Origin: Felis catus
Lineage: Eukaryota
Direction: 5' to 3'
DNA length: 64,000 bases
Assembly (NCBI RefSeq): GCF_018350175.1
Contig: NC_058368.1
Span: 50,655,815-50,719,814, forward strand
Shown here: piece after piece, positions 1 through 64,000 of the stretch
How the letters are laid out: each line of letters begins with the position of its first letter
Position numbering within the stretch: position 1 is the stretch's first letter
Notes under the pieces: model-generated
The model's input: the letters and a program-made list of their open reading frames with translations, nothing else
What the model was told of the DNA's origin: nothing
Databases searched by the model: none
Made by a program: the position numbers and the translations under genes

Positions 1-386
1 TATGGACTAATTTGTGTCCCCTAGAAATTCGTACGTTGAAGCCCTAATCCCCAATGGGACTATATTGGAGGTAGGGCCTTTAAAGAAGTAACTAAGTTTG
101 AATGAGGTAGTAACAGTGGGGCCCTAATCCAATATAGCTGGTGTCCTTAAGAGAAAGAGATACAAGGGGTGTGAGTGCACAGAGAAAAGGCCATCTGAGG
201 ACACAGTGAGAAGACAGCCAAAGAGAGAGGAGAGAGGAAGCCAAACAGAGAGGCCTCAGGAGAAACCAAACCTGCTAACACCTTGACCTTGGACTTCTAG
301 CCTCTAGAACTATAAAAGAATAAACGTCTGTTATTTATGCCTCCTAGACTGATATTTTGTTATAGTAGCTCTAGCAAACTAATCCA
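1..386 (+). mobile_element. MaLR solo LTR (MLT1A/B-like)
   Basis: Typical MLT1 motifs: gtgtccccTAGAAATTC..gttgaagccctaatcccc, ggtgtcctt, ggacttctagcctctagaact, aataaa, and the end gcaaactaatcca. Confidence 0.85.
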
Positions 387-1075
387 TGTCCCAACAAGTG
401 CTAACCTCATTTTCTGTTCATTGGACTTCTATTACATGCCTGATTTATATAAGTAAATATTTCTTACCTATTTCTTATAGATATTCCCAACTGTAAAATG
501 GGAATGCATACACCAAATAAGTGGGCTATTCATAAACTTAATAATTAGACATTTTGTCTCAATCTAGATAAATTATAATTGTTTTGAAATTAGTCTTCTT
601 CAATCACTTCTTTTATTGCCTTAACTAGGTGTTACAGAATCAAAATCTATTCACCAAGTGTATATTTTCCCAACATATGGATTGAGTTCACAAGACATCT
701 TGGACATCTCAGGCAAAAAAAAAATACTAAAAATGATTCTGAGTCTTGTTTTGTCTTGTATCTCTATCATGGAGTATATTTGAAGCAATTTCTATTGGTA
801 TTCCAATTTGGGATTTGTTATCTCTGAGCTAGCCGGAAGTATCTTCACATTTTTCTCTAATATGCCCATGTAGTTTCATTTCACAACACAAAGATAAAAA
901 ATAAGGGAAAGAACTTTATTTGATATACAGTACAGAGAAGGGAAACTACAGAAATACCTTCCTCTCACTCCCATTGATAAAGTTCAATTAATTTTTCCCA
1001 TATTTGGTCCCAAAGCAGGCTACCCTTATGTCAATGGCACTTCCCCTCCTAAGATGGAAGTTGTCAATAATAGAG

Positions 1076-1230
1076 TTTTTTAAAAATGTTTATTTGAGAG
1101 AGAGAGGGGGGAGTAGAGAGAGGGGTGGGGGGAGAGAATCCCAAGCAGGCTCCATGCTGTCAGCACAGAGCCCGAGCAGGGCTCTATCTAATGAACTGTG
1201 AGAATACCTGAGCCAAGATCAACAGACACT
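1076..1230 (-). mobile_element. Can-SINE, 3' part (split by the L1 at 1231)
   Basis: tttatttgagagagag..gaatcccaagcaggctccatgctgtcagcacagagccc..cctgagccaagatc; the remainder continues at 7031-7067. Confidence 0.9.
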
Positions 1231-1999
1231 AGGGGAGGAGACAAGATGGCAGAATAGCATGGAAGTTTTTTGTGTGTCGCACATCCATGAAATACAGCCA
1301 GACCAACACTAAACCATCCTGCACACCTACAAAACTGATCTGAGGATTAACACAACAATCTGCACAACATGAAACACAGAATTAAGCAGGTACATGGTGT
1401 GGAGAGGTGAACTTGGGGAGAGAGAAGCCACGGAGGGGAGGGAGCCACTTTTGTGTGCAGAGTGAGGACGGAGATGAGGAGGGAGGCGGGTGGAGAATAC
1501 AGGAAATGCACCCCTCCCCAAAGGAGCTGGAGAGAAAGTGGAAAATTGGAAACAGCCACAGGGACTGAACTAAAAAGGGAGAAAGGAGAAACGAGACAGT
1601 TTAAATTCCATTAAGACTGTAAACAAGGGGGGCTCAGAGTCTGAAACTCTGCAGCTTGATACCTGGAGTTGCTCTGGTGGGAAGGGTGAATCTCCAGGAG
1701 CAGAGTGGGGTCTGGGAGGTTCTCAGGCCACACGGGAGAAGCGGTTCCACTGCTGGAAGGACATTAGGTGGAGGCTGTGAGGCCACCTGGTCCCAGCAGA
1801 CCCCAGAGAATGGCCACATTTGCTGGTGCTGGAACAAGGTTGTTGGGGGTAAAGCCTGGTGCCAGATGTGCGTTGTGATTTTCCATAATCCCTGAGGCAC
1901 TGCTGCTACACTGTCTTGTGAACTTTTTCTGGGGTGGGCTGGCACCTGGCCACAGTCTCTGGGCATCAGCAGCAGCATGGTCCCACAAGCGCTCATGGG

Positions 2000-2650
2000 T
2001 GCAATCTCAAATAGATACTGTGGTGTCAATGATGGATGAGCAGAACAGAGAATTAGCTATATAGAGGACAAACTTATGGAGAATAATGAAGCAGAAAAAA
2101 AGAGGGACATTAAGGCAAAAGAGCATGATTTAAGAATTAGAGAAATCAGTGACTCATGAAAAAGGAACAACATCAGAATCATAGGGGTTGAGAGAGAGAA
2201 ATAGGGGTAGAAGGGTTATGTGAACAAATCATGGCAAAAAACTTCCCTAACCTGGGGAAAGACACAGACATCAAAATCCAGGAAGCACAGAGGACTCCCA
2301 TTAGATTCAACAAAAACTGACCATCAACAAGGCATATCATAGTCAAATTCACAAAATACTCAGGCAAGGAGAGAATCATGAAAGCAGCAAGGGAAAATAA
2401 GTCCTTAACCTACAAGGGAAGACAGATCAGGTTTTCAGCAGACCTATCCACAGAAACTTGCAGTCAGAAAGGGGTGGCAGGATATATTCAATGTGCTGAA
2501 TCAGAAAAATATGCAGCCAAGAATTCTTTATCCATCAAGGCTGTCATTCAAAATAAAAGGAGAGATAAAAAGTTTCCCAGACAAACAAAAATAAAGGAGT
2601 TTGTAACGACTAAACCAGCCCTGCAAGAAATTTTAAGGGGGACTCTCTGA
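2000..2650 (+). pseudogene. L1 ORF1p remnant (partial coiled coil, RRM, CTD; N-terminus missing)
   Basis: Peptides MKAARENKSLTYKGRQIRFSADLSTET and KEFVTTKPALQEILRGTL; contains stops and frameshifts. Confidence 0.92.
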
Positions 2651-2693
2651 GGGGAGAAAATACATATTTATATTTTTTATATATTTATACATT

Positions 2694-2738
2694 TATATAT
2701 ATATATACACCACATATTTATATATATAAATAAAATAC

Positions 2739-2771
<33 letters not shown>

Positions 2772-2775
2772 ATAT

Positions 2776-2808
<33 letters not shown>

Positions 2809-2836
2809 GTATTTTATTTATATATATAAATATGTG

Positions 2837-2853
<17 letters not shown>
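2694..2853. repeat. Perfect 160-bp palindrome of TA/TG/CA microsatellite plus non-repetitive AT-rich arms
   Basis: Base-by-base reverse-complement symmetry about 2773/2774. Confidence 0.95.
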
Positions 2854-2872
<19 letters not shown>

Positions 2873-2937
2873 AAAGCAACAAAGATTGGAAAGGACCAGA
2901 GAATACCACCAGAAACTCCAACTCTACAAGCAACATA

Positions 2938-5900
2938 ATGGCAATAAATTCATATCTTTCAGTACTCACTCTAAACGTCAATGGACTCAATGCTCCAATC
3001 AAAAGACATAGGGTAACATAATGGATGAGAAAACAAGATCCATCTATATGCTGTTTACAAGAGACACACTTTAGACCTAAAGACACCTTAAGGTTGAAAA
3101 TAAGGGGATGGAGAACCATCTATCATGTTAATGGCCAACAAAAGAAAGTCAGAATAGCCATACTTATATCAGACAATCTAGACTTTAAAATAAATACTCT
3201 ATCAAGAGATGAAGAAGGGCATTATATCATAATTAAGGGACTATCCACCAAGAAGACCTAACAATTGTAAACATTTATGTGCCAAATGTCAACACACCCA
3301 AATATATAAATCAATCACAAACATAAAGAAACTCATCGATAGTAATACCGTAATAGTAGAAGACTTCAACACCCCGTTCACAGCAATGGACAGATCATCT
3401 AATCAAAAAATCAACAAGGAAACAATGGCTTTGAATGACACATTGGACCAGATGGACTTAACAGATATATTCAGAACATTTCATCCTAAAGCAGCATAAT
3501 ATACATTCTTCTCCAGTGCACATGGAACATTCTCCAGAATAGACCACATACTGGGACACAAACCAGCCCTCAACAAGTAGAAAAAGATCGAGATCATACC
3601 ATGCATATTTTCAGACCACAATTCTATGAAACTCAAAATCAACCACAAGAAAAAATTTGGAAAGGTAACAAATACTTGGAGACTAAAGACCATCCTACTA
3701 AAAAATGAATGGGCCAACCAGGGAGTTAAAGAGGAAATTAAAAAGTGTATGGAAGCCAATGAAAATGATAACACCACAACCCAAAACCTCTTGGATGCAG
3801 CAAAGGTGGCCATAAGAGGAAAGTAGATAGCAATCCAGGCCTTACTAAAGAAGGAAGAAAGATCTCAGATACACAACCTAACCTTACGCCTTAAACAGCT
3901 GGAAAAAGAACAGCAAATAAAACCCAAAACCAGCAGAAGACCGGAAATAATAAAGATTAGAGCAGAAATTAATGCTATTGAAACCAAAAAAACAGTAGAA
4001 CAGATCGATGAAACCAGAAGCTGGCTATTTGAAAGAATTAACAAAATTGATAAACCACTAGCCAGTTTGATCAAAAAGAAAAGGGAAAGGACCCATATAA
4101 ATAAAATCAAGAATGAAGAGGAGAAATCACAACCAACACGGCAGAAATAAAAACAGTAAGAGAATATTATGAGCAATTATATGCCAATAATATGGGCAAT
4201 CTGGAGGCAGTGGACAAATTCCTAGAAACATGTACACTATCTTAACTGAAACAGGAAGAAATAGAAAATTTGAACAGACCCATAACCAGTAAAGATACCA
4301 AATTAGTAATCAAAAATCTCCCAAAAAACAAGAGTCCAGGGCCAGATGGCTTTCCACAGAATTCTACCAAACATTTAAGGAAGAGCTAACACCTATTCTC
4401 TTGAAGCTGTTCCAAAAAATAGAAGTGGAAGGAAAACTTCCCAACTCTTTCTATGAGGCCAGCATTACCTTGATTCCAAAACCAGACAGAGACCCCACTA
4501 AAAAGGAGAACTATAGACCAATTTCCCTGATGAACATGGATGCAAAAATCATCAACAAGATAATAGCCAACCAGATCCAACAATACATTAAAAAAATTAT
4601 TCACCACAACCAAGTCCAATTTATACCTGGGATGCAGGTCTGGTTCAATATTTGCAAAACGATTAACATGATTCATCACATCAATAAAAGAAAGGACAAG
4701 AACCTTATGATCCTCTCAATAGATGCAGAGACAGCATTCGACAAAATACAGCATCCTTTCTTGATAAAAACCCTCAAGAAAGTAGGGATAGAAGGGGATA
4801 GAAGGATCATACTTCAAGATCATAAAAGCCATGTATGAATGACCCAATGCTAGCATCATCCTCAATGGGGAAAAACTGAGAGGTTTCCCCCTAAGGTCAG
4901 GAACAAGATAGGGATATCCACCCTCACCACTGTTATTCAACATAGTATTGGAAGTCTTGGCTTCTGCAATCAGACAACACAAGGAAATAAAAGGCATCCA
5001 AATTGGCCAGGAGGAGGTCAAACTTTCACTCTCTTCAGATGACATGATACTCTATATGGAAAACCCAAAAGATTCCACCAAAAAACTGCTAGATTCATGA
5101 ATTCAGCAAAGTTGCAGGATATAAAATCAATGCAAAGAAATCAGTTGCATTCCTATCACCAACAATGAAGCAACAGAAAGAGAAATCAAGGAATCAATCG
5201 TATTTAAAATTACACCAAAACCCATAAAATACCTAGGAATAAATCTAACCAAAGAGGTGAAAAACCTATACACTGATAACTATAGAAAGCTTATTAAAGA
5301 AACTGAAGAAGACATACAAAAAAAGGAAAAAGATTCCATGCTCCTGGATAGGAAGAACAAATACTGTTAAAATGTCGATACTACCCAAAGCAATCTACAT
5401 ATTTAATGCAATCCCTATCAAAATAACACCAGCATTCTTTACAGAGCTAGAACAAATAATCCTAAAATTTGTATGGAAGCAGAAAAGACCCTGAATAGCC
5501 AAAGCAATCTTGAAAAAGAAAACCAAAGCAGGAGGGATCACAATCCCAGACTTCAAGCTATACTACAAAACTGTAATCATCAAGACAGTATGGTACTGGC
5601 ACAAGAACAGACACTCAGATCAATGGAACAAAACAGAGAACCCAGAAATGGACCCACAAATGTATGGCCAACTAATCTTTGACAAAGCAGGAAAGAATAT
5701 CCAATGGAATAGAGACAGTCTCTTCAGCAAGTCATGCTGGGAAAACTGGACAATGACATGCAGAAGAATGCAGAACCTGGACCACTTTCTTACACCATAC
5801 ACAAAAATAAACTCAAAATGGATGAAAGACCTCAATGTAAGACAGGAAGCCATCCAAATCCTCGAGGAGAAAGCAGCCAAAAACCCCTCTGATCTTGGCT

Positions 5901-6601
5901 GCAGCAACTTCCTACTCAACACGTCTCCAGAGGCAAGGGAAACAAAAGCAAAACTGAACTACTGGGACCTCATCAAAATAAAAATCCTCTGCACAGCGAA
6001 GGAAACAATCAGCAAAACTAAAAGCCAACCGACAGAATGGGAGAAGATATTTGCAAACGACATATCAGATGAAGGGTTGGTATCCAAAATATATAAAGAA
6101 CTTATCAAACTCAACACCCAAAAAACAAATAATCCAGTGAAGAAATGGCAAAAGACATGAATAGACACTTCTCCAAAGAAGACATCCAGATTGCCAACTG
6201 ACACATGAAAAAATGCTCAACATCACTCATCATCAGGGAAATGCAAATCAAAACCACCATGAGATACCGCCTCACACGTGTCAGAATGGCTAACGTTAAC
6301 AACTCAGGCAACAACAGATGTTGGTGAGGATGCGGAGAAAGAGGATCTCTTTTGCATTGTTGGTGGGAATGCAAGCTGGTGCAGCCACTCTGGAAAACAG
6401 TATGGAGGTTCCTCAAAAAACTAAAAATAGAACTACCCTATGACCCAGCAATTGCACTACTAGGTATTTATCCAAGGGATACAGGTGTGCTGTTTCAAAG
6501 GGACACGTGCACCCCAATGTTTATAGCAGCACTATCAACAGTAGCCAAAGTATGGAAAGAGCCCAAAAGTCCATCGATGGATGAATGGATAAAGAAGATG
6601 T

Positions 6602-6651
<50 letters not shown>

Positions 6652-6804
6652 ACGGAGTATTACTTGGCAATCAAAAAGAATGAAATCTTGCCATTTGCAA
6701 CTACATGGATGGAACTGGAGGATATTATGCTAAGTGAAATTAGAGAAAGACAAAAATCATATAACTTCACTCATATGAGGACTTTAAGAGACAAAACAGA
6801 TTAA
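2938..6804 (+). pseudogene. L1 ORF2p remnant (endonuclease, reverse transcriptase, C-terminal domain), disrupted
   Basis: Fragments [74 protein letters not shown]; many stops and frameshifts; (TA)n expansion at 6604-6645. Confidence 0.95.
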
Positions 6805-7030
6805 CATAAGGGAAGGGAAACAAAAATAATATAAAAATAGGGAGGAGGACAAAACAGAAGAGACTCATATATATGGAAAACAAACAGGGTTACTGGAGGG
6901 GTTGTGGGAAGGGGGATGGACTAAATGGGTAAGGGGCATTAAGGAATCTACTCCTGCAATCACTGTTGCACTCTATGCAAACTAACTTGGATGGAAATTT
7001 AAAAAAATAAAATTTAAAAATTAAAAAGGA

Positions 7031-7067
7031 GTCAGACACTTAATTGACTGAGCCACCTAGGCACCCC
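7031..7067 (-). mobile_element. Can-SINE, 5' head (other half of the 1076-1230 element)
   Basis: gtcagacacttaattgactgagccacctaggcacccc is the reverse complement of a SINE head. Confidence 0.88.
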
Positions 7068-7147
7068 TATAATGGACTTTTTACTAATGTTGCTTTTGTG
7101 TCATGACTTGACTAAGCCTCATCTTCCAATATGATTCTGTTCTAGAG

Positions 7148-7361
7148 CAAAAGTTAACACACTGCCCTGCAGATCATATCTGGCTGCTGCTTCCTTTTGT
7201 AAATACAGTTTTATGGGAACATAGAGCCATTCTTTTATGTTTTGCATGTGGCTATTTTCCTAGCACAGCGGCAGTGTTTAGTAATTGTGACAGAGACTTG
7301 GGCTTGCAAAGCTTAAAATGTATACTGTATGGCTTTTGAAATAGAAGTTTGCAGACCTCTG
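7148..7361 (+). mobile_element. hAT-Charlie MITE (MER58A-like)
   Basis: ttttgtaaatacagttttatgggaacat..gtaattgtgacagagac..gcaaagcttaaaatgtatact..aagtttgcagacctctg. Confidence 0.75.
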
Positions 7362-8951
7362 TTTTATGATGAAGATGGGAACTAGAAAGGAGTTGGAAGA
7401 ATAGAATTGGTTCTCAGAGCATCATTCAAAAAAATGACTAGGCACCACCTGCAAATGACTTCTATAGAACACCACAAGACAGAACATGCAGGATCGGCCT
7501 CCCATTGGCCCTTCTACCCCCATATCCCCATATTACTGGTAGAGGCTTATTTCCTGTGAACACCCAGCCTGCCGAAAAAGAGCTCAATTTTTTATCGGTT
7601 TAATGACTTTCTCTTATTAGACACTAAGAGATTATTAATAACTTGACTTTAAAACAAGCTGAGCTCTTACTGAAAGTGCTTTTTAACTCAAATCTGAGTC
7701 TAAGCACAGACAATATGAATATCGAAACCTAAATATGATTCTGATTTCTTCCTTTACAAAATTAGAGGATTATAACAATACACTTTACAGAATTCACCTT
7801 ACCTAGACTAATGTTTGTGTCCACTTTCTAACCAAGGGACCAATCTCAAAATTGTAAGAAGCTTCTCAGAAATCTACTGAATAAAATGACTGTACAAAAT
7901 GGTTAGAATGCAGGGAAGGAAGCCAAGACTTCTGGGTGTTAGAGAAATAAAGCCACATTTGAATGAACTTGAGTTGTATGCATTTTTCTTTTCTACCTGC
8001 AATTCCAGTCTCCTTTCATGCCTGAAGCATTAATTTTGCATGCCATAAAGTTTTGAAAGAAAATCTTCGCGAAGCTAAGGGTGTTGAGTATTAATTCATT
8101 AAACATTCTGGAGATCACCTGTCCTTATCAAGTCATAAGCCAAGCAGTTCATAAATCTATTACAGTCCGGCAGAGCTAATCAATGAAATCCAAATTGACA
8201 ATCCAAATTATTAACTCAGTCTATCAGAAGTCTGGGGTTTGTTTTGTGTTTTTCTTTCTTTCTTTCTTTCGTTTTTTTTTTTTTTTTTTGATGTTGTTTT
8301 GTACATGCTTGAACTTAAACACTTACTAAAATTGGCCAAATCTGTGGCAATCTGTAAAGAGGTTGCTGTGGTGGTAGAGTTTTAAATCTACATAAATTGT
8401 TACTGAAAACAGCCTGTAGAACAGAAATCTGAAAAGCTAGAGTTAGTATCTACAACAAAGTTAGGCAAAATATATCCCCATATTTTGGGAGAAAAGAGAC
8501 TGGCATAACTCTGGAAATTATAGGGTCATAAATTTATTATCTTATGAACATATAATGAGAGGAATTTTAAAAGTGTCAAGGCTAGGAAAACTTTTCTGGT
8601 TCACCTTTCCTCCCAAGATTACCAAAAACAAACAAACAGACAAACAAACAAACAAAAAAGTTATTTCAGCTAAAAATCAGCAAACTCAAATATGGCTGTT
8701 GAAACTCATAACAAAGTTACTTTAGGAAAAACAGAAACTAAGGAGCAGAATAATCATTCTACAGTCAATGAAGGCAATGCAGAAAGAATATCCATTAACA
8801 AGTGAAAATAGCAACCTAATATATTACAAAACACTAAAAAAGAAAGTTAAAAAAATAATAATACAAGCAATGATAGAAGAATATAAACTGGAAACAAAAC
8901 CCAAAAATGAGATAAGGAAAGAAAAGGAAGATTTGAAAAATACAGATTCCA

Positions 8952-9074
8952 GCGAACCTGGGTGGCTCAGTCAGTTAAGCATCCGTCTCTTGATTTTGGC
9001 TCAGGTCATGATCTCCCAATTCATGGGATGGAACCCAGCATCAGGCTCTGTGCTGACAGGGTGGAACCTGCTTG

Positions 9075-9120
<46 letters not shown>

Positions 9121-9156
9121 CCCTCCCCTACACGCACTCTCTCCCAAAATAAATAT
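8952..9156 (+). mobile_element. Can-SINE
   Basis: cctgggtggctcagtcagttaagcatccg..(CT)n..aaaataaat. Confidence 0.93.
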
Positions 9157-9724
9157 AATTTTAAAAAGGGCAGATTTCTTAGAAACAGAGCCTGTTATTT
9201 GGATGGATATGATTTCATTGAGAACATGTTTTGTAGAAAAAATGAAATCCGTAAGAGAATAAGGGGAGGTGGGTCAGAAGAGGTAGAACTGTCTAAAATT
9301 TCCAAAGATATGATTAATATATGGAAACACAAAATAATCAATGGTAAAATTACAATAATAATGCAAGATTTTAAAATTAAACAGTATGCTACAAAATCAT
9401 CTAACAAGAATGAATAACCTTTTAACTACAACAAAACTAATTAGAAGATATAAGGCATCATTTATGAGAACTAATGAAAAATACAAAATAGATAAGAACT
9501 ATGTTAATCACTCTCGAAAGAGTCAAAAGTGGAGTTGACTAAAAAGAAAGGGGAAAATAAAGAAACTCACTGGAGTAGCCAACTCATTGTATAGAAAACT
9601 CTTTTTTTTTAAGTGGTAGCAGTGGTGCTGTCAGTTATTTATTCCTGCCATATCACAGGATACCTCAGTAGTTGATAAGGAATATATTTACCTTTATAGC
9701 ATTTTCTATTTAAAAAAATGAATG

Positions 9725-11040
9725 ACTCTTGTTCTTCTGTACATGCTGACTCATTTTTCTCTTTCTTTTTTCAATATTTTCCTTTTGTCTTTGGAGTTAA
9801 AAAGACAGACTATTATGAGTGAAAGTGTAGATCTCTTTTGTTTATCTTCTGTGGAATTTGTTGAGCTTTTGGATGTACCTGTCAATGTTTTCATCAAATT
9901 TGGGAAGTTTTTGGACATTATTTCCACTGTCTCCTATCTGTCTGAGACTTCTGCTATCCATATTCTTCCTCCTTCCTTCCCTCCCTCACCCCTGCCCTTT
10001 CTTTCCTCATTTCTACTTGCCTAGACTTAATCTTTAAAATCTGTCTCTTTTCCAGTATTTGGCCACTGATGTCTCTACATATATTTTTAAATTCTTATTT
10101 CTACTGTGTTAGCCTGGTTTTCTATGGTCCAACCTTCTGTCTGCAGAGCCAACTGGTTAGCTAATTTTGGGCAGACTTTGCACTTAAATATCTTGTACCT
10201 ATTTGCCTTGCACTCTCTGTAGATTAATCTGTGTGGAGTCTGGAGAGTATGTTAAAGTTTTAATCCAGTTCTTAAGTTTGTCTTAGCTCTGACCTTTCCC
10301 TGGGCTGTCTGAGATCTCCCCAATGTACATGTACAATTCTCCAGTTTGCCAGGGATGCATGAAGAACTTATCTCAGCATTTCCATGGTTCTCTCATTTTC
10401 AGGATCATGTGACCTCTTGAGACCATAACCTCAATTAGCAAAGCTCTAGGTTTTTCCCATTCATTTCCTAACAAATTCACCACATTTAATTGACAAATCC
10501 TGGCCTCCAAATATAGCCCTCCCTTCCTAGGAGCAAATTTGTTGCTTTTTGTGGATAGATCCATGCTTGAAAGCTACAGTTCTCAAAGACCAACCACCAG
10601 GAAGAGGATAAGAACAACCACAGGCAAGAATGCATACTCCCACTGACTTTATTTAAACCTAGCAGGGTTTTTTTTAAGTTTATTTATTTATTTTGAGAGA
10701 TATTGAGACAGTGCAAGTGGGGGAGGGACAGAAAGAGAGAGGGAGAGAGAGAATGTCAAGCAATCCCACCATGGGGCTCAAGCTCAGGAAACTGCAAGAT
10801 CATGACCTGAGCCAAAAACCAAGAGTTGGATGCTTAACCATCTGAACCACCCAGGTGCCCCTAAGCCCTAGCAGTTTTTAGAGAATGAATGCTTCTTAAT
10901 TTATTGCCTGCATTTGGTCAATGTCCATAGCTTGAAATAATTGTTTTTGGCAGTTTTGTTCAGTTTTATATTTGTTTGATTGGTTTATTGCAAAGAGGAC
11001 TTGCCAATTCTTTATGGTGCCATTACCAGAATTCTTTTGT
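9725..11040 (-). mobile_element. Old L1M fragment (ORF1/5' region), interrupted by a SINE
   Basis: ttcatcaaatttgggaagtttttggacattattt is an antisense ORF1 motif; degenerate. Confidence 0.6.
10668..10861 (-). mobile_element. Can-SINE
   Basis: tttatttattttgagag..catgacctgagcc..ccacccaggtgcccc; cctagcag on both flanks. Confidence 0.92.
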
Positions 11041-11119
11041 TGTTTTTTTTAACTGACTTTTAGGTGTGAAAATAATAGGATTTTAAAGAGTTGGTAGCAG
11101 TGTGAAATACATACTAAAA

Positions 11120-11310
11120 TACTTATGATGAAATTATATGATACTAGTATTTCTTTAAAATAATTTGTGCCTGGAAGGGTAGGTGAGATATAGCTGGAAC
11201 AAGACTGGATGCAAGTTAATAACTGTGGAAGCATAGTAATAGGTACCTGAAGATTCATCACAATTTTCTCTAGTTTTATATATGCTTGAAATTATTCAAG
11301 TAAAAACATT
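11120..11310 (+). mobile_element. Old L1 (L1MB/MC/ME) 3' end fragment
   Basis: gaacaagactgg..aggtacctgaagattcatcacaattttctctagttttatatatgcttgaaatt. Confidence 0.55.
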
Positions 11311-13909
11311 AAATTAGACAAGAATAATTAAATGCTCAGAATCATATTAGTTAGGTGCAGCATCAAAAACAGAATGAGACAAATATAACCTGTTCTAATG
11401 CCGTATTTTATAGTAGAGTACTACATAGGCAACTTGACTTCTCTTTGCATATTAATTAAAACTCCTTCAAAAGGCAAGCTATTGGCATACAGAGATGCAA
11501 AATGGATGACTAACAGCTCTACATTTGCTTTTCCCTTGTATCAAAAACTCTCATAAATATGATAGTTTTATTTATTGAGTGCTTACTTGTACCAGATACT
11601 GTTTTTATTTAGCTTTTAGCATATACTGTCAAAGGTCAAAGCTTGGGCTTCAGAGTTTCTGATAAACTTGTGGCTATTTCTTGCTCATATTCTTTCCTGG
11701 AGTTTAGAGAAAACAGCAGAAAATTTAAAACACAATAAGTTCAATTAATAATTGTGAGGGAAGGGTATGAGCACAGCCTGATGCCTGCCCTGTGTTCCAG
11801 GAAGAACCTTATGCTTTGTACAGGATGTGCTGGCGAGCTCACAAATTGCATTGCACATAACGAGTCAGACTTCAGCCAGCACACCCCTATTCCCTCTGTA
11901 TCAAGGCACATGTATGTTTTTCTTGGAACTGCTCGGAACTGCGTACCTCAATGGTCCTCGAGTATGTCTCCAGCCTTCTATGTTTCAGGCCCCATGGGGG
12001 GAAGGTTGGGGTCCTTGTACTGTGGCACAAAGTGGGGGTCAGGGAGCCACACTGTCCACCTCAGCTATGGAAAGCATCTGTTAGCCATCAGGCACCACTG
12101 CATTGCAAGGGGCTGGATCCTATGTACTCTCTCTCTCCTCTTGCTGCAAATGAATACTGTACCCCTTCCATTTGCTGTGCATGTTTCCTGCTCTCAGCAG
12201 CCTTTAATTGTACACTCGCTTCTTCTCTGGATGATACTTTACCTACCTTTGGACCCTGACCATACGTGTGTCATATTCTATCCTACAGCATAGTCTGACC
12301 TCCTACTGAAACAATAATCTTACATTATATCTGTTGTATCCATTAAGGATATTTTTGGGAACTTTGCACTGTTATAGACTGGGACAGGGAAATAAAGTAG
12401 GGAAAATATTCTAATATCACTAGAGTGGAGGCCCAGAGATTGTTCTAACTTCCTAGAAGACCTCTGTTTTGAAGGGTTTTTCCAAAACTAAAATCAGGGC
12501 CACAGAAAAAAAATGTCCACAAAGATATAGGTCCTCAAGGCCTACCTCTGCCTCACTCTATGTATCTGGCTTAATCCTGGGAAACTCTAGGCCTGCGGTA
12601 TAAAGCATGGTATCCAAGGTATGATGTAGACACTGCACGCCAAGAAAACAATTAGCTGTTTGCTGACTTCAGGGCAATACAGTGCTTTCAGCACCCATAG
12701 TGACATGACAGGAAGACTGGGGGACAGCTCTCATGATCACTCATTCATGTGCCAGTTGAATTTCTACCTCTTTCAAAAGAATTCTGCTTCATCAAAGTTC
12801 TAAATCTCTCACAACTGACTTTGGAAAGAGACATCTTAGAAAATCTTTTTCTCTGCTGACATGGAACATGATTCATCAGACTATATAAGGAGGTGTTGTT
12901 GACTTTGTGTGACTATCGTGACTTACAGTTTGACACCTCATGCATTGTGGAGTCATTTTAACATTATTACCTCTGCTCATACAGACCTGGGAATTTGTCC
13001 ATGAAGTAAGCACTTGGATGAAGATATGCCTTTGTGCATCTGACAAGGTCATTCTAAAGAATGGTACCTAAAAGCATGTGAATGGAAGAGTAACGCAGGG
13101 AAAGGACTAGCTGGCCTTATCTGAGCAGGGAAACCAGAATCCAAGCCTTCTCCCTGTACGATAACTGATTACCTTTGTCATACTTCACAGAATGAACAAA
13201 TACTTTCCAATAGCCTTGATGATCGATAATGTGAATTCTGGACTTCAGATGAGAGAGCACAGAGGAAAGTAAATGGAGGTCAGACCAGCTCAAATTCCTC
13301 AATAAATGTATAATCTGCTGCATTTATTTAACCTGGGCAACCTGGCACACTGAAATCTTATTATCTTTTTTCTTTTTTTAGTGGGAGAAGAGGATTTATC
13401 TTTAACTTCACAGTAATGGGAAGTTAATATCCTTTCTATCAGGGCTTCTGAATTTAAGATTTAACAATCTTTATCTTTTGAAGAGAAGATTATTTTGTTT
13501 TTGCTGTATAATCATCCCCAATCACACATTCTTGACTAAGAGCCATCTGAAAAGTTTAGGCTAGTTCGTATTTTTTTGATGGTACATGTTGGGCTAGTGG
13601 ATGCTGTCCAAGAGAAATGAGAAGACATTCTCCACAAGGTGAAACCATTTTCTTTGCATACTGCTGAACAGTCATCATTGCATAAAATATTCAAGAAGAA
13701 TGAAAATATTTACTTTACTTCTTAATCTATGATATATTCATAATGGGTAAAAATTTCTATTTGTAATATGAGGATCTACCAGCCTTACGTGTTATCTTTG
13801 GAGTTTACTTAGCTGCTTGAAATTAATGCCTCAAACTCTGTTTCTTCAGAGTTCTTTGAATTCTGAGCTGAAACAAAACCTCAATGAGGCTATCTGACAA
13901 ACTTATCCC

Positions 13910-14130
13910 CTTACCTGCTCTCATTTTTCTTACAGAATTTGTCACTTTTTAAAAGATACATGGTTTATATAGATTTTAGCTTTATTGTTTATCATTGATT
14001 TTCTGCTCCTCTCTTAGAATGTAAATGTCATATGGGCAAGGATATTTGTCTGTTTTGTTCTCTGATATACCCTCTTTCCATAAAATAATATCAGGCACAT
14101 AGTAGGTGCTCAATAAATAATTTTCAGTTA
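13910..14130 (+). mobile_element. L2 3' end
   Basis: ttagaatgtaaatgtcatatgggcaagga..tgttttgttctctg..ggcacatagtaggtgctcaataaata. Confidence 0.85.
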
Positions 14131-14301
14131 TTGAAAGCATCCATGATGCAAATAGTACACAGGTGATTCTCTAATGTTCCACAGAGTTGGTTGGCTTTAC
14201 ATAGTAAATATACAAAAGCCACAAAATTTCGAAGTCCAGCTAACCTGACACCTTTAGATTTCCTTGGTATTTCTTATTCATACTAACTTACTCATACTAA
14301 G

Positions 14302-14481
14302 TTTTAAGAGAGAGAAAGAGAGCAGAGGAGGGGCACTGAAGGAGGGAGAGAGAATCCCAAGCAGGCTCCATGCTGTCGGCACAGAGCTGGATGCAGGGCT
14401 CGAACCCAAGAACCATGAGATCATGACCTGAGCCAAAATCAAGATTCAGATGCTTAACCGATGGAGCCACACATGCACCCC
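14302..14481 (-). mobile_element. Can-SINE
   Basis: gagaatcccaagcaggctccatgctgtcggcacagagc..gagatcatgacctgagcc..gcacccc. Confidence 0.92.
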
Positions 14482-15153
14482 TTTGCTAACAAGACTTTAG
14501 ACTCTAATTTCAAAAGTATCTCAGTAATGTTTGGATATCCACAGGGTTCTTGGACACATGTGCTTAAGAACAAATACACCCCTGTTCTCTCACTCTGACC
14601 CACTAGTTAAGATGCCTTATCACTGCTCTATGTGTCTTCCTGAGGAAACTTGAGAAGCTTGTTACCGTGGCCAACACGGCATCCCTAAACTGTGCCATGC
14701 TATGTGAGAAGGAAGGGGGTGGATTGCCCTCCTAAACACAAGGCGGAATGTTGCTATCTGTGCTCCAGAGAGGTATACCATTTGAGACCTAATCTCTAGA
14801 AACTTATATAAGCACAGCTGTGTAAAACCAACCTAGCATGTCAGACTGGGAATGTGGAATAGCAATATGTCTCACTGAGTCATCTCCATCTTTCTTATCT
14901 TTTGTACTCTCATGTATCCCAGATTGCTGAATAATACATTTTTCAGGAAAGAAACAAAAGGCCCCATGTTTACCTTTTGCATCACCATTTTGTAGTAGTT
15001 GCAAAAATTCCCATTGACCTTGAACTTCATTAAGGCATTAATTGAACTTCATTAGGCACATGTAGTTGGACACCCCTGCCTTCCCTATAGCCACCTGGTA
15101 TGAAGTATGAGTTTAGTTTGGACATAGAGAACAATTTACAGAGGATGGAGGGA

Positions 15154-15509
15154 TGTATTAGCTCAGGTTCCTATAACAGAATAATATAGTCTGTGTGGCT
15201 TACACAACATTTCTCACAGTTCTAGAGACTAGGAAGTCCAAGATCAAGGTGGCTGCAGATCTAGTGTCTGGTAAGAGCTCTCTTCCTGGCTTGGGGATGG
15301 CATCTCCTCATAGTATCCTCACCTGATGGAGAATAGACAGAGTCAATCCAAGCAGTTTTGTGTCTTTACAAGGGTACTCCTCTCACTCCTGAGAACTCCC
15401 CTCTTCTGATCTGATTACCTCTGAAAGGCCCCACCTCCTAATACCCTCATACCTGGGGTTAGGATTCCAACATGAATGGGGGGTGGGGGCATAAATATTG
15501 TCCACAGCA
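15154..15509 (-). mobile_element. MaLR solo LTR (MLT1A0-like)
   Basis: TG..CA ends; tctcacagttctagagactaggaagtccaagatcaaggt, aaaggccccacctcctaatacc. Confidence 0.88.
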
Positions 15510-16158
15510 AGAGGTGTCAACCTACCAATCATAAGTGATGCCGAGCCAAAATATCGTTTTTTAAACCATCTTTTCTTCCTTCAATTCTTTAATTTTCAAT
15601 AGACATTACAAGTTGTGAATGTCATGCCAAACCATGACACCTTTTAGCAAAAATTACTGAGTTAGTCATGGGTGTGCACCTATAGGAATGCGAGGCAATG
15701 CTAACAGGAACTTGACATACCAAAAACCTAAGACTAAATCATGGAACTCATTTATTGAATGCACACTCACTGAGTGCTTAATATGTGGTGAGGTACCAGA
15801 CAATTTATGAGACAGTTTGTCCTTGCCCTCACCGATCTCTTTATGGAAGCAACTATGTGTTAGGCAGATAGTAGCTTGTATACATAATACATACGACAAC
15901 AATCCTGAACGGCAAGAAATAATTCTTTGACCAGTTGTTACTTGGCAGACCCTGTACTAACCCTTTGGAAATAAAAATAAGAAAGAAAAGAATTAGCGAT
16001 GGTCACTGTCCATGAAGTATAAATTATATTACACCATCTTCAGTAGTTACTAATAAGGCTGAATGGGTATCAGATTTCTTGACCAAACCCAAAAGTAGTG
16101 AATAGGCCTTTTAAAACAAAATTAAAATAAAATGGAAAGAAAAGAATATGGTTCTACA

Positions 16159-16322
16159 GGGGCGGCTGGGTGGCTCAGTAGGTTAAGTGACTTCAGCTCA
16201 GGTCATGATCTCATGGTTCATGGGTTTGAGCCCTGCATCTGGCTCTGTGCTGACAGCTCAGCCCTTGGAGCCTGCTCCAGATTCTGTGTCTTCCTCTCTC
16301 TGCTCCTCCCCCACTCAGGCTC

Positions 16323-16377
<55 letters not shown>

Positions 16378-16423
16378 AATAAATAAACATACATACATAC
16401 ATACGTACATACATACATACATA
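16159..16423 (+). mobile_element. Can-SINE with (TACA)n tail
   Basis: SINE head and body; tatggttcta repeated on both flanks (TSD). Confidence 0.95.
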
Positions 16424-16729
16424 CGAAGTATGGTTCTATAAACTTAAAAACTTTGTCATTTTTTTTCCCTGTGAATGTTTTTGAAGCAAAAACAGAAGCT
16501 GCAAAGTAAGGCAGGTTGGTATGTGAGAGTCTGAAAAAGCCCTCAATGTTTCCTTTACAATCAGTCATTGAAACCATGAAAAAGCAGAAGTCCATCTTTT
16601 AAAGGCATAATAACTTAACTGGAATCGATCACTTAAGGAAGACAAAGTATCACTGAGCCCAAATGTGGCTCTCCACACTAGCTGAACTATCTCCAAAAAA
16701 ATCCACAAAGGCAAAGGATGAAACTGAAT

Positions 16730-16731
<2 letters not shown>

Positions 16732-16773
<42 letters not shown>
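16732..16773. repeat. (TA)n microsatellite
   Basis: Read directly from the sequence. Confidence 0.97.
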
Positions 16774-16777
<4 letters not shown>

Positions 16778-17001
16778 CCCACAGTCACATGAATCTTCAA
16801 TCTAGAGACAAAGAACAATTACACAGTCCTGTAAATTATTTAATCACCAGCCTGGAAAGGAAGTGAAGTACTAACCATGCTTCATAACTGAAAACAGAAT
16901 TATTTAAGGAATAAATTTTTAAAGGGGGGTTGTGTAATTCATATTAGCCACAAACACTCAGTTGAAATGTTGTTGCAAGCTTAGGAATGAAAGTGATATG
17001 A

Positions 17002-17176
17002 GGGGCACCTGGGTGGCTCAGTTGGTTGAGCATCTATCTGGCTCTTGATTTCGGCTCAGGTGATGATCCCAGGGTTGTGGGATCAAGCCCCACGCTGGGC
17101 TCTGTACTGGAGCCTGCTTAAGATTCTCTGTCTCCCTCTGTCCCTCTCCCTTACTTGTGCTCTTTAAAATAAAAAA
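17002..17176 (+). mobile_element. Can-SINE (older subfamily)
   Basis: ggggcacctgggtggctcagttggttgagc..gagcctgcttaagattctct. Confidence 0.92.
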
Positions 17177-17177
17177 T

Positions 17178-17179
17178 GA

Positions 17180-17219
<40 letters not shown>

Positions 17220-17267
17220 GAGGAAGGAAGAAAGAAAAGAAAGAAAGAAAGAGGAAGGAAGAAAAAG

Positions 17268-17330
<63 letters not shown>

Positions 17331-17344
17331 GAAAGAAAGAAAAA
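17178..17344. repeat. (GAAA)n compound purine microsatellite at the SINE tail
   Basis: Read directly from the sequence. Confidence 0.97.
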
Positions 17345-18882
17345 TGTTGAAAGGACATGAATTTAATATAAAGAAAGTTTGTGAAAGTGGCATTATTCTC
17401 ATTATGATTGCTATTATTTTGTCAGAAACAGCTAATTCAAAAATGCCTTGAAAATGTGTTAGCTAAGGCAATTTTTAAGAATAGAAATGTGCGATATAAT
17501 TTTTAAAAATATATAAATTATAAATATAAATTATCTTTCAAACCACAGAGAACAGTCAGTATTTAGAGGCTAATGAAGTCATTCTTAGTGAAGTCAGTGA
17601 AAACAGACACCCAGTCACTTTGGATAAATGCTCCTCCAGGCACTAGCGTGACTGATGTTTCTGCAGAATTCTCAGATATGTCACAAAAAGAAGCTCAATG
17701 GGCAGTGTGAGCTTTAAGCCAAGAACTAAAATAAATATGCTCAAGATTCTATGCTATTACTGATGTTTCCAAATCAAATATTTCTACGAAAACTGTGTAG
17801 GTTGTTGAACTGTCGGGACTCAAACATAAAAAGCAAGCACAAGGTGCGCAAGTCAGAATCACTTAAGCAAAACGGGGATGCTTGGTTCATACCACTTTAA
17901 TCTACCTTCCGTATCTGGTACTTGTAATTCCGAAGCAAAGTCCGGCTTTAGATTCTTTTGTCAAAATGGCAGAGCCACTTTCACAGTGCATTGGGGACTA
18001 ATTATAGAGCTGTGCACAGAAGTATGAAAGGTTCCATCTGGTCCTTTGAAAGGCCCTCTTGTCCTTGGGTCCGGCCCCCACGGTGAAGCAATGATTTGGT
18101 CAGGATTGGTCAAGGCTGGTAGAAAGTTCCCTGTGGGTCCCATTTGCAAGAAGCAGCAGCAGCAGCAGCAGCCATACTCACTAACCTGAAGCAGTACATA
18201 CAGCAGAGTAGATAATGTATAAAAATAATGTATACACCCTCTATCATCAAACCATGAGATGAAACTAAATCTTCCATGCAAATGTTAAACAAGTGTCTGT
18301 TACTCCAGTGAACAAACTATGTGCTAACCACTTCATACAAAGTATCTAGTTTAAATTAATAAGCCTTACTTTAAATAAAATTAATAAGTCTCTACTTTAA
18401 ATAATCCCAGTTCTTTTAAGATCCACTATGGCAACTATCTGATTCGTGGTCAGATAGTATACTGCTCCGTGTTCTCGAAAAGGACTAAGAGGATCTTACG
18501 ACCTACCTAGGATGGATTAGATAACTTCCAACTATCTCTTCGGACAGCTAATGGGGTTTTAATATTGTACAAAAAGCAAGCTGTACCCTTTTAACAAAAG
18601 GGAACATTAAAAAATAAATATCAAAATCCTAGAACAGCCTCATTGACAGAGAAAGCTCTCAGAATCACGCTGACATCTCCCTCAGCTGTCAGAACATCAC
18701 CAAGTGTCATGAGAGTCTTTTCTCCTTTTAAAAAGAATGCATCATCACAAAGGATTTAATGAAATTACTCTTTCTAAAATTTTATATCATGAAAGAGCCA
18801 GAATTTCTTTCATCTCTCTAAAAGAAAAAAAAAATCAGTATTCTTTAAAGCTTTCTTTGCTTTACTGGAATCTGTAGAGGAA

Positions 18883-18929
<47 letters not shown>

Positions 18930-18932
18930 ATC
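18883..18932. repeat. (ATCT)n tetranucleotide repeat
   Basis: Read directly from the sequence. Confidence 0.95.
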
Positions 18933-19554
18933 TGGTCATCTATGGAAAGAGAGAGAGAAAGAGAGTAAGGGAGGGAGGAGGAGGAGAAGGAGAAGAGAGA
19001 AAACAATGCTGTCTGGCTTCATCTACCATTTGCAGAAGCACAGGAATAGTAAGTCAAAGGGAATAAAAAAAAGTATTACCTGGAAGTTCCTAACATATGT
19101 TTCAACCAAGTTCCCCATTACATATAGACACTAGGAAAAAAGGTACAACTGAAAAATGCTTCACGATCAAGATTTGTGTATACAACCTTTCTTAACAGAA
19201 CAGAACATCCATTTAAAGCTTCACACTGAAGGAATATTTTGAAACCTTGTTAATAAGAAATCTATAAATATCTATTAATGTATAAATATCTATACATTAA
19301 ACAATATCTTTATTTACTCTATTTATGTATACATTTGTTTAATATACATTAAATAAAAATATCTTTAATGATGAAAAGAATGTCAAGTTTAGTCCATACC
19401 ACAGGCAACAGTGTGGTGAGCTACCAGCTCAGGAAAGCCTCCTAGAGAAGAATCAGAAATAAATCTTGGTTTGTAGTTGAGTTTTTAACAGTTGGGAACT
19501 GAAGACAGAGATTATAGTTGAAGTTGTGCTTGTAGAATGGCAAAGTTTGCTTGT

Positions 19555-19664
19555 GGAATAATGTGTAAAGTTATCAAATTACTATGTTGTACAACTGAAA
19601 CTAAAGTGACATGTGTCAGCTCTACTCAAATTAAAATAATAAAACTGAAAACAAAAACAAAACA
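19555..19664 (+). mobile_element. Severely 5'-truncated carnivore L1 3' end
   Basis: actatgttgtacaactgaaact..A-rich tail; 13-bp TSD aaagtttgcttgt at 19542-19554 and 19665-19677. Confidence 0.85.
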
Positions 19665-19803
19665 AAAGTTTGCTTGTTGAGTTTATTAGACTTTCCTTGC
19701 TGTGCCATGAAAATGGAATTGGGCTGACTGAAATATACATTAGTAGCATTTCCTCGAGTGCATCTTAAAGAACCCAGTGGCCTGTTCATAAAAATGTGTT
19801 AAT

Positions 19804-19934
19804 GGGGCATGTGGGTGGCTCAGTTGGTTAAGTGTCCAACTCTTTGTTTCAGCTCAGGTCATGATCTCACGGTTTGTGAGATTGAGCCCTGCATCAGGAT
19901 CTGTGCTGACAGTGTGGAGCCTGCTTGGGAATTA

Positions 19935-19984
<50 letters not shown>

Positions 19985-20025
19985 TCTGCCCCTCCCTCTC
20001 TGTCTCTTTCTCAAAATAAATAAAT
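19804..20025 (+). mobile_element. Can-SINE
   Basis: ggggcatgtgggtggctcagttggttaag..(CT)n..aaaataaataaa. Confidence 0.95.
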
Positions 20026-20289
20026 ATATAAGCTTAAAAAAAGATCATTTATTCATCTTCTAGTAAATGAAGGCACATCTTTACTGGATACATTCCATCA
20101 GATTTTTTGTATTGCTTGAATATGCAACCATTATCCATTCAATAAACAAAAAACAAAACAAAAAACCCTTCTCAAAGTCTGTCACTAAGAAAGTTTATGC
20201 TCCCTTTTATTACAAAAAGGAATATATATGTAATTCTTCACATTTCCCTTTATTGCTTATTCAGCTTACTCTTAATCACACTAATTAGA

Positions 20290-21420
20290 GTGATTACACT
20301 GTTTAGAGGAAGCACCTCTAAACAATCCCTTGCTCAACTACTGTGATTTGATAGATGCTTCTTGAGGTCCTAATGATTACAATTCCTTTATCTGCTTCCT
20401 GACTTAAATGATGTTGTTGGAAGTTTTATTTACCTCTCTTTTTAATCCCGCAAGACACAATTATTACTCTTTTATAAAACCAAGGTTCATCAAGATAAAA
20501 CCAACATTGACTGCTTTACTCCCTCTTTCATCTCAGCCCTGGCATCTGAAATAATTTTTCTTCTGAAGCAATTCCTTGGGATTCATTAGGATTCTCCAGT
20601 CTTTTTAATTATTTATCCTTCTGAAACTATGACTATATGTGTACTGAACTCAATTTATTTTAATTCTATTTGTATTCTATCACTTTTCCTCACTATGTGA
20701 CATTCTGGGTAGATTCTTCTGACCTATCTTCCAGCTCATGATTTTTTTTTTTATATTTCAAAATGGCTGACATATTTACCCATTTTATTTTTAATATTAG
20801 GTATAGTTTTCGTTTCCAGAATTTCTATCTAAAAAATTATATAATGTTTTCTTATAGATACAGGCTTGTTGCTTGCTTTTAGTTTTTGAATGTAGAAAAA
20901 AGATTTGTTTTATCTTTTTTTAACACTTCCAATATTGGAAGTGTTTTGTGTTTATTTCTGCTTCTATTGTTTCTATTGCTTCCCATGTGTGGTGCTTTGC
21001 TTCATTGTAGGTTCATAGCTTGAGAGGTTTCTTTGGCAAAAACTAGAAGATGTAAATATGGTCTGTGTATCTGTAGGAAGTATTTCTAGTGATTACAGCT
21101 TCCCAGTGATGATGTCCACCCACCCCACACTCCAGTCAGCTGGGTTCAGTGTCGAAGAGTCTTTCCTTCATGCCCAAAATACCACCGAAACTTAGTTTCA
21201 ATCGTAAGATTTGACAGCATGTCCTCAGCACAAAAACTGTCCCCAAACCCCACTTTCATCCCACTTTCATTTAGATTTTGGCTTGATAATTCCTTACTCT
21301 ATTGTCAGTTCTTCAATACCTTAAAAACTATTTAAAAATGTATTTTATGAAATATTTTTAATTGTTTTCTGTAGGTTGCTTTGTCTAAATAAGGTAGTTT
21401 ACCATTAGATTGGAAGGGGA
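20290..21420 (-). mobile_element. Very old L1M/HAL1-like fragment
   Basis: T-rich antisense L1 ORF1-like motifs (ttcttctgacctatcttccagctca, tttccagaatttcta); highly degenerate. Confidence 0.45.
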
Positions 21421-22014
21421 ATTTCTAACACTGACATTATAAAAGCAATATGATAAAGACTAATTTTAGAACAACACACACTGAAGTTCTTATAGGCATT
21501 TTGCATTCATTTTCTACATGCCTTACAGTGTTCGATTTCACCAATTGAGATTATCAAGCAAAATAGATGTGTTATTTTTAGTCCTACCAAATAAATCAAA
21601 ATACTCAAATTTATGAACACACAATTGATTATTTAGATAGTGAAAATATAATAATTTGTATACCATTGCTTGTATCAGATAAACAGAGCTATAATCTAAA
21701 TTGAGAGGAGAAGGTGTCCTTCATACCGTAGTAGACACCCCTGTTTTTTAAATTAGCACAATTGAGAAATGAAAACATCGCAGGTATTTCACAAAAGAAA
21801 TACTGACAAACCTAAAATTTAAGTTCTGGGTTCACCATACGATATGCTTAGATAAGCACATCTTTAAGTGAAACTTCACATTAATGTGGACCTTCTCACA
21901 GTAATCGTTACTAGATAATGCATAAGGTTATTCTATCCAGATCCCAGTGTGAAAGAAATAACCTAAGTCACTATGAGTTGAGCAGACAAATGCTCATCAG
22001 ATTAATCATGCTCT

Positions 22015-22240
22015 GGGGCGCCTGGGTGGCGCAGTCGGTTAAGCGTCCGACTTCAGCCAGGTCACGATCTCGCGGTCCGTGAGTTCGAGCCCCGCGTCGG
22101 GCTCTGGGCTGATGGCTCGGAGCCTGGAGCCTGTTTCCGATTCTGTGTCTCCCTCTCTCTCTGCCCCTCCCCTGTTCACGCTCTGTCTCTCTCTGTCCCA
22201 AAAATAAAATAAATGTTGAAAAAAAAAATTAAAAAAAAAA
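22015..22240 (+). mobile_element. Young SINEC_Fc-type Can-SINE
   Basis: Intact CpGs (ggcgcagtcggttaagcgtccgacttcagccaggtcacgatctcgcggtccg); 15-bp TSD agattaatcatgctc. Confidence 0.98.
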
Positions 22241-23439
22241 AGATTAATCATGCTCATCAGACAGTAAGTGAGGTAGTAACAAATCTTGCCTTGACTTGGG
22301 ATATTCATGATCATTATTTGGCATGTGATTAGGCTTTATCCAGAAAATTATAGCTCCCTATCAATTTAGTAAGGAAAACAGAATCTATTGAAAAGAGAAA
22401 AAATGGCAGAGGTTACCCTACAGAAAATATGAGAAAGACTATTTAATCCAGTAGTAGGCCAATTTATTTTAACTTTACAGCCCACTGTGCATTGTCTTGG
22501 AGAGAATTAAAAAAACATGGTTCCAACTCTGTTTTCTTAGTAATTAAGATAATTTCAGAGAATGATTAAATATGGTGTAAAGAAAATAAAAAAGAGCCCT
22601 GTTCGAGAGAGCCACAGAGGTAGGGAGACAGGGAGAAGGCTTGTGGATTTAGCTATAGGAATCGTGGAAAGTCTATCTAAAGAGGTAACATTTGGGCTGA
22701 GACTGCAGTGACATGGAGGAAACAGCCACACAGAAATTAACTTGGATATTAAACGGACACCACTTGCCCTAGGAACTTGCTTATGCTGCATAGACCTCTT
22801 TTTTCTAAGCCAGTGTCCCATGTCTCCCTGTCCTCTTAGATCACAGGAGAAAATAACACCTCAGGAGAACAATAGTGAGAGGAAGCCAGCGAAAGGAGAA
22901 GCCATTATTTTCACATATGCAACAGCCCATAGAAAAGTTAAATCCTTATGGGAGAGCACAGACTTGAAAAAGGAATACAAAAAGAGCTAGAAGCATTTTT
23001 AATAAGTCCTATGTAGAGAAGTAAAGGAACTAGAAATGTTAACCTTCTAAAGGTTTCCGAAGGCTGAAATACACTGTCAAGCAGGTATATAATACCAGCC
23101 GGAGTAGGATGGCCAGGTGTTCTCTTTATTTCGAAGGTACTTGTGTTTGCAGTGGTGCATGAGGGACAGACATGAGGACAAGTAACCTAGGTAGAGTCTG
23201 CCTAGATTTTTACAAATAAAAATACTTGTGTTTCTTTTTAAAACTTTTACCAGAATCCTCTCCAACTAAAAACTTTTAGCCATCTCTTTTAACATGTATT
23301 TTTATCCCAGGAGTTTGTGTCAAAAGTCATGAAGTTCTCTCTGACCTTTCTGAGGCCAGGCACAGAGGCTTCCTGTGAGAACACCGTGGTGAAATGGTGC
23401 TTTTAGATTCATTTTTAAAAGATGTACACAGAATTCAGG

Positions 23440-23620
23440 AATGGGCTAAACAGAGCCAGCTTCAAATGTAGGTTACATCAATTTCTATCTTGGTAACTTT
23501 GGGCAAGTTACTTAACCTCTCTGGGCTTCATTTTGTCATCTGAAAATGTGACTAGTAATAATACTTATTTCAAAAGCGTTTTCTGAAGTAAAGAGAAAAT
23601 AATGCATATAAAAGCCCCTG
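23440..23620 (+). mobile_element. MIR
   Basis: Core actttgggcaagttacttaacctctctgggcttcattttgtcatctgaaaatg. Confidence 0.85.
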
Positions 23621-23739
23621 CTTGTGGGGTATGCTATCATCCGCTAGGAAATAAATTAAACTTCCAGGAGAGACAAGACCATGAGAGAGGCTATCACATT
23701 TTAATCTGTTCAAATACTTTCATTAAAAAAGAGCAACTA

Positions 23740-23959
23740 GGGGTGCCTGAGTGGCTCAGTCAGTTGAGCTTCTGACTTCGGCTCAGGTCGTGATCTCAGC
23801 TCATGAGTTCGATCCCCATATTGGGTTGTGTGTTAACAGCTCGGAGACTGGAGCCTGCTTCAGACTCAGTCTCCATGTCTCTCTCTGCCCCTCCCCTGCC
23901 CATGCACTGTCTCTCTCTTTCTCTCAAAAATACGTAAACATTAAAAAAAAAATTAAAAA
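23740..23959 (+). mobile_element. Can-SINE
   Basis: SINE body; TSD agagcaacta. Confidence 0.96.
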
Positions 23960-24297
23960 TAGAGCAACTAGGATAGCAAAGGAAAATACCTATGGACATT
24001 TTCACCAAAATTAGATGAAAAATTTTCCCTAACCCCAGAGGACAAATTTGTGAGGACAATTTACTTGCATGGTTTAGCATCCACCAGGAGGAGGAAAAAC
24101 AGGTTGCTCAAGAGCTCTGGAATCCAGAAATGGCCAGCAAGTACCCTAAAAAATGAGGAATCACCATGGGTTGAATTCTTAGCAAGTAGATCAAAGAACA
24201 AACTGAGAAACAGAGGGAAACATAAAGCTTTGAACGAATAATATTAATCAAAAACCAAAAAGCTTGGAAATGAGATTATTAAACAATAAGGCGGGGA

Positions 24298-24495
24298 GGG
24301 GGTTCCCTGGGTGGCTCAGTCAGTTAAGTGTCGACTTCAGCTCAGGTCATGTTCTCACGGTTCATGGGTTCGAGTCCGGCTTCAGGCTCTGTGCTGACAG
24401 CTCAGAGCCTGGAGCCTGCTTCAGATTCTGTGTTTCCTTCTCTCTCTCTGCCCACCCTCTCTCCCTCAAAAATAAACACTAAAAAAATAATTTAA
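24298..24495 (+). mobile_element. Can-SINE
   Basis: cctgggtggctcagtcagttaagtgtcgacttcagctcaggtcat..caaaaataaac. Confidence 0.94.
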
Positions 24496-24559
24496 AATAA
24501 TAAGGGAATCATAAGGAGAGTTGACAAAACTTAGGAAAACCTTAAGAAGAGCAAACAAA

Positions 24560-25120
24560 GGAGAGGAATTGCATTCAGCAGTGAGTATAGAATTGCAAAA
24601 ACAGACAAAAACACACCTTAGAAATATTCAAAGATTTATTTCCTTCCAGTGGGAAATCTGGACATAGGCTTGTAGAGCACTGCCATTGTATCCTTGGAAA
24701 TCTAACTTCTTTCTGGTCCACTAGCTTTAGCAAAGGATTGTCATTCAAATTCAAGGTCATTTAAGTCATCTGGACTCTGAGGCTCCAGTCCCTGTCTTTA
24801 TTTCAGGCTGAAAGTAGGGGAAGTGACAACTAGGTCCATAGTAACTGAATCTTCCCCATTTTAAAATTTTTCCCAGTGGGTGTTGTATGGAAACCAATTT
24901 GACGATAAATTATATTAAATTTTTTTTTTCCCAGAAGGTCGAGCCAACTTTTTTATTCATGTCTCACTGATCAGATCTTGGGTTATTTAACCACCCTATC
25001 TGCAAAGGAGTCTAGGAACGTCATTTTTTTTTTTTTTTTTTTTTATTGAGCTCATTGCTGTCCTCCCCCAACAAGCCAGAGTAAAGAAGTGGCAAAGTGA
25101 CAAGAAACTAGCAGTGCTCA
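24560..25120 (-). mobile_element. Old MaLR LTR (MLT1J/K/L-like), hosting a micro-L1
   Basis: ttcccagaagg..tctcactgatcaga..accctatctgcaaaggagtctaggaa. Confidence 0.5.
24877..24919 (+). mobile_element. About 40-bp felid L1 3' terminus
   Basis: tgggtgttgtatggaaaccaatttgacgataaat matches the L1 end at 41595-41630; flanked by aaa(t)ncccag on both sides. Confidence 0.85.
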
Positions 25121-25391
25121 ATTCTCAGCAAATGTCAACTCCTTTCTCAGGCAAGAACTACAGATCAATGCCTGACAGAGTAGTGGGTGGCTAATCCAGA
25201 AACCTATTTATTTTGTGGACTTGTGCTGGAAACCACAAGTATATCACAGACTTCCCAACCTGGTGAAGTAGCACTTGGGCAGAGTAGGAAAATGAATGTG
25301 CAGTTGACTTAGACTTAGATGCTGAACCGGGTCAGGTTTGTCCTGCAGTCCCTGCCTGTGTGCATTTTCTCTCATCCTTAGCTTCCTCGGG

Positions 25392-26271
25392 CAGTCAATC
25401 CTTAGTATTCGAAGATGCCATATTTGAGAATTTGCCTCAATTTTAACATTTATTTGCAACCCCAAAATTAATCCTTATGGGGCTTCCGTTAAGTTCATTC
25501 GCAGACATGTGCAGAGCAAAGTTCTAGTTACCTGACTTGCATGTTCACACCTGACTTTAAAAAGGTTGTCCTAGGGGCACCTGGGTGGCTCAGTCGGTTA
25601 AGCGTCCGACTTCGGCTCAGGTCACCATCTCACGGTATGTGGGTTCGAGCCCCGCGTCGGGCTCTGTGCTGACTGCTCAGAGCCTGGAGCCTGTTTCAGA
25701 TTCTGTGTCTCCCTCTCTCTCTCTGACCCTCCCCCGTTCATGCTCTGTCTCTCTCTGTCTCAAAAATAAATAAATGTTAAAAAAAAATTAAAAAAAAAAA
25801 CAAAAACAAGAAAGGTTGTCCTCTGCCATCTCATTTCAGCTTTCTCATAATATAAACATGTATCCACTTTTCGGTCTTTACTGCCACTTCTTTCTCATTT
25901 TTGTTGGTGTTTTGTTGTTTAAATGACTCCAACTATGCCGCTGAAGTGCTGTCTTGTGTTCCTAAGTGGAAAAGGGCTGCTATGTGCCTTATGGAGAAAA
26001 TACCTCTGGCAGATAAGCTTCATTCAGGCATGACTTATAGAGTCATTGGCCATGGGTTCAATGTTAATGAGTCAACAATATATGTTAAATGGTGTCCTGA
26101 TAAACAGAAACATGTAGAACAAGGTTATGGATTGCTTAGTTGATAAAAATGTTGTTACCAGAGGCTAGAAACTTAATCCTGTATGTCCCGGAGATGGCTC
26201 ACTATTCACGAATTCAGTGTTTGTGGCAACTTTATAGGACATCAACTACCAAGAATAATGAGAATTGGCTG
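25392..26271 (-). mobile_element. TcMar-Tigger non-autonomous element (MER82-like), interrupted by a SINE
   Basis: Ends cagtcaatcctTAGTATTCG and gaataatgagaattggctg followed by TA; internal transposase-like remnant (ggagaaaata..gataagcttcattcaggcatgacttatag). Confidence 0.82.
25574..25810 (+). mobile_element. Can-SINE
   Basis: Full SINE; TSD aaaggttgtcct. Confidence 0.97.
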
Positions 26272-29147
26272 TATGTCTCTACCTCTTTACACTGTAACTT
26301 TGTGGAGAGAAGCTCAAAGGAACATTCTCAAGCCAGTCAGCAGACTCCACAGTAACATGTTACACTAAAGACTATTCAATATCCTATACAAATGCAAGGA
26401 ACTATGGAGACACAAGATGACCAAAACCCATCACTTGCCCTTTAGAAGCTTACGGTTGTTGAAAGAGGCAAATACATACAGTTAAGTGAAAAGTAGACTG
26501 TGATAAAAGCTATGCTTTGAATGAAATAAACCTTTGCTTATTTAACAAATTGGCAAAAGTGGGGCTCGTACATCCCCTTTCATTTTGCCTTTAAAAATAA
26601 AAATGTTAAAGCCTTATTACATAACTTTAACAAAAATTAGTTCTTCTACAAGGTTCATACTGTCATCATTTATCTCTACAAGTAACAATGGGGCTCACCA
26701 TTTAGGAAATATAATACAAGTGATATATTTCAATTTTTGGAATAATTCTGCCAGTGTATTTCAACAAAAATAAGCTCTTCGTTTAGTTAAATTTTGGTTC
26801 TGATATTGTCTTTGATTTATTCAAAATCTTCCCTCTATTATAACTTTACAGCATTTGTAACTCCTCAATATTTTCCTTTTTATCAGTAATTTAAGTCTGA
26901 CTTATGACTTCCATTTGTTCCTACTTCCTTCTTATTCTTCCCTGGTCCATCTTCTCTAATACCGGAAGCTTATATCACCTCATGATATGAATCTAGTTAT
27001 TCTAGTTATCCTCCAATCATTTCAGATGAAGTTGCCCTTGGCAACTTAATCTTTTACGTAACTGGCAAAATGTCATAAGACGTCCTTGACTGTGTGTCAT
27101 AGTGAAGCACCTTAAATAGGACTCTGCATATAATGTTTGGAATGAATTTCAATTTTCAGCTCTTCAGTTTTTAGCTGAACCACTGAATTAAAATGTTTTT
27201 CTACATTTCTTCCATGATATTTTGAATTTAAATGAATCATTCTACTTTTTATTATATTATAATTGGAAGACAATCTTCAAGCAAAGGATTAGCCACTCTT
27301 GCTGTGTTTCAAAGATAAATTGCACTGGGATAAAAATTGCCCCCTAAAGAGTAAGTTTTGTTTTCTGAGATATGTTCTTGTTAATGTCTTCTAACCACAT
27401 GAATGTCTAACTAAAGAGGGCATTGATCCACCATTAATAGTGTTTTCTATTTTACCTAGAGTACGGTCACCACTAAATAGGAATGACATCAGTGTAGTAA
27501 GGATGTAAATTGTGACCAAATTAAATGCCTTATTTTGCCTTCATTGTTGGAGACATGAACCAGATGGCCTCCATTCACATGTCTAGATTGATCAAATAGA
27601 AGACTGCAGTTTCCTTCAGACTGAGTCTTATTGACACTTAGATGTATAAAAGAGTTCTCAGAGCTTACAACAGAAACACAAAGACAAAGGATTCTAACAC
27701 TGAGCTCTCCCTTAGCTAACAAGCACTGGTTTTGAAGCAGGAGCGTGAACTAAACTTCCTTCCAAATGAATCATAACAACTGGGTCTCTATTTTTGAAAG
27801 AGTACAATAATGCCTCCGTTGTTAAGCGTTATAGGAACCACATATTTCTTCCATGTCTTTCTCTTCTTCAGTGTGCAACTTTCTAGCCACTGTTGCTTCT
27901 TCTATGGGCTAGTCATGATTGAATTCTCTAAATGATGTATTTCAGTGTTATTGCTTAAAATTATACTGCACTTTCTGCTGTGTTTGAAACGCTATGTTTT
28001 GAAGAAGAACATGGGGAATAAGCTTGGACCTCTATGAATGTGATGATTATGTGCCACTGAAAGGCAAAGTTACCCTCAGCCTTCAACACACTAATAACAC
28101 ATTTAGTATCTCTGCTCCTCCTCTGCAGAGCTGAGACTGAGAGACAATGTGCAGAGGAATTGGAGGCCCATAGATCTCACAGAAGATGTGTCTCGCTATG
28201 GAACATTGACTCTATTCATTAGCCCAACTGTTTGAAAAGCACTTTTCCAGGGCCTCATACATGACAAGTCAAGGGCAAGGAGGGCAAGTTACGAAGAAGC
28301 AAAAGACATGATCCCTGTTCTTAGAAAAACTAAATATACATTAGGAGAATCAAAGATGCTAAAAAGGAATAAAAGGAAATGTTAAAATAAGGTTTGAATC
28401 TAGAATTGTGGGAGGAGACACTGGTTTTAAATGCAATCCCAGTGGCCCTCAAGGGAGAAAGGCAGGGAAAGATGGAAGAGACCTCAATGAAGCAGAAAGT
28501 CAGCTGTGTGTTTCCTTTATGTCTGTTTCGTTTTCAGTTGCCAAGTTTCTAGCCAGTGGCGCCTGTTCTACTGCCTCCTCTTCTGTTTTCCCATTTTTTT
28601 CCCTTTTCTTTTATTTTCCACCCGGCTAATTAGTATCCTTTGATGAATTTCTTTTTCCTTGACGAGGTCCGCCTACACAATGAAAATCCGAATTTGTCAG
28701 AGTTCTTGAAGGCCAACAGAAGAGCTCCTTCCTTCCCATAATACAGCAACAGGCATAAACTTGAGCATATTGAGTTGTTTCATACCCAGAGTTTTGTTTC
28801 CCCACATCAAACAGAAAATGTCTAGTTTTATCACTCTTTGAGTTTTTGACTTTGCAGAGAGCTGTCTTACAGATAACTGTATTACTGTTGACTTTCTGTT
28901 TTAAAAAAGAAAAAAAGAAAGGAAAGAAGGTTTTTTTAAACTTAACAGTAAAGGTAGTTGTACTTTAATTTGCAAGAAAAGTTAGTTCACAGTCAAATCT
29001 TGGCACTATTTTACTCATAAAAAGATTTACTTTTCCCCAAAGATTAAAGTTTTATATGTCTTTTTCAAATATTTTTAAAAACCATGTAGTGAAGAAAATA
29101 TTCACTCATGATGCCATTATTAAAAATCAAACATTTTTATTTTAGTC

Positions 29148-29149
<2 letters not shown>

Positions 29150-29191
<42 letters not shown>
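29150..29191. repeat. (TG)n microsatellite
   Basis: Read directly from the sequence. Confidence 0.97.
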
Positions 29192-29192
<1 letters not shown>

Positions 29193-29267
29193 TGTCCTGT
29201 GATTAGCTAGCTATGCATTGCATTTTTATATAGTTGAAATTAAACAACCATCATTGTGTATTTTGCC

Positions 29268-30700
29268 CTTTTAAACAGCTTTATTTAGGAATATTAAACT
29301 TATAATGAACTACACATTAAAGGCGTACAATTGAAATATCTTGACAAATAGATATATTGGTAAACCCTCACCACAATCAAGATAATGAACGTATATATAC
29401 ATCACCTCCCCAAATTCCTCAGACCCTTTTATTATCCCTCCTACCTGAACTTCTAGGCTTCTACTATTATAAGACAACAGCTGATCTGCTTTCTGTCACT
29501 ATACAACTTGCATTTTCTAAAGTCTGGTATAAATAGGATCATGCACTCTGTATTCTTTTGGTGGGTGGTGGGTCTGGCTTCTTTTGCCCAGGCATTTTAG
29601 TAAGTACGTGGTATTATCTTATTATGCCTTTCATTTGATTTTCCCTAATGGCTAAATGTATCAAGCATATGCTTTTATTATCATTGATCTCTCTGTTTGG
29701 GTGAAGTGTCTATGCAAACGGTCCATTTTGCAAATGGGTTGGTTTCTTATTATTGAGTTTTGAAGGTGATGTGGAACCACCAAGCAAATGGTCAAGAAAG
29801 AATTCTTGAAATGTTTTTGGTGCAAAAAGGTGCTTTTATTATAGCATGGGGACAAGACCAGTGGGCAGACAGAGCTGTGATTATGAGGTGTGCCTTATTA
29901 TATATTTTTAGGGTGAGGGGAATAGAGATAAGGGAAGTCTCTAAAGGGATTTCCATACGTTAAAGAAGACTTACAATGTCCTGGAAGTCTGGCTGTTGTC
30001 AGGCTAAGGTTGTTTTTAGTCTCTAGCAAAACACCAAGAGTAATAAGGCAGCTATGAATTCCTTGAGGAATATGGAACTCTGCATGGTCTCAAGTATTTA
30101 TCAATGGGCTGCAAGTTGTAAGGAAATTTAATTTTATCTACATTTCTCTTGCCTTTGTCCTCCTCCTCAGAAAGTTCTTTTTATACTTTGAATACAAGTC
30201 TTTTTACAGACATTTGATTTGCAAATATCTTCTCCAAGTATGTAGTTTACCTTTTCATTCTCTGAGCAGTGTCTTAAAAAGAAGTGGAATTTTTAATTTT
30301 GATGAACTCCAATTTAGCAGTTTTTTTTTTTTCATTTTAGATAGTGTTTTGGATGTTGTATTTAAGAAATCTTTGCCTAAGCCAAGGTCAAAATTTCTCT
30401 CCTATGTTTTCTTCTAAAAGTTTTATAGTTTTAGGTTTTCAGTATACGATCCATTTGGTGTTAATTTTAGTATATGGTACAAGATGTGGATTGAATTTCT
30501 TCTTGTGTTTTTGCACAGGCATGTACATTTGCTGAAAGATTACCCTTTCCCTCACTAAATTCCTTTGGCACCTTTGCTCAAAGCAGTTGTCCATGAGTGT
30601 GATCTAGTTCTCAATTTTCTATTCTATTTGATTGATCTATTTCTCTGTTTTAACACCATTACTACTTAATATTTATACATGAGATTGTTGATATTATTGC
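29268..30700 (-). mobile_element. L1MB/L1MC-type 3' region, interrupted by an LTR
   Basis: aacagctttatt..accacaatcaagataatgaac; gatttgcaaatatcttctcc; ttttcttctaaaagttttatagttttagg. Confidence 0.8.
29767..30169 (-). mobile_element. ERV1-type solo LTR (carnivore), 403 bp
   Basis: TG..CA termini; AATAAA on the minus strand; host L1 resumes across it with gaagg/gaaag as a candidate TSD. Confidence 0.75.
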
Positions 30701-30748
30701 TTTAAAATTTACAGCCTTACTATTTGTCCTTAAAAAAAAAAATAAAGA

Positions 30749-30977
30749 GGGGCGCCTGGGTGGCGCAGTCGGTTAAGCGTCCAACTTCAGCCAGGTCACG
30801 ATCTCGCGGTCCGTGAGTTCGAGCCCCGCGTCGGGCTCTGGGCTGATGGCTCAGAGCCTGGAGCCTGTTTCTGATTCTGTGTCTCCCTCTCTCTGCCCCT
30901 CCCCCGTTCATGGTCTGTCTCTCTCTGTCCCAAAAATAAATAAAAAACGTTGAAAAAAAAATTTAAAAAAAAAAAAA
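30749..30977 (+). mobile_element. Young SINEC_Fc-type Can-SINE
   Basis: Nearly identical to 22015-22240; TSD (A)n-taaaga. Confidence 0.98.
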
Positions 30978-31115
30978 TAAAGAAATCCCATATGTTTTTG
31001 TTTCGTGCTAGACTCCAATGCTATCTCTAGAAATGCCTGGGGGCACTCACCTGGGCCTCTGTGAGCTTCCCACAGACCTATCCTCTTTCCAAACCATTGC
31101 AATTGTTTCAACCCT

Positions 31116-31600
31116 TGTGGTTTATATTACGATTGCAAGACAAGATGACCATTAGGAAACTTTGAAGCTTTTTATTACTTACAACTTTGAAGCTTTTTAT
31201 TACTTACAAGCCCTGGAGAATACAAAGGCTGCCAGGGGACACACAGCAAGGTAGCCACTAGAAAGAGAGTTCCCATTAGCTCTGGGGTTCTGTTTTTATT
31301 GGGGTTCAGAGAGGGTGCCTGGTAAATTTAAAACATAAAAGCGCATAATTGAAGCATGGGAAAAGAAAAAACAAGTGGCACAAATGGTCAGTGATTGAAA
31401 TCGACCGGGATCTAGAAAACAAAGAAGCCTCAGTGGGGAAAGGCTGCCTGGCTCTTTATCTAGTCAGGACTGGCAACTTGTTAATTCCAGGTAGGCTTTG
31501 TTGAAGCAGATGTCTCTTTGAAGTGGATGCTTCCACAAGCAAAGCTTAGGTCAGGCACTTGCATTACGTAAAGAAGCCAACAGTCAGGTTTTAGGCTATA
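31116..31600 (-). mobile_element. Probable ERV/ERVL solo LTR
   Basis: Begins tgt; tttattacttacaa motif; composition differs from the surrounding L1; family not identified. Confidence 0.5.
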
Positions 31601-31604
31601 GTTC

Positions 31605-32320
31605 CTATTTTGTTTTTCCTCATTTTTCTTTTGCCTTTTTTGGTATGAATTGAGTATATTTTATGATTCCATTTTATTATATTTGTTGGCTCACCCAGCT
31701 ATAAATCTTTCGATGTTATTTTAGTTTGTGGTTAATTATTTTTTTGTTTGCAGCATATCTGTTATCACTGGCTGCCCTCCAGTTCATTATACCGCTGCAC
31801 AGGTAGTATAAGAACCTTGCAAAAATATACTTCCATTTCGCGTCTTCAAACCTATGTGATATAATTATCAGACATTTTATTCCTATGTGTTATAAACATC
31901 ATAATACATTATCACCTTTTAACAATTAAAATTTTTAAAGATTTGGGGTGCCTGGTAGCTCAGTCAGTTAAGTATCCGACTCTTCATTTCGGTTCAGGTC
32001 ATGATCTCCAGGTTCTTGAGATTGAGCCCCGCGCTGGGCTCCACACTGACAGCATTCTCTCTCTCTCTGCCTCTCCTCAACTCACACATGTGCTCTCTCT
32101 CTCTCAAAATAAATAAATTTAAATTTTTTTAAGGTTTAAATAAGAAAAAAAATTTCAATTTTAATTTTAATTATGGCTGTAGTAGTTACACTTTTGCTGC
32201 TCTGTCCTTCTTTGTGCAGATCTGTATTTCAATCTGGTATAATTTGTCTTCCGTGTGAATGACCTCCTTTAGCATTCTTCGTAACACGTTTCTGTTGTTG
32301 ATGAATTCTTTAAAGGTTTT
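31605..32320 (-). mobile_element. Old L1M fragment (inter-ORF region)
   Basis: atattttatgattccatttt; cctttagcattcttcgtaa..tctgttgttgatgaattcttt. Confidence 0.6.
31945..32118 (+). mobile_element. Can-SINE (internally deleted)
   Basis: ggggtgcctggtagctcagtcagttaagtatccgactctt..ctcaaaataaataaa. Confidence 0.92.
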
Positions 32321-33644
32321 GCATGTTTGCATATAGCTTTCTGAATTAGCATCTTCATTTTCTTTGGGTAAATACCCAGTAGTTTAATTACTGGATCCTA
32401 TGGTGATTCTGTTTTTAATTTTTTGAGGAACCTCCATAGTGTTATCCACAGTGGGTGCACCAGTTTGCATTCCCACCAACAGTGCACAAGGGTTCCCTTT
32501 TCTTCACCTCCTCACCAACACTTGTTGTTTCGTGTGTTTGATTTTAGCCATTTTGACAGGTGTGAGGTGATATCTTGTGGTTTTGATTTGTATTTGCCTG
32601 ATGATGAGTGATTTTGAGCATCTTATCATGTGTCTGTTGGTCATCTGCATGCCTTCTTTGGAGAAATGTCTTCATGTCCTCTGCTCGTGTCTTAATTGGA
32701 TTATTATTATTATTATTATTATTATTTGGTTTTCAGTTGTATACGATCTTTATGTATTTTGGAACTAACCCTTTTTTCGGATACGTCACCTGCAAATATC
32801 TTCTTCTGTTCAGTAACTTGTCTTTTAGTTGTTTTTTTTATTGTTTTCCTTCACTGTGTAGAGCTTTTTATTTTGATGTAGTCTCAATAGCTTATTTTTG
32901 CTTTTGTTTCCTTTGCCTCAGGAGACATATCTGGAAAAACGTTGCTACAGCTGATGTCAGAGAAATTACTGCCTGTGCTCTCTTCTAGAATTTTTATGGT
33001 TTCAGTTTTCCCATTGAGGTCTTTAATCTATTTGAGTCTATTTTTGTGTGTGGTGTAAAAAAGTGGTCCAGTTTCATTGTTTTACATGTAGCTCTATAAT
33101 GTTCCCAACACTATTTGTTAAAGAGGTTGTCTTTTTCCTATTGCATACTTTTGCCTCCCTCTTCAAGATTAATTGACCATATAATCACGGGGTTATTTCT
33201 GAGCTCTGTATTCTGTTCCATTGATCTATGTGTCTGTTTTTGTGTCTGTACCACACTGTTTTGATTACCACAGCTGTGTACTATATCTTGAAACATGGGA
33301 TTGTGATGCTTTCAGCTTTGCTTTTCTTTTTCAAGATTGCTTTAGCTATTCTGGTCCTTTGTGATTCCATACAAATTTTAGGATTATTTCTCCTAGCTCT
33401 GTGAAAAATGTTGGTATTTTGATCAGGATTGCATTAAATCTACAGACTGCTTTGGATAGTATGGACATTTTAATAATATTTGTTCCTCCAAACTATGAAC
33501 CTGGAATATCCTTCTTTGTTTCTGTCATCTTCGATTACTTTCATCAATGCACAGTTTTCAGAGTATAGGTCTTTCACCCCCTGGTTAAGTTTATTCCTAG
33601 GTATATTATTATTTTTGGTACAATTGTAAATGAAATTATTTTCT

Positions 33645-33756
33645 TTTTTTTTTTTTAAGATTTTTTAAATGTAATCTCTACACCCTATGTAGGCTTGAAC
33701 TCAACTCTGAAATCAAGAGTTGCATGCTCTATCATGTGAGCCAGCCAGGTGTCCCA
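33645..33756 (-). mobile_element. Short old Can-SINE inside the L1
   Basis: ttttaagatttttt..aatctctacaccc..gagccagccaggtgtccc; attattttctt/attgttttctt TSD. Confidence 0.85.
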
Positions 33757-36700
33757 GGATTGTTTTCTTAATTTGTCTTTCTGCTAGTTCATTATTAGTG
33801 TATGGAAGTGCAACAAATTTCTCTATATTGACTTTGTATCCTGTGACTTTACTGAATCCATTTATCACTTCTAGTAGTTTTTGGTAAAGTGTTTAGCCTT
33901 TCTATGTATAGTATACTGTCATCTGCAAGTAGTGAAAGTTGTATTTCTTCCTTACCAGTTTGTATGCCTTTTATTTCTTTTTCTTTTCTGATTTCTTTTC
34001 TTTTCTGATTTCTTTTCTTGTCTGATTGAATGTGTACAACTTCCAGTACTATGTTAAATAAAAGTGATAAGAGTAGGTATCTTTTTTTTCTGATCTTAGA
34101 GGAAAAACTCTCAGTTTTTCATTATTGAGTATGATGTTAGCTATGGGTTTTTCATATATGGCTTTCTTATGTTGACTGATGTATGTTCCCTCTAAACCTA
34201 CTTTGTTGAGGGTTTTTATCATGAATGGATGTTTTACTTTGTCAAATGCTTTTTCTGCACCTCCTGAAATGATCACATGGCTTTTATCCTTTCTTTTGTT
34301 GATGTGATATATTATATTGATTGATTTGTGACTATTGAACTACCTTACAACCCATGAATGAATCCCATTTGATCATGGCAACTGATTTTTTAATATATTG
34401 TTGGATTTGGTTTGCTAATATTTTGTTGAAGACGTTTGCATCTATGTTCATCAGAGATATTGGCTTGTACTTTTCTCTTTCTGTAATGTATTTATATGGT
34501 TTTATATCAGGGTAATGCTCACCTTATACATGAATTTGGAAGCTTTCCTTTCTTTTCTATCTTTTGAAATAGTTTGAGAATAGGTATTAAATCTTTAAAC
34601 GTTTGGTAGAATTCACCTGTGAAGGCATCTGGTCTTGGACTTTTGTTTGTTGGATGTTTTCTTTTGATTATGATTCAATTTCATTACTGGTAATTCCTCT
34701 GTTCAAATTTGTCTGCTTCTTCCTTATTCAGTTTTGGGAGGTTATATATTTTAGGACTGATCCATTTCTTCTAGGTTGTCCAATTTGTTGGCATATAATT
34801 TTTCATAATATTCTCATAATCCTTTGTATTCTGTGATGTTGGTTGTTATTTCTACTCTTTCATTTCTGATTTTTATTTGAGTCCTCTCTCTCTTTTTGAT
34901 TCATCTAGCTAAATTTATCTATTTTGTAGATCTTTTCAAAGAATCAGCTTCTGGGTTCTTTGAACTATTGTATTGGTTTCAATTACTTTTTTTTGTTTCA
35001 TTTTTTAAAATTTCTGCTCTAATCTTACTCATTCCCTTCCTTCTACTGGTTTTGGATTTTGCTAGCTTTTCTTTCTCCAGCTCCTTTAGGTGTAATGTTA
35101 TGTTGTGTATTTGATATTTTTCTTGCTTCTTGAGGTGGACCTGTATTGCTTTACATTTTTTTCTTAGAACAGCTTTTGGTTCATCCCAGAGATTTTTGAC
35201 TGCTGTGTTTTCATTTTCATTTGTCTCCATACATTTCTGACTTCCTCTTTGATTTCTTGGTTGACCAATACATTGTTTTGTAGCTTATTAAACCTCCATA
35301 TGTGTTCTTTCCAGATTTTTTTTTCCTGTGGCTGATTTTTAGTTGCATAGCATTGTAATTGGAAAAATGCATGGTATGACTTCAATCTTTTTTTAACTTG
35401 TTGAGACTTGTTTTGTGGGCTAATATGGGACATATTCTGGAGTATGTTCCATGTGTACTGGAAAAAATTGTGCACTCTGCTGTTTGAGGATGGGATATTC
35501 CAAATATATTTGTTAAATCTATCTGGTCCAATGTGTCATTCAAAGCCACTGTTTGCTTATTGATTTTCTGTGTGGATAATATATCCATTGGTCTACCATG
35601 GGTGTCAAAGTCCCCTACTATCATTGTATTACTATTAATTAGTTCATTTATGTTGGTTCATAGCTTCTTTATGTATTTGTGTGCTTTCATGTTGGGTGCA
35701 TACATATTTACAATTGCGTCCTCTTGTTGAATTGTTTCCTCTTTGATCACATAGTGGCCTTCTTTGTCTCTTGTTAGTCTTTGTTTTAAAGCCCATTTTG
35801 TTCCATATAACTGTTGCTACCCTGGCTTTTTTTTCCACTTCCACTAGCATGATAAATACTTTTCCATCCCTTCACTTTCAATCTGCATGTGTCTTTAGGT
35901 CTGAAATGAGTCTCATGTAGGCAGTCTATAGATGGGTCTTGCTTTTTTATCCATTCCATCATGCTATGTCTTTGATTGGAGTGTTTATATTCTGAGTAAT
36001 TATTTGATAGGTATGTAGTTATTGCCATTTTGTTACTTATTTTGTGGTTTTTGTTTTTGGGGGTTTTTATTTGTTTGTTTTTTGTTTTTTTGTAGTTCTT
36101 CTCTGTTCTTTTCTTTGGTTCTCTTCTCTTATGGTTTGCTGGTTTTCCTTAGTGATATAGTTGGATTCCTTTCTCTTTATTTATTACTTATCTATTAGTA
36201 GTTTTAAATTTGTGATTACCATTGGATTTATATATAACATTTTATGAATATAGCAGTTTTATTAGGCTGATGGTCACTTATGTTTGAACCTTTTTGTTAG
36301 TCCTCTTCCCCCCACATTTTAGGATTGTGGTGACATACTTTACAGTCTTTGATTTTGTGATTCCCTTAGTTGATTTTTATAGATACACTTAATTCTATTG
36401 CTTTTGTGCTTCTACATTTCTTACTCCTACCAATGGTCTTTCCTTTCCACCTGAAGAGCCACCTCCAACATTTCTTATAGGGCTGATTTAGTGCTCATGA
36501 AATTCTTTAACTTTTGTTCATCTGAGAAGCTATTTATCTCTTTTTCTATTTTGAATAATAGCCTTGCTGGATAGAGTATACTTGGTTGCAGGTTTTTTCT
36601 TTCAGCACTTTGAATATATCATGACTCTCTCTCCTGGCCAGCCAACGTTCTGCTGAAAAATCAGCTGATATCTTTATGGGGTTTCCCTTGTATGTAACTG

Positions 36701-37121
36701 GTTTTTGTTTCTCTTGTTGCTTTTGAAATTCTCTCTTTATCACTACTTTTTGCCATTATAATTACTTTGTTTCTTGTCAGCCTCCTTGGGTTAATTTTGT
36801 TGGTTGCTCTTTGTGCCTCCTGATTCTGATTTTCTGTTTCCTTCCCAGATTCATAAAGTTTTTAGCCATTATATATTTAAATAAGTTTTCTGCTCCCTTT
36901 TCTCTCTTTTCTCCTTCTAGGATTCTCATAATCCAAATGTCATTACGCTTGATGGTATCAATGAATTTCATTTTTTTTAATTTCATTTTTTTTAATTCTC
37001 ATTTTTTTAATTACTTTTTTCTCTCACCTGTTCCACTTGATTACTTTCCATCACTCTAACCTCCAGGTTTCTTATTCTTTCTTCTTCTTCTACTAGTCTA
37101 CTATTTATTCCCTCTAGTGTG

Positions 37122-37346
37122 TTTTTTTATTTATTTATTTTTTACATTTATTCATTTTTGAGAGACAGAGAGAGACAGAGCACAAGCAGGGGAGGGGCAG
37201 AGAGAGAGAGGGAGACACAGAAGAAGCAGGCTCCAGGCTCCGAGTTATCAGCACAGAGCCCGACGTGGGGCTTGAACTCACAAACCGCCAGATCATGACC
37301 CGAGTTGAAGTCGGACGCACAACTGACTGAGCCACCCAGGCGCCCC
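37122..37346 (-). mobile_element. Can-SINE inside L1 ORF1
   Basis: Full SINE; TSD tccctctagtgtgttttt. Confidence 0.97.
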
Positions 37347-38947
37347 TCCCTCTAGTGTGTTTTTAATTTCAGTTATTGAGCTCTTCATCTCTAGTTCTTT
37401 TGTTTGTTTTCTCTTTGTTAAGGGTATCACTGATGTCCTCTATTCTTTTCTCAAGTCCAGTCACTACCTGTATGTCCATTACTTTAAATTTTCTATCAGG
37501 AAGTTTATTTGTCTCCATTTCATTTAGGTCTCTTGCTATGATTTTTCCTGGTTTTACATTTGGGACATATTCCTCTGTCTCTTCAATTTGTCTAACTCCC
37601 TTTGTCTCTGTTTTTTAGGAAAGACAGCTATGTCTCCTGCATTGAGAATAGTGGCCTTATGAAGAAGAGGTCCCATAGTGCCCACTGTGTAGTGTCCCTT
37701 GTTCACCAGAACATGACGCTTTAGTGGTGTTTCCTATGTGTTGCATATGCCCTACTGTTGTGGTTGAGCCACTTTTGTGGTTCATCTTGTACAGCCATCT
37801 ACAATGGCTCTCTTTGCCTCTTGTGGACAGAGTTTGATCCCTGTGTTATTAGTGGGCCAGTCTGGGGCTGCCTTGGGCTGGAGTTGAATCAGACAAAGTA
37901 TTTGCCAGAGATACAGTGGCAGTGAAGTACAGGGTGCTTTTTCTGTGTTGTCCCCTGAGAAGCTTTTTTTAGTGAGCTGGGCCTGTAGTCAGACTGGATG
38001 TTGCCCCTAGTCCACCTCTGGGGCTGTAGTTGGACTGGTGTGTGTGGTTATCATTCTCTCTCCCCATGGAAGGAGTCACTTTGAAGTGGTGCTGACCCCT
38101 GTCGGAGCTGCTTGCACACTGGCAAGAGTTGTGGAACTACTATGGGTGGGCTCTGGCCAAGGTTGTATTTGAGGGGGCAGGTCCACAGGAGAACACAGGA
38201 GTGGGATGCACAGTGCCAGCAGAAGAACTGATATTAATCTTGGTCCTTTCCACCCTGAGTACTGCTTGGTTCTTTTCTCCAGCTACTGGAAGTTCCTCAC
38301 ATACATGAGCTTCTTAGGGCTCAACTGAACATTGAAAGGGACCATCTGTAAGTCTCAGAGCTGACTCTCTGTGCTGCTTTCTCCTCTACGGTACTCTGTA
38401 CTGCACACACTATTTGCTTTGGCTTCCTGAAACTCCCAGTTTGGGCTCCTCAACTTAGAATGGCCTCCAGGTTCAGCCTGGGTTTTCCTTCCGTAAGCCA
38501 TGGTCTGGAAACTTTCTCCATGTAGTGAGTTGGGGAAAAGCATAGGGCTTACCTCATGTGCTTCCCATCTTTTGGGGATCATCATTTTTCATTGCCTGCT
38601 ATCCTGGATCTTGAGTATCACTGATTCATATGCTTTGTTTTAGTTGTTTTAGGCAGGAAAGTAAACCCGGACCATGTTATTCTATCTTGAGCAAAAGTGC
38701 AAGTCTCAGTGGTTTTTTTAACTTAATATTATAGAATAAGCTTTTCTCTGTGTCATTAAAAATTGCTCAAAAACATTTAAAATTTATTTATAATATTTTG
38801 GTGTGCAGATGTAGCATAGTTGTAAAAATTTTTGCTATTATGAATAATATTTCCATGGACTTTTTTATTCTACCTTTATTGGCATAGAATTATGTAGTTA
38901 GATTATTTTCATAGAAATGGAGTAACTTAGTCCAAAAGATTGAGCAT

Positions 38948-39390
38948 TGTATTAGTTTTCTAGACTGCTTTAACAAAGTACCACAAATTGCATGGCTTAA
39001 ATAATATATTTTGTTGCTTCAAAACAGAGGCTAGAAGTCTGAAATCAAGGTTTATGCAAGATTGGCTTTTTTCTGAGGGATATGAAGAAAGATGTTTTCC
39101 ATGTTTTCCTACTTTCTGGTGATTTGCTATAAATCTTTGGCATTCCTTGGTTGATTTCTGTCTTCTGACCTTCATATAACATCTTTCTTAAGTGGGTGTC
39201 TGTGTCCAAATTTCCCCTTTTATAAACATATCAGTCATATTGATCTAAGAGTCTACCCTCCTCCATATGATCTTATCTTAACTAATTACCTCTGCACTGA
39301 CTCTACTTTCAAGTAAGCTCACATTTTGAGGAACTGGGAATTAGGGTTTCAATATAGGTATTTTGGTGGGCCACAATTCAACCCATAACA
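38948..39390 (-). mobile_element. MaLR solo LTR (MLT1C-like), inserted in an old L1ME fragment
   Basis: tgtattagttttctag..cacaattcaacccataaca; 5-bp TSD agcat/aacat. Confidence 0.9.
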
Positions 39391-40807
39391 AACATGCTGA
39401 AACTCTGTTATGTTACTTCCAAATTGAGTCTAGAAGGGTTATAACAAGAGATAGGTTGTATATTAAATACACCTTTTGTACAAGGATTTAAAGAACGTGC
39501 AAAAAAAATTAAAGAATTAAGTAATTTTTCACCATTTAAAGTACTGTAAATCAGCAGTTTATTGTTATATGTACTCATTCTTCTGTAACTATTTTATAAG
39601 CTTGAAAATATATTATAACACTTTGCCATTCCCCTTCTCTGAATTTGTTAGTCTCCCTATGGTTTCACTCTGAATTAGAAATATGTTTTCCTTTTCAATT
39701 TTCTACTGACTTTTCTTTCTAAGTGAACCTTTGTTTAGCTTACTTAATCTGTCTCTTTTTTCCAACCTGCTTTTATAGGTAAATGTTTAAAAAGCATGTG
39801 TGCCTCACCTAAATGAACTCTATCAGCAAATGTAGTGTGCAGTTTTCCTAAATTGAGTTGAACTCTATCACAAAATGTTATTTTTAAGAGTATTTGTCCT
39901 AATGTCTCTAAAATATTAGCAAACAAGGGAAGTAAGATTAAGTAAAATAACTACATATTCACTGAATATCTGACTCACAGATAGGTGTACAGGGTCCCAG
40001 TATATCCTGACCTGGAATTTAGAAATATCTGAATTTGCACAATTTCCTGGTGAGAAGAGCCACCAAGAACTGATTTACATAAAGATTTGTAACTGATATG
40101 AATGAAAGTGACAGTCCTGGTACTGGTGATGGGAACATAAGGGACAGGGATGACAAAATGGTAACATTCTCAGATAAGGTCTTCACCTTTCCTCTTTTAC
40201 TTTAACCCTCCCAATAAATTGTCAGTTTATTAATGCTAGCATCATCCTATTACTGAGACTAACGAAAATTGGGTTACCAAGGTAACGAAAAATAACTCAG
40301 ATTATTCATTCAAAAAAATTTAATATCTACTCTATACTCAGGACTGTGCTAGGTATTAAATACACAGTGGTGAAAAAAAAAGGCCTGGATTTCCCTGAAT
40401 CTTAAAATCCAGTCAAGAGAGAAGCAATATGAAAAAAGAAAAAAAAAACAGAAATATATTACTAATTATTAATGAAAATAATAATGATTTATATGAAAAC
40501 AGAAGCAACTTAAATCAGATTGGGAGATATGGTAAGGTCATCTTAAGAAGTAAACTGTAAGCTAATACCTGAGGAATGAGTAGGCATGTGCCAGGCACAA
40601 GTGGAAGGAAGGATCTTTCAGATAGAGAAAAAGAAGGGATGAACATACTGATGCAAGAAAGAGCTTAATGCATTCAAATAATTAAAAGACATCATAGCTA
40701 GAATATAATGATCAGGATTGATGAGATTGGGTTGGTGAAAACAGCAGGGATATGATAATGTAGAACATTGTTAGGGCATGTTTACAATTTTGGGTTTCAT
40801 TGGGTAA

Positions 40808-41784
40808 AGTGAAAACATATGGTATCTGTCTTTCTCTGTATGACTTATTTCACTTAGCATAACACTCTCCAGTTCCATCCACGTTGCTACAAAAGGCCAT
40901 ATTTCATTCTTCCTCCTTGCCACGTAGTATTCCATTGTGTATATAAACCACAATTTATCCATTCATCAGTTGATGGACATTTAGGCTCTTTCCATAATTT
41001 GGCTATTGTTGAAAGTGCTGCTATAAACATTGGGGTAAAAGTACCCCTATGCATCAGCACTCCTGTATCCCTTGGGTAAATTCCTAGCAGTGCTACTGCT
41101 GGGTCATGGGGTAGATCTATTTTTACTTTGTTGAGGAACCTCCACACTGTTTTCCAGAGTGGCTGCACCAGTTTGCATTCCCCCCAACACTGCAAGAGGG
41201 CTCATGTTTCTCCACATCCTCTCCAGCATCTATAGTCTCCTGATTTGTTCATTTTAGCCACTCTGACTGGCATGAGGTGGTATCTCAGGGTAGTGAATGA
41301 GAAAGAATGAAATATGGCCTTTTGTAGCAACGTGGATGGAACTGGAGAGTGTTATGTTAAGTGAAATAAATCATACAGAGAAAGACAGATACAATATGTT
41401 TTCACTCTTATGTGGATCCTGAGAAACTTAACAGAAGACCATGGGGGAGGGGAAGGAAAAAAAAAAAAGAGAGGGAGAGAGCCAAACCATAAGAGACTCT
41501 TAAAAACTGAGAATAAACTGAGGGTTGATGGGGGGTGGGAGGGAGGGGAGGGTGGGTGATGGGCATTGATGAGGGCACCTATTGGGATGAGCACTGGGTG
41601 TTGTATGGAAACCAATTTGACAATAAATTTCATATTAAAAAAAAACTGAGAACAAACTGAGGGTTGATGGGGGGTGGGAGGGAAGGAAGGGTGGATGATG
41701 GGTATTGAAGAGGGGACCTGTTGGGATGAGCACTGGGTGTTGTATAGAAACCAATTTAAAAATAAATTTCATATTAAAAAAAAA
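40808..41784 (+). mobile_element. 5'-inverted (twin-primed) truncated felid L1 with a duplicated 3' end
   Basis: Antisense ORF2 C-terminus 40808-41294 ([16 protein letters not shown]), sense 3' end 41296-41784; TSD tgggtaaagt at 40801-40810 and 42021-42030. Confidence 0.93.
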
Positions 41785-41792
41785 GTGGGCTC

Positions 41793-42019
41793 GGGCGCCT
41801 GGGTGGCGCAGTCGGTTAAGCCTCCGACTTCAGCCAGGTCACGATCTCGCGGTCCATGAGTTCGAGCCCCGCATCAGGCTCTGGGCTGATGGCTCAGAGC
41901 CTGGAGCCTGTTTCCGATTCTGTGTCTCCCTCTCTCTCTGCCCCTCCCCTGTTCATGCTCTGTCTCTCTCTGTCCCAAAAATAAATAAAAACGTTGAAAA
42001 AAAAAATTAAAAAAAAAAA
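41793..42019 (+). mobile_element. Young SINEC_Fc-type Can-SINE
   Basis: Same diagnostic subfamily as 22015 and 30749; (A)n-gtggg on both flanks. Confidence 0.97.
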
Positions 42020-43661
42020 GTGGGTAAAGTAAGTGTAGGACATGGCTAATTTAATTATCATGAGTGGAATGGATGATAAAGGACAAAGGAAAAAGCAGTA
42101 AGTCAAGATGAAAGAGTGGTGGCAGTTGGGGTATTCCAGATGTAGTTTTGAGGAAGCACTGAAACCATCAGGAAAAAGAAGAGCTTTTTTTTTGTATGTG
42201 GGAAAGTCTGGAGAGGCAAAGAGAGATCTCAAAGATCTTCTACTTCTCTGGCATCAAGTTTGATGCCAATTACTTATAACAGGGGAACAAGTCTAAGGTC
42301 AAAATTGACTCAAAGATTGAGAGTTCGGTTTTACATATGTTAAGGAATTTAGGTTGCCCATTTGATAGTCATGAGATGTCCAGAAGAAGTCAACTATAAA
42401 AGTCTAGAGATCCCAAGAGTAGCCTGAGTTGGGAGCACATGTGTGAGAGTCACCACCACTGAAATGTTATTGAAGACCAAGAACATAGATAGGATCACCT
42501 AGTGAGAAAATCTAGTACAAAAACTTAAGACAGTCTGAGGCCAGCCTCTGTAGAACTCCAACATCTAACAACTGCTTGGAGCAAGAAGCCAGAGTTAATG
42601 GAACTGGAGAGGAGCATTTCAGAGGACAGAAGACAATAGTTAAGAAGATGTGGTATCTAGAAAACAAGAAAAAAGAGACAGAGTATGCTAATGGCTAAGA
42701 AGTCCATTGCATTTTGGCAGGTAGAGGCTTTTGCAGCTTTAGCAAGAGTTGTTTCTTTGAAAAAGTAAGGGGAGAATCCCTAATGATATGATTTAAAAAG
42801 GGAAAAGTAAGTAGTAAGGTAGAAACAGTAATAGCAGATGACACTTTTGAGATTCTGTATTATACAGAGAAACAGAAAAACAGAATAGGGCCAGAAAGGG
42901 ATGTGGAATCAAGGAAAGTTTTGGCTTTGTCTTTTTAAAAAGATATGAATTATCAGAGCTAATTTGTAAGCTGTTAGGGAAGATCCTATTGATGAAAGAG
43001 ACTGAATATGCAAGTGGAGAGGAAATACACAAAAAATAAACGCCAGAACTTAAGAGGCATTGGCATTTGCCAGGAGTTGGGCTTTCCCTTTGCCATAAAG
43101 AAGAGGAAGAGACTAAGATGGTCCACAAAGATGGAGACTTGGTAAAGCAAGATGAGATTATATAGAAAAGAATGAAGGCCAAAGATTTTCTAATATTTTT
43201 TAGGAAATATGATCTCATTAATTATAAAATATGTTAAAATAAACTTATTTACATAATTTATACATATGCACGTTATAGTTTCTATAAACAACAAATACAA
43301 CAAGTAAACATATTATAGTTTCTATAAAAATAAACGACAAATACAGTTAAATATGCAGCAAATTAGGCAATGGAACTGTCCCCTTTTACATGTTGTCTTA
43401 TAAAGTAGGTCTTATATCATCTAAAGGCCTTAAATTTTAAGGACAGAAATAAAAGTTCAACTTATGTGAATGTCTGAGAGTATATTTGATGAAATATGTT
43501 GCTAGAAACCATCAAAAGTTCGAGGGATTATGGCTCTAATATAAAGCCAGCTTTATTCCATCTGTAGGAATCTGGTAATACATGCAATAAAATGTAACAG
43601 TCTCAATAAAGGATGTTGTATTCCATTGTTTTCCTTCCCCCAATCTTACATTTGCAGAGGA

Positions 43662-43873
43662 TTTTTTTAATGTTTTTTATTTATTTTTGAGAGAGAGAAA
43701 GAGAGAGAGTGCAAGCAGGGGGAGATGCAGAGAGAGAGGGAGACACAGAATCCAAAGCAGGCTCCAGACTGAGCTGTCAGCACAGCCTGATGCAGGACTT
43801 GAACCCATCAACTGTACGGTCCTGACCTGAGCTGAAGTTGGTAGCTTAACCAACTGAGCCACCCAGGCACCCC
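43662..43873 (-). mobile_element. Can-SINE
   Basis: Full SINE; gcagagga on both flanks. Confidence 0.95.
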
Positions 43874-44268
43874 AAGCAGAGGACTTTTGTTTGGTCTCCT
43901 CTGATTAGGAAAATACATTAACAAGGAGCTATTACATAACATTTATTTTTCATGACAAGCAAAAAAAAGTAACTTCTTCCTACATTGTTTACTTTAATGA
44001 TTTATTCTCAGCGCTTTTTTTTTTCATCTTTAGATTCTGACTGAAAAACTCAAATTCAGTTTTAGTTCCATTAAGGACAAAATGATTCATTTGGTGCTGT
44101 GATAGATTTCTCTCTCCCTCCCTCCCTTCTTCCTTCCTTCTTTCCTTTTCCTGCACTTTCCTTCCTTCTTTTTTCTCTCCTTTCCTTTCTTTATTCCTTC
44201 ATTTCTTTGTGTGTTTTGTGACCAGCCATCCTGACTGAAGATTGGAAAATGAAAATATATTTATTCTA

Positions 44269-44400
44269 GAGGCACCTGGGTGGCTCAGTCAGTTAAGTTA
44301 AACATCTCACTCTTGATTTCGTCTCAGGTCATGATCTCATGGTTTCTGAGTTCGAGCCCTGCATGGGGCTCTGCACTGACAGCATGGAGCCTGCTTGGGA

Positions 44401-44443
<43 letters not shown>

Positions 44444-44490
44444 CCTCCCCCACTCACTCTCTCTCTCTCAAAAAAATTAATAAACATTTT
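44269..44490 (+). mobile_element. Can-SINE
   Basis: gcacctgggtggctcagtcagttaag..(CT)n..tcaaaaaa. Confidence 0.94.
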
Positions 44491-46071
44491 TAAAGAGATG
44501 TGTATTCCAAAATATCATTCAGAAATTCAATTATTGCTGTATTGGCTACCTGAAAAGTGAGCATGAATATCTTCTAAGGCCACTTTTAATTCTCTGATTC
44601 AACATCATTCTAAAATGAACAATATTCTCATAAATAAGTATGGAACCAGGAAGAAGAGAAAACGTATCAGCAATTGTGTGTGTAATCCCATTAGCCAAGA
44701 CAACCCTGTTACCTTCCAGTTGGATTTACTGTCTGGCATTGGTTCAGGATGTCCATACACTAGCCTTATTTTGGACTTGTGCTTGGAAAGCTGTCCATGG
44801 TAGAAATCCTAATTATAGATCCACTGGCAGTGGTAATAGATAGGTTTTAGGACAAGAGGCCAATGAGGCTTGTACTATGTTTACTAGTTTGGTACTTTAG
44901 GTAAAATTTAAAAAATAAGAACCTTTGAAGTATAGGAAGGAAAACTAGTATTTTTACAACCCAATTAATTAAACTTCAATACCAACTAATATCTAAAATA
45001 ATTTCAAAAAGTTATCTGATCTCCTATTTTAAATATATTCATTAAACTATATACTCCTATGTAAATGGCAATTATATTCATAAATTGTTATCTATATTCT
45101 TAAACGTCTTCAGAAGTGATAATCATGCAAGCTCCTTGCCTTGTGCTCCTGAGATTCACAGTTGGGGTATTTCCCTACTGATATTTAGTGAGCATTACGT
45201 GTTACAACTTAAATTGACTTCTTCTTGTTCTGACTTTAATGAGGATTATCTTCCTTAAAAATTATGGCTCATTTTACAGAATTTCATCAGAACAAATCAA
45301 ACCCAAGCCGAATTAGAAGAGTCAACATATTTTTGCAGAGGTGCAGAAGAGATTTTCTTAATGACTTTCTCAGCTTTTATACGAAATGTAACTCAATTGA
45401 ATTTTCAGTAACTGTCAACATTGTTAAGGAAGAAATTATTACAACCTTATATGTATTTTATGATTTCTCTGAAATGAAATAATTTCAGACTTTAATATTT
45501 TTCTTGTCAATGAGCAACTTGGCATCCGGATTAAATACTGGCATAAATCTGCTGTTAGGGAGGCTAAGACTTTAGGAAGGAAGGGATGTTTGAGCTAGAC
45601 TTTAGAGAATGAAAACAGTTCAGAAGGCAGAAATTCTGAAAGCCACTCTCAGTTCAAGGAACCACGATGATGTAGGGTCATTGTGAATATTTCTGAAAAA
45701 TCCATTATTTTGCGTTGTTCCTGTTTTTGAATTATTACAATCTTCTTGTTACCCTGTTTCTGTTACATTTTCCCTGTTCTCACCATCAGCCAGCCTGCTT
45801 TCTCACTTCTACTTTTCATGGTGACTGAAATCAAGGAAATAATTTAGAAAGTTGTTGCAGTAAGAATCAGGATTTTGCCATTTGCCAATATCACATGACT
45901 ATGTGGAGGTATGCATGAGGTAATGCAAGTATTTGCCACCAGAAGCAACTCATGTCATAGTTTCTCTTAAAAAAAGAAAAAGAAAAAACAAAGAAGATAT
46001 AGAACTTGAAGAAATATACAGCTTCTTGCCACAGGAAGACTTGAATTAAGCACTTTTCTGAACATCTTCAA

Positions 46072-46492
46072 ATCTTTTATTTTTATTCAAGTGAAATTAA
46101 CATACAGTCTTATATTAATTTCAGGTGTCGAGTATACTGACTCAACAATTCTATACATTTCTCAGTGCTCATCACAATAAATGTACTCTCAATATCCTTT
46201 ATCTATTTCACCCATCCCCCTACCTACCTATCTTCTGGAAACCACCAGTTTGTTCTTAGTAGTTAAGAGTCTCTTTTTCTGTTTTAGTTTTTTTTTTCTT
46301 TGTTTGTTCATTTGTTTTGTTTCCTAAATTCCATATTTGAGGGAAATGATATGGTATTTTTCTCTGGCTGGCATATTTCACTTAGCATTATACCTTCTAG
46401 GTCCATCCATGCTGTTGTAAGTGGCAAGATTTCATTCTTTTTTAAGGCTGAGTAATATTCCATTGCATGTCTATGCTACATATTCTTTATCC
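46072..46492 (-). mobile_element. Carnivore L1 3' end, truncated
   Basis: ttatattaatttcaggtgt..cagtgctcatcacaataa..ccatccatgctgttgtaagtggcaagatttcattcttttt. Confidence 0.88.
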
Positions 46493-48144
46493 AATTATCT
46501 CAAATGTTATCTCAAATGTCATCTTTCTGGTAAGATGGGATTTCTATTAGTAGAACTAAATAGCACTATGTAGAATGTGAACAAGGTAGAAAATAACTTT
46601 ATAGAAAAATGATTATATATATTTATATATAATTAGTTTTTGTATATAATGATACATATAATATAAATGGCTACATACACACACACAAAGGACTATATCT
46701 GGTGTGTATGCACAAGTGTGGATATTTCAAATGATAGTCTAAACAATTATTATTATAATTTTCTTTTTCGGAACACAAATATCTTCCTTTTAACTAGACA
46801 CAAAAACAGAATTTTTTTTTTTCACTCTAAGCAGAAAGTAGTTCACAACTTCCCAGGAGAGAGTCTTACAAATGACAAGTCAAATCTAAGCCCACAGCAG
46901 ATGACAGGTTTGTCAACAAACTGACTTTTGACCATTTATGTCACACTGTAAATGAAACGGCTGCTTGACTGACTCCCTGAGATGAAAACCAGCTGTGTGA
47001 TGGTTGGTTACTCATTGCATTTTAATTGTTACTTGCCCTCCATAAGAGAGGATTAAAATTGTTATGTTTGCTAATGAACCAAAAAATATGGAAAGCATTT
47101 TATTCTTGGAAGCATTTTTGACAGAATGCATGTTGATATTAGAGGGGAAAAAGTCCCCTATGACAATGTCCTTGAGCTATTGCCTATTAAAACCTCAATT
47201 AACAATGTGAACTTGATCAGTACTAAATAGATACTCTGAATTTACTTATTTTTTTTACTCTGAGTTTAAATTACAGGATTACTTTTGTCATTTCCAATAT
47301 ATTTTGATGTTTCCAATGTGAAGACTTCCAGTTCATAACATCTCAGCAGAAAACGCTCAAATTGTTTAAACCATTTCACTGAGGAAGTAAACTTAAGCTT
47401 ATGTGCAAAAGGAGCAACTTAACTGAAAGTTTGAGAGCCCAATATGTATATTAAAGGCAGTGATGAATTATATTATGGATGCTTTTGCATTGTAGAAACT
47501 GAGGAACAGCCCAGATCTATTTTTATTTATCAGGACTATCACATAGTAATTTGATAGTTCCAAACAATTAGCCATTAAATACTTTTGAAAGATATTTCCT
47601 CTCTTTTGTGTTTCAAACTGTGAAATGACTTGAAGAATATATTTGTGAAGAAAACACCCTAAGTGGAAAAGGGACTGAATTAAAGCTCAAGAAATCTGAA
47701 TATACCCTTCTTTCTCTGACTTTGCTGTGGCTCATATGGAAAAGCCTTTTCATTTGCATTTGGATGTGATTTCCCCAGTAAAAAGCCAGATATGCTCTGT
47801 CCTAGTTTGGAGAAATGATTTGGGCCTTTAGGTCTGACTTAATTTAAGTGGAAAAGCCCTTTCCTAGGTAGAAATATCAGTAAAGTTAAATTCTCAATGT
47901 TTTGTGTTTTATGTTTTTATTTTCATTATTTCTATTCTATAGAAGTGCTTTTATATTTTCATTAGTATATGACCTCTTTAATTTGAAAAGGTCTACAATT
48001 TTCCTTCCATTTTTTATGTAATCTGTGTGAAATCAAAGGTGGATATGTATATGTGGATGGCTGAAGGCTGTATTAGCAAGAATGCAAGTTGATGTTTTGT
48101 TCAATTTTGCTTTGCTTCATTGAATCATAGAAAATTTGGACCCA

Positions 48145-48307
48145 GCTTGTTATGATGAGTGATCACTGGGTGTTATATGTACATGATGTATCACTAAATT
48201 CTACTCCTGAAACCAATATTACACTATATGTTAACTAACTAGAATTTAAATAAAAAAATTGAAACAAAACCAAACAACAACAACAACAAAATGAAAACAG
48301 AAAAAAG
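48145..48307 (+). mobile_element. Severely 5'-truncated carnivore L1 3' end
   Basis: cactgggtgttatatgta..aattctactcctgaaaccaatattacactatatgttaactaact; 13-bp TSD aaatttggaccca. Confidence 0.9.
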
Positions 48308-50324
48308 AAATTTGGACCCAAAGGATATAGTTCACATCTTTATATTACAAATGAGAAAATACACTCAGGAGATTTGATTGGCTTATCCAAGTAGATTCAT
48401 AAAGATGGTGGACAGGTGACAATAGCCGAGAACATATTCTAATGGGTTTTCTACTACCCTACATTATTCTCCTGAAAGACTTCTTTGCTGATGCGAGTCT
48501 CTTTTGGTTCCAGCATGACCAAATTATTTTACTGAAGCTTTCAAATCCTGTGAATGCTCTGATACATGAATATTTGGACGCTCTCTCTGTAAAGTTTAGT
48601 TTCATGATAAGACTACAACCATCTGAAGTCAGCCCAAAGGCAGCTGAAATAATGGCTCTCATTGTAATTCTCAGAATGTTACCTCAGAAAGCCACTGGTT
48701 CAGAGAGGAGTCTATAAATAACTAGAATACAATGTCACAACTTTGAGAAGTGAGACATTCACTTATATTCAAACAGCTTTTCTCACAAAAGATAAAACCA
48801 GCTGGCATGTGAAGGGTGGATTTTGACTAGGCCGAATTTTAAATTGCAGCTGATGGATTAGATATTCACAAGATTTTAATAAATTTTCTCAATACTATGT
48901 TTGATCATTCAATAGGCATCACCAAAGTCTAGCAAAATATAGGGAGTAGCCAAAAATATTAGAAAATAAACATGTCATTCTGGATGACTTTTTTAAAAAA
49001 GTAATTCTTAACATCAAACTACCTCATCAGAGGGTTAACTATAATAAGCTTATGCCCTTTGAATATTTGATTATATGTAATGATTTTATCATACCAGACC
49101 AGTCTATCTTCTACTGTCAGTTTATGAAAGGAAACAGTGCTGTTATATCATTCATTTCTTGTGAGGATATTTGGCTATTTAATTTCCATTTAATACCTTA
49201 CACTTTAAATTGTGACCCATGACACTTCTATGTTAAATAAGCAAATTTCTCTGCTTCTGACTTGAGTTTGAAAATACTGTTCGTGCCTCTTTTTTTCTTG
49301 TTTCTTTTTCCAGATCAAATAATTCACACAAACTGCTGTGATTTCTCTCATTACTTTTATTCACCATTGAAATCATTAGAATTTCAACAATTAATAATGA
49401 ATTATTTCTGCTTAATGTATTAGGTATGTAATTGGAGTTCTATATATGGCACTCATATACATTTAAAAAATCTCTTTTAAATGGCTCATGTAAATTTTAA
49501 GTCTTAACTTAATTTGTGTTATTTAATATTTATTAATTATTTCTAATTTAGACCCTTAATACTTCTAGAAGTGATGGAAGACATCTTACAACCAAAGATG
49601 TATATAAAACATAACTATTAAAATATAACAATGAAAGTAATACAATGCCAGAGGGGAGAAATTAAATACTAAACACAAAACCAGGGGGGGAAGTATGACC
49701 AAAAAACTATTCCAAATGAATACTAAGTTTAATTTGGATTTTTACTCTGGGCAAAGTGAATGAGTATGCAGAACAATTCCATTCTGAGGGCTCTCCCACT
49801 AACATCCTCAGAAATGTGAAAAATTGGATGTTTTTCTAAGCACCTATAGACATGAAACAATTGCCAAGACACATTGTTCTGATGCCATCCCAGGCTGGAA
49901 ATATCCAGGGGCAGATGCTCCTGCCTAAATGGGGACTCTGGGGTCTAAAAGTATGGCTTGGGAATGAGCCAAAGTAAAGCAGTATCATCCATAACACCAA
50001 GATGTGGCCTCACTCCAAGTCTATGTTAACAATATTTGAAAGGAAAAAGATGGAATCAAGGCCAGAAAAAACTAGTTATTGTCATCAATCATATTTTATG
50101 CTGCCATCCAGTTAAATGAGACTTATAATTCAGAGACTAACTTGATTTTTACTTAGGTCTACATTTGCATATGAAATTCTGGGTCAGCTTCATTTGCATA
50201 TACATGAATAGACATATATATGCTACAAAAAATACCTCCTTGAAAATAATATAACTTTAAAACCTTCTCAAAAGTCATTGTTTAGTATGAAATAATAAAA
50301 AGCAGTCTTCCTTTATCTTAAGTA

Positions 50325-51560
50325 ATACAGAAAAATCAACTCACAATGGATTAAAGACAAACATTAGACATGAGATGGTAAAACTCCTAGAAGAAAACAT
50401 AAGGGGGAAAACTCCTTGACATCGATCTTGGCAATAATTTTTCAAATTTGACACCAAAAGCACAGGCAACAAAGCAAAAATAAGCAAGTGGGACTGTATT
50501 GACTAAGAAGTTTTCGCACAGCTAAGGAAACAATGAACAATATGAAAAGGCAATTTGTGGAATGCCAAAAATGGAAACCATATATCTAATAAGAGTTAAT
50601 ACCTAGAACATATAAAGAAGTCATACATCTCAACAGAAAAAAAATAACTCAAATAAAAGATGGACCAAAAACCTGAATAGACATTTTTCCAAAGATGTGC
50701 AAATGACCAATCCATATATGAAAAGAAGCTCATCATCACTAATCATCAGAGAAATGCAAATCAAAACCACAATGAGATATCACATCACACCTGTTAGAGT
50801 GGCTATTACCAAAAAGTGAAAAGATAACCAGTGCTGGTGAGGATGTAGAGGAAAAGGGAATCTTGTGCACTGTTGGTAGGAATATAAATTGGTGCAGTCA
50901 CTATGGAAAACAGTATGAAGATTCCTCAAAAAAATTAAAAATGGAACTACCATATGATCCAGCAATCCCACTTCTTGGTACATATCCAAAAGAAACTAAA
51001 TCATTATCTGGAAAAAATATCTGTACTCCCAAGTTTATTACAACATTATTCACAGTAGCCAAGACATGGAAACAACCTATCTATTGACAGATAAATGGAT
51101 CAAGACAATTATATATATACATATTTATATACAATATTATTCAGCTCTGAGAACGAAGGAAATCCTGCCATTTGCCACAACTGGGATGAAACTTGGAGAC
51201 ATTATCCTAAGTGAAATAAACCAGAAACAGAATGACAAATATTGCATGTATATTTGTATGTGGAATATAAGAGAAAAAGTTGAACTCATAGTAACAAAGA
51301 GTTGAATCGTATGAGGAAAATGGGGAGATATTGATCACTTTCAGTTATAAGATGAGTAAGTTCTGGAGACCTAATGTCCAGCATGGTGACTATAGTTAAA
51401 AATAATTTACTGTAGACTTGAAATTTGCTAAGATCTCAAGTGTTCTCAACACGAAAAAGTCACTACGGGAGGTGATGGATATGTTAATTAGTTTGATTGT
51501 GGCAATCATTTCCAATGTATACATATTTCAAAATATCACATTATACACTTTATTTTCATC
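50325..51560 (+). mobile_element. L1MA-type 3' fragment (ORF2 C-terminus and 3'UTR)
   Basis: [21 protein letters not shown]; ttcagttataagatgagtaagttctggagacctaatgtccagcatggtgactatagtt. Confidence 0.9.
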
Positions 51561-51619
51561 AAAAAGCATTTTTATTCATCAAAACATTTTTTAAATAAAT
51601 ACAAAATTAAAAACAGACT

Positions 51620-51740
51620 TTAAATTTCAAATGTCAGATCCATAAATTCTTAGCAAACGTTGGGCAACGTAATCAAATTTTGTGTCTCTATTTTCTCATC
51701 TGAAAATGACGATAATATCTACCTCATAGGAATCTCATAA
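51620..51740 (+). mobile_element. MIR fragment
   Basis: ttgggcaacgtaatc..ttttctcatctgaaaatgacgataatatctacctcatagg. Confidence 0.7.
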
Positions 51741-51741
51741 G

Positions 51742-52260
51742 TGTAGTAGGAAGTTTCCAAAAGGACTCTTGGTATTCACACCCTTGTATAATCCTTTCCC
51801 TTTGAGTGTGGTTAGACCAAGCAATTTACTTCTACCAGAATATAGCAAATGTAATGGGATATTGCTTCATATATTAAAGTACAGGACTGTGAGTTCCACT
51901 TTGCTTATTCTCTCATTCTCTTACTTGCTCTGAGGGAAGCCAGCTACCATGTTGTTGGCCATCTTGTGGAGAGGCCCATGTGACAAGGACCTGAGGGAAG
52001 CCTCCATCCAACAGCCAGTGAACAGTTGAGACTTTCAGTCTAATGACTCATGAGAGACCAGGTCCAACCACATGAGTGTGTTTGGAGATTTGCGACTGCA
52101 GCCCCATCTGACACCTTGATTGCCTCCTTCTGAAAGACCATGAGCCACATGGCCCAGTTAAACCAGACCCAGATACATGATCCACAAAAACTGTGGAATA
52201 ATAAATGTTTTGAGCCATTAATTTTAGGGTAATTTGTCACACTGCAATAAATATCTGACA
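51742..52260 (+). mobile_element. MaLR solo LTR (MLT1F-like)
   Basis: ggtattcacacccttgtataatcc..ttgagtgtgg; ggagaggcccatgtgacaagga; aataaatgttttgagccatt. Confidence 0.85.
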
Positions 52261-52348
52261 TAACAAAGTAATTTGTAGAGTTGCTGACATATAGTTCTGG
52301 AGCTTAGAAGAAACCAATGAAGTTAGAAAGCATCAAGAAATAGATACT

Positions 52349-52530
52349 GGGGCACCTGGGTGGCTCAGTTGATTGAGTGCCTGACACTTGATTTCTGCCC
52401 AGGTCATGATCTCAGGGTTGCTAAGTTTGAGGCCCATGTTGGGCTCCATGCTAGCAATGCAGAACCTGCTTGGGATTCTCCCTCTGCCCCTCCCCCACTT
52501 GCACTCTCTCTCAAAATAAATAAATAAAAA
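52349..52530 (+). mobile_element. Can-SINE
   Basis: SINE body; aaatagat on both flanks. Confidence 0.93.
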
Positions 52531-52644
52531 CTTTAAGAAAATAGATTCTGCCTTTAATTTGGATACTTTTACATGATGATTGAGTAGAAAAGGGGGTAAC
52601 ACAAATTTTTGGAGATAATCAATATTTAAGAAAAATAAGATCCA

Positions 52645-52865
52645 GGGGCACCTAAGTGGCTCAGTCGGTTGAGTGTCCGACTTCGGCTCAGGTCATGATC
52701 TCACCGTTCGTGAGTTCGAGCCCCATATCAGGCTCTGTGCTGACAGCTCAGAGCCTGGAGCCTGCATTTGGTTCTGTGTCTCCCTCTCTCTCTGCCCGTC
52801 ACCCAGTCACTGCTCTCTCTCTGTCTCTGTCTCTCTCAAAGATGAATAAACATTTAAAAAAATGT
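52645..52865 (+). mobile_element. Can-SINE
   Basis: SINE body; 19-bp TSD tttaagaaaaataagatcc. Confidence 0.96.
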
Positions 52866-53124
52866 TTTAAGAAAAATAAGATCCGTCAGAGGAAAAGAAA
52901 TCTATGGTGGAGGCCAAAAGGAACATAAAGTTGAGGTTAGAATTAGGAAACAGTGTATCATGGATGCCAAGTGAGGAGAGAATATCAAAATGGAAGTTAA
53001 TACCAAAGTTAATTAACATTGGGGCAAAAGGACGAGGAGTAATATTTGTTAAAACTCATCATGAGATGGGCACTTACAGGTGTTTGGCAAGTGCTAACTT
53101 ATTTTGGTCCTTAAAATGTTAGAA

Positions 53125-53245
53125 CACAATTATTTTCATTTTACAGATAAGAAAGATGCTCAAAGGGGGGAAATACTTTGCCCCAAAGTCACATAGCTAG
53201 CATGCTGAAGCATCAGGATTCAAATCCAGATCTATCTAGCTCTGA
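53125..53245 (-). mobile_element. MIR
   Basis: cattttacagataagaaagatgctcaaag..aaagtcacatagctag..ggattcaaatccagatct. Confidence 0.8.
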
Positions 53246-54899
53246 TCCCTTCCTTTTTCCCCCTAAGATATGATGACTCTGGGATTTGCACAAGATAACT
53301 TATAAAGCTCTCTTATATAACAAACCTACTTAGACTGATAGAAAATCTCTGTGAGATATTTAGGCAGTTCTTCATCCATTGGATTGTGCTCAGGCACATT
53401 TTATGTTCCTGAAGGAACCACGTTCTCTCAGAACCTTGCACATACTGGGAAGGCTGCTCTTCCCTCCTGCCTTTGACCCCCAGATATCCTTTAAGCATTA
53501 CCTCCCCCAACAGGATTAACCTCCTATCAGGTGGATGGTGACTGGGAGCTCAGATACATACTTCCATTATGAGCACTTCCTATGATCTGTTTCATTTGTT
53601 GGTTTGTTTCTATTTCTTCCATCATAGGTTGCGTCTACACTTTCTGTCATAATTTCTATATCCCTGACTTACAACAGACAATAGATGTTTATCAGACATA
53701 GACTGAATGGATAAATGAATGGAAGGACACTGGTTAAATCCTAAAGGCTGAGTCAAATGAGAAAGGGAAAGGAATGACAAGCAGAAGCAAGAGCATGTAT
53801 GAAAGTCTGAGAGCATAAAAGAACATGGGATATACAGAAGAAAAAATATTTCTGTATGGAAACTTAATGCTTACTTCATGACACATATACAAAATTCAGA
53901 ACCATATGGTTATGGGATTTGCTAGGAAGTGGCAGACATAGAGGTGGGAAAGCTAAAGATTATAACAGACACTGTTGGATGCCATCTATTAGCCATTCCT
54001 CCCCTCCTCCTTCTAATGGAACTGAGTTCAGAAGTTCACCTGCTTTTAATCATGTGCTTCAGGAACTGCTTATCCCCAGGCTTACCAAGGAAGGGGGTAG
54101 ACAATCCATATGGGTACATCCCCCTAGCCCAGGCTGATATGAGATAGGCCGATGTAATGCAACATACCCAGCCATGTTCTTATGACCAGCAGAAACTTCA
54201 TTTATTTGTATTGATTAGTAACGGCCCACTAATCAGAGTAATCTCAGGCTATCATTATTGCCACATGGTAAAGATTATCATTTATCGAAGATGCTCTGTG
54301 CCAAATACTATATATAACAATTGCTTATATAGCTCAAGTACGAAAGAGCCCTGTGAGCAGTGTCTTTGCTGTGGTAAGGAATCAGGACTAACTTAATACC
54401 TAGACAACGTAACTTCAATTTTTATTAGCTAACCTGTTTTGTTCAATGGAATCAAGCACTCTTTGACCTCCGTGAGAAGAGAAGGAAAAGATCTATTACA
54501 TATAGCGGATTAAAATGAGACAGGGGGTGTATGAAACAACCACCTTCCCCATCTCAACCCTGGTCATGAGGGAGAAGATTCCTTTATGACCACTCTTCTC
54601 TAGGTGGATGTGGTATTGATTTTAAGGAAACTACCACAGCAGGAGGCTTGACTGTTGTGGGACTTCCACGTCCATCACATGTTAATGCTTATGGATACAC
54701 CATCAGGGTGGGAGGGAGTCTCAGCGCAGGATCTCAACATGGAAGACCCTCTTTCTGACCAGGCCTGGGAGCCCTTTCCTTTCAGGCCCTTCCACAGCAA
54801 GGCTAGGAGCTCACCAGTCCCTCTCCCTGAAAGTTATTTCACCCGAAACAAGGGGTTCATCATATATTGACTTGGCTACTATGTAAGCACCAAGACCTG

Positions 54900-55260
54900 C
54901 CTGCACTTTACAACCCAGCCAAGATTGTTCTCACTTCAGTCCGTTGTCCTCCATTCTCTCTGGAAGGCTCTCTTCTCCAACAAAGTCACATGACTCATTT
55001 CTTCATTTCTTTTAATTTACCTAAATTTTATGCTCTCAAGTAACCTGATGTCGCTACATATATACTTTAGTGGTCCTGTCAGTCTATCACCTTAGCTGAA
55101 TGTGTTGCTATTTGACATGATATTTTTATTTTGGACTGCCCCGACTAGAATATCAATTTCCTAAGGGCCAGACTTTGTCATTTTGTTCCTTATTTCCTTG
55201 ATGCCCAAAACAGTGCTTGGCACAAAGTTGGCATAATAAATATTCTCGCCTAAACAAATA
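54900..55260 (+). mobile_element. L2 3' end
   Basis: actagaatatcaatttcctaagggccagactttgtc..aacagtgcttggcaca. Confidence 0.75.
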
Positions 55261-55603
55261 AATCTTATTTATTGTATAGGCAGTATTTATTAAATGAAAA
55301 AAATCCTATTTTTAACAGATCAGTATATTTTTAAACAACTGGATCTTGAATATTAGTATTGTTTGCATGTTCCTTCTCAAGTGTATCTATGCTCAGGGAA
55401 GGAAGCATGTTCTTAAATACATTAGGCCTACTGTGGAAATCAGGAACTTGAGATTCACCATCTTTTTTAAGACCCATCTAGTACCACCCTCAGTCCCCCA
55501 CATGCTACACTGCCTTTGGCACTTCCAAGATTTAAAGAGTGGAAAAGAGAGCTATGGTACAGAAAACACTTTATTTAATTGGAGCATTGACCTGTCATTG
55601 ATA

Positions 55604-55631
55604 AAGGCATACCTTGGAGATATTGCAGGTT
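55604..55631 (-). mobile_element. Isolated duplicate of a Tigger1 terminus (28 bp)
   Basis: TA followed by aaggcataccttggagatattgcaggtt, matching 56329-56356. Confidence 0.85.
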
Positions 55632-56321
55632 TACTGTCAGTCACTGGCATTCCTTGGCTAATCTGTGCCTTCATCTTCATATGGCATTCTCCCTATGTGT
55701 GTCTGGGTCCAAATCCCCCCTTTTATAAGGACATCAGTAATATTAACTTAGGGGCCCACCCTACTTCATATGACCTCATCTTAACTAGTCACTTCTGGAA
55801 CAACCCCATTTTCAAGTTCACATTCTTTTTTTTTTTTTTTTAATGTTTATTTATTTTTGAGAGAGAAACAGAGTGCAAGCTGGGAAGAGAAAGAGAGAGA
55901 GGGAGACTTCATATGACCTCATCTTAACTAGTCACTTCTGGAACAACTCCATTTTCAAGTTCACATTCTTTTTTTTTTTTTAATGTTTATTTATTTTTGA
56001 GAGAGAAACAGAGTACAAGCTGGGAAGAGAAAGAGAGAGAGGGAGACACAGAATCCAAAGCAGTCTTCAGGCTCTGAGCTGTTAGCACAGAGCCTGACAC
56101 GGGGTTCAAACTCATGAACTGTAAGATTATGACCTGAGCTGAAGTCAGATGCCCAACCAACTGAGCCAACCGGGCACCCCATCAAATTCACATTCTTGAA
56201 GTACTGGAGATTAAGGCTTGAACACATGGATTTTGGTAGGACACAATTCAACTTATAACAAACATATTTAAACTCCTTTATATTACTTCCAAATTGATTC
56301 TAGAAGGATTATAACAACAGA
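55628..56321 (-). mobile_element. Partial MLT1C-like LTR plus flank, a copy of about 39119-39451, later hit by a SINE and a tandem duplication
   Basis: Shares the LTR end and 61 bp of flank with 39391-39451 (52/61 identical, ungapped). Confidence 0.85.
55968..56180 (-). mobile_element. Can-SINE (tail portion duplicated at 55825-55907)
   Basis: SINE body; ttcacattctt on both flanks. Confidence 0.95.
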
Positions 56322-56328
56322 CAAATGA

Positions 56329-58771
56329 TAGGCATACCTCAGAGATATTGCAGGTTCAGTTCCAGACTACTGCAATAGTGTGAATATTAGAATAAAGCAA
56401 GTGAAATGAATTTTGTGTTTCCCAGTACATATAAAACTTATGTTTCCACTATACTGTAGTCTAGTAAGTGTACAACAACATTATGTCTAAAAACATAAAG
56501 TATATACCTCAATTTAAAAATATTTTATTGCTAAAAAATACTGATCATTATCAGAGCTTTCAGCAAATTGTAATCTTTTTGCTGGTGGAGAACTTGCCTC
56601 ACTGTTGATGGCTGCTGAAGGTTGGGGGGCTGCAGCAATTTCTTTAAAACAACAATGAGGTTTTCTGCATTGATTGACTCTTTCACCAAAAATCTCTCTG
56701 TAGCACAGGATGCTGTTTGATAGCATTTCACCCACAGTAGAACTTTGGAAATTGGATTCAGTCTTCTCAAAATCTGCTGCTGCTTTATTAACCAAGTTTA
56801 TGTACTACCCTAAACCCTTTGTTGTCATTGCAGCAATCTTTAAAGACAGCATCTTCACCAGGAGTAGATTCCATCTCAGCACTTTCTTTGCTTATCCATA
56901 AGAAGCAACTCCTCATCCATTAATGTTTTATCATGAGATTGCAGAAATTCAGCCCCATCTTCAGGCTCCACTTCTAGTTCTAGTTCTCCTACTGTTTCCA
57001 CCACATTTGCATTTACTTCCTTCACTGAAGTCTTGAACCTCTCGAAGTCATCCCTGAGGGTTGGAATCAACTTCTTCCAAACTCCTGCCAATGTTGATAT
57101 CTTGGTCTCTTCCCATGAATCACAAGTGTTCTTAATAGTATCCAGAATGGTAAACCCTTTCCAGAAGGTTTTCAATTTATTTTACCCAGATCCATTAGAG
57201 AAATCACTATCTACAGCAGCTCTACCTTATGAAATGTACTTCTTCAATTGTAGGACTTGAAAGTTGAAATTATTCCTTGATCCATGGCTATGGAGTGGGT
57301 GTTGTATTACTAGACATGAAAACAACATTCATCTCATATATCTCCATCAGATGTCTTGGGTTACCAGGTACCCTGTCAATGAGCAGTAATATTTTGAAAG
57401 GAGTCTTTTTCTTCTGAGCAGTAGGTCTCAATAGTGGGCTTAAAATATTCAGTAAACCATTTTGTAAACAGATGTGCTATCATCCATGTTTTGTTGTTCC
57501 ATTTATAGAGTATAAGCAGCGTATATTGAGCATAATTTTTAAAGGCCTTGGGATTTGTGGAATGGTAAATAAGCACCGACTTCAATTTAAAGTCTCTAGC
57601 TACATTAGCCCCTAACAAGATACGTAGCCTGTCCTTTGAAGCTTTGATGCTAGGCATTGTCTTTTTCTCTCTAGCTAGGAAAGTCATAGATGGCATCTTT
57701 TTCTAATAGAAGACTGTTTTGTCTATGTTGAAAATGTGTTGTTTAGTGTAGCCACCTTCATTAATTCTCAGCCAGATCTTCTGGATAACTTGCTGTGACT
57801 TCCACGTCAGCATTTGCTGCTTCACCCTGCACTTTGATATTATGGACATGGCTTCTTTCCTTAAATCTCATGAGCCAATCTCAGCTAAACTCACTTTCCT
57901 TCTGCAGCTTCCTCACCTCTCTTAGCCTTCATAGAATTGAAGAGAGTTAGGGTCTTGCTCCAGATTAGGCTTTGGCTTAAGGTAAATCCAGACCACTAAA
58001 AATTTCTCTATATCAGCAATAAGGCTGTTTTGCTTTCTTACCATTCTTGTGTTTACTGGAGTAGCACTTTGAATTTCCTTAAAGAACTTTTCCTTTGCAG
58101 TCACAACTTGGCTAACTGCCTCAAGAGGCCTAGCTTTCAGCCTAACTTGGCTTTCTGCATGTCTCCCTCACTAAGCTAACTCATTTCTAACTTTTGATTT
58201 ATAGTGAGAACTCTGCTACTCTTCCTTTCACTGGAACACTTAGAGGCCACTGTAGGGTTATTAATGAGCCTAATTTTAGGACTGTTGTATCTCTGGGAAT
58301 AGGGAGGTTTGGGGAGGAGGGACGAGCATACAGCTGACCAGTGGAGCAGTCAGAACACACATGACATTTATCGATTAAGTTCAACATCTTGTATGGGTGC
58401 TCTGGGTGGTGCCCCAAAACAATTGCCATAATAACATCAGAGATCCTTGATCACAGATCACCATAACAATTATAGTAATTATTAAAAGGTTTGAAATGTC
58501 GTGAGAATTACCAAAATGTGACTCACAGACACGAAGCAAACAGTGTTAGAAAAATGGCATCCATAGACTTGATTGATGCAGAGTTGTCACAAATCTTCAG
58601 TCTGAAAAGAAAAGGAAAGAAAGAAAAGAAAAGAAAAGAAAAGAAAAGAAAAGAAAAGAAAAGAGAAAAGAAAAAAGAAAAGAAAAGAAAAGAAGAGAAG
58701 AGAAAAGAAAAAAGAAAAGAAAAGAAAAGAGAAAAGAAAAGAAAAGAAAAGAAAAGAAAAGAAAAGAAAAG

Positions 58772-58802
<31 letters not shown>

Positions 58803-58823
58803 GAATAAAATGAGGTATGCCTA
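56329..58823 (-). mobile_element. Full-length Tigger1 DNA transposon with a decayed pogo-type transposase
   Basis: TIRs taggcatacctc / gaggtatgccta followed by TA; peptides [52 protein letters not shown]. Confidence 0.96.
58604..58804. repeat. (GAAAA)n pentanucleotide expansion in the Tigger1 subterminal region
   Basis: Read directly from the sequence. Confidence 0.97.
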
Positions 58824-60067
58824 TACTTTGTGGGCTGGGTAGATGTTTAAAACCGTTTCTTAGGAATGGTTATGGTTTCTTCAGACATCACTCTTTCATT
58901 GCTAGGGATCTATTTGCTGCAAAGTCTCCCCTGGACACCTCCTTGTCATTCCCAGCCTCTGGCTTCCTTGGTCCACTCCTCACAGAGTATCATCTAAATT
59001 AGGATCCTATTATCCTTCTAGGCAGCCTTCTTGAACCCTCCTCTTAATCACCTTTGCTCAGCCATCAGAATAAATAGCTACAGTCTCACTTTTAAGCTTT
59101 ATCAAGCTTGGGACAAGTTTTCTTGCTTCAGACTCCAAATGACACAAGTAAAACTGTTTGACCACCCTCCTTGAAGCACTGTCCAAATCCACACCTGGGG
59201 AAAACGTGAAATATATTCTATATTTCTGAAAATTCCTGGTGTCTTGCTTTCTGTAGCCTTTCTGCTCTAAGTTCCATTTGTATTTGCCCTTGAACTGCAC
59301 CTAACTGATTGAAAGAGTCGACTCATACCAAAGCTTTACTAAACCATGTAGACTTTATTCCAGATTTTGTAGGGGTGGAAGAGACAATATTGAAATCACA
59401 CTGCTGACAGTAAATAACTCAGATCACATTGTGCACACAAATGCTTTTTTATCATGCAAAGTATTTCAGGTTCCTCTGACTCCTGCTCCCTAATTTGCCT
59501 ACACAAGATCAAAATTTCCCAGCACAACAAAGGCCATTTCTATAAAAAGGATTCATCCTCAAAAGAAAGCAATCATGTTTATAAATATCAAAGTTTCTTT
59601 CTTGCATAAATGCGTATGTGTGTGTGTGTGTGCATTTGCCTTGACAGAAAGCACTACATGATGGATTTCCTTGCATTTTAATTTGAGTAATGCTGAATGT
59701 GCAAAAAAGTTAAGTTACTCACAAAGTCATTATTACTTTAAATATTTATTATGTGCATGTGTATACGCCCACATACGAAATCGGAAGCAGATGCCTCCCT
59801 CAGCTCCCACTATGTCTCAGATATGACCGTGTTAGCAGTTTGCTGTGTTACCAGGCTTCTTAGGCTAATGTAGACATTTGCATGTATGCATATAAACATG
59901 TGTAGTTTTTATACAAATATAATCATGTGAACCACATTGGTCTGCAGTGTTACATTTTCTCCCTTATTAATATATCATCAACATCTTTCTGGGCAGTAGG
60001 TACACCTGTTTGGTTTTTTTTGTTTTTGTTTTTGTTTTTGTTTTTGTTTTTTTATGGCTCCAGAGTA

Positions 60068-61139
60068 TAGTAAAACCTTGGATTGTAAGTAATTTGTTCT
60101 GCAAGTTTTCGGCAAGAAAAGCAAACATTTCTTGGTTTTTTTAATGTTTATTTATTTATTTTTGAGATAAAGTGAGCACAAGCAGGGGAGGGGCAGAAAG
60201 AAAGGAAGACACAGAATCTGAAGCAGGCTCTAGTCTCTGAGCGGTCAGCAAGAGCCCAATGTGGAGCTCAAACTCAGGGACTGTGAGGTCATGACCTGAG
60301 CTGAAGTCAGACACTTAACCGACTGAGCCACAGAGGTGCCCCCAAGCAAACATTTCTAATAAATTTTAACTTGATAAATGAGCAATGTCTTGCAATATGG
60401 AGTGGTATGTGACACCCAATGTCACATGATCACAGCTGAGCCAATGGTTCTCTCCTCTCTTCTCTTGCTGAGAGATTGTGGGTGATCGTCTCCCATGCTC
60501 AGATGCTCAGTCTCGGGCCATGGTGTTTCACAGAAATCAGCGATTTTTCTGAACATTAGAAGGTGCCCACAACTGGCACCAGTGTATTTTTGTCACTTCA
60601 AAGCACCTATGGACAGCCCTTTACTTTTCCATACAAGAATAAGCTTAGGAATGCTTTGCTTCATTGTATGTCAGGCTACCTACAGATATAGACCCTTTCA
60701 TCTGCTGCCTTATTACCAGTTACATTAAATACAGTATATGACCAGAGTATTAATACTGTACTGTAGTCAATATCCATGTGAGCATATACAATGGCAGAAG
60801 ATTCCATTCAGCCAATAGATAGCAGTGATTCTGTTAGTGATAGTGAAAGTCGTCCTACACAATAACCTCCCTCTCTCGTTTCCCTCACACCAGCCATGAA
60901 GGTTTTCAAAGGAAAGTGCAGGTTCATTTGTTTATTTTTCTTTGTATTTTGTATTTTCTTTATTATTTTGTATTATATTACAGTTTTATAATCCTTTTCA
61001 TATGAACATTTTTGGGTTGTGGAATGAATCATCTGAGTTTCCATTATTTCTTATGAGGAAATTCACTTTGATATGTAAGTGCTTTGGAGCATAAGCATGT
61101 TTCCAGAACGAATTGTGCTTGCAAACCAAGGTTTTACTG
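60068..61139. mobile_element. TcMar/Tigger-like non-autonomous DNA transposon (about 850 bp without the SINE)
   Basis: TIRs tagtaaaaccttggattgtaag / cttgcaaaccaaggttttactg; TA on both sides. Confidence 0.85.
60133..60343 (-). mobile_element. Can-SINE inside the MITE
   Basis: TSD aagcaaacatttct. Confidence 0.96.
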
Positions 61140-62234
61140 TATTTCCTTTCATGAATGCAGCGTAATTTGATTTAGGCTATTCTGGCCATACCTCCTCATT
61201 CTCCACAAAGTTTTCTAGTCCTGAATAGCATTTAATCTATGATGAGCACATCTTTTTCAAAATGTTATGACTATGTTGTCTTTGTTCTTCCACATGAACT
61301 TTAGAATAATTTTTGGAAGGTCAAAGAAAATCAAATGTCCCACTGAGAGTAGCATTATAGAAAATGTAGAAATTAACTGGAGGGTGAATTAGCATGTTAA
61401 AATATTGTCTTTCCATCCAGAAACATGACATGCTTTTGCATTCATTCACGTTCAGGTTGTTTGTTTGATTGATTTTATGTTCCCCAATAAAACTTTGTAG
61501 TTTTTTCTCAAATGTCACACATGAGCAATGATAAGTGGGTGCTAACATGTCGTCCAGAAGTTTGGCAATTGAACCTGGAACCTAATTTCTAGATAAAAAA
61601 ATAAGAAATCTGCCTTGTGTTCCTGCTTCTCAAAAAATTTCAGTTTTTAACATTTTCAAGCTTCAAAGGCATGCTAACTTTTGTCATTGCCAGTTTCATT
61701 CAATAATGTAAATAATCTAAGTTGTAAGAATGAATTACTTTCCTCTTGGAGGCTGTATAAAGGTATTCAAAATATGTTTCCTAATATATATGTATGAGTT
61801 GATTCCATGCACTAACGTCTGCTTGTCAGTGTTAGAAGTCCCAAACATTTCTTTTAAATTGAGTCTTCTTAGTGAAGTATCCATGGGGTGCCAATCAGGG
61901 CAAAGATAAAAATGATAAAAAATAAATAAACAAACCCTGTATTTTCTATTGTTTATAGTAAATGCTTATTTGGAGAAGAAGCTGGCCATTCATCTCCTCA
62001 CTTTGTGGCTGGATTTTTTTCCCCCCTTTGGGCCACTTATCTGGCATCTGGATCACTACTATGGGGTTTTTCTCTTGAAATGATCTTGACTGGAGAGAAA
62101 GAGGGAACTGCAAGCTTAAATTAAGGTTTTCTCTTTCTCTCCCCGCCCCCACCCCAGAAAATCCAGGTAAGTTGGATAATTTTGCCATATAATTAGATGA
62201 AATCATCAAATAACCTAGATAATTATTTCAGATC

Positions 62235-62463
62235 TTTTTTTTTAATTTTTTAAAAAAAATTTTTAACGTTTATTTATTTTTGAGACAGAGAGAGAGCATG
62301 AACAGGGGAGGGGCAGAGAGAGAGGGAGACACAGAATCTGAAACAGGCTCCAGGCTCTGAGCCGTCAGCACAGAGCCCGACGCGGGGCTGGAACTCACAG
62401 ACCGCGAGATCATGACCTGAGCCGAAGTCAGATGCTTAACCGACCAAGCCACCCAGGCGCCCC
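62235..62463 (-). mobile_element. Can-SINE (younger of a tandem pair)
   Basis: Full SINE retaining many CpGs. Confidence 0.96.
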
Positions 62464-62471
62464 AGATCATC

Positions 62472-62676
62472 TTTTTTTTAATGTTTATTTATTTTTGAGA
62501 GAGACAGAGTGCAAGCAGGGGAGGGGCAGAGACAGAGGGAGACACAGAATCCGAAGCAGGCTCCAGGCTCTGAGCTGTCAGCACAGAGTCCAAGGCAGGA
62601 CTGTAACTCACGGACCCAAGATCATGACCTGAGCTGAAGTTGGACACTTAACCGACTGGGTCACCCAGGCGACCCT
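62472..62676 (-). mobile_element. Can-SINE (older of a tandem pair)
   Basis: cagatcatcttt on both flanks. Confidence 0.96.
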
Positions 62677-63615
62677 CAGATCATCTTTATCGTAATATTT
62701 TGTGTTTATATGGAATGCTTATCTCCAATACTCCTAGGAAGATATTATGTTATGTAACAGCTACGATTGTGCCACTGTTCATGCTCCTGGTCAACCATCA
62801 ACAAAGTATACAAACTTATAAAAGAAATTGGCTTATATTTGAAACCGTGTGTGTATACCATACATGGATGCTAAGAATTCTATTACGTTACCCTAAGCAT
62901 TTAAATCACATTTTGGTGGGAACACAGAAACTGCTCTACTTGCTTTAACAAGAAGGGAATAGAAAGAATAATAGAGGGAATTGGATACCTAAAATACGGA
63001 TTGTAAGGCTGAGGAAATAAAGGTCAGGGTGTGCCACTGTTGACTTTTAGAAGTCTGAAAGTATGGGGATTCAAGAAAGTGTCAGTGAGCTCTCACTTGC
63101 CTCTAGCACCAAAGAAGGTGACTCACAGGAGCTGGCCTAGAAGATGCCGCAAAAACTTATGTCTACAGTGTGACAAGCATCCCATCTCATCTGTTACTGC
63201 TAGAAGACAAAAAATAATTTTTTTTAACTCAGTTCTCTCATTTACACCTCTCATGACTGAATCTTTCCTTGGAATGAAACAAATATCTTACAGCAAAGGA
63301 GTCTGGAAAATATAACTTTCAGGCATCAAACCATGAGGTATAGGGAGGATCTTAGTAGGACAGGGTTGGTATTCAATATCAAACAGACCATATCTCACCC
63401 AAATGTTCATTATCATGATTCCTAAGATTGTAGTTTCCCATTGGAGACCCATAATATGCACACTTATATCAAGTTTGGTGAACACCCTATAAATTTCAGC
63501 TTGATTTAAATTCATCTGGATGCTCTGATTCCCTACTTACAAAATCCTAAATTAATGATTTCTCAACAGCCAGCCCCTGTTGGCATTACCCACTTAGAAA
63601 ACAGTATAGGATGTC

Positions 63616-63720
63616 GGGGTGTCTGGCTGGCTCAGTCAGTAGAGCATGTGACTCTTGATGTCGGGACTGTGAGTACAAGACCCACATTGGGCACTGATAT
63701 TACTTAAAAATAAAATCTTG
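63616..63720 (+). mobile_element. Short old Can-SINE
   Basis: ggggtgtctggctggctcagtcagtagagcatgtgactcttgat..ttacttaaaaataaaatct. Confidence 0.9.
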
Positions 63721-63889
63721 AAAAGAAGGAAAGGAAAGGAAAGGAAAGGAAAGGAAAGGAAAGGAAAGGAAAGGAAAGGAAAGGAAAGGAAAGGAAAGGA
63801 AGAAAGAAAGAGGAAGGGGAGGAAGGAAGGAAGGAAGGAAGGAAGGAAGGAAGGAAGGAAGGGAGAGAGAGAGGGAGGGAGGAAGAAAA
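63720..63889. repeat. (GGAAA)n/(GGAA)n purine microsatellite
   Basis: Read directly from the sequence. Confidence 0.97.
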
Positions 63890-64000
63890 TGGTGTAAAAA
63901 TCCCTTTCAGAAATGGCCCAGCAGAGTTTATTTATATCCTTTCCACTGTCAATTTCTTCCACTATGGCAGTGGTAGAATGAGTTATAAAACTTGGAGCTA

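Follow-up and report, generated by a model that had tools for sequence, protein, structure and literature searches.

A probable single repair event behind the doubled end of an old Tigger1-type transposon in the cat

Within the window (the whole 64,000-nucleotide stretch of Felis catus DNA analysed here), a 327-bp donor stretch at 39125-39451 has a second copy, which lies 16.5-16.9 kb further downstream and within the 3′ end of a decayed Tigger1-type transposon. The copied DNA comprises 266 bp of a long terminal repeat (LTR) and the adjoining 61 bp of its flank. At the downstream locus, the parts follow one another in the order TA, 28-bp transposon terminus, the 327-bp copy in the same orientation as its donor, a 7-nt filler, the terminus again, the rest of the element and a second TA (Table 1). 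We consider it probable, at roughly 0.7, that this arrangement is a templated insertion which arose in a single repair event at the Tigger1 3′ end. An earlier sequence-only reading of the region had proposed a single copying from a donor in cis into the Tigger1 end, and both the flank match and the anatomy of the terminus support that proposal. We suggest that the copied stretch is a neutral scar, and no function is suggested for it.

Table 1 Features of the donor locus and of the doubled Tigger1 terminus (positions in the window)
Feature	Position	Strand	Remarks
Additional MaLR-type LTRs (loose controls)	1-386 and 15155-15500		
Donor solo LTR, MaLR/MLT1 type, 443 bp	38948-39390	-	Reverse alignment to the LTR at 1-386
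Microhomology zones beside the donor segment	39121-39124 and 39452-39455		
Copied donor segment	39125-39451	+	266 bp LTR and 61 bp flank
TA target site (55602-55603) and outer Tigger1 3′ terminus (55604-55631, 28 bp)	55602-55631	-	
Copied LTR piece, first part	55632-55825	+	146/193 aligned columns, to donor 39125-39325
Tandem duplication, about 140-143 bp (LTR part and SINE tail)	55763-56047	+	96.6% over 145 columns
SINE insertion	55826-56182	-	About 20 similar copies in the window; absent from the donor
Copied LTR piece, second part, to the LTR boundary	56196-56260	+	50/65 columns
Copied 61-bp flank of the donor LTR	56261-56321	+	52/61, ungapped
Filler at the exit junction, 7 nt	56322-56328	+	5/7 to the preceding 7 nt
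Full-length decayed Tigger1-type transposon	56329-58823	-	Matches to DDE_1 and TIGD1/Q13537
Inner copy of the Tigger1 3′ terminus	56329-56356		25/28 to the outer copy

The donor LTR and its copy

The donor shows the features of a solo LTR, namely TG...CA ends and a 5-bp target duplication that is preserved at four of five positions (38943-38947 and 39391-39395). Its strand was assigned by alignment to the LTR at 1-386, which carries a poly(A) signal on the plus strand, and we take its subfamily to be MLT1C. Since the upstream LTR is whole and has its target repeat, while the downstream one consists of the right-hand half only, the direction of copying runs from the former to the latter. The 61 bp precede the start of the LTR, because the donor lies on the minus strand, and at this place a purine tract would be expected to close MaLR internal sequence. 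Directly ahead of the LTR start, however, 10 and 12 of 20 nt are purines, which is no polypurine tract, so that an origin of the flank as the end of a MaLR internal region was ruled out; the sequence-only reading had itself named membership in an LTR/MaLR internal consensus as a finding that would speak against the copying. That reading had also seen an apparent short deletion common to both LTR copies, judged against an assumed consensus. As Repbase lists both MLT1C1 and MLT1C2 (PMC5753468), such a deletion could instead be a subfamily trait.

Part of the donor LTR (38992-39052) resembles the LTR's own flank at 39391-39451, 400 bp away, at 35 of 61 positions. The flank of the copy matches the same part at 32/61, a control LTR copy reaches at most 26, and an nhmmer search of the window gave E values of 0.7-2.6. 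This likeness may mark a small second templated patch.

A self-BLAST of the window recovered the LTR piece in two matches, 39138-39325 to 55645-55824 (74%) and 39319-39451 to 56188-56321 (81%), together with the doubled transposon terminus (55605-55631 to 56330-56356, 25/27), in keeping with the self-comparison that the sequence-only reading had recommended. Its claim that the flank was copied along with the LTR was likewise borne out. The 52 identities in the 61-bp flank lie on one diagonal (binomial p = 9e-20), and the runner-up position, with both strands of the window scanned, reaches only 35/61. Over 71 positions, the true diagonal gives 60 identities, compared with 17-26 on the adjacent diagonals. 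Within the window, a 24-letter motif taken from the flank is present at two places, a number that none of 100 shuffles reached. A metagenome scan with the flank motif gave no match, but a control scan with a motif from the LTR end gave nine, none of them an LTR copy, so that this collection contains too little mammalian DNA for the zero to carry weight. A plasmid blastn with the donor LTR and its flank was likewise without a match, none of seven matches to a two-anchor LTR pattern among prokaryote genomes was an LTR copy, and no look-alike of the donor stretch turned up among other DNA stretches that were compared.

Over the entire segment, donor and copy are identical in 248 of 319 aligned columns, corresponding to a K2P distance of 0.275 (bootstrap 0.21-0.35). 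Identity is evenly distributed along the alignment: all 14 windows of 40 columns contain 28-33 identities, the best 61-column window is unexceptional (permutation p = 0.62), and the LTR part (196/258) does not differ significantly from the flank (Fisher p = 0.13). With a K2P of about 0.31 and 5 gap openings, the LTR parts of donor and copy are closer to each other than either is to the two other LTRs in the window (0.38-0.44, up to 20 openings), a loose comparison given that these controls seem to belong to other subfamilies.

A search for the remnant of a larger duplication between the regions flanking donor and copy returned no matches. Of 19 diagonal clusters at offsets of 15.5-18 kb, 3 represent the present copy, and SINE or L1 segments account for the other 16. 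A surviving remnant of a larger segmental duplication was therefore rejected, there being no leftover matches between the flanks. A 46-bp match at a similar offset, between 24874-24919 and 41592-41639, was considered as a further duplication trace and reads instead as a short L1 tail. Assembly chimerism was ruled out as well, as a mis-join cannot yield copies that are only 78% identical. Furthermore, 20 of 24 sequencing runs from 10 studies hold a fraction of 0.80-0.86 of 202 words sampled from 54900-56900, so that the region exists in other individuals; one of the runs may be the source of the window, and word content speaks for the region and not for single junctions. Three runs from a second organism contain next to none of these words, which carries no weight as evidence.

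The copy itself was altered by later changes. It is interrupted by a SINE, presumably of a cat family, which is flanked by a 13-bp target duplication (55813-55825 and 56183-56195, 12/13). The tandem duplication that spans the LTR part and the SINE tail has a period of 140 and 2.0 copies, with 62/63 identities in the LTR part; it may be of recent origin, a polymorphism or an error of the assembly. Both the SINE and this duplication postdate the copying, because both are absent from the donor. The T tracts inside the insert belong to the later SINE, and the ends of the insert carry no poly(A/T) tail.

Several other repeats were observed in the window. At 41502-41784, an L1-like 3′ end is duplicated in tandem (139 bp, 128/139) and directly followed by a SINE. 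The sequence at 24874-24919 is apparently a very short, 5′-truncated insertion with a target repeat, a 46-bp tail that we take to be of L1. Two old L1-like elements (2193-6475 and 32364-36907) lie in inverted orientation about 30 kb apart and are 69-76% alike, consistent with independent insertions. Rfam gave one match in the window, the head of a SINE at 23745-23827.

The doubled terminus and its junctions

The transposon displays the features of a Tigger element, a pogo-type DDE transposase, short terminal inverted repeats (TIRs) and a TA target duplication. One of its six transposase fragments, in a minus-strand frame, matches Pfam DDE_1 (E = 2e-16). The best protein match is the human putative transposase Q13537 (75%), found alongside many TIGD1 proteins (106 of 144 candidates passed). 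As the transposase frames lie on the minus strand, the doubled end is the 3′ end of the element. The transposon measures 2495 bp, including a 202-bp simple repeat formed by a GAAAA expansion (58604-58805), compared with 2418 bp for the Tigger1 consensus; this expansion, like the SINE and the 140-bp tandem duplication, would have arrived after the copying.

A TA is found in register outside the outer end (55602-55603) and outside the far end (58824-58825), whereas the inner end has GA at this place. The real boundaries of the element are therefore 55604 and 58823, and the captured DNA lies inside it, 28 bp from its end, with those 28 bp doubled. The inner and far ends (56329 and 58823) agree in 13 terminal bases, the first among them. 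The outer end differs from both at its first base, which bears on the question of which end was templated by the donor.

At the entry junction, the last 4 element bases match the extant donor at 3 of 4 positions, a score that 5.2% of random nearby segments also reach, so that this match alone is not significant (chance 0.052). At the exit junction, the 4 bases that follow in the donor (39452-39455) are identical to the first 4 of the element, and donor 39450-39455 equals 56327-56332 at all 6 positions. The chance of the 4-base match is 0.006 per offset, but since it requires a 7-nt offset picked post hoc, its actual chance is several times higher. The 7-nt filler in between matches both the preceding 7 nt and donor 39445-39451 at 5 of 7 positions (background 0.023), compared with 4/7 to the outer flank of the element (background 0.10). 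Judged by these letters, the filler appears to be slightly better explained by local repetition of the 7 nt before it than by re-copying of the outer flank. A return by microhomology at the terminus would, moreover, need no loss of 2 bp and seems the slightly simpler of the two.

These junctions modify the sequence-only reading in several details. Its account of a template-switch repair at a transposon end stands as far as an old one-event copy from a cis donor is concerned. It had the strand return upstream and re-copy about 35 bp, flank included, a step that the filler does not favour and that is not required, because the filler matches the preceding 7 nt slightly better. Similarly, of the terminus and the few flanking bases that it saw as doubled, the 28-bp terminus holds (25/28), while the flanking bases could mostly have been supplied by the donor too. 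The 4-bp microhomology that it placed at the entry amounts to 3/4 against the real donor, the perfect match depending on an assumed consensus.

Age, mechanism and rival explanations

The element was compared with P0001, which we take to be close to the ancestral transposase. They are identical at 282 of 374 counted residues, for which a neutral simulation gives a K of about 0.14 (0.12-0.16 compatible); this value is biased downward, as 80 of 454 residues were dropped (unaligned or below 40% local identity), and it ignores CpG decay. Published median divergences of Tigger1 in other mammals are 0.115-0.175 (PMC8277862). Twice the element's own decay (2 x ~0.14 = 0.28) falls in the middle of the K2P interval between donor and copy, which suggests that the copying and the Tigger1 insertion are of about the same age.

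Under the single-event reading, a break or stalled synthesis would have exposed a 3′ end at a point 28 bp into the element. This free end would have annealed by a few bases to the LTR 16.5 kb upstream, and synthesis would have run for 327 bp, across the LTR boundary and into the flank. The strand would then have left the donor where its next 4 bases equal the first 4 of the element and rejoined at the terminus, whereby the terminal 28 bp would have been made twice. Synthesis-dependent strand annealing (SDSA), polymerase-theta-type joining and template switching at a fork cannot be told apart here. The break may have been made by the Tigger1 transposase, either as a nick at the end or as a gap under repair after excision. 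We infer this because the doubled piece has one edge exactly at the first bases of the element and because the ages agree; granted a single event, we give the transposase slightly better than even odds. The complete scenario, a transposase-triggered capture that took place while Tigger1 was active, drew on a template at a distance of 16.5 kb and gave rise to the second terminus copy, is accordingly more tentative, and we would put it somewhat short of an even chance. Among the Pack-TIRs of Tan et al., most single-copy cases arose after transposition and have breakpoints skewed inward, which counts against a role of the transposase (PMC8277862).

The main rival to a single event is a tandem duplication with a subsequent deletion, from which an identical sequence would result. 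In such a two-step course, a 16.5-kb tandem duplication would have joined element base 28 to LTR position 39125, and a 16.2-kb deletion in the second unit would have followed, either by microhomology or as an adjacent deletion that the transposase drove into the TA at the equivalent of donor 39452-39453. By sequence logic, this course predicts exactly the identical order of parts, and the donor TA directly after the copied flank is indeed the target that Tigger uses. It needs, however, two events within 28 bp of one end and has left nothing of the second unit, and its transposase version calls for an extra loss of 2 bp and a 7-nt filler, since the inner end has GA. We regard it as unlikely, although it is the strongest of the rivals.

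The remaining two explanations start from an independent LTR downstream. In one, homology-guided ectopic conversion from the donor replaced only the end of that LTR and the 61-bp flank, and the outer 28 bp were left behind by a second Tigger1. Nominal identity to the donor is higher in the flank than in the LTR part (85% against 76%), and the controls for independent copies are imperfect, both of which would suit conversion. Yet the difference between flank and LTR part is not significant, no step in identity is seen along the alignment, and, besides a deletion, another Tigger1 of like orientation would have to lie no more than 700 bp away, which makes conversion quite improbable. In the other, there was no copying at all: the 61 bp would belong to a repeat consensus, either the end of a MaLR internal region or an LTR subfamily with an extension, that was inserted independently at places 17 kb apart. 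The weak likeness of the flank to donor LTR 38992-39052 (35/61, E 0.7-2.6) could be read in this sense. The flank nevertheless starts with the donor's target repeat (4/5) and lacks the polypurine tract (10 and 12 purines in 20 nt), and this course of events would account neither for the two termini nor for the exit match; we give this explanation hardly any weight.

Significance and comparison with known systems

By itself, the locus is a single scar, one old case added to hundreds per genome. Published screens kept only young captures or captures free of transposable elements (TEs), and events that date from the time when DNA transposons were active in mammals were therefore beyond their reach. 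If the capture was indeed due to the transposase, the locus would be a fossil of an excision-type gap-filling route that is rare in surveys of young Pack-TIRs, and a hidden class of old terminus-doubling scars would be predicted at the ends of Tigger and MER2-group elements. Such scars would appear in repeat annotation as unrelated nested repeats. The expectation of the sequence-only reading that the event is invisible to plain repeat annotation agrees with our results. Should old cases cluster at termini and young ones not, this would indicate that, in early placental mammals, nearby DNA was taken up at breaks made by the transposase.

A search of the openly accessible literature, which for Pace et al. 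covered passages of the main text, found no report of this locus and no old Pack-Tigger1 with a doubled terminus.

The locus belongs to the repair-mediated (templated) duplications, a class that has already been described and that is, in the published accounts, mostly independent of transposition (PMC2671141, PMC8277862). Pace, Sen, Batzer and Feschotte (2009) reported 1,136 interrupted TEs in human, with 824 donors within 5 kb and 58 intrachromosomal donors beyond 5 kb, as well as 192 such duplications (RDs) in dog; the word transposase does not occur in the main text of that paper (PMC2671141). As in their cases, a TE is here interrupted by a short copy from the same chromosome, whose joints combine microhomology with a target duplication and filler, which is one junction class in their Table 1, and whose ends carry no poly(A). 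The length of 327 bp is within their range (the proximal maximum is 619 bp), and the pieces of their interrupted TEs are contiguous within +/-30 bp, as are those described here, which overlap by 28 bp (PMC2671141). Our donor, at 16.5-16.9 kb, lies outside the 5-kb cut-off of their confident set, an ad hoc limit and no feature of the mechanism, and the doubling of 28 bp exceeds the 4-21 nt of their inspected joints (PMC2671141). Their nested-TE filter would probably drop the present case, the insert being mostly LTR.

Tan et al. (2021) listed 370 Pack-TIRs with 21 Tigger1 rows; none of these 21 is from a carnivore, and the two cat rows of the list are MER20 and MER5B (PMC8277862). The present locus shares with Pack-TIRs the capture of cis DNA in a TIR element that keeps both of its ends and the outside TA, a captured length between 100 and 5000 bp, and a microhomology of a few bases (PMC8277862). 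It works like a Pack-TIR and falls outside the strict set, which demands a donor identity of at least 90% (here 78%, 248/319 columns) and a capture of non-TE DNA (here, 266 of 327 bp are LTR). Pack-TIRs have, furthermore, lost a median of 4.6% of the element and have inward breakpoints, whereas the element described here is broken 28 bp from its end, which is present twice (PMC8277862). Finally, gap filling after P-element excision and FoSTeS/MMBIR, as presented by Tan et al., likewise involve a template switch to nearby DNA at a DNA transposon. The excision scenario predicts larger deletions of the element than are seen here, where nothing was lost at the joint, but it also predicts breakpoints close to the termini, and this is where the breakpoint of the cat Tigger1 lies (PMC8277862).
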